The notes under the pieces: model-generated | Told to the model about the DNA's origin: nothing | Databases searched by the model: none | The model's input: only the letters and a program-made list of their open reading frames with translations | Shown here: piece after piece, positions 1-64,000 of the stretch | Position numbering within the stretch: the stretch's first letter is position 1 | Layout of the letters: each line of letters starts with the position of its first letter | Translations under genes and position numbers: made by a program | NCBI GenBank assembly: GCA_024137785.1 | Contig: JAHRHZ010000085.1 | Span: forward strand, 2,232,279 to 2,296,278 | Length of the DNA: 64,000 bases | Direction: 5' to 3' | Source: Ginglymostoma cirratum | Taxonomy: Eukaryota

Positions 1-283
1 GCACTGCTGCCTCCCGGTGCCGGGGATCCGTTTTCGAGATGGTGATTGTCTGTGTGGAGTTTGCGTATTCTTCCCGTGTCTGAGTAGGTTTTTACCGTTT
101 CCTCCCGCAGTCCAAAGGTGTGTAGGTTCGGTGGGTTGGTCATTGTCCACAGAGTCCAGGGACATGCAGGCGAAAGTGGGATACCCGCGGGAATGCGGGG
201 TTGCGGTTTGGAGGTGTGACGGGGATAGGGTGGATGCTCTTCGGAGGGTCAATGCACAAGATCATAGGGATTCTATGATTCAA
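1..283 (+). mobile_element. V-SINE (HE1-like), truncated at the window edge
   Basis: V-domain-like TGTGTGGAGTTTGC...TTTCCTCCC core and GGGATTCTATGATTC tail; homologous to 45859-46218. Confidence 0.8.
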
Positions 284-516
284 AGGCTTTTGTAATTTAA
301 TTCTGCTTTGAAATATACCAGGCCTTATTAAATAATTAACGTAAATCGTGCATTTAGCTGAATGAGTATTTGCCCTGGCTTTTGGATCAATGACTTAATT
401 GCACAAAAACGCAATGTTCTTATTTCCTGCGGTGGAAGTGCTTTCGGCTTGTGATTTCAAATAAACCTATTAGATTATAACCTGGTGTCATGCGACTTCT
501 GATTTATTTCTTGCAG

Positions 517-711
517 GGAGCGGATGGTCGAATTCGATGAAGTTGCTGTCACGCCGGCGAGTGAATGATGTGGATTTGCTGAATTTTGCTGATGTTTCGG
601 GCAGCCGTGGCACAAAGTTTCCACTTTCCCTGGCGGAGACACCCACTGACATTCATGAAAACGCTGCACTGAATATTTTACTCAGGAATCCATCAAATCC
701 ATGGACCGCAC
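517..711 (+). other. Candidate orphan coding exon (195 nt, phase 1-1)
   Basis: Acceptor tttcttgcag| and donor C|gtaagg, one open frame (SGWSNSMKLLSRRRVNDVDLL...PWTA). No family recognised. Confidence 0.25.
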
Positions 712-2594
712 GTAAGGTTGCTGATCAGTGATTGCTTCAGTCTGCTCCTGCTCTTTAGTGACTAAGCGGACATAAATTGAGATGTGTTCGATTAAAATGT
801 CAATTGCAATTAAATGATAGTGAATAACATATTGTTTATTCTCTGTTTTGGGGAATTCCTGACAATTAATCTCAGAGACAGTGTTTCTTTCGTGAAGCTT
901 TAAGACAATGAATTTCTTGTCTGTCAGTTTCACTGCTTTATCCTGATGCCGTCCTTCTCAGTTCTGTGGGAGCTGTAGCCATTCAGGCAAGTAGAGAGAT
1001 TTCAGCAAACTCCTGAATTCTACCGTTTAGAGAGAAGTAATGCACTTCCAAGCAATGAAATGGATCAACTAACAGCGATCGCTTGCCCTGCCTGTGAAAC
1101 CCTCCTGTCCTCCGTCCCCAAATGCTCACTGGGTTTATCTGCGCCACGTTGCCGACAGAGGATTAAGAAGGCAGCCCGAGACAGCTTTCTCAGGGGCATT
1201 TAGGTGTGTCCAATAAATACTGGCCGAGCCAGCAACGTCCACATTCCGTGAAAGCATAACAATAAATGTTATCTTGTCAGTTTCATTTCAAAAGACAACC
1301 AGATATGATGTCGGGAAACAACATAAAGAACCTGGCAGAAAATAAAAAAACAATCACAGGCTATTAATGCCTTGGTTTGTTCATAACATTGTTAAATAAA
1401 ACTTTCTTCATTTTGAATTAGACATGAGAGTAGAACCTGTGAAGTTAATTGTCTGTAATGAGCTCCTGTTCTAATTTTGGGACCGGACATCAAAGTACTG
1501 CGGATACTGGCGATTTGAAACAAAAACAGACATTGCGGGAGAAACTCGGTGGCGAGAAAACAGAGTTAATGTTTCGAGTCCAGTGACCCTTTTTTCTGCG
1601 TTTGGCTGGGACAGGACGGAACTAACACTTATCCACATTGTCAGACAGGTTTTTGTCGGCAGCTGTACAGAAAAAAAAAAAATGGATAAACATGTGTGGG
1701 GTCCTGAAGCCGGGATCTTCAATAATTGAGCTGCTTTCATCAATTCCTAAATTCGAGAAATGCGGTTTTGAGCTGGTCCACTGGTATGTTTTGTGTGCAG
1801 AGCAAACAGCGCCAGCTATTGGGCTGTTTATCATTATGAAATATGAGCACACAAAGCTAAAACTGATCAAACCCGAGACTGTGAAATAAAAGTGTTTGGA
1901 ACTTATTAACAGAAGTATGAAACCTACAGTAGAGGGTAGTTGTATTTCGTGATGTGAGCTGAACTCGAGAATGTTTCCATTTGTTTGTCCGCTCGGCTGA
2001 GTGGGACGTATTGCACAGTAAACCGACATGTCGCTGGCTCATAGGCTGCTTTCTGAGTGAGTAGAACGAACAGTCCATTTAGCGTTTCTGCTGAGGCGCT
2101 GTGCATAAAACGGGGGGGGGGGCCCAAAGGCCAGTGTTTTGAAGCGACTTCAGTTTATTTCCGAATATGATGTGTTTGTATATTTTCACTAAATTAACAG
2201 AGACCCTTTCAATAGCAATTACAATGTGGCAGCTATCTGCGAGGCATCATCAGACATTTCTCACATGAGGCTTTTATGTTGGAAACTAACGGGTGTATGC
2301 AGTACTAGACTTATTGAATAAGTCGACCTCAAAATTCCAAGGAAAAATAGCATCTTTTGAACCCGTGCGAACTTTGTCTCTTCTGTCACGGATAAACTAA
2401 AGCTGAATGTTAACTTTCATTTTAGACGAGACATCAATTTTGCATCCCTACAGTACGGAAACAGCCCATTCGTTCTATCGAGTCCGTACTGACCGTCTGA
2501 AAAAAATCCTACCAAATGGACCAGGATAAATATTCATCAATTATTTAATAAACCCTAGTATCGTTCAAACTCTGTATAAATTGCTCCTGCCTTT

Positions 2595-2888
2595 GAATCA
2601 TGTCATCCTTACAGTGCGGCGAGAGGCCTTTTAGCCCGTCGCCGACCCTCCGAAGAGCATCCCACCAACTCCCCGTAACCTCACATTTACTCAGGCTCAC
2701 CCACCTATCCTTTCCACAACAGGTAATTTTGCATTATCAATCCACCTGACCTGCACATCTTTACACTGTGGGAGGAAGCCGGAGCACCCGGAGGAAACAC
2801 GGGCAGACACGGGCAGACAGTCGCCTGAGGCTGGAATCGAACCTGCGTTCCTGGTGCTCTGAGCCAACACTGTGCCACCATGCAGCCC
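2595..2888 (-). mobile_element. V-SINE (HE1-like)
   Basis: Reverse complement of the A/B-box head and the V-domain core. Confidence 0.75.
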
Positions 2889-4025
2889 AATCGGTAACTT
2901 GCGATGAGATCATTAAATAAACCGATGGAATTATTTAATGGGATTGGGCGTGAAATAATCCAATGCGCAACTGGGATTCTAAATCTAAACAAAGAGAGCA
3001 AAAAGCAACAAAGCCGGCGTTTAGTCTACGGTCTTCACTGGGACACTGTGCCCAAGCACATTCTGTTGTTCACACTTCAGCACATTTAGGATGGGAGGTT
3101 CCAGTGAAGTTTTGACTCAACATGTTGTCAATTTCTACAAGATGTACTACAGAAATTCACTAAAGATCTTTAGATAGTTCCTTCCAAATCCAGGACCACT
3201 TCTATTTGAAAGGACCAGGGTAGCAGGCATATGGGAACACATCACCTTCAAGTTCCGCTCCCGACACTCGCAATCCTGACTTGGAAATATATTGTCGTTC
3301 CTTCACTGCCGCTGGGTCAAAATCCTGGAATTCCCTCCCTCATGGCATTGTGGGTTGGCTCAAAGCAGGTGATATGCATCAGGGGAAGAAGGCAACTCAC
3401 CAGCACCTTCTCAAGGGCAGCTAGGGATGGGAAAGAAATGCTGGGCCAGTCAGCGGAACTTGGTCAAATGTGGCCCTAATGTCAAGTGCAGTCACTCTTC
3501 TCTCACCTTTAGTTAATTTCTTTCCATTGAGTCATGGAGCATGGAAACAGACCCTTCGGTCCAAAATGTCCACGCTGACCAAGTTTCCCAAACTAAACTA
3601 GTCCTATTCACCTGCATTTGGCCCATGTTCCTCGAAATCTTTCCTGTTCATTTACCTGTCCAGATGTCTTTCAAATATTGTAACTGCACCTGCATCCCTT
3701 ATATCCTCTGGCAGTTCACTCCATTCACGAACCACACTGCGTGTGAAAATATGTGGCCCTCACATCCATTTTAAATCATTCTCCTCTTGCCTTAAAAATA
3801 TGGCCCCAAGTTTTGACCTCTCTTACCTTTGGGAAATGACCTTTGCTATTCACTTTATCTATACCCCTCATGATTTTATAAACTTCTATAAGGTCGCACC
3901 TCAGCCTCCTATGCTCCAGTGAAAAAAGTGCCAGCTTAAACATTCCAGTCCCGTCAAGTCCTTTTAAGTCTTTTCTGCACCCTGTCTAATTTAGTAACAT
4001 CTTTTCAGAACTGTCAACAGTCATC
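2692..4025. repeat. Segmental duplication copy A (paralog 19670-20990)
   Basis: Co-linear SINE + unique spacer + LINE 3' fragment + CR1 tail with the same junctions as copy B. Confidence 0.9.
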
Positions 4026-4055
4026 TAAAAATGGCCTCACCAAAGTCCTGTATAA
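3526..4055 (-). mobile_element. CR1-type LINE 3' fragment
   Basis: Minus-strand LYRTLVRP motif and a CR1 3' UTR. Confidence 0.75.
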
Positions 4056-4379
4056 CCTGATGCAAGTATCTAATAAGATTAACAGCTGAGAAGAAATTGA
4101 ACTGAGCATCATTGAGCCGGTTATTGGTGGACCAGTGCGAGCCCTGTGGACGTCAGCCATCGTTTTATAAGTGATTGAGACAATCCTGATCGGGCAGTAA
4201 TTGGGTGAGTTGGATTTATCCTGAGACCCTTCCTCAGAGAACAATCAAATCTTCATCTCTGTCCAACAAGGCAAACACTAATTTGAAAACTGTATCTCTT
4301 AGCTCTGGACTCACCCTCACTCATTGCAGGTACAAAACACAGAGAATGCTGGAGAGAAAAGCAGATTGAACATTTTGAA

Positions 4380-6310
4380 GAGATAAAAGGTACTGCAGAT
4401 GCTGGAGGATCCGAGATAACAAGCATGGGGCTGGATGAACACAGCAGGTCATGCAGCATCATAGGAGCAGGAAAACTTGACGTTTCGGGCCTAAACCCTT
4501 CATCAGAAAAATCATTTTGAATGTGGTCTGATTACTTCAGTCATATCGGACTTGAAATAGTAACTCTGTTTTTGTGGAGGTACTGGTGTCAGACTGGAGT
4601 GGACAAAGTCAAAAATCGCATGACACCACGTCATAGTCATACAGGTTTATTTGAAATCGCAAGCTATTGGGGCACCGCTCTTTTGTCAAGTGCAGTCGGA
4701 GAGCGCACTCACACACACAGATTTTATAGGCAGAGAGATGAAAGGATCATATAACTGGTGTGACTGGAGTGAACAAACATAAAATGGTTGATGGAGAAAT
4801 CTGTTAGAAAGGAGACACAAGTTTTAGTTGATTAAGATGCACATTACAGAATCTGTTTCAAATCACTGCCCCGAGATAATTAAATGTTTTATCATTGTAT
4901 GCCTAACTTTCCAAACTTCAATCAGGCAGAGATACAGAAGGTGACATCTCAAGTCAGACACTGAATTGTCGGTGTGGGGCTTCATTCAGAATCTGTTTCA
5001 AAGTTCTAACCTGGAATCAGGCTGGTTTCATTTCAAAAGCAGGAATTTATAAAACTCTATACGGATGACTGTGACTTCAAATTGTGTGTTTTTAATCAAA
5101 ATAGAATGGATCTTCAAATAGTGTGGTGGGGTCACCTGTAACGTGACATGAACACAATATCACTGTTGAGGCCATCTTTATGGGTATGGAACTTGGCTAT
5201 CAGTCTCTGCTCTGATATTCTGAATTGTTGTGTATCCTGAAGTCTGCCTTGGAAGATGCTTACTCAAAGACTACAGGGTGAGTCCTTTGGACTCGTAGTG
5301 AGGAATCACTAAAACTATATTACGATATCAACATGTTTCATTCCACCATCAGACTTAGTATGGACTACAGTTCAGAATCAGTTTTATTCTTGGACCCTTA
5401 CAGCCCCATCAAGGATAGACACCTCAGTACCTCACTCTACTGTAAGCCCACAGATAACCTCACGAAGCTTCCCTTCTCGAACTTACATCCTAAACATATT
5501 AGAAAAGCCATTCCCCAGGGACAACGCCTGTGTGCACATAGAATATGATCAGATGAGGAGGAAGGTGACAGACACTTTAGCTTTTGGAAGGCGCTTTCAT
5601 AGAAATCGGATACTCAACTCATCTCATCAGTCGCCAGTTCCAATGTGCTACAGCGAAAAACCACAACAACCTCCTCAGAAGACAGACACAGGATATGACT
5701 GATACAGTCCCCTTTGTCATCCAATACTTCCCGAGTGCAGAGAAACTGTGCCATGCTCTTTGCAGCCTTCAACTTGTCATTGATGACCAAAAGTATCTCA
5801 TCACATGTGGGAACACCACCCACCATGTGCACAGCAGATACTCATCTGACTAGGCCAATGTTGTCTGTCTCATACACTGCAGGCAAGGATGCCCCAAGGT
5901 ATGGTATATTGGCAAAACCATGCAGATGCTACAGAAATGGCTGAATGGACAGGGCACAACAATTGGGGAACAATTCAGAAGTCAAGGGCATTCAGTCTCC
6001 AATCTTTGGGTAACCGTCCTCCAAGGTGGACATTGGGATACACAACAACACAGAATCGCAGAGCACAGACAAATTCCGTACTCATGAAGGCAGCCTCATC
6101 CATGACCTTTGGTCCATGTTGTGCTACTGCTGTCCCCTCACCACACTGTTCTGCATCTGTAAAATCTTCCTTATTGTTCTGTTTTGACAGTATTACCTCT
6201 CTCAAACACACAAGCACACACACAAACCTATGGGGTGACTTATTTCATCCAAGGTATTTATCTATTTGCAAATGTTTTGTTCACAAAACACACAATTTGT
6301 AGTCACAGTC
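4380..6310 (+). mobile_element. Degenerate Penelope-like element (RT C-terminus + GIY-YIG) with inverted terminal segment
   Basis: FLD...LSTSLYCKPTD...HPKHIRKAIPQGQ (5333-5548) and VVCLIHCRQGCPKVWYIGKT (about 5855-5920). An inverted copy of the element 3' end lies at about 4560-5270. Confidence 0.85.
4478..4510 (-). ncRNA. Minimal hammerhead ribozyme motif (PLE type)
   Basis: Minus strand reads TTTT-CTGATGA-AGGGTTTAGGCCC-GAAA-CGTC-A: conserved core, stem II and a GUC cleavage triplet. Confidence 0.6.
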
Positions 6311-6359
6311 AGTCAGTGTGGCATGATATAAATTCCTTCTTTCAGAATAAAAGCTAATG

Positions 6360-6700
6360 AATGGGGAGAGGAATGCTGGTGAAAGAGTGAGTGCGCATAC
6401 AGTGGGAGGGGAAAGAGTGAGGCAAGACGGCAGGAGACAGAGAGGGGGAGAGAGGAAGTGAGGAAACCATAATGCAGATTGGAGGAGAAATAGTGACTGG
6501 TGGGGAGAGACAGTGGGATACAGAGAAGGAAGGGAAGGAAGAATAATGCAGGAGGGAGAGTGGGAGAAAGAATGGGAGAGACAGATTGTGTGGGTGGCAG
6601 ACAGGATACAGGAAGGAGACAGAAAAAGAGAGGGTTACAGGACTAGGAGTCGAGAGAGAGAGTGAGAAAGAGAGAGAGATGAGGGATAGGGAATTGGAGA
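6360..6700. repeat. Purine-rich (GA) low-complexity tract
   Basis: Base composition. Confidence 0.7.
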
Positions 6701-7549
6701 GGTTAGAGAATTTGGGATTGTTCTGCATGGAGAGAAGTGGATCAAGAGGTGATCTCATAGAATGTTCAACATTATGAAAGGTCTGCATAGAGTAGATGGG
6801 GGAAACTCTTCCCATCATTGACAGTAAATTGGATAATTGGAAGTAAATTACTTTCTGTTTTAAGTTGCCATTGGAGGGAATAGTCAGGCTTTTAATAAAC
6901 TTCAATACATGTGGGTAGATAAGAGACAGAGATGAAGACATATCTCTTCAGATGCAACATAAAGAGCAAAACTGGGAGTAAGGATTCAATGTATCAAGGA
7001 GTGTCTTGGATATCAAAATGTTCGAATGAAATCCAATAAGGACTTTAATGTGGTCTTCTATTTTATTCCCAGCACTGCTGGTAATATATCCATTGTGAGC
7101 AGTTGGATTGATTCAAAAAGTTAATACACAGGTTTAATTTGGAGAAACTCAGATGAGGCACAGACGGCGATGTGTTGCAATGTTCCTCTGACATTATAAA
7201 GTGAAACTTGCAGCCATTTTTACGAAGCTTTTCAACTACGTGCTGTGAAACACCCCAGAGTTCACCACCTACCTTCCTAAACTGTGTACCAATTGGTCTG
7301 TGACAGCTGGGACTTCACCCATGCCAAATGGTATGTGCAGCAACTGATAGACATGGCTAGTCAATTTCATAGGGAACAGTTCAGGTGTATAATTTTCAGT
7401 ACTACCAAATCCAGTTGTGAGAGGTGTTACACAATGAAACAACTTACTGCTGTTGGAGTCTCCATAAATATTCTCACTCTTAATGTTGTGGAAGACCAAC
7501 ACATCAGTGCAAAAGGTGAGGCTGAAGCATTGCAACAAACTTCAATCAC

Positions 7550-7940
7550 TATCCCTACCTATGTCTTCCCTTCTCTCTCTCCTCTTCCCTTTCTCACTAC
7601 TTTCTCTCACTCACCACCTCCCCATCCCTTTCTCCCATACCCCCTCCCTTGACCCATCCCTCACTCTTCCCCTTGCTCTCCTCCCCTACTACTCTGTCCC
7701 TCCCTCAGACTCCCTCTCTGCTTCTTTCTATCCCTTCCCTACATTTTTACTGCTCCACCACTCTTTCTCTCTCGCACAAACTGCCTCCCCAAACCTACTC
7801 CTATCTATCTCGACCCTTGCCAAATTTCATTCACTTCCTCTCCCTTTCTATCTCTCCCCTTTCCTCATTGCCCACTCCTAATTCATATTTTGCTACCTCA
7901 TCTACCTCACCTCCTCCATGACCCCTCTCCCCTCTCTATC
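7550..7940. repeat. Pyrimidine-rich (CT) low-complexity tract
   Basis: Base composition. Confidence 0.7.
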
Positions 7941-7965
7941 ACTTGGTCTCTAGATCCATCTGCTT

Positions 7966-8318
7966 TAGAACATAGAACAGTACAACACAGTACAGGGCCT
8001 TTGGCCCACGATGTTGCGCTGAACTTTTACCCTAAACTTAAGGTCTATCTAACCTCCACCCCTACCATCTACTATCGTCCATATGCCTATCTAATCGCTG
8101 CTTAAATGCCCCTAATGAGGCCGACTCCGCTGCCATCTCTGGCAATGTATTCCACGCCCCTACCACTCTCTGAGTAAAGAACCTACCTCTGACGTCTCCC
8201 CTGTATCTACCTCCACTCACTTTAAAACTATGCCCCTTCGTAATAGCTACCTCCACCCTAAGAAAATGTCTTTGGCTGTCCAATCTATCTATACCTCTGA
8301 TCTTTGGTACATATTCGA
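7966..8318 (-). mobile_element. CR1/HER1-like LINE 3' end
   Basis: GDVRGRFFTQRVVGAWN motif and (TTCTA/TG) tail. Confidence 0.85.
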
Positions 8319-8479
8319 CCTGTCTTGCTCCCTGCCAAATATTTCTCTTACTCTGTCAACCTCACCACCTTGCTCACTCTGAACTCTCCCTCTCCCCATC
8401 CTCCATTCCAGCCATACATGTATATTGTCCCTCTCACAGCCTCGCATGCTGTCTCCCTGTAATTTCATAAAAGAAGATT

Positions 8480-10275
8480 GCAAGATTTTTTTTCAGTTAC
8501 TGAAAAGTTAAGAGAATGGCAAGTCTGTTGGACTCCTGGAAAATGAGGCTGAAGAATTAGCATTGGGCAGCAAGAAATGGGTGAGAAATTGAATCGGTAC
8601 TTTGCCTCTGTCTTTACAGTGGAAGACACCAGCAGCATACCAGTACTTCAAGAGGGTAAAGCAGCAGAGATAAGTGCAATGGATATCAATAAGGAGAAGT
8701 TGCTGGGGAAACTGGAAGCTGTGAAGGTGGATGCATACTGTAGACTAGATGGACTACAAACCAGGGTTCTGAAGGAAATAGTTGAGGAGATTTTACAGCC
8801 ATTGTTAGTGATCTTTCAGGAATCACTAGAGCCAGGAAGCGTCCCAGAGGACTGGAAAATGGCAAATGGAGCACACCTGTTTAAAAATGGAGGGAGGCAG
8901 AAGATTAAAAAGTATAAGCCTGTTAGCCTGACCTCTGCTGTTGACAAGATTTTAGAGACCAATATTTAGGAAGAGATTGTGGAGTACTTGGGAGTGCATT
9001 GTAAAATAGGGCTGAGTCAGCACAGCTTCATCAAGGGGGTTTCATGCCTGACAGATCTTTTAGAGTTCTTCATGGAGATAACAAACAAGTTAGACAAAGG
9101 AGAGTCAGTGGATCTGATCTATTTGGGTTTCCAGAAGACCTTTGTCAAGATACGGCCCAGGAGTCAGCTAAATAAGAGCCCATGATGTTAGGGAAAGACA
9201 CTGGCATGGATAGCAGATGTGATTACTGGCAGAAGACAGAGAATGGGAAAAAAGGGGGCTTTTTCAGAATGGCAGCTACTGACTAATGGGCCTCTGCAAT
9301 TGTCAGTGTTTAGACCGCAACTATTCATGCTATACATTAACCATCTGTACAAAGGAACTGAGGGGATTGCTGGTATGTTTGCAGAAGGCACAAAGAAAGG
9401 TGGAAGGGCAGGCAGTGTTGAAGAAGTGGGGAGGCTGCAGAAGGACTTGAACATGCTTGGTGACAGGGCAAAGAAGTGGCAGATGGAATACAATGTGTGA
9501 AAGTGTGCGGTTATGCACTTTGATGAGAAGAATAGAGGCACAGGCTGTTTTCTAAATGGTGAAATGCTTCAGAAATCTGAAGCACAAAGAGACTTGGGAG
9601 TCCTAGCTCAGGACTCTCTTAAGGTTAGCATGCAGGTTCAGTCAGTGGTTAGGGATGTTTGCATTCATTTCAAGAAGGTTAGAATAGAAGAGGAGAGACT
9701 GTATGAGGTTTGATCATACCACAGATGGAATATTATCAGTTGTTTTGGACCCTGTAACTAAGGAAGGATATGCTTGTGTTGGAGGTGTTCCAGCGGAGGT
9801 TCACAAGAATGATCCCAGGAAAGAAAGGCTTAACCTGTGAGGAAAGGTTGAGGATGCTGGGTCGATATGCATTGGAATTTAAAAAGGATGATGGGATCCT
9901 GTCGAAGTTTACATACTACTCAGATTTCCAGATAGAGTGGATGTGGAAATGTTGTCTCCACTCAGGAGAGACTCAGAACCGAGGGCACAGCCTGGATTGA
10001 AGACTCTTGAGAATTGAGGTGAGGAGGAATTTCTTCGACAGACTGCTGTTAATCTGTTGAACCCATTGCTGCAGGGTGCTGTGGAAGTCAAGTCATTGAG
10101 TGCATGAAAGGAAGTTATAGATAGGTTCTTGTTTGGTTAGGGGATCAAGGGTTACGGGGAAAAGGCAGGAGATTGGTGTTTAGAAACATATCAGCCACAA
10201 TTGAATGGCAGAGAGACTTAATGGGCCGAATGGTCTAATTCTGCCTCTGTATCTTTTGGTCTTACGGTCTTATGA
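8480..10275 (+). mobile_element. CR1-type LINE ORF2 (RT) remnant
   Basis: LNRYFASVFTVED, VPEDWKMAN, YKPVSLTS, SCLTDLLEFF, WQMEYNV and QRRFTRMIPG motifs across several stops and frameshifts. Confidence 0.92.
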
Positions 10276-10459
10276 AGTTTTTACATCAATTCACATGGTT
10301 GGCATTGGGTTTGTTTTTATCTCCAGATTTTACTGAATGCAAATTTTACCATTCCATGGTAGGATTTGAAACCATGGCCCCAGAACATTAGCCTGGGGAT
10401 TTTCAATTACTAATCCATTGACATTCCTATTATGTCACCACCTCCCCTATTAAATAGAA

Positions 10460-10955
10460 TGTTGCCCTTTATTTCAGTGAATGGAATATAAAAACAGGGA
10501 AATCTCATTAAAACTTGTTAGACCACACCTTGATAACTGTGAACAATTTTGTCCGCTTATCTGAGGAAATTGACATTGGAGGCAGGCTGAAGAAAGTTCA
10601 CTGTGTTGATCCTGACATGGAGGAATGTTCTTATGAGGAGAACTTGAATAGGTTGGACCTGTCCTCATTAGAGTTTAGAGGAATGAGAAGGAAGCTTCTT
10701 AAACCATACAACATTCCTAAGAAGCTTGGCAACTTAGATGCAGAAAGGCTTTTTACCCCTGTGGGAGAGTCCAGGACCAGAGGGCATAATCTCACACCTG
10801 AGCATTGGCTCATTTACAACAGAGTTGAAGAGAATTTTTTTTCCTCTTGCGGTTAGTGAATCAGTGCAGTTCCTTTACCACTGACAGCTGCTGAGATTGG
10901 ACCAGGGAACCATGATACTATTGAATAACAAACAGACTTATTGTGTGAAATGGTG
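10460..10955 (+). mobile_element. CR1-type LINE 3' fragment
   Basis: SYEENLNRLDLSSLEFR...GESRTRGHNL. Confidence 0.75.
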
Positions 10956-10957
10956 TT

Positions 10958-11292
10958 AGAATTATAGAATGCCTACAGGGCAGAAAGAGACTGTTTGCCC
11001 CATCAAGTCTGCATCAAATCTCCAAGGAACATCCCACCCAAACACTTACCCTATCCCCCTATCCCCTTATCCCTGCATTTAACCATGGTTAATCCACAAC
11101 ACCTAATCAGCGCTGGGCACAACAGACACTTTAACATGGCCAATCCACTGAAAATCACATCTTTGCACTGTGGGAGGATACTTGAGCACCTGATAAAAAA
11201 CCAACACAGACACGGGGAGAATGTGCACACTCCGCACAGGCAGTCACCTGAGACTTAAATCAAACCCGGGTTGCTGGCACTATAAGGAGCAG
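10958..11292 (-). mobile_element. V-SINE (HE1-like)
   Basis: Reverse-strand GTGGCTCAGTGGTTAG A box, B box and V core. Confidence 0.8.
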
Positions 11293-11829
11293 TTCTAACC
11301 ACTGAGCCACTATTTCTTCTTCTCCTTTATCTTATGGTCTTTCTCCCTGTGGAGTTCAACTTTTCATTTCATAATTCTTCTTCCTCTGCTTTTTCTCCTC
11401 CTTCCTTTCTATTTCAAGTTTTGTTCACCAATTCACATTTGCATTTATCCCATTGTTCTTTGATTCACTGTTTATTATCCACTTTTTCTTTCTCCTCTCT
11501 TTCCTTGTGTCTGTTTTCTTTCTAACTCATGTCTTTTCACTTTACTTTGTTTTTCTACAAAATGTGTTTTTTTTTCATTTGCAGTTGTACCTTTCTTCCA
11601 GTTTTGACATCAAAACTTACGTTTCCCTTCTTCCATTTGGAAATATTGAATAGTGATTTGAATTTACACATCATTTCATAATCCTGCTTTGACTTCCATT
11701 TCCAATTTATTGATGATCCTTCTCAGTTTAGCATTGTCCAAGATTTTAGCTATCCACTGTTATATATTCCATTTCCACAAAACTCCTAACAGCATTCAAA
11801 ATCATCTTCAAAATTTAAAGATTTGCTTT

Positions 11830-13800
11830 GCTGTGGTGAGGTTCACCAATAAGAACAAACGCATACCAATTATGAAGGAAAGGTCTATCTTTAGGGCAGG
11901 AAGCTGCTGTGGTAATGTTACCGGAGACCCACTAAGACATGTTTGATTGGAAGCATGGCAGGATTCAAACCCAGGTGCCCAGAATATTATTTGTTACTTC
12001 AGGTTCCTATTCCAGGTAACACCACTATCATCTCTCCTATTATTGATGATCAATCAAACCAGTTTCAGTCTGGGAGCTCCCATGTTCAATAATAACATCA
12101 TTGGGACCATGACAAATGATGGCACTTGTGGGATTAAAGTCCCTAGATTTAAAAAAAAAACACAGAGCCTTCACATTAAGAATACTCTCGACAGTGTTGT
12201 GTGGCACTATTGTCATTCAGTACGGTTATTCAAACAGATCTAGCAGCTCAAGACTGGGCATCCATGCAACACTGTGGGCCGTAAGCAGCAGCAGAATTGA
12301 ACTTCAACACAATCTACAAATTCATGGTCTGGCGCAGCCTCACTCAAATATTACCATCACGCAGGTGGATTAAATTTGGTTCAATGGGGATCACAGGAGG
12401 ACATGCAGGAGCAGTACCAGGCCTACCTAAAATGAGGTGAGGTTACGAAACAGGGCAACTTCTCTGCCAAACAGTATACACATCAAATGATAGACAGAAC
12501 GAAGTGATCACTTAGCCAATGGATCAGATCGCATCTCTGCAGTCCTGTCACATCCAGTCATGAACGGTGGTGAACAATTAAACAACTCACTGCAGGAGGA
12601 GGAGACTCCACGGGTATCTTCATCCTCAATGATGAAAGAGCCTGGTTCATCAGTGCAAATAATAAGCCTGAAGGATATGCTGCAGCCTTCGTCAGAAATG
12701 TCTAGTCGGTGATCCTTCTCGGCCATGGGTTTGGAAGGGGCTGTCAGAGGAACTTTGGCGAATTTTTGCAATGCATTTTGTTGACAATACACACTGCTGC
12801 AATTTCATGGCCTGTGGTAGAGAGAATGGATACTTGTGGATGTGGTGCCAATCAAGTGGGCTGCTTTGTCTTTGATGATGGAAAGCTTTTTGAGTGTTCC
12901 TGGAGCTACACCTTTCCAGGCAACTGAGGAGTATTGCATCGAACTCCTGATTTGTGCCTTGTACATGGTTGGCAGACTTCGGGGAGTCAAGAGGTGAGAT
13001 ACTTGTCACAGTATTCCAAGCTTCTGACTGCTCTTGGAGCAATTGTGTTGATGTGGCAAGTCCAGCTGGGTTTATGGTCAATGGTAACCCCAATGATCTT
13101 TGTACGTGGGCTAGGGGGAAGGTTCAATGATGATAATGCCATTGAGTGTGAAGGGGCTATAGTTAGATTTTGTATTATTGGAGATAGTCAATGCTTGGCC
13201 TTTGTGTCAAGCACAAGCATTATGCCCAACTTGTCAGCCCAAACCTGGATATTGCCCAGATCTTGTTGCATTTGCACATGGATTGTTTCAATATTTGAGA
13301 AGTTGTGAATGGTGCTGAACATTTTGCAACCAATAGCAAATTCCCCATTACTGACCCTATAATGGAGGGAAGATCATTGATGAAGCAGCTGGAGATGGCT
13401 GGGCCTAGAATACTACCCTGAGGAACTCATGATGAGGTTTCCTGAAGTGATGTACTGGAGCTGAGATGACTGACATCCAACAACCACAACTATCTTCCTA
13501 TGTGTCAGAGATATACGGTACTGCAGATGCTGGAGAATCCGAGATAACAAGCATGGGGCTGGATGAACACAGCAGGTCAAGCTTGGCCTGCTGTGTTCAT
13601 CCAGCTCCATGCTTGTTATCTTCCTATGTGCCCTGAATGACTCCAACCAGTGGAGATTATGTCCCTGATACCCATTGATTCCAGTATTGCTTGGGCTCCT
13701 TGATGTCACACTCAGTCGAATGTGGCCTTGGTGTCAAGGGCTGTCACTCTCATCTCACCCCTGGAATGCAGCTCTCTTGTCCATGTTTGAAGCGAGGGTA
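11830..13800. mobile_element. CR1/L2-group LINE (second family), 5' part on + and RT/3' part on -
   Basis: Minus-strand IVVVVGCQSSQLQ and MYKAQIRSSMQYSSVAW RT motifs. Orientation appears to switch near 12720. Confidence 0.7.
13505..13620. mobile_element. Penelope-derived fold-back mini-element
   Basis: 78-bp near-perfect palindrome at 13543-13620, flanked by the direct repeat TATCTTCCTATGTG (13491-13504 and 13617-13630). Confidence 0.8.
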
Positions 13801-15069
13801 TAATCATTTTCTAGCACTTGGTCCATTTTGGATTTGATGGTCTTCGCATCACGAGACATCATGTTATTGCATCTTCTATAACAAACATATATCCTACATT
13901 AGACAGTGATATCATAACCATGTGCAGTATTGCAATTGAGATCTCATCAAAACCCTTTGTACTTGCACGACTTATTCATCACGTTAATAAAGGGTAAAAT
14001 ACAACCCTTCTGCTTAGATGTTCATTTTCGGAAATTGTGTAACTGTTTCAAAAAATATGATTTTTCAAATGTCCTATTATGCATTCCTGCAATGAGGTTT
14101 TTTTTTCAAGAAGTTTAAACAATGCGTTATCAGAAACTGAACTGGTGAAATTATATCTGCAAAGATAAATGACTGAATACTCAGGATACTTCTATCAGAT
14201 AGTCAGAGTACAGAGTCTAGAATATTGAAGTGTTTTGTTGTATTATCGAGATTGGAAGTAGATATGACAAAGGACATGTTTGTCAATAACTAACTGTGAG
14301 ATGAGATAAACATGGACTGGTGTAGATTAAGGATGCATGATGTGGTCATTGTGATGATTCCAATTGATGTCTGCTTTTAACCAGAAAAATCAGATGTCAA
14401 TTAAGAATCTGGCTTGATTGATTATAGTTTTATTTGTTTGGTTTTAACAAAGCATCATCTCATGGAAAGAAAAGTACAGTACACTACAGATTTGCTTTAT
14501 CAATAAATCAAGTACATTACAAAAGAACCAAGATCAAATGGAATAATCAAACTATACATTTCCTATACAAGTTCAAAGATTTTAAGTGCACAGTAAAATG
14601 TATAATCCAATTAATCAGGAAAGACCCCTTTATAAATAGGTAAGAAAGAAATTAGCTTTTGAGTCGTACACAAAACAAAATCCCAGCGCAGTTCCCAATG
14701 TACCATACATGTAATACAATGCAAATCACCTGTATCTAACATCTTGGCAGGTTTAAGCCACTTGCCGTGACAAATTTTAGACTGGATAACTTCTTCCTGG
14801 AGCTAACACACACCTGAACTTTAATGATCTTACAATAATTTGGATTTTCCGACTCGTCTTTTTTTAGACTAACACAAACTCTGCACTTCAAAGTAATCTA
14901 ATTCACTATGTTTATGATTTTGTGCTTATGAATATCTCACATTACATCCGTCCTTTTCCAAGAACTTAACTGGATTTCACTACTCAAAGGATTGCTCTCC
15001 GCAAAGTTACATTTCTCTCAATCTTGAACAAGACAATTTTGACACTCAGTAACAAGCATTTGATATCCC

Positions 15070-15580
15070 ACAGGCCACTTTTGGAATCCTGTGTTCAATT
15101 TACAAGGATAGGGTTTGCCAGGGTTGGAGGGTTTGAGAAACAGGAAGAAGCACAATTGGCTGTGGCTATTTTTTTTTCTGGAGCATCAGAGTCTGAGGGG
15201 TGACCTTATCAAGGTTCATAACATCATGAGGGGCATAGATAGGCTGAATAACCAATGTGTTTTTCCCAGGGTAGGGGAGTCCAAAGCTAGCAGGCATAGG
15301 TTTAAGGTGAGAGGGGAAAGATTTAAAAAGGATCTAAAGAGCAGCTTTTTGAAACAGAGGGTGGTACATATATGGAATGAGTTGCCACAGGACGTGGTAG
15401 AGGCTGGAACAATTACAATAATTATGCCGATATGAGTCAATGAAAAGGAAGGTTTGGAGGGAACTGGGACAAATGCTGGCAAATGGGACAAGACTAATTT
15501 TGGATATCTGGTCAGCATGGACGAGTTAGACTGAAGTGTCTGTTTCCACGCTGTACTCGTCTATGACCGTATGACTCTAT
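15070..15580 (+). mobile_element. CR1-type LINE 3' end
   Basis: LRGDLIKV...FKVRGERFK...QRVVHIWNELP and a (CTATGA)n tail. Confidence 0.88.
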
Positions 15581-16234
15581 GCCTAACGTTGCTTGTTTGG
15601 AAAGAATCTATGACAAAGAAAAGTCCATGAGTGCACAGAATCTATTCATCCCACAGCCATGTTTTGTTATGTGTTTTAGTAAAGCAATTGTCATGGTTAA
15701 AAAAAAAACTTCCAAGTCAATTATTAACTTCAGATACAAAATAAAAGAAATATCCAGGTAGTGACACAAAATCAGAAACTTAAGCTTGCACTAAATATTA
15801 TGTATATGTAAATCCCGCAGGGAAAGGGTAGGATTAAGTAAAGAATAAATTAATTGGAAACATATACCTGCTTTATTTATCATAATGATATAAAGATTGA
15901 CATTTAGATTTTTGTGGTAAAACAATCAATAGAACATTCCTCAAATTATGACTGAAACGAGTATGAAACCGGAGTAACTGCAGGACTGCAGAAATGCAAA
16001 GGAAAATGAAGATTTTTGACATTAAATGGTTTTGACTTGTCAACATGTTTGTTTCTGAGATGCTGCCAGTAGCTTTGTAGGGAGGTGCTTTGTTTTTAAT
16101 TGTTGGCAGCCAAACAGGTGGGTTATCAAGGCTGAAACATTAGTATAAACGTTGGGCAGATAGAGCTCTAATATGTGTTAACTGCACTTTAAGAGTCTTG
16201 TTTGAGTTGAAAACATTGCCAACTAATAAGGTCA

Positions 16235-16625
16235 AGGAGGCATTGGCATAGTGGTCATGTTCATGGTATAGTAATTCATTGGACCAAACTAATGTTCTGA
16301 GATCTGGAGTTAAGATTTTGTGATGGCAAAATGAGAAAATTAAATCCAATTTGAAAATCCAGAATTGAAAGTTAGTCTAATTGAGATCATGTAACGCTCA
16401 TGACCTTTGTAAACAAAAATTGGAATCATTAGTGCCCATTACAGAAGCAAATATGTGATCCTTATTAGCTCTGACCTGAATGTGATTCAAGACTCAATGT
16501 CATGTGGTTGACTCTTAATTACTCCTTGAACATTCCTCACAAGTTAAGGTGCAATGAGGAGAGGGCAATAACTGTAGCCAATTATCACTTAGGCCTATTT
16601 AGCCTCACAAAAGAAAAAAGAAAGG
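16235..16625 (+). mobile_element. Degenerate tRNA-derived SINE (family 2)
   Basis: Homologous to 34115-34480. Confidence 0.55.
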
Positions 16626-17768
16626 CATTGATACTTTTGCAGAACAAGAATGACAAAGACAGGACTGATAAAGTCAGAACCATTGCTTGAATGATAGTGG
16701 ATTGAATAATCAAGTCAAATCAAAAAATGCAATAAACATCAACAAATTAAAAAGATTAAAACAATGAAAAACTATGGTTGACACAGTAAGAACCATCCTA
16801 CACTGACAGAAAAGACAAAACGAAATAAAAATATCAATCCTTTCATGATCTAACTAACAGTGAAATGGTGAGAAAAATCTGCCAGTGTAGGAGTGTTTAG
16901 AAAGTTATTCAAAAACAATAATATTCACTTATTATGTGAAACAAAGTGGAGAGTTCCAGAGAATGATGAGTTGAATAGTCAGAATGAAGCCAGTTGCTAT
17001 CTTGAATGGGATATGTTAAGCAAGTTTGAAGGTAAAATAGAGTTGGTTCGTGAAACATTAAAGGAAGATAATAAGTCAATGACTACTTTTTGAAAGCAAT
17101 GAAAGACCACAAAGAGGACTGTACCAGACAGAAATGGATACAAAACACCCATAATACCAATATCACGTCATTCTCTCTGTGCATCTTTAAATTTGGCTGC
17201 TGGGTTTCACTGCTGCATACAATGGAGTTGCAGTTTTGTGTTCTGGTTTCAAGGTTAACTTGGGACCTTTCAAATTCAGAACAGCGTAAGTCAGCTGGCT
17301 TTTTCTCATGCTGTCTTTGGTCTGTAAAATTACATTGAAACTGCTGTATTTTTGCATCAAATATCATAAAAAGCTAAGAATTTTTCAATATAAAGCAGAA
17401 AGCAAATGATTGTAATGAAGAAAGTAATTACTATATTCAAACATATGAACAGAAAAGTACCTCTGCTGTACTGTTCTTTCATCCTGGGGCTTAGGAATTT
17501 TAGCATCCTTTGAGTGCACCAGTTTAAGATCAGCATACATTAATCTGTCTTCAGCTGTCTCTTGTTTCCTCTGGGAAGTTAAAGTTTAACATCCATGAAT
17601 TTATGTTTTTTGGAGTCAAGAATCAAAGTTGCATAGTAATCAATTAGAACTACTTTGTCTCCTTGAGTTTGCAAAATACTCTGTTATGTTCTTAACAGTT
17701 GAAAGCTTCTGTATCCAATCTCCTTCTCTCCACCTGACAAAAATGAAAGCTGCCTCATTGGCTGATGA

Positions 17769-17945
17769 TGTGGAGTTGCCGATGTTGGATTCAGGTGGAC
17801 AATGTCAGTAACTACAGGACACCAGGTTATAGTCCGAAAGTTTTATTCGAATGTTCAAGCTTTTGGAGCCTCAGTCCTTCTTCAGGTATCTTCAAATGTA
17901 TCTGGAAATACTCACTCTCTCTCTGTCTCTCCCACACACCACTCT

Positions 17946-17976
<31 letters not shown>

Positions 17977-18430
17977 CTTCAAAAAGCACCCAATGTATAG
18001 ACAGTCAGTCAATGTGGCATTTTATAAATTCCTATTTTAGAAATAAAACCAGTCTGACTTCAAACCAAAACACAAACTGATTGTAAAAAAGGCCTTACAC
18101 CTAATATGCATTGTCTGACCTAAAATGTCACCTTTGCTTTACACTAATAAAACGTTTAGTTCTCTCAGAAGAGTGACTTGAAAGGAATTTGGGGATTCAC
18201 ATACACATAATGATCAAATAAAACCTTCTGACTTAAATTAACAGCACCTCAGGTTAGTTTAATACATCCTGATCAGTGGTGTGACCCTGTGATCTTTTCC
18301 TTGTAAAATTCTGTGTCTGATATTACCTCTCTCACTAACACCTGAAGAAGGGGTGAGGCTCCGAAAGCTTGTGTTTCCAAATAAACTTGTTGAAGCATAA
18401 CCTGGTGTCAAGTGATTTCTGACCTTGTCT
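17769..18430. mobile_element. Penelope-derived element with inverted termini and a (CA)n tract
   Basis: 17820-17888 is the reverse complement of about 18340-18410, which contains CTGAAGA...CCGAAA. Confidence 0.75.
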
Positions 18431-19669
18431 TTGACTGATGTAACCTTGGTCACAAACTAAGAAAATTTATCTTTGAATATGTTAAAACTTAGAAGAGGAA
18501 CCCGGCAAAATTCAGTTTCCTGAGCATAAAATGATTGTATTAATTCAACATTATCAATTTTCAACATTCATACAGAAATCATTCAACGTTACATCCAGTT
18601 ACAAGTTGCAGATGCTGTGAACGTTTAGCTCTAGATTTTGATGGAATTGATCAGAATTTCCTTTACAAAGGTAAATTACGTTACTTAAACACATGTCCCC
18701 TCATTTGTAAATAAAAGCACAATTCAAACTGTGTATAATAACTAAACATCTACCCTATCGTTGATTGTCTGGTGCATTAATTAGTTTCAAACTGGCACCC
18801 CTCACATTTTTTGCTTAATGCTTAAATTAACAACCTAATTATACTGACAGAGGCAAACATTTATTGGTAAGTTGAATAGTAAATGAAATAATTAGACCTC
18901 CATAACTATTTCAACAGTACAGTTTGAAAGGTAATAAATAGGACAGTAATGGTTTTAGTGGGGATGAACATGCAATTCAATTCCATTGAATCTTTAAGCT
19001 GCACAAAATGACATACAGTATTTTCCAGCAAATTGTTAATTTCTATTTGAAGATTTTTTGTTAAGATAGAAACAGAAGGCAACAGATCCATTGGGAGCCT
19101 AGTCAGCAATGAAATAATTTAACGATTCATTAATCGTGTTCCTTTCATTCAAAGAACAAAACACAAAATATCAACTTTGTTTTACATAGATGCTCTCAGA
19201 CTTTTTATGTAATATTGCTTTAACCTTGGCAATTCTTCATTCCCTTGAGATCTGCACCTCTGCACCTGAGTCATTGAAATGTGGAGTGACAACGGAACAA
19301 GACTAGGGGGAAAGAAGAGAAGCATTAACAAGGCTGAAAATCATGTTAAATAACACAATTTTAAGGGCAGTCGACTCAATGCATGCAATACTGATACAAG
19401 GTAAATGATTAAAAGCAAATAAACAGAGATGAATGGTTGTGATGTAATTGGCATTACAAACACATCACTGCAGGATAATCAGGAGAACTGATTATTCCAT
19501 GATATTTAGGATGGACAAAGGAAATGAAGATATGTTAGGATTGCATTAATAGTAATGGATGGGATCTGTATCTCAGGATCACAGAGCAGAATTTAAAAAA
19601 AAATAAGGAATTTTCTATAGTGGAGCTAAGAAACAGCAGGCAGGAGGAAACATTGGCAGTAGTTTACCA

Positions 19670-20990
19670 AGGCTCACTCACCTATCCTATACACAACAGG
19701 TAATTTTGCATTACCGATCCACGTGACCTGCACATCTTTAGTCCTAGGGAGGAAGCCGGAGCACCCAAAGGAAACCCAGGCAGACATGGGGACAATATGC
19801 AAACTCCACACAAATAGTCTCCTGAGTCCTTGGTTCTCTGAGTCACCATGCTGCCCAATCGGTAACGTGCAATGGGATGGCTAAATAAATTGATAGAATT
19901 ATTCAATGGAATTGGGAGGGAGGTAATCCAATGTGCAACTGGGATCCTAAATCTAAACAAAGAGTGCAAAAAACAACAATCCGGTGTTTAGTTTAGGTCT
20001 TCACTGGGACTTCTCTGTACACAAGCACATTCTGTTGTTCACATATCAGCACATTTAGGATGCGAGGCTACAGTGAAGTTTTGACTCAGCATGTTGTCAA
20101 TTTCTACAAGATGTACTACAAAAATTTGCTAAAGATTCTCAGATAGTTCCTTCCAAATCCAGGACCACGTTTATCTGAAAGGACCAGGGCAGCAAATATA
20201 TGGGAACACCATCACCTTCAAGTTCCCCGACAAGCCACTCACCATCCTTAATATATATTGCCATTCCTTCACTACCACTGGGTCAAAATCCTGGAATTCC
20301 GTCCCTCATGACATTATGGGTCAACCCATAGCAGGTGATCTGCACCAGGGGAAGAAGGCAACTCACCACCACCTTCTCAATGGCAACTAGGGATGGGAAA
20401 GAAATGCTGGGCCAGTCAGCGGAACTTGGTCAAATGTGGCCTTAATGTCAAGTGCAGTTGCTCTTCCCTCACCTTTAGTTAACTTCTTTCCAATGAGTCA
20501 TGGAGCATGGAAACAGACCCTTCGGTCCAAAACGTCCGTGCTGACCATGTTTTCCAAACTAAACTAATCCCATTTACCTGCATTTGGCCCCTGTCCTTCG
20601 AAATCTTTCCTATTCATTTACCTGCCCAAATGTCTTTTAAATGTTGTAACTGTACCTTCATCCATCACTTCCTCTGGCAGTTCATTCCATACATGAACCA
20701 CACTCTGTGTGAAAATATGTGGCCCTCATATCCCTTTTAAATCATTCTCCTCTCACTTTCAAAAGATGGCCCCAAGTTTTGAACTCCCCTACCTTAGGGA
20801 AATGACCTTTGCTATTCACCTTATCTATACCCCTCATGATTTTATAAACTTCTACAAGGTCTCACCTCAGCCTCCTATGCCCCAGTGAAAAAAGTGCCAG
20901 CTTAAACGCTCCAGTCCTGGCAATGTCCTTTTACGTCTTTCCTGCACCCTGTCTAATTCATAACATTTTTCCAGAACTGTCAACAGTCAT
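19670..20990. repeat. Segmental duplication copy B (paralog 2692-4025)
   Basis: Near-identical ORFs in both copies (METDPSVQNV... at 3541 and 20507) plus shared non-repeat spacers. Confidence 0.9.
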
Positions 20991-21019
20991 CCTCTTTGGA
21001 GGGTTGATGTACTATACTA

Positions 21020-22000
21020 TCGGGATTCTATGATTCAAAGGCATTTGTTATTTAATTAGGGTTTGAAACATACCAGGACTTATGGTTTGACTGCCGTTGA
21101 TGAATGCAGACTGTACAACACTGACGTAAATCTTACTATAAATGTAATGTGTACTTGCCCTCAATATTGGATTAATGAATAAATTGTGTAAAAACACAAT
21201 GTTCTTATTTCTTGCAGTGGAGGTGCCGGTGTTGGACTGAGGTGGACAAAGTCTGGATCGCACGACACCGTGTTATCACCCAAAAGGATTATTTGAAATC
21301 TAAGATTTTGGAGAGTTGCTGCTTGGTCAGTTGAAGTACTGCGCTCCAAAAGCTTGTGATTTCAAATAAACCTGTTGGTCTATGACCTAGCATCATGTGA
21401 TTTCTGATATATTTCTTGCAAGTGTTGCGGACAGAGACCATTGAGTCTGTACTGACCCTCCAAAGAGCATCCCACCCAATGGCCATACATGCAATTAAAT
21501 GTATGATTTACATCAGCTTTTTAATAAGACCTAGTATAATCCAAGCTCGAAATACACCATGATTGCATTTGAACCATAGAATCCTTACAGTGCAATGTGA
21601 GGCCTTTTCGCCCACCGAGTCTGCACTGACGCTCCATAGAGCATTCCACCCAATTCCCAGAACCTCATATTTATCATGGTTCACCCACCTATCCTACACA
21701 CAACAGGCAATTTAACAATGCCAATCGACTTAACCTGTACATCTTTGGGCTGTGGGAGGAAACCAGAGTACCCGGAGGGCACCCACACAGTCATGGGGAG
21801 AACGGGCAAACTCCACAGAGACAGGCGCCTGAGGATGGAATCGAACCTGGGTCCCTATTGCAATGAGGCAACAGCATGCCACAATGCCACCCAAATGGAA
21901 CCTTGTGATGGTATTGATACATAAACTGACAGAAGTATTTATTGAGATTGGAAGGGAAGTAATCCAATGTAGAACTTGGATCCTAAATCTAAACAAAGGA
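21020..22000. repeat. Older duplicated segment matching 268-516 joined to about 2450-2995
   Basis: Shared GGATTCTATGATTCAAAGGC..., CAATGTTCTTATTTC and TAATCCAATG...CTAAATCTAAACAAAG blocks. Confidence 0.75.
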
Positions 22001-24717
22001 AAGCACAGAATTGTGAAGGATGGATTGACTACTGTTGATGTGTAATTTCATTAAAAGGCATGATGGTAGCTAAGCATTGGCAAATATTTAAGGAACCAAT
22101 GCAGGGTGTGCAACATTAACACATTTAAGAGTGCAAAACATATATCATAGGAAAGCTGTGGCAACAATGGTTGGCAACATAAAGGTTTAGGATTGGCATT
22201 ACATACCTCTGGCGGAGGTGGGACTTCAATGCAATCTTCCTGGCTCAAAGGTAGAACGCTACTACTGCGCCACAAGAATCCTGGCTCTCATAAAAATACC
22301 AAAATCTTGACTTGAATAAGTACTAAGAGGGCATTTTAATTAAAAAAAAATCATTGATTTGACGTCAAGTTGACATGGTCTCCAAAAGGGAAGTCATCTT
22401 CTATTAATCTGATAGCACTTATTAATGACACAAGATACATTTGGTATTAATTGAAACTTAAACATCTGCAGGATTTCATGAGAACCTGATTTACAACAGA
22501 GGCAGGTACCTGGGGATGAGAGTACATATTGACAGCTGGCTGAGTCGAATCTTCACCTGGGTTGTAAACAACAGAATGTGCTGATGTAAAGAATAGTCCC
22601 AATGAAGACTGCAGACAAAACATCTGCTTGTTTTTTATTGTCACTCTCTTGAGATTGGTAAAAATACTGGGGCATTCACCAGGAAATGCACCAACTCCAT
22701 TTACTACCCTTGAGTGGGCAGCATTCATCTGGAGCATTTTTACCACTCAAGGAAGCTCCTCCAGAACAACAGTCAGCTCTAAATAAGGCACATATAACAT
22801 CAGAGATGAATAGTAGCATCCTGGCTGTAGACACAGCCAGCTGTACTGGAGAGACTGACATTTGTACCATTGTGATTGACCAGAACCATGCCATAGACAG
22901 TGTTCTTGTGGCTGGCATAACTAGGTAAATAGAGAGGGTTTTAAGCTATATATTGGGGGCAAGGGAACACATGGAGAAAGATGTTGCAAAAGCAAGTGAA
23001 GAGAGGAAACTAAGAACACGGGAAATGATTGTCTGAGAAAGGAACAAAGGGCAAAGAGAGAGAGAGAGAGACAAGGAATACATTACCAGTCAAGACAAGG
23101 TGTTACAAAGTTAACACAAAGGAGGGAACTAAAGAATATATGGGTGGAAATGATTATTGTGTTCTTCATAAAATAAGTGAGTTAAAACTGTTCATTAACA
23201 GAAATAATTATAATTTTATAGCCATTGTGGTGACATAGCTGATAAGTATTAGACACCACATATTTTGAAATATGGAACATATACTAAGATTAAGAAATGA
23301 GGTGATGATGAAGGGGTTGCAAATCCAAATCATAGATGCCATTTGTGCAACAGTTAGCGATGGCCATGGTTCAGGAAATCAGGATGATAAATTTATTTGG
23401 GTAGACATTAGGAATGGTAGGAAAGAAATCAATGGAGGACGGGTCTACAACATACCTAAAGTAAATCGAGGTGGAACAAAATATACAAGATGAAATATTG
23501 GTGTTTGTGATTGGGGACATCAGTAACAATGGGTGACTTTAATCTCCTCATCCAATTAAGCAAAAAGATTGAAGCGAGGTTGAACAAATTGGGCCTATAC
23601 CCAATGGAGTTTTGTAAAGTAAGAATATATGTGTTTCCTATGGACATAACATTGAGGGTCCTTAACTGGATGGACAATGAAGAGATGATTCCTCTTATTT
23701 TGGAGACTTGAATTCGGCCAAGCAATTTAAAATTAAAAGATCTCATTTTAAAGGCCGATAGGATTTTTTGTTTGTCTGTGGTCACAGGGTCTGTAGCCCT
23801 TGAACTTCTCTTCCACAAAAGAGTAGAAGTGTGGCAATCACATTTATACAGGCGGCTTTAGTTAGGTTTTGGTATAATTGGAGACTCCTATTTGTGTGGC
23901 TGCCACAGTGGAAACTGAAGTTTGGGACCATAACTAGATGAGATGAGATCACACCAAATCAGTGGGCTAAACTATAAGAATGGAATTTTCCAATCCTCTA
24001 TGAAAGCCGCATGTTCATTCTTCCTGTATTCCTTTGCATGACTGCTACATGAGAAGGTGAATCGAGCAATTAAATTATTCATGACTTATCATTTGCAATA
24101 TCTGAAATACGAACAGAATTAGAGATGTTCTGCTACAAAACCCCAAATCATTGGCAGACAGGGGCAACAATTTAATTACCTAACCCATTGTACAATATTC
24201 AGTGTTCAATATTTATTTTAGGTTGTTTCCAAACTTTGCCATGATGGTGGTGGTGGTTGTGCTGGTGGTGGTTGTGCTGGTGGGGGTTGTGGGGGGAGGT
24301 GATGTGGTAGGAATGCCTTAATATTAGTTATCATGCAAGAAGCTGTGGAAGAGGAAGGATCAGGAAGTGGAAGCAGAGGAATATGGGAAGCTGTTATGGG
24401 AAGGCATGTCAGGAAATTAAAAGACAAGAAGCTCCTTCCCTTCAGAGCATAGCAAGGTGGACATTTTCTGTATGATTCCAAAATTCAGACCCAATATCTC
24501 CATTCACAATGGCCCAAAACCTCTTCTACTCTGTTGCCTCTGTGCAGCTTATAATACTCAGGGCCTGAATGCAAAACCCACATTCACCAAAACGGAAACA
24601 TAACAGATGGCATTGATAAATGAAGTTATGTCCACTTGCATCAACTGTCTACAAATTACATTTGCTCATTATCTTAGTTTTGTTCTAACTTCAGTCATTT
24701 GCTGTCTTGGTTGAGGT

Positions 24718-25885
24718 ACATAGAACATAGGACATAGAATAATACAGCGCAGAACAAGCCATTCGGCACTCGATGTTGCGCCGACCTGTGAACTAATCTA
24801 AGCCCATCCCCTACACTATCCCATCATCATCCATATGCTTATCCAAGGACTGTTTAAATGCCCCTAATGCGGCTGAGTTAACTACATTGGCAGGCAGGGC
24901 ATTCCACGCCCTTACCACTCTCTGAGTAAAGAACCTGCCTCTGACATCTGTCTTAAATCTATCACCCCTCAATTTGCAGCCATGCCTCCTCGTACTAGCC
25001 GACGTCATCATCCTAGGAAAAAGACTCTCACTGTCCACCCTAACTAATCCTCTGATCATTTTGTAGGTCTTTATTAAATCCCCTCTTAGCCTTCTTCTCT
25101 CCAATGAGAACAGACCCAAGTCCCTCAGTCTTTCCTCATAAGACCTTCGCTCCAGACCAGGCAACATCCTGGTAAATCTCCTCTGCACCTTTTCCAATGC
25201 TTCCACATTGTTCCTATAATGGGGCAACCAGAACTGTACGCAATATTCCAAGTGAGGCCGCACTAACATTTTGTACAGTTGCAGAATGACATCACAGCTC
25301 CGGAACTCAATCCCTCAACCAATGAAACCTAACACACCGTATGCCTTCTTAACAGCACTATCAACCTGGGTGGCAACTTTCAGGGATCTATGTACCTGGA
25401 CACCAAGATCCCTCTGCACATCCACACTACCAAGAATCTTTCCATTGACCCAGTATTCTGCCTTCCTATTATTCTTCCCAAAGTGAATCACCTCACATTT
25501 ATCTGCATTGAACTCCATTTGCCACCTTTCAGCCCAATTCTGCAGTTTATCCAAGTCTCCCTGCAACCTACAACATTCTTCCTCACTGTCCACCACTCCA
25601 CCGACTTTAGTATCATCTGCAAACTTACTAACCCATCCACTTATGTCTGCGTCCAAGTCATTTATAAAAATGACAAACGGCAGTAGTCCTAAAACAGATC
25701 CTTGTGGCACACCACTAGTAACCGGACTCCAGGCTGAATATTTTCCATTAACCACCACTTGTTGCCTTCTTTCAGAAAGCCAGGTTCTAATCCAAACTGC
25801 TCAATCTCCCTCAATCCCATGCCTCCGCATTTTCTTCAATAGCCTACCATGTGGAACCTTATCAAAGGCTTTACTGAAGTCCATA
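24718..25885 (-). mobile_element. Young 5'-truncated CR1/HER1-like LINE
   Basis: GVPQGSVLG, FINDLD, KFADDTK and LVRPHLEYC. The two ORFs are in the same frame, separated by one TGA. (TTCTATG)n tail. Confidence 0.95.
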
Positions 25886-26489
25886 AAGTCCAGGTATTCA
25901 GTGTTAACCCATTTCTGTCATAACTGTTTGTGAAGGACTTTAATTTTCAGTGGAGATGACTGAGCATTGACCAAGGGAGAACATGGAAGAGCCTTGAATG
26001 CACTGCTGTAGCCTGTTGAATATAATTATGTGCATCAATAGGCTGCAATTCATGATTGAGAAGAAACATCAAGAACAATGTTGGAGAAACTCAGATTGAA
26101 CAACGTGTTAAGAAACTGAAGACTTCCTTGAGCAACCAAATTCTGGTCTGAATCTTAGCTCAACAGGTTACCACATTATCAGTTTTAGCCTTGCTCCCTA
26201 CAGTAACAATGAGATTGGTTAGCCACTACATGATGTGATGTGTTAAATTGTTCACCCATACTTCCAGATACACTGAGCACGTCCTTGTACATAACCACCA
26301 GAGTATTTCTCTAAACTACTCTGGAAGGATGAAGAAAACTGAAAAGTAAGGCCACCGTTAGATGGTAGTGAAGAGTAGAGACGTATGGGTGTGCTATGTG
26401 CAGATTGTCAGAATCAAACCAAGGCCCCTAGCACTGTCAGGCAGCTGTGCTAGCCATTGAGCCACTGGGCCACCAAAGGTGCCTTGAAG

Positions 26490-27265
26490 AAAGAGAGTTT
26501 ATGGCCACTGACCCAGCAACATTGTAGGAACTGAGATAACTTTCCAAGTGTCATGCGGAGTTACTTGGAGGGCAATTTTCAGGTGATTGTGGTCCCATGT
26601 ATCTGCTGCCTTGTTATTTAAGATGGTAGTCATGATGGTTTTGGAAGGTGATCGCCAAAGATCCCCACATTTGTCAGCAGAAACCTAGATATTGTCCAAG
26701 TTTTACCACATTTGCCAATGAACTGTTTCAGTAACTGAGGAAAACTGAAAGAACTGCAGATGTTGTAAATCAGGAACAAAAACAAAGTTGCTGGAAAAGC
26801 TCAGCAGGTCTGGCAGCATTTGTAAAGGAGAAAACAGAATTAATGTTTCGGGTCACCGGACCTGACACGTTAACTCTGTTTTCTCCTTCACAGATGCTGC
26901 CAGACCTGCTGAGATTTTCCATAAACCGTGTTTTTGTGTCAGTTACTGAATACTTGTGAATGGAGCTGATCATTATGCAATTATCAGTGAACATCCTGAA
27001 CACTGTTGAAGTAGGGGAAGGAAGGGAATTGATGAAGCAGGTGGAGGTGTTTGGGCCTAGGACATGAACCCAAGGACTTCCAGAAGAGATATCTTGCAGC
27101 TGAAATACAACAACCTGAGCCATCTTCCTTTGTGCTAATATAACACTGACCAGTGGAGATTTCCCCCGATCCCCATTTACTCCAGTTTTGCTTGAGCTCC
27201 TTGATTCCAAACACAGTCAAATGTGGCCTTGATGTCAAGGGAAGTCACTCCTTCCTCACCTTCAG
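26490..27265 (-). mobile_element. CR1/L2-group LINE fragment interrupted by a fold-back element (26745-26940)
   Basis: LDIKATFD and CFINSLPS...MFTDNC motifs, with an inserted inverted-repeat element. Confidence 0.7.
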
Positions 27266-27559
27266 AATTTTTTTTGTTCCATAGAGTCTCGGAGCACAGA
27301 ACCAGTGCCTTCAGTCCAACATGTCTATGCCAACCAAATTTCCCGAAGTAAAATAATCCCATTTGCCTGCACTTGACTCAAATTCTCTAACCCTTTGCTA
27401 TTCATGTACCCGTCCAAATATCCTTTAAATATTTTAACTGTACCTGCATCTATCACATCAGCTTTCCTGCTCCTCTGATGCTGCTTGGCCTGCTGTGTTC
27501 ATTCAGCTCTATACCTTGTTATCTCAGATTCTCCAGCATTTGCAGTTCCTACTATCTCT

Positions 27560-28540
27560 GAAGATTAAATGGGAAGTTTTTTTGGGACTGGTGACTATAA
27601 CTCTGTAAGTTTCAAAGTCATTATGGAAAGGGAAAAGGATCATGCAGAAATGTCTAAATTGGGTGAAGGGCAAATTCAATATCATTAGACAGGATCTGGC
27701 AAACAGTGACTGGGAGCAGCTGCTTGCAAGTCAGTCTGCATCCTTCAGGAGTATAGAGAGTGAATGTGTTGTTCAAGTAAGAAAAGATGAGGTGGTATCA
27801 CATAAAGGAGTCAGTTACAGCAATAAGGAGTGATGATATCCTGAAATGGTCTTCAAATGAAGCCTGGAGGTAGAGACAGCGGTAAGAAGAGCAGTCACAT
27901 TGCTCCGAGTGTATTGTCGGCCCTCAGTCAGTGGGTAATACAGAAGCATGTATGTACACATTTAACAGTACACTGGCTGTGGCCAGCCAACTCGGAGGCA
28001 GCCTGAAGGGAGGAGATTCTGAATGTCTTGTTTATATTATTTTCTTTTCTTTATAACCCCATATATACAGGTTTGTGATCATAATGATAGTAATCGTAAG
28101 GTAAGAATATTAAAGGATTTCATCTTGCCCAAGATTAGTTGGGATAATCATAGTTTAAACAGTTGGGAGGGAACAGATGTTGGAAATCTATTCAGGACAC
28201 TTTTTAAATGACAATATTTAGAACATTCAGAATGTCTGACAAGGGACAGTGCGGTGCTGGATCTAATTCTGGGGAGCAAATCCGGCTGGTGTTTGAGGTG
28301 GTCGTGGCAATACCTTGTAGTGTTAACAGCCACAATAGAGTATGATCCAATGTTTCTCACGGAGAAGGAAAAAATGGTCTGCAAACAAGGGTTTTGCTAC
28401 TGTTATTTAAAAGAGGCAGGATCTGCCCAAAATAGACTGGGAACAGCTGCTTGTGGGTCAATCTAGAGCAGGTGGGTTGCGGATGGGGAGGGAGGGAGGG
28501 GGGAGAACGGAGTTCAAAAATGAAATGGGGAGAGTAGCGC
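27560..28540 (+). repeat. Rearranged CR1 endonuclease-region remnant; inverted paralog of about 53870-54700
   Basis: NWVKGKFNIIRQDL and LDLILG motifs. Shares its internal junction and end sequence with the reverse complement of 53870-54700. Confidence 0.75.
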
Positions 28541-28939
28541 ATTTCCTACGTTTGTACTGAAGTTCAGTACTTGACTGATTTTCAATTCAGTTTCCTGAAT
28601 GAACTGGAATTTGGGCGGAATTCTGCGTATTATCTACGTAGCGTTGTGTGATATCCGATTGCCAATGTGTGCTCAGATTAATACCTGTTGATGACCCTTC
28701 AGTACTTTGCACAATCCTGTACAAATGGAAAAGTTCCTTCATTTTCACTATTTGAATGTGCGGCAGTCATTTACAATTCAGTCCCATCTTCTATATTTAA
28801 CAGAAGAGGGAAATATGTGCATGAGAGACCAACCGGAGACTACACATTTTTCTGATATTACTAATGGCTGACTGTCCTTAGGCATATTCCCTCCATCAGT
28901 TAAATCTGTTGTATTTCTCATTTTCTCAAGAGAAACGGA

Positions 28940-30031
28940 TGTAACTGCACAGAGGCTGGTATCCCATCACCAAGTCCCCCTTTATTTCCATGTGCACAGT
29001 ACACTGGCTGTGGCCAGCCAACTCGGAGGCAGCCTGAAGGGAGGAGATTCTGAATGCCTTGTTTATATTATTTTCTTTTCTTTATAACCCCATATATACA
29101 GAAGTAGTGTTTATTTTCCCCAGCGCCCGTGTTGTGTGCGTATAGGTGCAAGACACAGTGAAAACACCAATTGTATCAACAACGTTATTAATATTCCACC
29201 ACCCGGAAAAACGCCCATGTGGTCAGGGAACCAGTGACAAGCACAGCCCCGGCTGCGGCAATGTTCATGTGGAAGAAAAAGTGAAGGGGAGGGTAGGGAT
29301 CAAATCCAAATAGAATTCGAAGGGGAGATAAAGCACCCCAACCCCTGCGGCGCCCACCTCGCACTAAAGGCATTAAATGTGTAAGTGTGCTCCTCTTACA
29401 GGGACATCCGAGCTCGAACATAGCCGCAGGGGCAGGCAGTCAGTGTAAATGACCCCCCTCCACAGCCTGCTGCCTGGACCTGTTAATGAAGAGTTTGACC
29501 AGGCCCAGGAGCAGACCCACGTGTGGATCCTCTGACCTGTCAACCCCCGCTCCACTCCGGGTGCCCAAATATCAGGAGCGTGGGGCTGAAGTGCAGCCAG
29601 AAACACAAAAGGAGGGCTTTAAGATATCTGAAAAGGAAGTGCAAACGCCCACACCCAATATCCACATGGTCCACGGACTCCACAGCGCCACAAAACAGAC
29701 AGTTGGGCTGGGAATCCGGGAACCACTGCAATCTGCAGTTACATGGGACTGCCGTGTGCACAATCCCTCCCCGACATCCTCGAGGGAAAGGCGGATGGCT
29801 CCTGCATCGAGAGCCCACCTCTGCGGATCCCCGCCGCCCGGTGGTAAATGGGCATGACAAGGTGTGCCCGGGCGGTGGGTGAAGGAGAAGACGTGGATGA
29901 TGTACAGCAGCAGTCTGTACAAGGCTTGCCCTGTTTATATTGGTCAGCCAGGGCTCCCTGATTGGCCCAGGTTTACAACCTCAGTCAAAGATCTCACAGT
30001 CAATAAAATTCACCTGGTTCCAATCACTACA
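28940..30031 (-). mobile_element. Solo LTR (minus orientation) split by a Tx1 insertion
   Basis: TGTA...TACA termini. On the minus strand CCAAT, TATA (AATATAAA) and AATAAA occur in that order. No clear TSD. Confidence 0.65.
29070..29931 (-). mobile_element. Tx1/L1-clade non-LTR retrotransposon 3' fragment
   Basis: CLFCGAVESVDHVDIGC zinc knuckle followed by FWLHFSPTLLIFGHP, an A-rich tail, and TSD TGTTTATATT (29060-29069 and 29932-29941). Confidence 0.85.
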
Positions 30032-30569
30032 AAAAACAATCCATGAATTCTCCAGACCACCTCAACTCTGACTTTCCTCTAGCCAGACCTAGGCTATGTT
30101 CCCACCTGAACATGGACCCCCATTCATTCTTCCTGACGTATTTCCAGATTTTTAGATGAATGACAATGGAACAAAGCTCCAGATATTCAATCCCTGGGCA
30201 TTTATTTGATTCCCACTTCCCTACTCTTTCTTATCTTTGGATTTGAATTATTTGCTGTGGAATGTTGTACATTTCCACCTCGTTATGTTTGGAACTGTGA
30301 AGGGATCTTTCCTATTTCTGCTATTTCTCATTATCATGTTGCTTTTAAACATCAAGAGATGGAAATACTGCAACCATTCCCATGTGTATATTTTAGGACA
30401 CTTGGCATAAGGTTATAATCACGCTTTTCAACCATTGCACTGCCCCAACACTCTCAGACTGATATCCATTATTGGATGAGCTGACATTACATTTCCTCCA
30501 TCAAAATATTTAGTCTTCACCACCGATACCATTTCGATATCACAGAGTCCATCTATTTCGTTAGATGAT

Positions 30570-31030
30570 GTTCCTGAAGTAAGAGTGTTTGAGCTCTAGG
30601 GAGAGGTTGAACAGACTGGGACATTTCCCTTGCAGTGTCAGAGGCTGAGGACTGACAGTATAGAGGCTTATAAAATCATGAGGCATGGGTAGGGTGAACT
30701 GCCAAGGTCTTTTCTCCAGGGTAGGAGGGATCAAAACTTGACAGTATAGGTTTAAGCTGAGAGGGAAACATTTAAAAGTGACGTAAGGAACAACATTTTC
30801 GCACAGAGGGTGGCGCGTGTATTGACTGAGCTGCCAGACAAAGTGATGGAGGCTAGAATCATTACAACATTTAAAAGAGATCTGGATGGGTACATGGATC
30901 GGAAGGGTTTAGAGGAATATGGGTTAAGTACTGACAAATGGGACTAGTTTAATTTAAGGATATCTGGTCAGCATGAATGAGTTGGACCGAAGGGTCTGTT
31001 TCCGCGCTGTACAACTCTGTGGCCCTACGA
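30570..31030 (+). mobile_element. CR1-type LINE 3' end
   Basis: Homologous to 15070-15580. Confidence 0.8.
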
Positions 31031-31415
31031 CAGGTTTTCTACAATGCACGTACAAGCATGGCTCAGGATTAATATCAAAGGAAAGAAGAAATTCTAACCA
31101 ATGTCAGATGGTTAATGCTGTTCCAAGTTCGAAGGTAACAATTTGAATTTAAGTATCGTAAGTATCACAGTCTGGAATCAAGGTAAATATCGACTCAAAC
31201 TTTCCATCAGCCCCATACTTCACTTGCATTTGAAAATGTAATTAATGACATGTATCCAGTATGTTGCCATTTTCCCAAGTCGTTGATATGTTTGAAACCT
31301 CATGTCATTAAAAGTCCACTGCAGCAGTTTATAAAGTTATTAGGGGCATAAGTAAGGCTGGTAGGGATAAACCTCTCCCCTTAGTGGAGGCATCAATAAC
31401 AAGGTGCGTCGATTT

Positions 31416-31641
31416 NNNNNNNNNNNNNNNNNNNNNNNNNNNNNNNNNNNNNNNNNNNNNNNNNNNNNNNNNNNNNNNNNNNNNNNNNNNNNNNNNNNNN
31501 NNNNNNNNNNNNNNNNNNNNNNNNNNNNNNNNNNNNNNNNNNNNNNNNNNNNNNNNNNNNNNNNNNNNNNNNNNNNNNNNNNNNNNNNNNNNNNNNNNNN
31601 NNNNNNNNNNNNNNNNNNNNNNNNNNNNNNNNNNNNNNNNN
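31416..31641. other. Assembly gap (226 N)
   Basis: N run. Confidence 0.99.
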
Positions 31642-31756
31642 CATGTCATTAAAAGTCCACTGCAGCAGTTTATAAAGTTATTAGGGGCATAAGTAAGGCT
31701 GGTAGGGATAAACCTCTCCCCTTAGTGGAGGCATCAATAACAAGGTGCGTCGATTT

Positions 31757-31893
31757 NNNNNNNNNNNNNNNNNNNNNNNNNNNNNNNNNNNNNNNNNNNN
31801 NNNNNNNNNNNNNNNNNNNNNNNNNNNNNNNNNNNNNNNNNNNNNNNNNNNNNNNNNNNNNNNNNNNNNNNNNNNNNNNNNNNNNNNNNNNNN
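31757..31893. other. Assembly gap (137 N)
   Basis: N run. Confidence 0.99.
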
Positions 31894-34114
31894 GAGGAAT
31901 TTCATTTCATGCAGAGAGTTGTGAGTATCTTGAGCTAACTGTCTAAAAGAGAAATGCAGATTGGAAACCTCAAGACATTTCAGAAAAATTTAGGTGAGTA
32001 CTTGAAACCATGAAGCACACAAAGCTAAGGCCAAGTGCTGGGAAATGGGATTAAATTAAATCAATTCTCGATGACCAGCACAGACAGAATAGCCAAAAGG
32101 CAGCTTTCCTTGCAGTTAAAAAAAAACTGTGACTCTGAATCTCACATGTTTATGTTTATTGTTTATTGTTTAGGTTTGGGATTGTTATGTCCACATCTAC
32201 TGGGAGATCAACACATCATGGTTTATGTTACCTTTCAAAGGCAGTTTCATCAACAAACGTCACACTCAAATAAACACTCCAACCTCCACCAACTGTGGCT
32301 CAGCCATGCAGGAGTCAGATTTTTTGATGCTATGTGTAATTTATTTAAGAATGCGATCAAAAACTTAGCAATGAGAAATGAAATTAAGCGGATCGAATAT
32401 TAGCAAAAATGTTGACTTTGACTTTGTCAATTTTTAATTTTTTGATCATATATCATTTCTCAAAATTAATCTTAATCTTTTCATCTTAATCTTACTTTTA
32501 ATCTTAAGAATGCTGAACCATAAAGGGAGGTATGTTATATTTCCAGAATATCAGTCCCAGCAATTAAAACCTAGGCAGAATGTGAAGTATATCACTTTTA
32601 GTAAAAGTGCAGTGCAGTTAAAGTATTAAATAAGGAAGGCATTTCACAATATCTTGGTGTATTGTTTGGAAGTTCCAAGATTCAACTGGTACAGAGGAAA
32701 ACATGAAATAAATTGCAGAAAGTTTAGATATCGTGAAACAGAATCTTTTGCTGAGGATATGATGTATAATGGTGCAAATGTAAAATTAGAGTTAGGTAAT
32801 TCAGATCAAAATCAGTCACAATGGTGGTGGTCGAGAGTGACAAATGCATCAGGGGTAAGCATAGCAGGTGGGTGAGGAGTTATGGGGAAAGGTTGATGAG
32901 GAGCAGTGACAGGAGGTATATGGATGTGAGGGGAAGATGGGTTGGATGGGGTCAGATGTATAGGTCTGTAGTGGGAGTGTTAGATATCTGTCTGCATGGC
33001 TTAGTTCCATTGGGTGAGGATCAGTTTCCTAGAGCAGTTAAACAAGTTAAACAGATCTGGTAAGACGGAGCTGTCTGTTGGGGTGGGATGAGGTCTGTTA
33101 AACAGGAGTCAAGAGTTTTCATTCGACAGGAGTTACAGCAAGTTTTATTCTGATAGGGTTTTTTTCCTCATCACACACAGAAACATGGAATGTAGGAGCA
33201 GAAGTAGGCCATTTGGCTCTTTGAGCCTAGTCAATTCTATACAATCCTGGATGATCATCCAATTCAATCCCCTGTTCCTGCTTTCTCCCTGGATCTGATG
33301 ATCCATTAAGAACTATATCTACAGTTTCCATGTAATTCACAAGTAATAGGTAAATAACAAACAGAGATAATGCTCAAGAATCTCAGTATGTTTCGCAGCA
33401 CCTTTGTGCAAACACAAAGAAATAGAGTTAACATTTCCCATCCATCTGACTCTTCTTCTGAGCTGCTAAGTTATCCGGAACCCTTGAAGCCCCTGAGATC
33501 TGTTTCAGTGGCCTCCAGCACGAGGCGACTTCCCACCAGAAATGTAAACATCCCAGACACTTAACACAATGTCAGTAAGTCATGACTTCCAGACATCCCA
33601 GTTGCACCCAGTCTCCAAGTATCCAGGGTCTGGAAAAACTGAGCTTCGTACAAATTCCCAATGGTTGTTGTTGTGTTGGTGAATGACTAAAGACAACTCA
33701 TACTTGTTAATATGATTTCTTTTCCTGTACATTTTAATACAACACATTTTACCACGCCTCAAACTGGACATTCACCAAAGGTGAACATGGTGTGAGAAAT
33801 ATTTCTCAGATACCAGAAAGCCAATTGTTTCTTCGTATATTCTTCATATAACAAAAAAAAATTTGCTGAAAATTACCTTATGCATTTCTAATTAGTTAAT
33901 AAATAGACCACAGGCTGACATGCATGCATGTACAACCCAGTTAAAGTCTATCCATCAAAGTAAGCTGCCATCTGTGGTAACTGACAGCAGGTTTGTGCTG
34001 AGAAAATGTGCAACATGGAGCCATCCACATGTGGGTTTATTGTGTAATACTTAGCTTTCAAATGAACTTATAGGCAATTGAAAATATTGTAGAGCTGAGC
34101 TCAATACATGAAAC

Positions 34115-34480
34115 GCAGGGAGGTGATGGCCTCATGACATTATCACTGGACTGTTAATCCCGATGCCCAGGCAATGTTCTGGGGACCTGGGTTTGAATCC
34201 CATGATGGCAGATGGTGGAATTTGAATTCAATAAAACGTCTGGAATTAAGAGTCTGATGATGACCATGAGACCATTGTACAATTGTCAGGAACAGCCCAT
34301 CTGGTTCACTGATGTCCTTCAGGGAATGAAATGGCCATCTTTACCTGGACTGGCCTACATGTGACTCCAGATCTATAGGAAAGAGGTTGACTTTTACCTG
34401 CCCTTTGGGCAATTGGGGATGGGTAATAAATGCTGGCCTGGCTCGTGATGTCTTCATCCGATCAATGAATAGAAAAACAA
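34115..34480 (+). mobile_element. tRNA-derived SINE (family 2), near full length
   Basis: A-box-like TGGCCTCATGAC, B box GGTTTGAATCCC, LINE-like tail GGGCAATTGGGGATGGGTAATAAATGCTGGCC and an A-rich end. Confidence 0.75.
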
Positions 34481-36839
34481 ATTTCCTTTAAAAACATAAT
34501 TGTTTAGTTTAATTATTCTATTATTGAGCATCTAAGCTTTGGAATGCTTTCGATTACACTTACCTATGTATTGTGTCATTGAACTGCACAGTTGCTGGCT
34601 CTCTTTCCACTCCAGGACTCATGTTCAATGATTCGAACACCATTGCAGCAGATCGCATTTCTGCAGCCAGTCCTTTTACATTTACTGATCGATGGAAAAC
34701 AAAAAGCACATGCATGACAGGACAAGGAGACACCACCTTTGTAATAGTAGGGTCAAGTTATGATTCAAATCTCATGGCTTAAATTTCAAAATAAATTTCA
34801 ACAGTTTTGAGAAAAGCCAAGTATTTCAACAACACAGCAACACCTGGAAGACCACACATCACAAATATAATGCTGAAGACATTTTAATTCAGTCCATATG
34901 ATCTCCAGTAATAGAGGATTTCTGAAATGATAATACACAGCTCACATGTATCGATTCTTGGCTGGAAAATTTAAAATCGAATTTTCTCCAAGACTGCCTT
35001 GGCTCTGACTTATTTACCTACCTGGGATTTGTTCTGCTGAATATTGCTAAATGCAATTCATGATTCTTTTCTCTGTACCCCATGTGTACACAGCTGGTCA
35101 TCTCACTGACTGCTCACAGTTAGTCGTCCTGAAGAAACAAGTGATGAGCCATCTTCTGGAACTGGTGCAGTCAATGTGGTTCAGGTCTATCCAATACGCT
35201 GCTACGAAGGGGATAGGTAATTTGAATCCAGGAGCATCTCAGATGATTACAATTCTAAGGTGGGTGATCCATAGCATGACTCAGGACTGCCTATCTTCTA
35301 TCCAAGGGGTACAATTGCATAGTATTATGGAGTATTTCCAATTACCATTCCCGAGATGAATGCAGCAGTAACAGAACTCTAGAGAGTGACATTGTCCTGG
35401 ACAAAGCAGTACACTTAATCTGAAGACGTATTGTTTTAAATTATCGTTTTAACTCATAAGTAATAAGAGCACTTCAGAAGGAAACAAACTGATCTAGACA
35501 GTCTTTAACAGGCATTTGCAAAGACAGTGACTTAATACGATTAACACATATGAGCTTGTTACATGTTTAAACTGAAAACCTTCATTTCATACTAAACTTC
35601 CTTCCGAACATCTCTGTGAAAAATGGATCGCAACAATTTGAAACAATTACTGATTCACAGCCTGAGACATGTTCCAAGACCCTTGTAATGCCACGGATTT
35701 GATGGATTCCCGAGACAGAATATACTCAATGCGGTTTCCTCATGATGAGAGCATATCTCGACAGATCTAATATGGAACATTGGAAAGAAGGTTGCTGAAG
35801 CACTAGAAAAATGAGATAAATGAATCATTCAATAATCGGTTTGTATGCCATGTCAATTAAAGGAACAATGTCACGGATTACAAGAATTTGAAATATACTT
35901 AAACAGAATAACGTAAAGAACCCAACATGAAGATCAAATACTCTCGATTTTAAATTTGTAGAGGCATTTAAAAAGTAATAACAAAAGGGATTTCAGCAGG
36001 TTAATCTGATATTGCTGCTCAGTTCTTTAGGATATAGGAGTGAGAGGTGCATAATTGTTTCCCACTTTCCTGCTTGCATTCCAGATGCAGCAGCAGTTTC
36101 GCCTCCATGGCCTTCAAATTGCTACAATTACAGTGGGCTGCTTCTTCCCAACATTTCATTTTAAGAAGTTAACAACACTGAAAACCAAAAGCACTTGCCT
36201 CTGCCTGCCGAACAAAGAGCCGAAAAATCAAATCACACTATCGAGGAATTAACGTGAAGCATTGCAGATTACAGCACTTCAAATGCACATCCAAGCAAAA
36301 ACAACTTGTGAAAGTGTCAAAGTTGAGTGTCTCTGATACTTGTTCAGGAAACGTGTTCCAGATAGCTACCACATTCTGGGACAAACTGTTTCATCATCCT
36401 CCCCGGTAAGCTTTTCCATCAATGTCTTTAAATCTATAACCCCCAAATCACTGACCTCAATATGAAGGTTACTGAACTTTTCCCCATCTAGTATGTCTCA
36501 GCTCATCTCAGTTTTGCGCATCCCAGTGAAATTCCCGCTCAGACTCATATTCTTTCCATGGTAAAATCTTCATCTCATCCAATCACGTCCTAACAACAGC
36601 CTCCTAAATACCTTCTGTACCTTCTCTCGTGTTGTCATTTTTGTGGCAGTTTCCGGTTACAAAACTAACAGATCTTATTTGAAAAGGCATGCGTTTTTTT
36701 TTCACTAAGAAAATAGTCCTGTGCTCGTTGAAGCACACATACATTTGTGATTATATTGGAGACAGAGGCAAGCATTCGAGAGGCAGTTGTCTATCCTGTT
36801 CTCAGTCACAACTTATCGTCTCAGAATTTCACGGCCAAT

Positions 36840-36894
36840 ATGTCAATGCGTCATTCACTATGGGATGTCTGTCTGCTGGGCATCTTGTGTGCAG
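36840..36894 (+). CDS. Exon 1: signal peptide MSMRHSLWDVCLLGILCA
   Basis: ATG, hydrophobic core, phase-1 donor GCAG|gtactc. The paralog has the same 55-nt length and a homologous sequence (60068-60122). Confidence 0.8.
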
Positions 36895-39800
36895 GTACTC
36901 ATTTCTTTTGCTGCAAGACATAACGGGAACTTACAAGTGGATTTGATAAATAAGTGGATTTTTTTATTTTTTTTTCAAGTCTGTTACTCCCAGAACTCAT
37001 TTGTCACTGAGTCTGTCAGGGAAAAAAATGTAACATTCAATTCAGGCAATAGTTTATAAGTGGGAGAATTAGTCGAACGGTAAAATGTGGTAAATTACTG
37101 TTGCATCAGTGGCCTGGAATAAGGATGTTATCTGGGTGGTGCAGACTGTCCTTCTTGTTTAATCTCAGTGTGCCTCCTTGGTTGACAGTTGCTGTGGGCA
37201 GTTCGGCCAAAGACAATCCGGACCTTGCACGAAAAACGGCGCAGAGAGGTTCATCAGTTCTCACGCAATGTCCTTTCTCCCCCGAATTCGATTATTCAAA
37301 TGTTGTCGCTTACTGGTGCAGAGAAGGTCATAGAACCATTCTGCAGGAGGATAGCAAAAAGTTCTTCTATGTAATTAGAGAAGTCTCCCTTCATATTCTG
37401 AATGTGACTCTCCGGGACGCTGGAACATATTACTGTGCCGTCAAGTATCAGCTTCGAACAGTTGGGAAGGAAACTGCTGTGCAACTTACTGTATATGGTA
37501 AGTGTCACCGCAGGTAAACACGGAGTCTTAGCTGCTTAGAAACAATCAACAACGGGAACCAAAACAATTTATTAGACACAGACATTTTATGTATAATATT
37601 GGCAGTTGTTTAAAATGAAACGTGTCAAGAATATGGAGACCTTGGAGAACCAGTAACACCTCAAAGTTTGAGATCTACTCTGTATTACAAATGAATCACT
37701 TGTGGGATGTGGGCATCACTGGCTGGCCAGCATTTATTGTCTGTCCTTAGTTGCCCTTGACAAGGTGGTGGTGAGCTGCCTTCTTGAACAGCCGCAGTCC
37801 ATGTGCTGTAAGTAAACTCACAATGCCATTAGGGGGAAATTACAGGATTTTCACCCAGAGTCAGTGAAGAAACAGTGATGTATTTCCAAGTAAGTATGGT
37901 GAGCAGCTTGGGAGAAGCTTGCAGGTGTTGGTGGTGTTCCCATATACTTGCTGCCCTTGCCCGTCTAGATGGTATTGATCATAAGTTTGGAAGGTGTTGA
38001 CTGAGGGCTTTTGGTGAACTTCTGCAGTGCAGCTTAAAGTTACACACTGCTGCTGCTGAGTATCTGTGGTGGAGTAACTGAAAGTGGTGCCAATCAAGTG
38101 GGTGACTTTTTACTGGATGGTGTCAAACTTCTTGGGTGTTTTTGGACATGCAGGCATGCAGGCAAATGGGGACCATTCCAACACACTCCTGACTTGTGCC
38201 TTTTAGATGGTGGACAGGCTTTGGGGAGCCAGCAGTTGAGTTACTCGCTGCAGTATTCCCAACCTCTGACCTACAGTTCTATTTATATTGGCTCGCCCAG
38301 TTCTGTTTCTGCTCAATGGTAACCCCCAAAATGTAGATAGTGGGAAATTCACTGATGGTGATGCCACTGAATATTAAGAGGTGGATGGCAAGACTGTTTC
38401 TTATTGGAGATGGTATTTGCCCTGCATTTGTGTGGCCTACATGTTCCTGTTAACTTTTCAGCCCAACCCTGATGTTGTCCAGTTCTTGCTGCATTTGATC
38501 ATGGGTTGCTTCAGTTTTATGAATTTAGCTTTTGTACATTTATGCATTTTGCAGCAACATTGATTGCAATACTTTCAAGTTTTTCTTTGTATATGAATAT
38601 GGAGTTACAGGATGAATATCCTTGAAGTTGTTTGCAATACTATGTGTTTTGAAATGTTTCATACCTCACGAGAAGGGCCAAATTTTCAGTCCCATCACTT
38701 GGATGGTTTTTGTTAAATTCCTAGAATCCAGGTCCAATTCCTCATCCTGTTTGCATAAGAAAGGTGCAGTAATACAATTCGATCGTGTTCCTATTATTAA
38801 GTTGAAACAAATTCTGGAAACTCTTTTTTCTAAATTTGCAGGAGGTATATTGAAAGGATTTAAGGAATTTTTTAAACTTGATAGATGTTTAACAATTTCG
38901 TGTACTGTTCACAGCAACAATTAATACAACTGTTTTGCTGGAAAAAAGTTGTTTCTGTAACTTAAAAAAGTACGTTTTTTGCAGAAGATGCAAAGTCGAT
39001 TTATTTAATTTGTGATATTTACCATTCAGTTCCACCAGCTCCTCTGAAAATTGTCTCCGCTCCATCCCAAGACCTTTTTTCTGCTTCTCTCCAACTCCAG
39101 CGCAGGACGTCTGACTTTTACCCAAAAGAATTTAACCTTACTTGGTATAAAAGTGGTGCAAACATATTGACAGGATTTAGGAATGAACAGCAAGCAAAAA
39201 CTGAGGATCTTTACGAAGGCGTCAGCACCTTGGAGTTACGAGAGGCAGTTGAGAGCGGGACAGTTCATACCTGTCAAGCATCTGACGTTTCAAGCCCATT
39301 TCCAGCAAATGCCAGCTATACTGTTACAAATGAAGGTAACATTACATATAATGTGGTACATCGAATGCTCACGCATCATTCAAAATGCGTGAATATGTAT
39401 AAAACGGTTATGACATTTATTTGCATGCGATAATATCAAAATACTGTTATTTGTATGTGATTAAGTCAAAGTTTAAATTAAGCCCTATTGGTTGGATTAA
39501 AGTTTTTTTTTCTTCATGCTGTTTGGAGTTGGTATGTAGTTATCAGATGTGACTTTATCAAGCGAGGTATTCAAACTCAACAATGGTCACATAACTATTT
39601 TCTGCATACACTGACAACTCGCAAAGGGCTGCGTGGTCAATGTTAATGCTTCAGAAAGTGTGAACAGTATCGAATTTGGTCAGGGCACATGTGAAGTTAT
39701 TGTGTGCCGTTCTGGTCACCCGACTAAAAAACGGATTTTATGAAACTAGAAACAGTGCAGAAAATATTTCCTAGGATGCAACGTGGACTGGAAGGTTTTA

Positions 39801-42800
39801 GTTCCAAGGAGAAGATGGAGAGGCTGTTTTTTTTTTCTTTCCTGGAGAGTAGCAGACTGAAGGGTGACCTTGTAGACGTCTACAAGATCACGAGAGGCAT
39901 AGATAAATAGACAGCTGACAGCTTTTCCACATGGTATGGGAATCTAAAACTGGAGGGCATAGGTTTAAGGTGAGAGGAAAGAGATACAAAAGAGCCCAGT
40001 GGAGATTTTTTTTTTCACACAGCAATGAGAATGGTGAGTCTTGAATGGGCTGTCAGAGGTAGTGTTGGAAGAGAGCACCATTTTGTCAATTAGGAAACAT
40101 TTGGACAGGTAAATGGATGGGTTAGGTATGGACGGATATGGACAAAACGCAGCACCTGGGACGAGTTAAATTGTGAAAACTGGGCAGCACAGAAAATTTG
40201 GGATGAAGGGCCTGTTTCCATGCTGTAAATCTCGATGACTATGATATAGCTACACTCAACCAGCAGCTTCAGCTTAATTCTCCATTCACCAGAGTGCCAC
40301 ATACTTGATTAATTGCTGAACTTTGATTTATTGCTGATTGGGTTGTAGCTGCAACCCAGTTAAAATTATTTTAATTGAAGTTTACCTCCATGTGAAACTC
40401 AAGGAAATCTGGAAGCAGGTTCCATTACCTATTTTTTCAGACATTTCGTTCGCAATCCAATTCAACTCCCACCAAATGATTTAATATTTTTTGACATAGC
40501 TTCAAGGACCAAACATTAACTGCAATTAGCTCTGTTTCCATTAATTTCAAATTTGTCATTTGCTGAGGTACTTTCATCATTTGCCTATTTTTGTAAATTT
40601 CAGAGATTTTGTGTTCAACTGCGTAGGGATCAGCTGAACAAAGAGACAACAAAATTGAAATGCTGTGACTACGAGAGAAATCAAATCAGTGAGGTGCAGG
40701 CCCGGACACTCTCGTTTAGTCAGTGCAATTGAGAATGATGCACATGACATTTTAACCTGTATATCTTCTGTTTATATTGTCACTCCTAAATTTGAATGTA
40801 CATGAACAGTACAGATTTTGCCTCTAAAATCGGTGTTACTGTGGCCTTTGGTTGTGCTGCTGGTGCACTTGCAATTCTAATACTGGTTGAGATGATTGTA
40901 AAGGGTTTTCTGTTCTTTACATCCAAAGGTATGAACAGGGATAAAATGTCTCAGTGAAATTAACATAATTGGGAACTGAACTTCTGAACTGTATAACTTA
41001 AGAAAATATTTTCTGTGAAAACTCATTCAAATGTACACCTTGCTTCACATCAAATTATGAAATAAGAAGGTTTGCAGCTTCAGTTTGCTAAGTTGTATTG
41101 GTGTAGATCAAAATTATGATGGCGTATTTCATTGTTGAAAGAAGGTTCCAAAGCTTCAATCCTCAAGACATAAATTCAAAGCATCTGTGTGTAACGTTTA
41201 GAGCTACATTGCCAAACTGTTGGTCCTGTTATACTCTGTTTATAATTGTCGAATACTAGTTGACTTGCTTTTGGTTTCTTTGGTTTGCCGTTGAGTACAA
41301 ATATCAACCATTTTTGTTGCCAACTTACGTCATTTTTATTGCTCAGGACAGCGAAAGAAAAAAATCAATAAATCCAACTCAACAAGAAGATGTGCTGAGG
41401 TAATTTTCCTTTATTCTGTCTATTTTAATTTTCAAGTCTCGTTGAACAATTTAAACTGGGAACCCTCGTATGATTTTTGAACATGCTAAGGTAAGTCTTG
41501 AAGATTTCATCAGCTCTCAAAAGCATAATTTCAGCTGAATAAAAACAAAATAAAGGAAATAAGATAGCGTGGGAAGTTTCACAAACTGTTGTCACTATTT
41601 TATATCGTCACACTTGTTTATAAATGTGTAAGCTATATCAATTAACTTTTGCTGATACTTTCAACTATCAATCGTAGGTTTGAAGCTGACAACTTTGATT
41701 TTTCTTTTTTTTTAATTCTTAACAAGTGACAGTGTGCTGAATAATTTTGCCACATTGATTACAGACAAAATAATCAATGTTGATTACATTGAGCTGATGA
41801 CTATTTTGAATGGTAGGTTTCTAATTGGAAAGAGAGATGCTTGTTCTCTCCTTCCTTTCTACGCTGTTCAAAATTAACTCATGCATTAGTCTTAGTTCAG
41901 TGATTATGTCTGACTTCTACTCAGCGCCTGTACCGAAGAACTCAATATATTTTGCGGACAGCTTGCGCAAAGTTGGCTTTCTTAGATAACTTTTACCGTA
42001 GGCTGCCTCTCTGCTAGTGCAACGTTCTGCAGCAACATGCTACCTTGAAACAGAAATAGATGAGCTGTTGTGAGGAAATCTTCTCTCATTATCCAATTTT
42101 CAAAAATTGGATATCAGTGACATGTGAGAGGAAGACTGAGAACAGTTTGTTTAAACTCGTGAAAAAGTAAATCTTTGTTGCTGACTACAGCGTGTGCAAT
42201 TGAATGACACATGTGAATCTTAACTGCGATTGAATGCAGTGCCGACCAGCAGATTGAATCACTTTAAATGCATTTTTAAAGCTGTTGAAGTCTTTAAATG
42301 AATTCAGTAGCTTTATTGTCTCAGCTTCCATCGAGGATCTGAACTTGCATTTTTAAAGAAATTTCCCCAAACTCCCTCCCCGACAACAATGTAACTAAAC
42401 TATCTGGACTGCAGTATGTCAAGAAAGCTGGTTCGCTTCTGGGGTCTTAATAGTAAGCAGTTACTGGCACCAAATACTGGTCTTGTCATCAAGGCTCTCA
42501 TGCCATTAAAAATAGTTCATGGTGCAGAAAAGATTCATTTCTGTACTGGAGATGCAGCAAAAGTTAAGCTTTTTTTCGTGGGGGTCTTCACAAAAGCGGA
42601 ACAAAGTCTTTACTCCATCACGGCATGTCTTTCTGTAAAATGTTGCAGCTGCACTGTTGTCGGTAACGGAATAAAGTCCTCTGATGTCCAGGAGCAGTGT
42701 TCAGCCTGTTTTTTATTGCTTCATGAACAATGGATCACATCAAATGAGAAAACAAAATTTTCTATGATTGACAAATACCTCACAGAAGTCCAAAGAGTAC

Positions 42801-44050
42801 CTTTTAGAGCAATGAAACGTTGTGGTTTACTTTTCAAACAAAAGCGCACTGTACTTGTCGCATTTTTTCCTTGTTACTAACCTGAACTTGTTCCTTCCTA
42901 AATAGTTGACACATTTTCGAAGTTAAAACATCAATAATTTACTTTAAAACACTTTCAAAATGCGCTGCACCTTCGTGTTCACTTCAGGCTTCAATGCGTT
43001 CATTTATTACCATTTAAATGGCCGATTCAAATAATTACCTTCCTTTATTCATCAGGGAACAGAATGATTCTAAAATTAATTTTCCAATAGCAGTGGTAAG
43101 TACAGTTGTTCCTCTTCTCTAATTGACTTGCTAATGTAACTAATTTAATATGAGGCAATGTTCAGTCAAAACCTGCATCATTCACCCTCTGAGTGAAAGG
43201 TGTTACTAATTTATTTCAAGTAATCGTCACTTATAATTTTACTTCGCAAGAGTGTGAAATGTGATTTTTGTTATTGCTATTAAACAAATACAGATGTATT
43301 TATTTTTATTTCATTTTATAAACTGTACTGACGACTCAATTTGTGCCAGAATGCAATAAAATAGAAAACCATCTATCAGAATTCAAAAAGCTAATTAGTT
43401 GAACTGAAGCATGCAGCCTTCTCTTCTGCATAATTAAGACTATATTAAGATCAATAAAATTGAGAAAAATAACGTTTGCTTGTTGTTTCTAAGTGTGATG
43501 TTCCTGGCAAGAAAAAGTTCAGAGTGAGAAACTATAAAGTGTTGTGATTGTAATGAAGTGCTAGCAAAGACTGTGCAACAAACTAATTGTCCCTGGTAAG
43601 AATTTATGCTTGTCTCTTGACTCCAAAATAAAATAACCTAAAGAAGGATAAATCTTGACTTTCTAGAGAAAACAAGAGATGCCTGAAGATAAGCAGACAT
43701 ATGCTGCTCTTAATCAAGTTTTTTTCTGAGGACTGCATGATGCCAAAACAACAGGATGAAATTACAATATATACAGAGGTACATTTCAGGTCATATGTGT
43801 AAATAATCAGTTCATTCATCAGAATGCGTTGATCTGGACTTGATGTTGAAAATCGCTTTGTATAATTTGCATCTAGAATGATTTAAATGAATGGTAATTC
43901 AGTCTCAATGTTGTTTTTCAGACAAAACACTGCATGACAGACGGCAGACTGACTTACCTTGCTCTGAAATTCAATGATTCAAGTACATTATCAAAACACA
44001 AACACCAAGAAAAATGTCCAGTGTATGCAGCGGTGAAAAGCAGCTACTAA
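36840..44050 (+). CDS. Spliced IgSF type I membrane receptor (leader-VJ-C1-TM-ITIM tail), SIRP-like architecture; join(36840..36894,37189..37497,39030..39335,40815..40928,41347..41399,43922..44050), 321 aa
   Basis: All six exons have GT-AG boundaries with compatible phases (1,1,1,1,0) and give one open frame from ATG 36840 to TAA 44048-44050. V-set, C1-set, TM and ITIM motifs are each visible. Exons 1-3 are conserved in the paralog at 60068-62047. Confidence 0.82.
37189..37497 (+). CDS. Exon 2: Ig V-type domain with J-like G strand
   Basis: Acceptor ttgacag|TT and donor G|gtaagt, phase 1-1. Motifs: B-strand Cys (QCPF), C-strand YW, SLHILNV, DAGTYYC, then VGKETAVQLTV. Confidence 0.92.
37700..38515 (-). 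mobile_element. CR1/L2-group LINE 3' fragment in intron 2
   Basis: Homologous to 12720-13300 and 3110-3455. Confidence 0.75.
39030..39335 (+). CDS. Exon 3: Ig C1-set domain (B-strand Cys replaced by Arg)
   Basis: Acceptor ccattcag|TT and donor G|gtaac, phase 1-1. Translation VPPAPLKIV...LQRRTSDFYPKEFNLTWYK...DLYEGVSTLE...VHTCQASD shows the FYPxxxxxxW C1 signature. Confidence 0.9.
39685..40245 (+). mobile_element. CR1-type LINE 3' end in intron 3
   Basis: Degenerate QFWSP...RLKGDL...FKVRG and a 3' UTR. Confidence 0.75.
40815..40928 (+). CDS. Exon 4: transmembrane segment DFASKIGVTVAFGCAAGALAILILVEMIVKGFLFFTSK
   Basis: Acceptor tacag|AT and donor G|gtatga, phase 1-1, with a 20-residue uninterrupted hydrophobic run. 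Confidence 0.82.
41347..41399 (+). CDS. Exon 5: juxtamembrane cytoplasmic exon GQRKKKINKSNSTRRCAE
   Basis: Acceptor tttttattgctcag| and donor GAG|gtaatt. 53 nt, phase 1 to 0, which bridges the TM exon and the phase-0 last exon. Basic positive-inside stretch. Confidence 0.65.
43056..43095 (+). other. Possible alternative cytoplasmic mini-exon (acceptor at 43056 or 43063)
   Basis: Polypyrimidine tract + cag and a strong donor GTG|gtaagt. A start at 43063 gives in-frame NDSKINFPIAV; a start at 43056 gives GTE-stop. Confidence 0.4.
43922..44050 (+). CDS. Exon 6: cytoplasmic tail with ITIM LTYLAL and distal Tyr motif PVYAAV
   Basis: Acceptor ttgtttttcag|. Phase-0 translation TKHCMTDGRLTYLALKFNDSSTLSKHKHQEKCPVYAAVKSSY*. 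Confidence 0.85.
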   Translation, partial: TKHCMTDGRLTYLALKFNDSSTLSKHKHQEKCPVYAAVKSSY

Positions 44051-44759
44051 ATTGGGCAAACAAAAATACTCATAAAAGATAGGAGCACAGATTGTATCAC
44101 AGAGAACTTTATGTTTCTTATCAGTTTTAAGCTGTTGTTTTCCTCATGTAAATCTGGTATAATTTTGCAAAACAGTGGATGAATTTCTTCCCTTCAAGTA
44201 ATGTCACCCGGATCCACTTCATTTCAGCTTGAAAATTCACACAACAGTTACAACTGAATATCGAAATTCAATTATTTCCAACTGTGAAGGATCTCCTTAT
44301 TCCCTTTAAGTCTGCACAAAGTTTGAAATATTAATCATTAAAACTATTTTCGAGAATTTTTCTCTGTGGTTGTATATCGTCAAATATTTATAATTACGCT
44401 TTATGCTGGTAATACAATATTTTCATTCACATTCTCCAGTCACCCCATTTTGACCTAGAAATGATGGGTTTTACTGTGACAAATTTTCACAAGGTTTCTG
44501 TTGGTTAATTGTCTATAACTTGTCGATGTTTCACTGTCTTTTCTGGCATGAATTGATATTTCGTCCTGTTCTCATTACGCCAGCTGTTTTAATCCTGTTT
44601 GTCCGCTAGCTGTTACTGTGAAAATGTTTGTGTTGGTTTTTCCATATCCAGAATGCTGAAGAGATGCGATTGTTAATCTGCATGATATTTTGACAGTTCA
44701 TTTTGCTAAGTTAATTCGCTTATGTTAATAATTGGTAGTTTCGTCTTCTTGGACAACTC

Positions 44760-45200
44760 GAAAGAGAAACAGGTAGATTGATTGAGACATATAAAATCTT
44801 CAGGGATCTTGACAAGATAGATGTGGAGATGTTTCCTCCCATGGGAAAACTAGAACTAGGGATCATGGTTTAAAAAGTCAGACGTTGTCCATTTGAAACA
44901 GCGATAGAGATTTTTTTGTTTCAGAGATCTAGGAGTGTTTGGAACACTTTTTGTCAAAAGATTGGGGAAGCGAGGTTCTTGAATATTTTAACGTCACAGA
45001 TTGATAGATTCTGGTGGAGCAAAGAAGTGAAAGGTTATCAGGGTACAGCTTAAATGTGGATCTGAGGTTATGGTCAAATTCATTATGAACTTGTGTACGC
45101 AGCTTTTTTGATTTGGCCTTCTTATATCAGTTCCTTTATTGAATCTTTTGAAGAACAGAGCAGGTCAGAGAGACTGATTGAAAGACTATTGCCTCTGATT
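44760..45200 (+). mobile_element. Degenerate CR1 3' fragment
   Basis: DLIETYKI...TRDHGLK-like motifs. Confidence 0.55.
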
Positions 45201-45858
45201 CCATTGTTCATGTCGTCCTATGCTGATTTCCTCGTGTGTAAATAAAAACACCGATAAGCGAGAACTGGGGGAAACTTACACAGATCTGGATTTTAAACAG
45301 CTAAACCATCAGGTCCACAAAGGATTTTATGATGATATAATAGAACTCAAATCAATGCAAGATAAATTTGTTGCCATATCACCTGCATATTTTTGCTGTT
45401 TTTGAGAAAGTTTTGTTTGTAATTTTTCAGTTGCTGATATCTTACTGTTTCTTGTTCTGTAGCGTTAACAGTGTTTCCTACTGAGTCACACGTCAGATCG
45501 GTGAGGACCATGACATTAATTCAGTCTCTGAGGGTGTATGATGAGCTGATCGGCAACAAACAGAAAGCAGGTTTTTTTTAAAAAATGTCATGTTTGGCAT
45601 TTGTAGAGACTAAGTTTTTGGGTAAAGCAAATTTCTGAGGTTGGACGTCAATTATTTGAATTAGATTTCATCTAAAAATGAAGGAGCCCAGGCTCATGCA
45701 TCAACGTTGGCTCACCATGAAATTATCGGAAGCAAAGTGAGGGAATCTGCATTTCAAGCTGTGAATAGGATAGCAAATGATATAAACCATTTTTTCAAAA
45801 TTATTGGCAAATTGTACATTGTGACAAGTGTGAGATTATAAATTGTTTTGACATAGTT

Positions 45859-46218
45859 GGGACGCACAGTGGCTCAGTAGTTAGCACTGCTGCCTCACAG
45901 CTCCAGGAACCAGGATCTAATTCCAGCTTGGGGCAATATCTGTGTGAAGTTTGCACATTCTCCCTGTGTCTGCACGGGTTTCCTCCAGTTTCTCCAGTTT
46001 CCTCCCACAGTCAAAGATGTGCAGGTGAAGTGGTTTTCCGTGCTAAATTGCCAACAGTATCCAGGGATGTACAGGGCAGGTGAGTTAGTCATGGAAAATG
46101 TAGGATTACGTGGATAGGGCAGGGATGTGAGTCTGGGTCGGATGCTCTTTGGAGGGTTGGTGTGGACTTAATGGGCCAAATAGCCTGCTTCAACACTGTA
46201 GGGACTCTGTGATTCTAT
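45859..46218 (+). mobile_element. Full-length V-SINE (HE1-like)
   Basis: A box GTGGCTCAGTAGTTAG, B-box-like GGATCTAATTCC, V core and a CR1-derived tail. Confidence 0.88.
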
Positions 46219-46835
46219 CATACAAATAGTATTATTTGGAGTTGAGTAAATGATAAATATTTGCATCCAGTAGAATTTGTTGGTCCTTGTACAAGAATGG
46301 ATGAAAACAAGCGTTCAATTAACAGCAAGATGGGTGTGAAAGGTGATAAACACTTATTAAAAGAGATTTGGTGGCATGAGACTAATGAGTTATTGATATG
46401 AGTGTTTGGTTTCCATCAAACCTCAATTACAATAATATGAAAGTTTTCAATCCTCTTGCCTATGGTCAGATATACTTGTCCTTGAGAAAAATCAATGAAA
46501 TGTCAGATATGAGAAGACAGTCCAGTTGGGAGACCAAAGCAAGAAATGTTGTGCAAAATTCCCTTGTTGCTGAAAGACATAAAGAATAAGAGTAAGAAGA
46601 AGAAAGGGACACCAATTTAATAATGCAATCGTGGTCCTGATTTATTGTAGTGAGATGTTATTGGGATAACATCCCATTGATTTCTATATTCTCTATAAAT
46701 TAATGCTCTTTATCTGCTTACACAGAGGTGTGCAGGCATTTCTTTTAGACTTCCTGCCCGACGAGAATTAGGTGTACAACTTTGTAAATCCTTGTCTTCC
46801 TACACATAGATAGAAAGACACTGCCTTAAGCTTCC

Positions 46836-47627
46836 TAGATAACAAGCTGTGGAGCTGGATGAACACAGCAGGCCGAGCAGCGTCAGAGGAGCAGAAAATC
46901 TTGATGTTTCGGGCCTAGACCCTTCATCAGAAATGGGGGAGGGAAAGAGGGTTCTGAAATAAATAGGGAAAGAGGGGGACGCGGATAGAAGATGGATAGA
47001 GGAGAGGAGAGGTGGAGAGGAGACAGACAAGTCAAAGAGGCGGGGATGGAGCCAGTAAAGGTGAGTGTAAGTGGGGAGGTAGGGAAGAGATAGATCAGTC
47101 CAGGGAGGACGGACAGATCAAGGGGGCGGGATGAGGTTTGTAGATAGGATATGGGCGTGCATGGGAGGAGGGGATAGATGAGAGGAAGAACAGGTTAGGG
47201 AGGCGGGGACGAGCTGGGCTGGTTTTGGGATGTGGTTGGCGGAGGGGAGATTTTGAAGCTGGTGAAATCTACATTGATACCATTGGGCTGCGGGGTTCCC
47301 AGGCTAAATATGAGTTGCTGTTCCTCGGATTCTCCAGCATCTGCAGTACCTTTTATCTCTGATACAATTTTAACTCCACTGCGAAGCCTCTTCTAAGGAT
47401 GCCTACCCTGAAGAAGTTACCCTCCTCCCTCCAGAAAAACCTCAGGGGATCTCTCCCTATTTATTTCAGAACCCACTTCCTCTCCCCCATTTCTAATGAA
47501 GTGTCTAGGCCCGAAACGTCAAGCTTTCCTGCTCCTATGATGCTGCTTGGCCTGCTGTGTTCATCCAGCTCCACACCTTGTTATCTCGGATTCTCCAGCA
47601 TCTGCGGTTCCTATTATCTCTGATACA
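46836..47627. mobile_element. Penelope-derived element with inverted arms of about 140 bp
   Basis: 46838-46975 is the reverse complement of about 47450-47585. Flanked by GCCTTAAGC(T/G)TCCT direct repeats. Confidence 0.8.
46901..46934 (-). ncRNA. Minimal hammerhead ribozyme motif (PLE type)
   Basis: Minus strand reads TTT-CTGATGA-AGGGTCTAGGCCC-GAAA-CATC-AA. Confidence 0.5.
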
Positions 47628-49099
47628 GCCTTAAGCGTCCTGCCTGAATAGAATTAGATATAAACTTTGTAAATCTTTATCTTCCTGCACAGGGGTATGT
47701 GGAAACTGTCTCAAATAAGATTAGGTGGGCAGTATTTTTAACGGCATGAGACTTCTGAAATCCTGTAAAGAATGTAACTTCTGTTTCTGCTAAAGGGGCC
47801 AGGGCACTGACTTTTGTTCAAGCCATACACATCGGTGGCTTGAAATCACATTCTGCCACTTCGGCAACTCGAAATTGTCTCCTGCTGTTAGCAGTCACTT
47901 TGCAAATGATCGATACTGTATCCTGCTTTCTTTATGTTTTCGATGTAGTAATTGTTTGCGTATCATTTTATTGTCCGATGTAGTGATTGTTTCATGCAAC
48001 ATGCCATTGTGAGATGTAAAATTGCTTTATGTATTATGCACTCGATAAGGTATAAAAAGTGGGGACTGTCCGCTACTCAGAGAGAATCGCTTATGAGACT
48101 TTTCATTCTGTGCCGGGTTGAGTAGACTGATCCTCCACAGCTTGTACTTGCTTTGTAATAAAGGATTTGTGTCTTTCTAAACAGGTCAATGTCTTGTTAT
48201 TACATCAAGTCCGTGCGGGTCTCCGAAAACGAACCTAACAGTAGAAAGTTCAGAGCAATTGACAGAACAGGAATAATGCATGAAAATATAAACTCTGTTT
48301 CAGACAGAATCTTAAAATTCACAAGTCTTCTGTCAGTATACAAGCTGTGAAATAAAATGTAAAACTTTAGGTGAGGCAGATTCAAGATTAAAACTGGATT
48401 TCTGCATTGAAGAAGAGAAAGTAGTTAATTTTACAAATTATAATGACACTTCAACCTTTTAGAAGGAATAAGATGCTTTCAATATGATATTGGAGTCAAT
48501 TGAGACACGGGCAACTAAATAAGCCCATCCGGTTTATCGTGGCAATAGTGTTGCACAACATAATGGAGAGTGTTCTCTATGTGAAGGCAAGACTATGCCT
48601 CCACAAAGACTGTGCATTTATCACTTTTACTGACACTATCATGGACAGATGCATATACAGCTGGCAGGTTGCAAGGATGAGATCAAGTTTGGTTTCACCT
48701 TTTTGGGTTCCATCAAGGATTCTTTGTGAAGAACTTTACCGAACAGCTGCACCCCAACAACGGTTGACAAAAGAAGTGTGAGCTAAAGGTTCTGTATCAG
48801 CCATAGTTCATCCAGCATTAAATGTTCAGTCAATAACAAGAATGAATACACACATTAGGAAGTGTGGCGGGGTGACAAGTTCTGAAGAGAATATGTTATA
48901 ATGAATTGCACTTTCTTGAAAAGTGAAATGGCTAAATAATTTTGGTATGTTACTTTTATTCCTTTGGAAGCCTGAGATACCCAATTGTAAAAAAATTGGT
49001 TAACAGGAACCACTAATGTTTTGGATCAAATTGGAATGTTTAATTTCTGTTTTAAGAATATCGTAACTGTGTTTGAATAGTGAGGGGAATCTGAACATT

Positions 49100-49660
49100 G
49101 AAGAGATAGCAGGACCTGCAGTTGCTGGAGTCAGAAATAACACAGTGTGAAGCTAGAGGAACACAGCAGGCCAGGCAGCATCAGAGGAGCAGGAAAGTTG
49201 ACATTTATGAAGAAGGGAAAACCCCCGCCTCCCATTTCTGAAGAAAGGAAAACCTGCAAACTGGAGGAGCAGCACCTCATATTCTGCCCTTGGGAACCTA
49301 CAGCCCGATGGCCCAAATGTGGATTTTACCAGTTTCAAAATCTCCCCAACCCTGACCTCATTCCATGACCAACCCTCCCTCTCATCAACGCCTCCTTGAC
49401 CTGACACAACAGTTCCATCTTCTCTCCCACCTATTCATCCCTCCCACCTCACTTACCAATCCCCACCACTCCTTACCTGCACTCAGTTATCACCATCCCA
49501 CCTACCTTCCCCAGCCCCACCCCTCCTCTCTATTTATTTGGGATCCCTTCCTTCTCCCTTATTTTTGAAAAGGGTCCTGACCCAAAACGTCAGCTTTCCT
49601 GCTCTTCTGATGCTGCCTGGCCTGCTGTGCTCCTCCATCTCATAGTCTGTTATCTCTGCC
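49100..49660. mobile_element. Penelope-derived element with inverted arms
   Basis: Same family as 46836-47627. Includes the KLEEQHLIFC GIY-YIG C-terminal remnant. Confidence 0.75.
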
Positions 49661-49699
49661 TTATTCACCTGTTTTACTCTGAACACTACTTTAAACGTG

Positions 49700-51202
49700 C
49701 AGGCAAAGTGGGGGATGGACAGTATCATACAGCAGTTCTGGTACGCACCAGATTTCATGATGATTTCTGATAAGGTAAGTGCCAGATTCATAGTATGTTA
49801 ATAATTTAACATGAGGAAAACCCCCAGTTACAAACCTGATTTGTATCCATAACCATGGGACCCTTTTATGTATTTGTAAATGACCATCCATAGTATGGAT
49901 TAAACCTTGCTTAATTATTGCATCGCCTTGACTAAATCCCTTAAAGCCTTCCATTCTCAGGTAGTTGAGGCCCAAAGGGAACCCACCAAGGAAAGGTGCC
50001 ATATATACCAGCCCAGAGATAATGTATTCATAAAATAGTTCCATCGAAAGGACAATCTGGAACCCAGGAAGGACGGATCGCACCAAGTACTGTTAACAAC
50101 CAACACCGCGGGGAAACCAGAAGGAAAGTCCACGTAGATCCACACTTTGCCCGTCAAACCAGCACCGACCTTAGAGGGGCCGGGCAAGGCAAAGAACACT
50201 TAAAAACTACTGCACTGTGAACATTTAACCGTTGTCACACTGTTAAAATGCTCAAGAGGTTGCTGTTTGCTTTTATCATGACATTACAGTGCAAGGCTGA
50301 ACCGGGCCAAGATTCTGGGTCAGATTAGCTTTACGAACCTGTAGCAGGCCCATGGAATACCAGGTTACAACTGTCCTATTCCTATGCAGAAGCCCATAAG
50401 GGAAGCAGTTGCAGGGTCTGTTCACAAATTCCCGGAAATGTTGGGGGTGTTTGATGTGTATCCCATCCCGTTGTGTGTGAGCGATATACGATCGTTTTTC
50501 CCTTGGATAATGCCACACGAGGCCAGAGGTGGGGGTGTGCTCCCAGCGGCTACTGACACATCCGTTTGTGATTGGTACCGGGGTTGGTATCAGTCTTATT
50601 ACAATGGAACCCAGGGTCCCTTCCCCCAGTTCTGGATGACCTTCCAAGTGAGAGCCCCCACATGCGATTGCAGTACCATTGGGGAAAGGACGGTTCTTGG
50701 GGAATAGCACTTGTAACCAATATACTACAGCTGCCCACCTCTCCACCAATGACAGGTTGGGACCAGTTCATGTACCTACGTACCTGAACTATGGCATATA
50801 ATGGTTGTCGTGAGAAGCCATGGCTTTGGTTAGTGGACTGTTGTAACTACATACCAAATAAATCTGAGTACATATCTGTCCTCGCCATTCATGATCAGGC
50901 CTGGCAGAGCAAATTTGGAAGGTTGGCCGGTGGCTAAGTCAGCCCCCTGACATCAGGGGCCCAGCAGAGTGGCTTAAAGCCACCGGGAGGCATTGGAGAA
51001 GCTCAATCACTCAGTGGTGTATCGGGGTACTGTTCCTGATTGTTATGGTCTTGGTTCTGACGGGGGCATCAAAACCCTTTTCACTAACTACAGCTAGCGC
51101 TATGATCCAGCAGGTGATGGTGCCGGAGGATAAGGATATGGAATTCCAAAGACTGGGGTCAGATCGAACTCTAAGGTTGTCCTGAAAGGACAAAAGCGGG
51201 GA
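49700..51202 (+). mobile_element. Class I (gamma/epsilon-like) endogenous retrovirus remnant: integrase C-terminus, internally deleted env, PPT
   Basis: YQPRDNVFIK*FHRKDNLEPRKDGSHQVLLTTNTA...ST*IH (about 50000-50145), CWGC (about 50440), DCCNYIPN (50836-50859), a hydrophobic TM stretch near 51015-51060 and PPT-like AAAAGCGGGGA near 51192. Confidence 0.75.
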
Positions 51203-51919
51203 CCGTGGAAGGAATCAAAATGGGGACATAAAAATGTGCAGCCAGGCATGTCCACAAGAGAACTGCACCTGGTTCGAGCGAAGCGAGATAACAGGAAGTT
51301 TTACACCACAAATGGAGTTGCAAGTGTTGAAGGCAGATACCTATGAAGGGAATTAATGCTGCTAAGGTTTGAAAATAAGATATGATTTATTAACAAGAAG
51401 AATGCCAAATCGTGCATAAAAGTGTGATTGTAACCACCAAAAGTCAGCCTCACACCGTCGGGATGTTAGCAACCCATGGGTCGACTACCCTTGCTGCAAG
51501 TCATAAAGAAAACATTGCTCACTGTATTGCCTTTCAGATAGTTTCAATCCTAATAAAGATTCCTTTACCTGTTACTCATTGGCACATCACCATCATGGGT
51601 ACTCAGCTACAAGCAGCAAAACACACATTGAACAGAATGCCTACTCCTTCACCAACACCATCACTTCGACATCAGCTGAAATTCATGCTCATCAACAACT
51701 TTTAAGTCACCAGAAGCCCCTTTTTAATGAGACAGAGAGTCATTACCGCACGGAAACAGGCCTTTCGGCCAAAGTCAACCAGGATAAGTAACGGAATCTG
51801 TAAGCAGCAGCGTCATGCAGACACAAATAACATCAGCCAATAACACAGCCATGAGAAACAACACCAGCAAGTTACCAGCAGGAACATCAGCAGTCATCAG
51901 CAGTACTTTACTGACATAA

Positions 51920-53560
51920 ACCGTTCATCCTGGTGAACACTTCATTCCTCAACTCTGCTCTAAACCTGCTGCCCTTCAACCTAAAATTTTGCTCTCATTT
52001 TACTGACCTTCAATTAATGGGAACATCTGCTTCCCATCCACCCTGTCCATGCCCCTCACCCTTCTCCACCTCAATCAGGTTCCTGCTCAACCTTCCCTGC
52101 TCTAAAGAAAACAAACCAAGCTTAACCAGTCTCTGTTTGTCATTAAAATGCTCCAATCTGGGGAACATCCTGGTGAATCTCCTCTGCACCCTCTCCAGTG
52201 CAATCACATCCTTCCCATAGTGAGGTGACTGGAATTACACACACTACTCCAGCTGTGGCCGAACCCAATGTTCTGTACAGCACCAACATAACTGCCCTAA
52301 TCTTACAATCTATGACACGACTGATAAGACAGTGTCCATATGCCTCATTAACCACCCTAATAAGCTCTTAGGTACCTTCCTGTTCTGTTGTCATGCACCC
52401 GAAGACTCCTCTGTTCCTCTGAGCTTTCTTGTATCCAGTCATTCATTTAGTTTTCCTTTGCCTTGTTACTTCCTCAATGGTGTATCACTTCCCATTTTCC
52501 AGGGTTCAATTGCATTATCTTTGACCTGCCTGCCTGACAAGTACACGAGATCCTCCCATAACTGATGGCCTTCTTTCTCACTATAAATCTCTTGGCTCAT
52601 CCTTGCATCATGTGCAAACTCACTCATATTATCTCTCGCACTCTCATCTATGTTATATATAGAACAATTGAATAACAGTTTCCCTAGAGTAGACAAGCAG
52701 CCATTTGCCCCTTTGAATCCACATTGATCCTCTGAAGAGCATCTCACCAGTCCATTCTGACCCTATCCCTGTAACCCGACATTCCCCATGGCCAATTCAC
52801 CTAATGTGCACATCTTCGGACTGCGGGAGGAAACTGGAGAATCCGAAGGAATCCCAAGCAGATATGAGGAGAATGTGCAAAATCCACACAGACACAGTCA
52901 CTTGAGGATGGAATCGAATCCAGATACCTGGTGCTGTGAGGCAGCAGTGCTAACCACGGAGCCACTGTACTGCTCCATTTGTATCTACATCATAAACAGT
53001 AAGGGACTCAGCACTAACCCCATATTATGACATTGTACACCTGCCTCCAGTCACCAACAACCTTCAACCACTCCTCTCTGTCTCCAGCGGCTAAGCCAAT
53101 TTTGCAACCAGATTGCCAAGTTACCCTCCATTCCATGTACTTTTACTTTCTTCATTCGTCCCCCATGTGAGACCTTGTCAAAAGATTTACTCAAATCCAT
53201 TGAAACTACATTAACTATATAAGACTCATCTACACGCCTCATCACCTTAAATAAATCCATCAAATTTATTTTGCATGGACTCCCTCTGACAAAACCATGA
53301 TGACTATCCCTGAGAAAACCTTACCTCTCGAAGTGGGGATGAAATATCTCCATCAGAATTTTACACAATAAGTTCCCTATTTAGCAGTCTGTAATTCCCT
53401 GGTTTATCCCTGCTACCCTTCTGGAAAATTCAATGCACATTAGTCCTCTGGATTCTTCCCCATGGGCACAGAGGAATTAAAAAATTGGGTCAGAGCCTCT
53501 GTAATTTCCTCCCTAACCTCCCACAGCAACCTGGGATACAATTCACCCAGACCTGAGCCA
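51920..53560 (-). mobile_element. CR1-type LINE RT remnant with a nested V-SINE (about 52685-52975)
   Basis: MDLSKSFDKVSHG...WLQNWL and LERVQRRFTRMFP motifs. Confidence 0.85.
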
Positions 53561-53869
53561 AAACCTCCAATACCTCGTCACTCCCTTTGTCAGTCAGTAA
53601 AGTGCAAGTCCTCAGGCACTGGCTGGAAGTCAAGCTGCCAAAAAGTCTGATAGAAACTTTGCCAGTACACACTTCTCCAACATACAAACAGCGGGCTGGT
53701 TGTAACTGGTTCGCCTGAAACTTTGTGACGTTTTGACCTTGGTTTCCACCATTCACTGTTGCCAAAAGCTGTTGGCAGCTGTTTAATTTAGTTGGGCCAT
53801 TTTCCATTAGGCTCAATTTCTCCAGTTGTGAGACAATTTATAGAAAACAATTTTGAGCGTGTAGTTGCT

Positions 53870-55190
53870 TAACGACAGCCTTTATTCTCCCCATTTCATT
53901 TTTGATCACCCTTCTCCCCTCTCCCTCCCCAACCCTGCCACCCATCTGCTGTATATTTACCCAGAAGGTGATCTTCCTTGTCTAATTTGTCCAGATCTGG
54001 TCTCAATTTTAAAAGTGACAAAACTGCTGTTTGCAGACCATCCTTTTCCTTATCTGTGACAAACACCAGATCATGCTGTGTTGTGGCTGCTATCACTACA
54101 ACGTTCTCCCATTACCACCTCAAACACCAGCAGCAACGTTCCTCAGAATTAGATCGAGCACTGTCCTGTCTCTTGTCAGATATCCTACATATTGGCAGAA
54201 AAACGTTTACACAGATTCTACATGTTTACACCACGACTATCCCAAATGATATTGGGAAAGTTGAAATCCCCTAATATTCTTACCTTATGATTATGATCAT
54301 TATGATTAGATACCTTCATATAATGTCTCCATGTCTACTTCTTTGTTACCTGCTGGCTGTTTGAAGGCCTGCACTACACTTAGAGCAATGTGACGTTCCC
54401 TTCTTATCCCTAAGCTCTACCTCCAGGCCTCATTTGAAGATTATTTCATGATAGAATCATTCTTTATTGCAGTAACTGATTCCTTTAAGTGATACCACCT
54501 CGTCTTTTCTCCTTCACTCTCTGTACTTCTGAAAGAATGTGGAGTTATTTGCAAGATGCTGCTTCCAGTCTCTGTTTACCAGATCTTGTCTAATGACATT
54601 GAATTTGTCTTTCTCCCAGTTCAGACACATGTGCATGAACCATTTTCCTTTCCATAATGACTTTGAAACCATTCCCAAAATGTTTGCCCAATTCAACTTC
54701 ATTTGCCTGGCTTCATTCCCTAGTATTAGATCTAACACTGCCCCATCTGTAGTTGGACTATCTGTGTAGTGGCTCAAAAAGCTCTCCTAGATGCACTTTA
54801 AAAATTCCTACCCATATAATCATTTCACACAAAGGCCATCCAGTTAATGTTAGAAAGTTTATATCTGCTATGACTATATTACTCTATTCCTCTCATACCA
54901 CTCTGTAATTTGCCTCCATATCTACTCCTCCATCTCTATCTAACTGTTGGGGACCTGTAGTATTATCACAGCAAAGTGATCACTCCTTTTTTATGACTAA
55001 GCTCCAGCCAGAATGACCTCATTTGAAGAGCCTCCTGAGACATTCTCACTCATTACTGCAGTCAATTTCTCCTTTTCCAAGAATGCACCAACTTCTCTTA
55101 GATCGCCCTCTATCATGCCTGAAATCGCTATACCCTGTAATGTTGAGCTGCCAATCCTGCCCTTCCTTTACCCAAGTCTCAGGGATTGCA
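53870..55190 (-). repeat. Internally tandem-duplicated CR1 endonuclease-region remnant
   Basis: PTTDGAVLDLILGNEA and NWEKDKFNVIRQDL. Inverted paralog of 27560-28540. Confidence 0.7.
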
Positions 55191-55344
55191 ACTGTTACGG
55201 CTACTTAAGGTAGAAGTTGGTTCTCAGAGGACATAAAATGGTTTAGGAAGATGTCTGGCTGAAATACTCAGCTGTTTGAAGCCAAACTGTGAGCTACAGC
55301 AGTTAGCTGCATTCACAGAAAGCGTGTATCCAAGGTAACGAGAT

Positions 55345-55667
55345 TAGAATCATAGAGGGTCAGTGTGGAAGCAGGCCATTTGGCTCATCACGTCCACACT
55401 GACCCTTCAAGCAACATCCCCCCAAGACCCATCATCCTACTCTATCCTGTAACTAACCCAACCAGACTGCATATCCTCTGAACACCATGAGCAATGTAAC
55501 ATGGCCAATGCACATACCCTGCACATCTTTGGACTGTAGGAGGAAACCAGAAAACTCAGAGGAAATCCACACAGACACAGGGAGAATGTGCAAATGCCAC
55601 ATGGGATGGAATCAAACCAGGGTACCTGGCACTGTGAGGCGGGACAGCTAACAACTGTGCCGCCCCT
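55345..55667 (-). mobile_element. V-SINE (HE1-like)
   Basis: Reverse complement of head, V core and tail. Confidence 0.8.
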
Positions 55668-58600
55668 TTAAGACAAAGATAACATGCAAAAAAATCTTTT
55701 AAAATGCATACAATGGGCCCTGTGAAACAGAAACCGATGAAGCTGCTTGTGTCGAGACAGATAAGGTACAGCCTTAAGGAATGCTGACAGAAAGCTTTGT
55801 ACCAGGCTGGCCCAAAGTCTGGACTTCATCATGGGACAGAAAGGTAGGGTCAAACCATACACTGATCACTTGTTCACATGATGTTATTTCACCCAGGTCA
55901 TTGGAAGAGGAGTTAGATGAAAGCTGAAATAAGCTGTCTGACCGTTTTCAAACTGCATGTTTCCCTTTATTCAGTGGAGAAGCCCCTGAACCACCCAGAG
56001 GCTCTTTCCGCATTCATGCAAAACAAGAAAAACTTTGATGCTTGAAGTCGAATTGATTATCAACTGATTCATTTAGTCATTCCGTCCATCAGTTTAGTGC
56101 AGTCAGCAGCATACGAGAAGCATGCACAGGCAAAGGGACTGGACAACATGAGTACGCTGTATTCACAGTAACCTGTAACCCCGGCTCATTTGGTGTCCCC
56201 TTATGTTCCCGTATCTGAACTTGAAAAGGGTCCACTCGGTGTCAAAGGGAGGTAGGTCCCAGGTGTTGTGGCTATGGGACACAGTCACAGGCCACCTTGA
56301 AGCATGCCTTCATTGAAACACAAGGACCCTCTTCCACAGCTAAAATTTATTGGGAGAGACTCTAAGTCATGCCTAAGGGAAGGGTGAGGAACACCGACAG
56401 TTGTAATCTGCTTGCAGGACTTAGCCAAAACAGGCAGACTACTTGTTGGACTAATTTGCTAGAAAGCCCCCGCAGAGGGTCCGGCACGACTGGCGTGGCA
56501 GTCCTCAGCAGGAACTGGGGTGGAATGGGTTTGCATGGCTGACGCCCGAGAGCGGTGGGAGTCAGCAGGTTACAGCCTGGCCGCCTTTCAAAGCTGGGAT
56601 CAGCCTCATTACGGCACCTCACAATGACCTCCTTTCTTGAATGGGGAGATCAAACAGAAGGGTTATGTTTATGTAAGACCCAACCGTGAGGGCAGGAGAC
56701 GGGATACAACAAGTGTTACCTTAAACATGGACAGAATCGTGTTACTTGAGCTTTTTGTCATCCCTTTGTCCATCACTCATTCTCCCAACCTAAGATACCT
56801 CACTGGCATAGATTTAAAACGGCCGTTCAGAGACACAGAGATTCACTGGGCTCCTGAAAGATAAGCAACATGTGACCCAATCGTTCTTGTATAAAAAGCC
56901 TGTCTCGTATGTGTAACTATACACTTGTGTGCTTTGTGATTCACTTAAGGGGGAATCAAAGCGGGGATTGTTCGTGCTGCCCATAACTGAGTCACAAAAT
57001 AGCTGTTAGGGCTGCCCATAACTAATGTTGAGAAACCGAGCACAAGCTGGAAGAACAGCTGCTCATTTTCCACTTGGGGACCCTGCAGCCTTTTGGATTC
57101 AATATCAAGTTCAATAATTTTAGGTCTTAAGCACCTTCCTCCATGTCCATGCCCCACCCCCACAAACCAGGCCGTGTCATCACACTGACTGCTATGGATT
57201 GTCAGCTACTAATGTTCTGTCCCTCATTGTGATTACTGTTAGTTATCCTCTAGACCAATCCCACTGGCGATTCTTTCAGCTACTACTATTCTCTCCTACC
57301 CAAATTGATTCTTCATTATGGTTTCTTGACCATGTCCACTCTTAGCTGTTCATAAATCTAACTCTAACAGTGGAACACCATCCTCCATCACCTGTGTTCT
57401 GTTCTTATAAACTGTTATGTACTCCTACATAAACATAGCCAATATTTTCCATCTTACAGTCAAGTCTTCATGATGACTATTAATCATGCTTATTTGATTC
57501 AATGTGTGGTCTCAATTTGCTTATTTCAGTCACAATGTTATGAGCATTTTCAAATCTAGAGTCTTTTTTCTCGTTTTATTTTGTGAACACAAGTACCAAC
57601 AGTTTCAAGAAGAGCTCCTTTCCTGTTGTTGAGAGACAGCAAGAACTGCGGATGCTGGAGTCAGAGCCAACACAGTGTGGAGCTGGAGGAACACAGCAGG
57701 TCAGGCAGCATCAGAGGGGCAGGAAAGTTAACGTTTCATGTCAGGACCCTTCATCAGAACTTCTTCCCTGTTGTTATTAGATTGCTGAACAGACCTCTCT
57801 TACTTCAAATAATACTAATCCTGTTCACGTTGATCTTGCTTTATGTAGCTCCTGTGCAATGTAACCTGTATGCCTCAATCTGTCTGAGCACCCTATGATC
57901 TGTATGTCCTTGTTTGCTATAATCTGCCTGTGCTGCTTGCAAGACAAAACTTTTCACTGCATTTAGGTACATGTGGCTAAATTAATCAAATCAAATCAAA
58001 TCAAACTCCAAGTCTTGATTGTTAATGTACTTCTCAGTTCTTCTTCTCCCAAACTCTGTCCATCTCACTATTCTCTGACCCTCAATTCCCTGATTCCTAT
58101 TTTGCTCTTTTCACTTGTGTTTTCTCCTTAACAAACCACAATCCATACATGTGATCCCTTGATCCATTATTGAGATTAAAACCCTCCCTATTCCCATAGT
58201 TCTGCCATCTACAAAAACATTGGCGCTCCTACAGTAAAGTGAACCATACCGTCAGACTCCATTTTGCCTAGTGCTGCTACCAGTAGCCAATGAATTAGAG
58301 TACAGTTCTCGTTCACAATTCCTTGGAGGGATAGCAGTGTGAAGCACTGATGGCATTTGTGCCTTTATTTGAGAGCTTCCTTGAGGGAAGAAATGCCAGG
58401 GGAGCGCGGACCACCTACTCTGTGCAGTAATATCAATTATCTTCGGACTGATGTCCAAGTCATTTCTCCAATCAGAAGGAACAAAACAAAAACATGTTTT
58501 TTTTTAATGGGCTGTATGTTACATTTCATTGGCATGACCATCACTTACGTGTTGTTTGCCCATCAGCAAGTTCAGTTTAGGTAAGTTGCCTGAACATTTG

Positions 58601-60067
58601 CCTCAGTTTGTTGTCACCTGTTGCAGTTATGCACCTTCCTGTTCTGGCTGTTATTTCCTGTTTCTTTTATGCATTGCATTCTCATGAATTTCTGCAGTTA
58701 TTTAACTTTCATTTCATACATCATGTGTTGTTGACTTAAAAGCAAATTAATTGACTGTCTCTGCATTATTTGATCTTTAAGATCATCTCAATAATTCGGC
58801 TTTGGCTTTCTCTTTCAGTAGGCTCCAATGAAATATCGGTCAAGTTGACTCAGCCCCATGTGAAGTTGTGGACAGATGTTTGCTCTAATGTGTCCTGACA
58901 ATAGTTAGCTCCTTCCATCCAAGGCAGTCATGCTCTGAATGTTCATTGGTGGAATCGAGATAATGATCAAAATCTCTGCAAGAAACAAGATGACAGGAAA
59001 TTAGTTGGTTTCTCCAGATAACCAGTGTGACAGTATACGAAGAGAAATGGCCTATTGCAGAGAATCTCATCAAAGTAGTTTCTTTTTTTTGGAAACCAGA
59101 CGGGGTCCACTGTAACAGTGTGGGATAAGCATGAAAAGAACATGAGAATCAGGTGTTTGTAACTAGTATTTCATAAATTGTCACATTCTACAACTGTGCT
59201 TTGAAAATTCACTTTAATAAATCAAAAAAAAAGGTAATGACAGGTAGAAGTCACCTACATTAATCTGGTTATCTGCCATCATACGCCAGCCAGATCAGGT
59301 CACCATGGCAGGAGAAGACCATAAATTCAGTCAAGCCATGTCTGCCATTTCCAATGGTTCTATATGTACACATATAACTTGTAACATTCAGCTATTTCAT
59401 GTTCCAGCCTGTGTTAAGATAGCTATTTTATCAAGATGAGTTTTATTCATCCATGGTTTTACCAAAATAACAGCCTGTGTCTGTGCTACAAACATTTGTG
59501 TGTTTATTCCAGTTCCATTCAATGATGTGCCTGTCACAACAACATGAGTTACTGACATGATTCCATCATAGACACAGAGATTTGATTCTCATTGAAGCTA
59601 GTCTATTTATTCTGGGAACAGAGAGATGAACTGGATCATGATTTGTGTACTTGAAATTTAAGAAGGTATCTGTTGGTATATGCGAAAGCTTATGTTATTG
59701 CAAGCAAAGACGCCTTAAAATGCCAATGTTTCCATTATGCAGTTGATGTGCAGTAAGGACATGATCATCTTCAACATTCATTTCAATTAAAAGTAAAGGA
59801 TATTTTAATCAATTTTTATAAGAATGAAGATGATTCATACTCTCAGTAATTTCACAAAACAATCGATAATCAATTGTAAAGTTGTCTAGAATTTGTTCAA
59901 TTCAGAAAAAGAAGAAGTGTGCATTCTGTCAGGATCCATCTTCACAAATGACTTTTCTGAAGAATGGTCCTGACACAAAACGTCAACTTTTCTGCTCCTC
60001 CAATGCTATATGGCCTGATATGTTCCTCCAGCTCCAAACTGTGTTGTCTCAGATTTTCACTGCAGAT

Positions 60068-62047
60068 ATGTCTGTGTGTTATTCACAACAGGACTTCTGT
60101 GTGTTGTGCATCGTGTGTGCAGGTGCACATTTATTTTTAGCTACGTATGAATGGTTCATAAGGTGCAACATGAATTTAAAGCTAGATTGGAAAACTTTGC
60201 GGACACTTCCTTTCATTATTATTTTCGAGTTTTTTTGCATGTTAAATTTCACAGAGCTCATTTGTCATTGTGTCAGGGGCAAGAAAAGATGACATTCAAT
60301 GAGGACAATAGTTTAAAAATTGGAGAATTAGTGGATTAGGCATGGGAAATTGATGTTGCATCAATGGCCTGGAACAATAGAACATAGAACATAGAATTTA
60401 GAACGTAGAACAGTACAGCACAGTACAGACCCTTCAGCCCACGATGTTGTGCCAACTTGTTTTCCTACTAAGATCAATCTACCCTGCCTAACCTCCATTT
60501 TACTATTCTCAATGTGCCTATGCAAGAGTCGCTAAAACGTGTCTCAAGTATCTGACCCCACTACCACTGCCGGCAGCGCATTCCACATGCCCACCACTCT
60601 CTGTGTAAAGAACCTACCTCTGACAACTCCCCTATCCCTCCCTCTAATCACTTTTAAATTATGCCCCCTCGTAATAGTCATTTCTGTCCTGGGAAAAAGT
60701 CTCTGAGTATCCAAGGATGTTATTTGGACAGACCGTCTTCTTGTTTAATCTAACCGTGTTTCCTTGGCTGATAGTTGCTGTGGGCATTTCGGCCAAGCTA
60801 AAACCAGATCTCGGACATATAACTGTGCAGAGACGTTCATCAGTTTTGATGCTATGTCCATTCTCCTTCGAAAGCAACCATTGAAATGTTGTCCCTTACT
60901 GGTGGAGAGAACGTCATAATACCTTTCTGCAGGAGGATAGCAGAAAGTTGTTCACTGTTGTTAGAGGAACAGCCCTACCTTAAACTTCTGAATGGGACTG
61001 TCCGGGACATTGGAACACATTACTGTGTCGTCAAGTATCAGCATCGAGCGGTTGGGAAAGGAACTGCTGTGCAACTTACTGGAGATGGTGTGACCGCAGA
61101 CAAACATGGTGTCTTAGCTGCATTTCACATAAACAATGAACTTCTTTAAAATGAAATTATCAACAGTGTGCGAAACTTGTAGAAAATGTCACAGTACAAT
61201 GATGACCATCTGCACTTCTTTGGAAAATTGTGCTGAAATGTACCTATTGCAGAAGAAGTTAATATCAAATTTTGAAGCTATCCATTTTTCTTTACTAATC
61301 TAAACATTGGGAAACAATTTGAAAAGATACAGATAATACCTGCAGTATTGCATATTTTGAATATCCGGTATCTAATTGAAAATAAATTTCCTGTCCCCAT
61401 CGTTTGGACCGTGGCTGTCGCAGTTTCTACGATCTCGATTCGAGTTCCAAACCGGTTGTTACAAGAAGGATGCAGAATGACATCCCAAATGCATTTTCAA
61501 TAATTAATATGTATATTGGTAAAACAGATTTTATTGAACTTTGTAATGGTGCATCAATTGCTTTGGGGGGGGTGGTGCGGAGGGCCAGGGGTTTTATGTG
61601 ATAAATGTAATATTTACTCCAAACAAATAATGATGACTAATGCAAAAACCATGCCTCAAAATTACACATGGTTTGTTCATTAATTAATTGAAGCTTTGGA
61701 GTAGCATTCTGATGTTTAGATTTATCTGAATTATATTATTTACAATGCAGCTTCACCAGCTCCCCTGAATATTGTGCCAGTACCATTGGAAGACATTTCT
61801 TTCATTCTGCACTGCAGGACTTCTGCTTTTTACCCAAAAGACTTTAATATTACTTGGCACAAAAATGATACAAAAGCCTTGAGTGGATTTAGAAATGAAC
61901 AACAAGTAAATACCAACGGATGTCATGAGGTTGTCAGAACCGGAGAAGTGCCAGAGGCAGTCGAATGTGACACAGCTTACACTTGTCAAGTGCATCACAT
62001 TTCAAGCTCATTTCCAGAAAATGTCAGTTACACTATTGTGAAAGAAG
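60068..62047 (+). pseudogene. Tandem paralog pseudogene of the VJ-C1 receptor: leader 60068..60122, V 60775..61087, C1 61751..62047
   Basis: Exon and intron homology to the 36.8-39.3 kb gene. In-frame TGA at 60882-60884 (TCA in copy 1), frameshift near 60972-60975, V donor shortened (gtaagtgtc to gtgtg), C1 phase-1 donor lost. The C1 keeps both Cys (HCRT, YTCQVHH). Confidence 0.9.
60377..60711 (-). mobile_element. CR1/HER1-like 3' end inserted in intron 1 of the pseudogene
   Basis: (TAGAACA)n tail. Absent from the orthologous site GGCCTGGAA^TAAGGATG (37111-37127) of copy 1. Confidence 0.88.
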
Positions 62048-62351
62048 TGTGGGGGTGACCTGTCCCTGTCCATACAAAGTGACCTGTATCTGCTTGCACC
62101 AAAGCGGCCCATGTTTGAAAGGCACAAAATGGCCAACAAGGATTAAAACAAAATGTGAAAGCCTGCTCTCGTATTCAATTGAAACACACTGGTACCTTTG
62201 AACAAGACTATCCCAAGGTCAGCAAAAGAGCCTTACCACCGACATCCGAGACAGTTCTGATAAGAAGGTGCCTAAGGATGGATAAGTAACTAATCCCAGC
62301 CTCCAACAAAAGGATGATGGTCCCAGTAAACAAATAAAACCAATTGTGAGG

Positions 62352-62532
62352 GAGATAACAAGGTGTAGAGCTGGATGAACACAGCAGGCCAAGCAGAATC
62401 GGAGGAGAACGAAGGCTGACGTTTCGGGGCTAGGCCCCTCAAAGGGTCTAGGCCCGAAACATCAGCTTTCCTGCTCCTCTGATGCTGCTTGGCTTGCTGT
62501 GTTCATTCATATCTGCACCTTGTTACCTCAGA
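62352..62532. mobile_element. Penelope-derived fold-back mini-element
   Basis: Inverted arms of about 85 bp meeting near 62440. Confidence 0.8.
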
Positions 62533-64000
62533 CCAAGGTGAGTTTCAGCCCAAGCATCGGCTAGATTAACTTCCTTTAACTCCCTAAGTAGCTGCAAAAA
62601 GTGACAGCTAAAGTTACTTTGATGTAAATAGTTGCTTCTTTGAAACTACATGCAATATTAAATAGACTGTAGTTAAAAATTCCTTAATCACAGAAATAGT
62701 TTTAACATATATTAAAAGTGTAATACAAGCATTAGAAGAAACACATTTAAATTTACATGTTAAATTTACTTAGCCTCAGGTAATAATGTAATGCACTGAA
62801 TAATAGAACTTAAGTGATAAGAAGACTGAGGAAGATCCGAAGCAGTGTAGCCAGTAGCTTTGGAATGTGAATGAATAGAATGTGTAGAAAGATCCCTCGG
62901 CCTAGAGATTACAATGTCTGGTAAACGCCATAAGATCATGGGAACCTGGTGATGTCCATTGGAATGACCATAACTGATTAGATGTCCCACAGGATTGAGT
63001 ATATGGATTAAGGAGGAAGGACAGTGAGTATGCTGTATTTGATAGTTGTAACAGAGCATGTGTGAAATGCTTACTTTTCACTGTAACAATCAGAATATGT
63101 CATTGATCTCCCTTTCAATTCGGGAAGATTCTTTTGCCCTCTCCCTGATCCAACTGGTTTTTGCTTGAATAAACATCTTCCTGCCTGCCTCGTGACACCA
63201 ACACTTTCACAAAAATGGTTTACATGGTTTGATGCCCTATTCACAGCCTTAAATATGGATTCACTCACATTGTTTCCTCTAATTTCATCGTGAGCAAGTG
63301 TCGATATCTTACCCCAAGCCCCTTCTTTTTTAGCTGACATCAAATTGAAATAGCTGACGTCCAAACTCACAACTTTGCTTTACCCCACCAGTTAGACTCT
63401 ACAGTGTCAAAAATGACCCTTCTTTAAAAATCTGCTTTCTGTTTGTTGCCCATCAGCTAACTTTATACCCTCAGAGAATGAATTTATGTTCATGGTGCTC
63501 ACTGAGCTTATGTGTGACACAGGGAGAAACACTGTTAATGTTACATAACATAAAACACTAAGATATCTGCAACTGAAAAATTACAAACAAATTTAGTTGA
63601 AAAACAACCAAGCTATGCTCATGATACGGCTATAAATTCACCATTGGCCCACTTGAGTACTATCAGTTCCCCATAAACTCTTTCGTGGAACTTTATGGTT
63701 TAGCTGTTTAAAATCCAAAACAATATATGACTTCCCCCACTTCTCCCTTATTTATATTTTTACTTACACATGAGGAAATCAGCAGATGTTCACATGAACA
63801 GTGGAATTAGAGGCAAGTGCAGGTCAGTCAGTTTTTCCAGCCTGTTCTGTTATTCCGCACATTCAATAAAATGACTGGTATGAAAAATCAATCCATTTGG
63901 GAGGCTTTGTTCAAACAAGGTCATCAGAAATCTGACTGTAACCTCAAACCTACATTCAAACAGAACTGCTGATAATCTTTCACCTCTTTCCTCCATTGGA

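Follow-up and report, generated by a model that had tools for sequence, protein, structure and literature searches.

Exon structure of the receptor gene

Does an open, neatly spliced reading frame encode a working inhibitory receptor, and how is that receptor related to the SIRP family? These questions are raised by a gene at positions 36840–44050 on the forward strand of the 64,000-nt stretch of DNA that we analyzed (the window). An earlier note had described six phase-compatible exons and a frame of 321 codons, and the exons, phases and frame were recovered exactly as it gave them. The exons total 966 nt (321 codons and a stop); nothing interrupts the frame, and every intron begins with GT and ends with AG.

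Exon 1 (36840–36894, 55 nt, phase 0 to 1) contains the start codon and most of a split leader (MSMRHSLWDVCLLGILCA) that matches the leader of Stegostoma P0156 (MFVCHSLWDVCLLGILCS). Exon 2 (37189–37497, 309 nt, phase 1-1) encodes the end of the leader and a compact V-type domain including its G strand (VGKETAVQLTVY). Exon 3 (39030–39335, 306 nt, phase 1-1) encodes a C1-set domain with FYP present and a Trp 13 residues past the B-strand position. Exon 4 (40815–40928, 114 nt, phase 1-1), whose acceptor is the second AG (tacag/ATT), encodes a stalk and a transmembrane (TM) segment (IGVTVAFGCAAGALAILILVEMIV) and is 71–78% identical to Stegostoma P0152/P0156. The hydrophobic stretch expected of the TM segment is present, and it includes a Glu that relatives lack. 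Exon 5 of the six-exon model (41347–41399, 53 nt, phase 1 to 0) reads GQRKKKINKSNSTRRCAE in a frame that is not that of the family. The last exon (43922–44050, 129 nt with the stop) encodes TKHCMTDGRLTYLALKFNDSSTLSKHKHQEKCPVYAAVKSSY followed by a stop, including LTYLAL and PVYAAV, and is kept in P0152, P0005, and P0153.

A spliced mRNA contig of a relative (932 nt, 88% alike) supports the chain from exon 3 through exons 4 and 5 to the last exon, whereas none of the RNA runs examined contained the gene of the window itself. Both ends of exon 3 are exact in it, at 39031 and 39333, and it contains the junctions from exon 4 to exon 5 and from exon 5 directly to the last exon.

V and C1 domains

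Exon 2 matched the Pfam V-set (1.5e-10), and its AF2 model (pLDDT 85) had I-set and short V domains as top structural matches. The domain is short, with 54 residues between its cysteines. The G strand lies within the V exon, and no RSS-like heptamer or nonamer was found in 37150–37600. This strand reads VGKETAVQLTV, compared with a family consensus of NGTGsxLxV in which the G-x-G glycines are conserved at 91% and 88%; both glycines of the bulge in the J motif FGxGTxLxV are thus replaced in this copy. The J-like G strand of the earlier note therefore stands as to its position in the V exon and the lack of an RSS, but its motif is degenerate here. The short V domain, the I-set and short-V matches, and the degenerate J motif make the description "TCR-chain-like VJ" an overstatement. 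A non-rearranging, germline-joined V plus C1 plus TM gene with an ITIM-type tail is nevertheless what the data support.

Exon 3 matched Pfam C1-set PF07654 (2.6e-6, 28.1 bits against a cut-off of 21). Among the 50 best structural matches of its AF2 model (pLDDT 84), nearly all were of the Ig constant type and most were C1-set, with Z scores of 10.8–12.7. Z was 12.7 for UrIg2 C, IgNAR C3, TCR C, and HLA-DP, and 12.1 for SIRP-gamma d3. Both domain models, V and C1, rely on the family alignment. We applied the C1-set criteria of Hatherley et al. 2009 (PMC2785349), namely [FY][FYH]P opening the BC loop, 13 residues from the B-strand Cys to the C-strand Trp, a B-F disulfide, and xVxH. FYP occupies residues 29–31 of the exon 3 translation, and W38 lies at the expected spacing of 13 from position 24, where the residue, however, is Arg. 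Its codon, CGC at 39101–39103 on the forward strand, is one base from TGC. Cys81 of the F strand is all that remains of the disulfide pair, although the B-strand Cys is kept in all 56 of 56 family members and in the neighboring pseudogene. In place of the C-x-V-x-H of the family (V 93%, H 98%), this copy has C-Q-A-S-D. The single C1-set domain claimed previously is thus borne out by Pfam and by its fold, but lacks the B-strand cysteine and xVxH.

The departures C24R, G59D, Y79H, V83A, and H85D in C1 and W43C, G94E, and G96A in V fall in columns that are 88–100% conserved in the family; R56K is a conservative change. At the 13 C1 columns conserved at ≥90%, this copy has 4 departures compared with a family mean of 0.45. 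Window-specific replacements numbered 12, against 3 specific to the whale shark (p=0.035), which corresponds to an approximately fourfold faster rate.

Cytoplasmic exons

In the family frame, the letters of exon 5 translate as SERKKSINPTQQEDV, with the end of the family exon expected at 41394. The mRNA contig of the relative is one letter shorter than the window at 41347–41363 (16 against 17), and leaves exon 5 at 41394. The extra base responsible for the shift probably lies in an A7 run on the forward strand (41358–41364), although the identity of this base is our inference. The family donor is lost in the window, with CT and not GT at 41395–41396. A donor lying 5 nt further downstream compensates for the +1 slip, so that the ITIM exon is still entered in phase. 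This offsetting donor could reflect continued selection, which would count against decay (rough chance estimate, approximately 15%).

The six-exon model skips a family-conserved cytoplasmic exon at 43667–43778 (forward strand), which reads RKQEMPEDKQTYAALNQVFF and a stop in phase 0 and matches RKEEMPDDKLTYAALNLVGSEDGIMLKQQEEITVYAE of Stegostoma P0152. It is 112 nt long, compared with 111 nt in relatives. The +1 frameshift lies in a T7 run (43719–43725, forward strand), and beyond it the other frame continues as SEDCMMPKQQDEITIYTE. Organism-A DNA contigs have one T fewer, at 43721, and the frameshift is absent there. Each slip falls within a run of seven identical bases, and both may be artifacts of assembly. 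Moreover, the transcript of the relative likewise omits this exon, which makes the six-exon form a natural isoform. Both points count against decay.

LTYLAL and PVYAAV, the two Tyr motifs noticed before, are indeed both in the last exon, 23 residues apart, but only LTYLAL fits the ITIM consensus. Relatives have four tail tyrosines, two of which are lost in this copy. On motifs alone, the tail is of the SIRP type, given LTYLAL here, four tyrosines in P0152, and members of the family with a TM Arg and a short tail.

The shark, ray, and chimaera family

A family search returned 148 representatives at E<1e-3, about 90 of which had the V-C1 architecture. The family covers sharks, rays, and chimaeras and has the layout V-C1-TM, some members having ITIM tails and others a TM Arg and a short tail. 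Among 55 members with tails, 25 had an ITIM and 20 had a charged TM segment without an ITIM, mostly Arg with a short tail. The named members belong to Rhincodon, Stegostoma, Hemiscyllium, Chiloscyllium, Heterodontus, Heptranchias, Scyliorhinus, Carcharodon, Cetorhinus, Pristis, Amblyraja, Hemitrygon, Mobula, and Callorhinchus, and dozens of divergent paralogues occur per genome. Most bear the NCBI name [quoted passage not shown] (SIRP-alpha-like); two relatives are named NCR3LG1-like, and others Ig lambda-like or MHC class II beta-like. As annotation, mostly under the label SIRP-alpha-like, exists for relatives in at least 12 cartilaginous-fish genomes, the gene can be called neither hidden nor undescribed. 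These names are automatic, and no paper dedicated to the family was found in the literature.

The window contains family members and repeats only. A tandem pseudogene paralogue lies at 60068–62047 on the forward strand (leader, 60068–60122). Its V exon (60775–61087) has an in-frame stop and a frameshift; its C1 exon (61751–62047), which groups with Stegostoma P0153 in the C1 tree, has an intact frame and keeps the Cys but has TG in place of the GT donor. Two orphan cytoplasmic exons of another family member lie at 17190–17576 on the reverse strand (RKQETAEDRLMYADLKL, continuing, and TKDSMRKSQLTYAVLNLKGPKLTLKPEHKTATPLYAAVKPSSQI with a stop), and the sequence upstream of these yielded neither a V nor a C1 exon. 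The dead paralogue and orphan tail exons fit a picture of decay. A block at 32173–32385, upstream of the receptor gene, matches the P0152 gene model, which suggests that the two are at the same locus.

Relation to SIRP and to other antigen-receptor relatives

Outside the chondrichthyans, the nearest relatives of the C1 exon were SIRPs of lungfish, coelacanth, turtle, and rodent. In a search of the PDB with the family profile, SIRP-alpha scored 105 bits, above all antibody light chains (≤87). A C1 tree comparing the family with SIRP, IgNAR, UrIg, and UrIg2 sequences placed the shark family in one clade (100/99) and separated this clade, together with the lungfish, coelacanth, turtle, and rodent SIRP C1 domains, from IgNAR, UrIg, and UrIg2 by a moderate split (88/88). 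On the SIRP side, the branches met in an unresolved four-way fork, with the shark clade nested in neither SIRP d2 nor d3. The earlier choice of SIRP as the comparison was thus apt. From these sequences, we read the family as a sister or co-orthologous family of SIRP, and not as a one-to-one orthologue.

That the gene is the cartilaginous-fish one-to-one orthologue of mammalian SIRP-alpha, the CD47 receptor, would agree with the NCBI names of the relatives, the SIRPs as closest non-shark matches, the position of C1 in the tree, and the four-tyrosine alternation of YAxL and YAxx in relatives, which resembles SIRP-alpha (P0152 vs P0163). We consider it very unlikely. A single C1 exon lies between V and TM instead of the two C1 domains of SIRP (V-C1-C1), and most relatives are V-C1 too. 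The lack of nesting in d2 or d3 and a huge lineage-specific expansion into dozens of divergent paralogues, rather than one conserved gene, also speak against it, as does a V domain approximately 10 residues shorter than SIRP V that scores SIRP V at 26–44 bits, no better than IgNAR V at 35. Kinship to B7-H6 (NCR3LG1), to UrIg/UrIg2, or to another antigen-receptor relic in place of SIRP is more improbable still. It could draw on the NCR3LG1-like, Ig lambda-like, and MHC class II beta-like names, on UrIg2 C as the top structural match (Z 12.7, with the B7-H6 C domain at Z 11.7), and on the sequence match of UrIg2 to the family profile, whose 3 stretches total 116.6 bits. However, the structural Z scores are ties across all C1-set proteins, and UrIg2 (P0040), the UrIg-like sequences (P0114, P0143), and IgNAR lie beyond the 88/88 split. 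UrIg and UrIg2 are non-rearranging shark VJ-C genes with three to eleven C domains (Flajnik et al. 2023, 2025, PMC12227049), whereas the gene here has one. For B7-H6, no sequence-level match rose above the general Ig background.

Working or decaying copy

We propose that the gene belongs to a tandem cluster of shark SIRP-like receptor genes that turns over by birth and death. Intact members would be type I membrane proteins with a split leader, a germline-joined compact V domain that binds ligand, one C1-set domain serving as a stalk, a TM segment, and a cytoplasmic tail in which LTYAxL and xVYAxx tyrosine motifs alternate. By analogy with SIRP-alpha and other ITIM receptors, these motifs may be phosphorylated by Src-family kinases and recruit SHP-1/SHP-2, damping activation; the activating partners would be sister genes with a TM Arg and a short tail, acting via an ITAM adaptor. 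We infer this phosphatase signaling, the pairing with activating forms, and the loss of function discussed below. The present copy retains an open 321-codon path over six canonical exons ending in the ITIM exon, yet it has diverged from its relatives: hallmark residues, among them the C1 disulfide cysteine, are replaced, exon 5 is re-framed through a new donor, and the first ITIM exon, being frameshifted, has to be skipped.

Because several hallmark residues are lost and two reading-frame slips are present, the copy is probably fading. As judged from its sequence, we favor a gene under relaxed constraint, either a young pseudogene or a crippled receptor, and not the working prototype of the family. 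It has the open frame and canonical splice sites of a working gene, but not the conserved residues or two of the cytoplasmic exons, and these same departures make it a poor representative of the family. A fully functional, fast-evolving inhibitory receptor, with a normal six-exon transcript, the re-framed exon 5 as a linker, and a C1 domain folding without its disulfide, is possible but a good deal less probable. The open frame and canonical splicing, the compensated frame change in exon 5, the use of the same exon 5 to last-exon junction in the mRNA of the relative, and the confident models of both domains (pLDDT 84–85, though leaning on the family alignment) would all suit such a receptor. 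Fast change in a receptor can also mean positive selection, and some Ig domains fold without a disulfide, which counts against decay. Against a fully functional receptor stand the loss of a cysteine invariant in 56/56 relatives and of four more near-invariant C1 residues, the Glu in the TM segment, the fourfold faster rate, and the loss of two of the four tail tyrosines.

More tentatively, the family may be the sister group of SIRP, with a single-C1, TCR-chain-sized layout nearer than mammalian SIRP to the postulated pre-RAG V-C1 receptor, and this re-framed copy, its +1 slip rescued by the new donor, may be alive and not dead. If the family is the shark counterpart of SIRP, SIRP-type V-C1 paired receptors would date to the base of the jawed vertebrates, which would bear on the older idea that SIRPs arose from the precursor of Ig and TCR chains or stand next to it. 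As a model for the pre-RAG ancestor, a role suggested in the earlier note, this copy adds nothing to the argument already made from SIRP (Hatherley 2009, PMC2785349). A family with both ITIM and Arg-TM forms merits proper description. The copy itself adds little on the origin of SIRP; it is useful as an illustration of how the cluster turns over by birth and death, and as a caution that an open, neatly spliced frame can mask lost hallmark residues and re-framed exons.

Comparison with known systems

PRARP genes and teleost NITRs are non-rearranging V(J) receptors with ITIM or charged-TM forms that are discussed as antigen-receptor relatives; NITRs are not known to have a C1 domain, unlike the V-C1 shark family. 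B7-H6 has a V plus C1-type ectodomain and a tyrosine-motif tail, like the gene in the window, and lends its name to two relatives. UrIg and UrIg2, also of elasmobranchs, share with it a non-rearranging single-exon V, a split leader, and C1-type domains thereafter; their C domains group with Ig domains, across the 88/88 split from the shark family. They are discussed as relics of the antigen-receptor precursor in a paper that mentions neither ITIMs nor SIRPs (PMC12227049).

The SIRP family (SIRP-alpha/beta/gamma; PTPNS1) of tetrapods and lobe-finned fishes has a germline-joined V, a true C1-set domain, a TM segment, and an alternating YAxL-type tail, as in the shark family, and in both, inhibitory forms with an ITIM would pair with activating forms that have a basic TM residue. 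The shark family differs in having one C1 domain instead of two, a shorter V without a C'' strand, and a very large lineage-specific expansion, and the window copy differs further in lacking the C1 cysteine and xVxH motif. Closest of all are Stegostoma P0152/P0156 and Rhincodon XP_048462082 (P0001), which belong to the same subclade as the window copy (99/92), are 78–84% identical in C1, and have the same leader, TM, and tail exons. These relatives keep the C1 Cys, Y, and H, whereas the window copy does not; the C1 Val is kept in Stegostoma and is Ala in both the whale shark and the window copy. Stegostoma P0152 has a full four-tyrosine tail in the family frame, whereas two cytoplasmic exons of the window copy carry frame shifts. 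In the whale shark, the gene model reads exon 5 in the same frame as the window copy and goes no further.

Results

The receptor gene at 36840-44050 (+) was rebuilt from the raw sequence, and the six exons, phases and 321 codons proposed in the earlier note were reproduced. Exon 1 (36840-36894, 55 nt, phase 0-1) is followed on the forward strand by exon 2 (37189-37497, 309 nt, phase 1-1), exon 3 (39030-39335, 306 nt, phase 1-1), exon 4 (40815-40928, 114 nt, phase 1-1; the frame requires the second AG, 'tacag' before ATT), exon 5 (41347-41399, 53 nt, phase 1-0) and the last exon (43922-44050, 129 nt including the stop, phase 0). The total is 966 nt, that is, 321 codons and a stop, and all introns are GT-AG. 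Domain and homology searches and structural modelling were run exon by exon. Pfam agreed with the domains named previously, finding V-set in exon 2 (1.5e-10) and C1-set in exon 3 (2.6e-6, 28.1 bits against a cut-off of 21). The V exon ends with the G strand and no RSS-like heptamer or nonamer was found in 37150-37600, which bears out the description of a non-rearranging V. Both reported tyrosine motifs are present in the tail; LTYLAL in the last exon is a canonical ITIM, and PVYAAV, 23 residues further on, is the second motif. The observation is thus real at the sequence level.

High-copy interspersed repeats common to these sharks are present in introns 2 and 3: at 38101-38500 and 39900-40300, each of the four runs showed a very high summed contig depth, between 10^4 and 5x10^5. 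A 154-aa ATG ORF (42416-42880, +), located in the long intron that separates exon 5 from the tail exons, has no similarity to the family proteins compared. Elsewhere in the window, two adjacent ORFs of 152 and 147 aa (24811-25758, -) resemble retroelement reverse transcriptase by eye (FADDTKV motif), and runs of N occupy 31416-31641 and 31757-31893.

The C1 exon was used as a phmmer query against 1.84 billion representatives, a collection without any protein from nurse shark itself. There were 148 matches at E<1e-3, about 90 of them proteins of 200-450 residues with V followed by C1. The named members come from sharks, rays and one chimaera, under automatic names such as 'tyrosine-protein phosphatase non-receptor type substrate 1-like' (SIRP-alpha-like), 'signal-regulatory protein beta-1-like', 'NCR3LG1-like', 'H-2 class II beta-like', 'Ig lambda-like' and 'uncharacterized'. 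The nearest relative is whale shark XP_048462082 (85% in the phmmer search, 83% in the tree alignment), followed by two zebra shark models (78-79%). Among the 55 members having a tail, 25 carry ITIMs and 20 a charged TM residue without an ITIM, mostly Arg with a short tail, a combination that gives the layout of a paired inhibitory/activating receptor family. Further copies lie on the same genome piece, the outermost being 167 kb ahead of the window and 477 kb past it. Sequence similarity thus places the window gene in a chondrichthyan-wide family; the undescribed family considered earlier is one whose members automatic annotation already names. The Hemiscyllium ocellatum model P0154 (546 aa), auto-named 'cell adhesion molecule-related/down-regulated by oncogenes-like', consists of two fused family genes, V-C1-TM and then V-C1-TM-ITIM, an example of the poor annotation of this cluster.

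Other parts of the family were detected in the window. A tandem dead paralogue (60068-62047, +) has a V exon with an in-frame TGA and a frameshift; its C1 exon still has an open frame and the Cys, but TG stands in place of the GT donor, and no TM or tail exon was found up to the window end. This C1 clusters with that of P0153 (zebra shark LOC125459911), which assigns the two copies in the window to different sublineages. Two cytoplasmic exons of a further member (17190-17576, -), open to the stop and encoding LMYADL, LTYAVL and PLYAAV, are probably a gene remnant; no V or C1 exon was detectable from there to the 36-kb position of the window. Upstream blocks at 29848-29975 and 32173-32385 (+) match, at 68-72% identity, an unusual stretch of 108 residues at the N terminus of P0152, a zebra shark model; this stretch probably represents a spurious upstream exon. 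This similarity suggests that P0152 is at the orthologous locus.

None of the sequencing runs searched was an RNA run holding the window gene, and none contained more than 6% of the sequence words; contigs recovered over the window came from relatives only (about 88-90% alike). Run X9, a small run of another organism, is probably RNA because its depth is enriched over exons. It gave a 932-nt contig (depth 39.7), in which positions 393-695 correspond to exon 3, with ends at 39031 and 39333, at 88% identity. In the contig, exon 4 is joined to exon 5 (40929 to 41364) and exon 5 to the last exon (41394 to 43924), which shows that a relative uses this exon chain and passes over 43667-43778. It bears on the gene of that relative and on nothing directly in the window copy.

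The tail of P0152-type relatives reads ...SKG-RETKNSRNPTQQEDG-RKEEMPDDKLTYAALNLVGSEDGIMLKQQEEITVYAE-TKHSMADGRLTYLALK...PVYAAVKSRN and contains four tyrosines. The letters of exon 5 in the window encode SERKKSINPTQQEDV in a frame that is unreachable from exon 4 (phase 1), and the six-exon model translates this exon as QRKKKINKSNSTRRCAE. The spliced X9 contig has 16 letters against 17 in the window at 41347-41363, a stretch containing an A7 run, and reads exon 5 in the family frame with exit at 41394. In the window CT replaces GT after 41394 and the donor used instead lies 5 nt downstream; together, the +1 and +5 bring the reading back into phase. P0001 (XP_048462082, 212 aa), the whale shark model, has the same shifted frame (KKKINKSNST) and terminates there, inside exon 5; the second half of its V exon is also spliced out. 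The whale shark copy may likewise be defective, and the exon 5 slip may be older than the whale shark/nurse shark split. The first ITIM exon of the family is present at 43667-43778 and absent from the six-exon model; owing to a T7 run at 43719-43725, it is 112 nt long and runs into a stop (QTYAALNQVFF, then stop). DNA contigs of a related species have one T fewer at this run.

The window copy was compared with 56 complete relatives. Five near-invariant C1 columns are altered: the B-strand Cys, Gly59, the F-strand Tyr and, in the C1 hallmark xVxH (Hatherley 2009, PMC2785349), both Val and His. The B-strand Cys, found in 100% of the 56 relatives, is replaced by Arg (CGC, 39101-39103). At the 13 C1 columns conserved at ≥90%, the window copy has four departures, against a family mean of 0.45 and outnumbering those of the neighbouring dead paralogue. 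In the V exon both J-type G-x-G glycines are gone and the second Trp of YWW is Cys, and the TM segment has a Glu that close relatives do not have. Private replacements in C1 and TM numbered 12 in the window copy versus 3 in whale shark (p=0.035; outgroup, two zebra shark proteins).

Outside cartilaginous fishes, the C1 exon matched SIRPs of lungfish, coelacanth, turtle and rodent origin; the list of matches also included genuine Ig, IgNAR and UrIg2 chains. Because whole-protein scores and E-values of multi-domain Ig, UrIg2 and IgNAR are inflated, single C1 domains were extracted and a tree was built, with rows that exclude TCR, MHC, tapasin, NKp30 and B7-H6. The shark V-C1 family formed one clade (100/99) beside a SIRP d2-type clade (95/95), a SIRP d3-type clade (98/92) and a turtle/frog SIRP-like group, and nesting of the shark clade inside d2 or d3 was not seen. 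A split of 88/88 set the shark and SIRP side apart from IgNAR, an IgH-like chain, UrIg2 (P0040, which matches the sequence of the UrIg2 crystal at 1e-142) and UrIg-like proteins (P0114, 2e-77).

When the family profile was searched against PDB, SIRP-alpha (105 bits) ranked above all antibody light chains (≤87); UrIg2 was slightly above SIRP-alpha, with 116.6 bits summed over three matched stretches. The structural model of C1 (pLDDT 84) gave Z values of 12-12.7, tied among UrIg2, IgNAR, TCR, HLA class II, Fab and SIRP-gamma constant domains, so C1-set families are not separable by structural search. The V model (pLDDT 85) predicted a short domain lacking a C'' strand, with equally good matches to I-set domains and to the V domains of IgNAR and B7-2. 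Two best PDB matches of single exons were rejected as identities. The V exon matched pIgR/CD300 through 'YWC', a misleading result of the YWW to YWC change, since YWW is the family motif and the Cys a replacement private to the window. The C1 exon matched Ig kappa (2e-5), which reflects general C1 similarity, given the profile ranking.

Discussion

These results suggest that the window gene is probably a decaying or crippled member of its family, and relaxed constraint on this copy is most likely. A functional but divergent gene is a possible reading of lower probability. In its favour are an open reading frame, canonical splice sites and a compensated frame change in exon 5; moreover, both slips lie within homopolymers and could be assembly errors. 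Against it stand the altered hallmark residues and the excess of private replacements. Other assignments of the gene share the small remainder.

As for the family, the earlier comparison with SIRPs was apt, as these are the non-shark C1 matches and fall on the same side of the split. A one-to-one SIRP orthologue, also considered in the earlier note, does not fit a family that forms a single clade un-nested in SIRP d2 or d3. In our reading of the sequences, the family would be neither a one-to-one SIRP-alpha orthologue nor UrIg nor B7-H6. It may be sister or co-orthologous to the SIRPs, a placement that is moderate and not proven because of the families excluded from the C1 tree. SIRPs have two C1 domains, d2 and d3, whereas the shark family has a single C1 domain.
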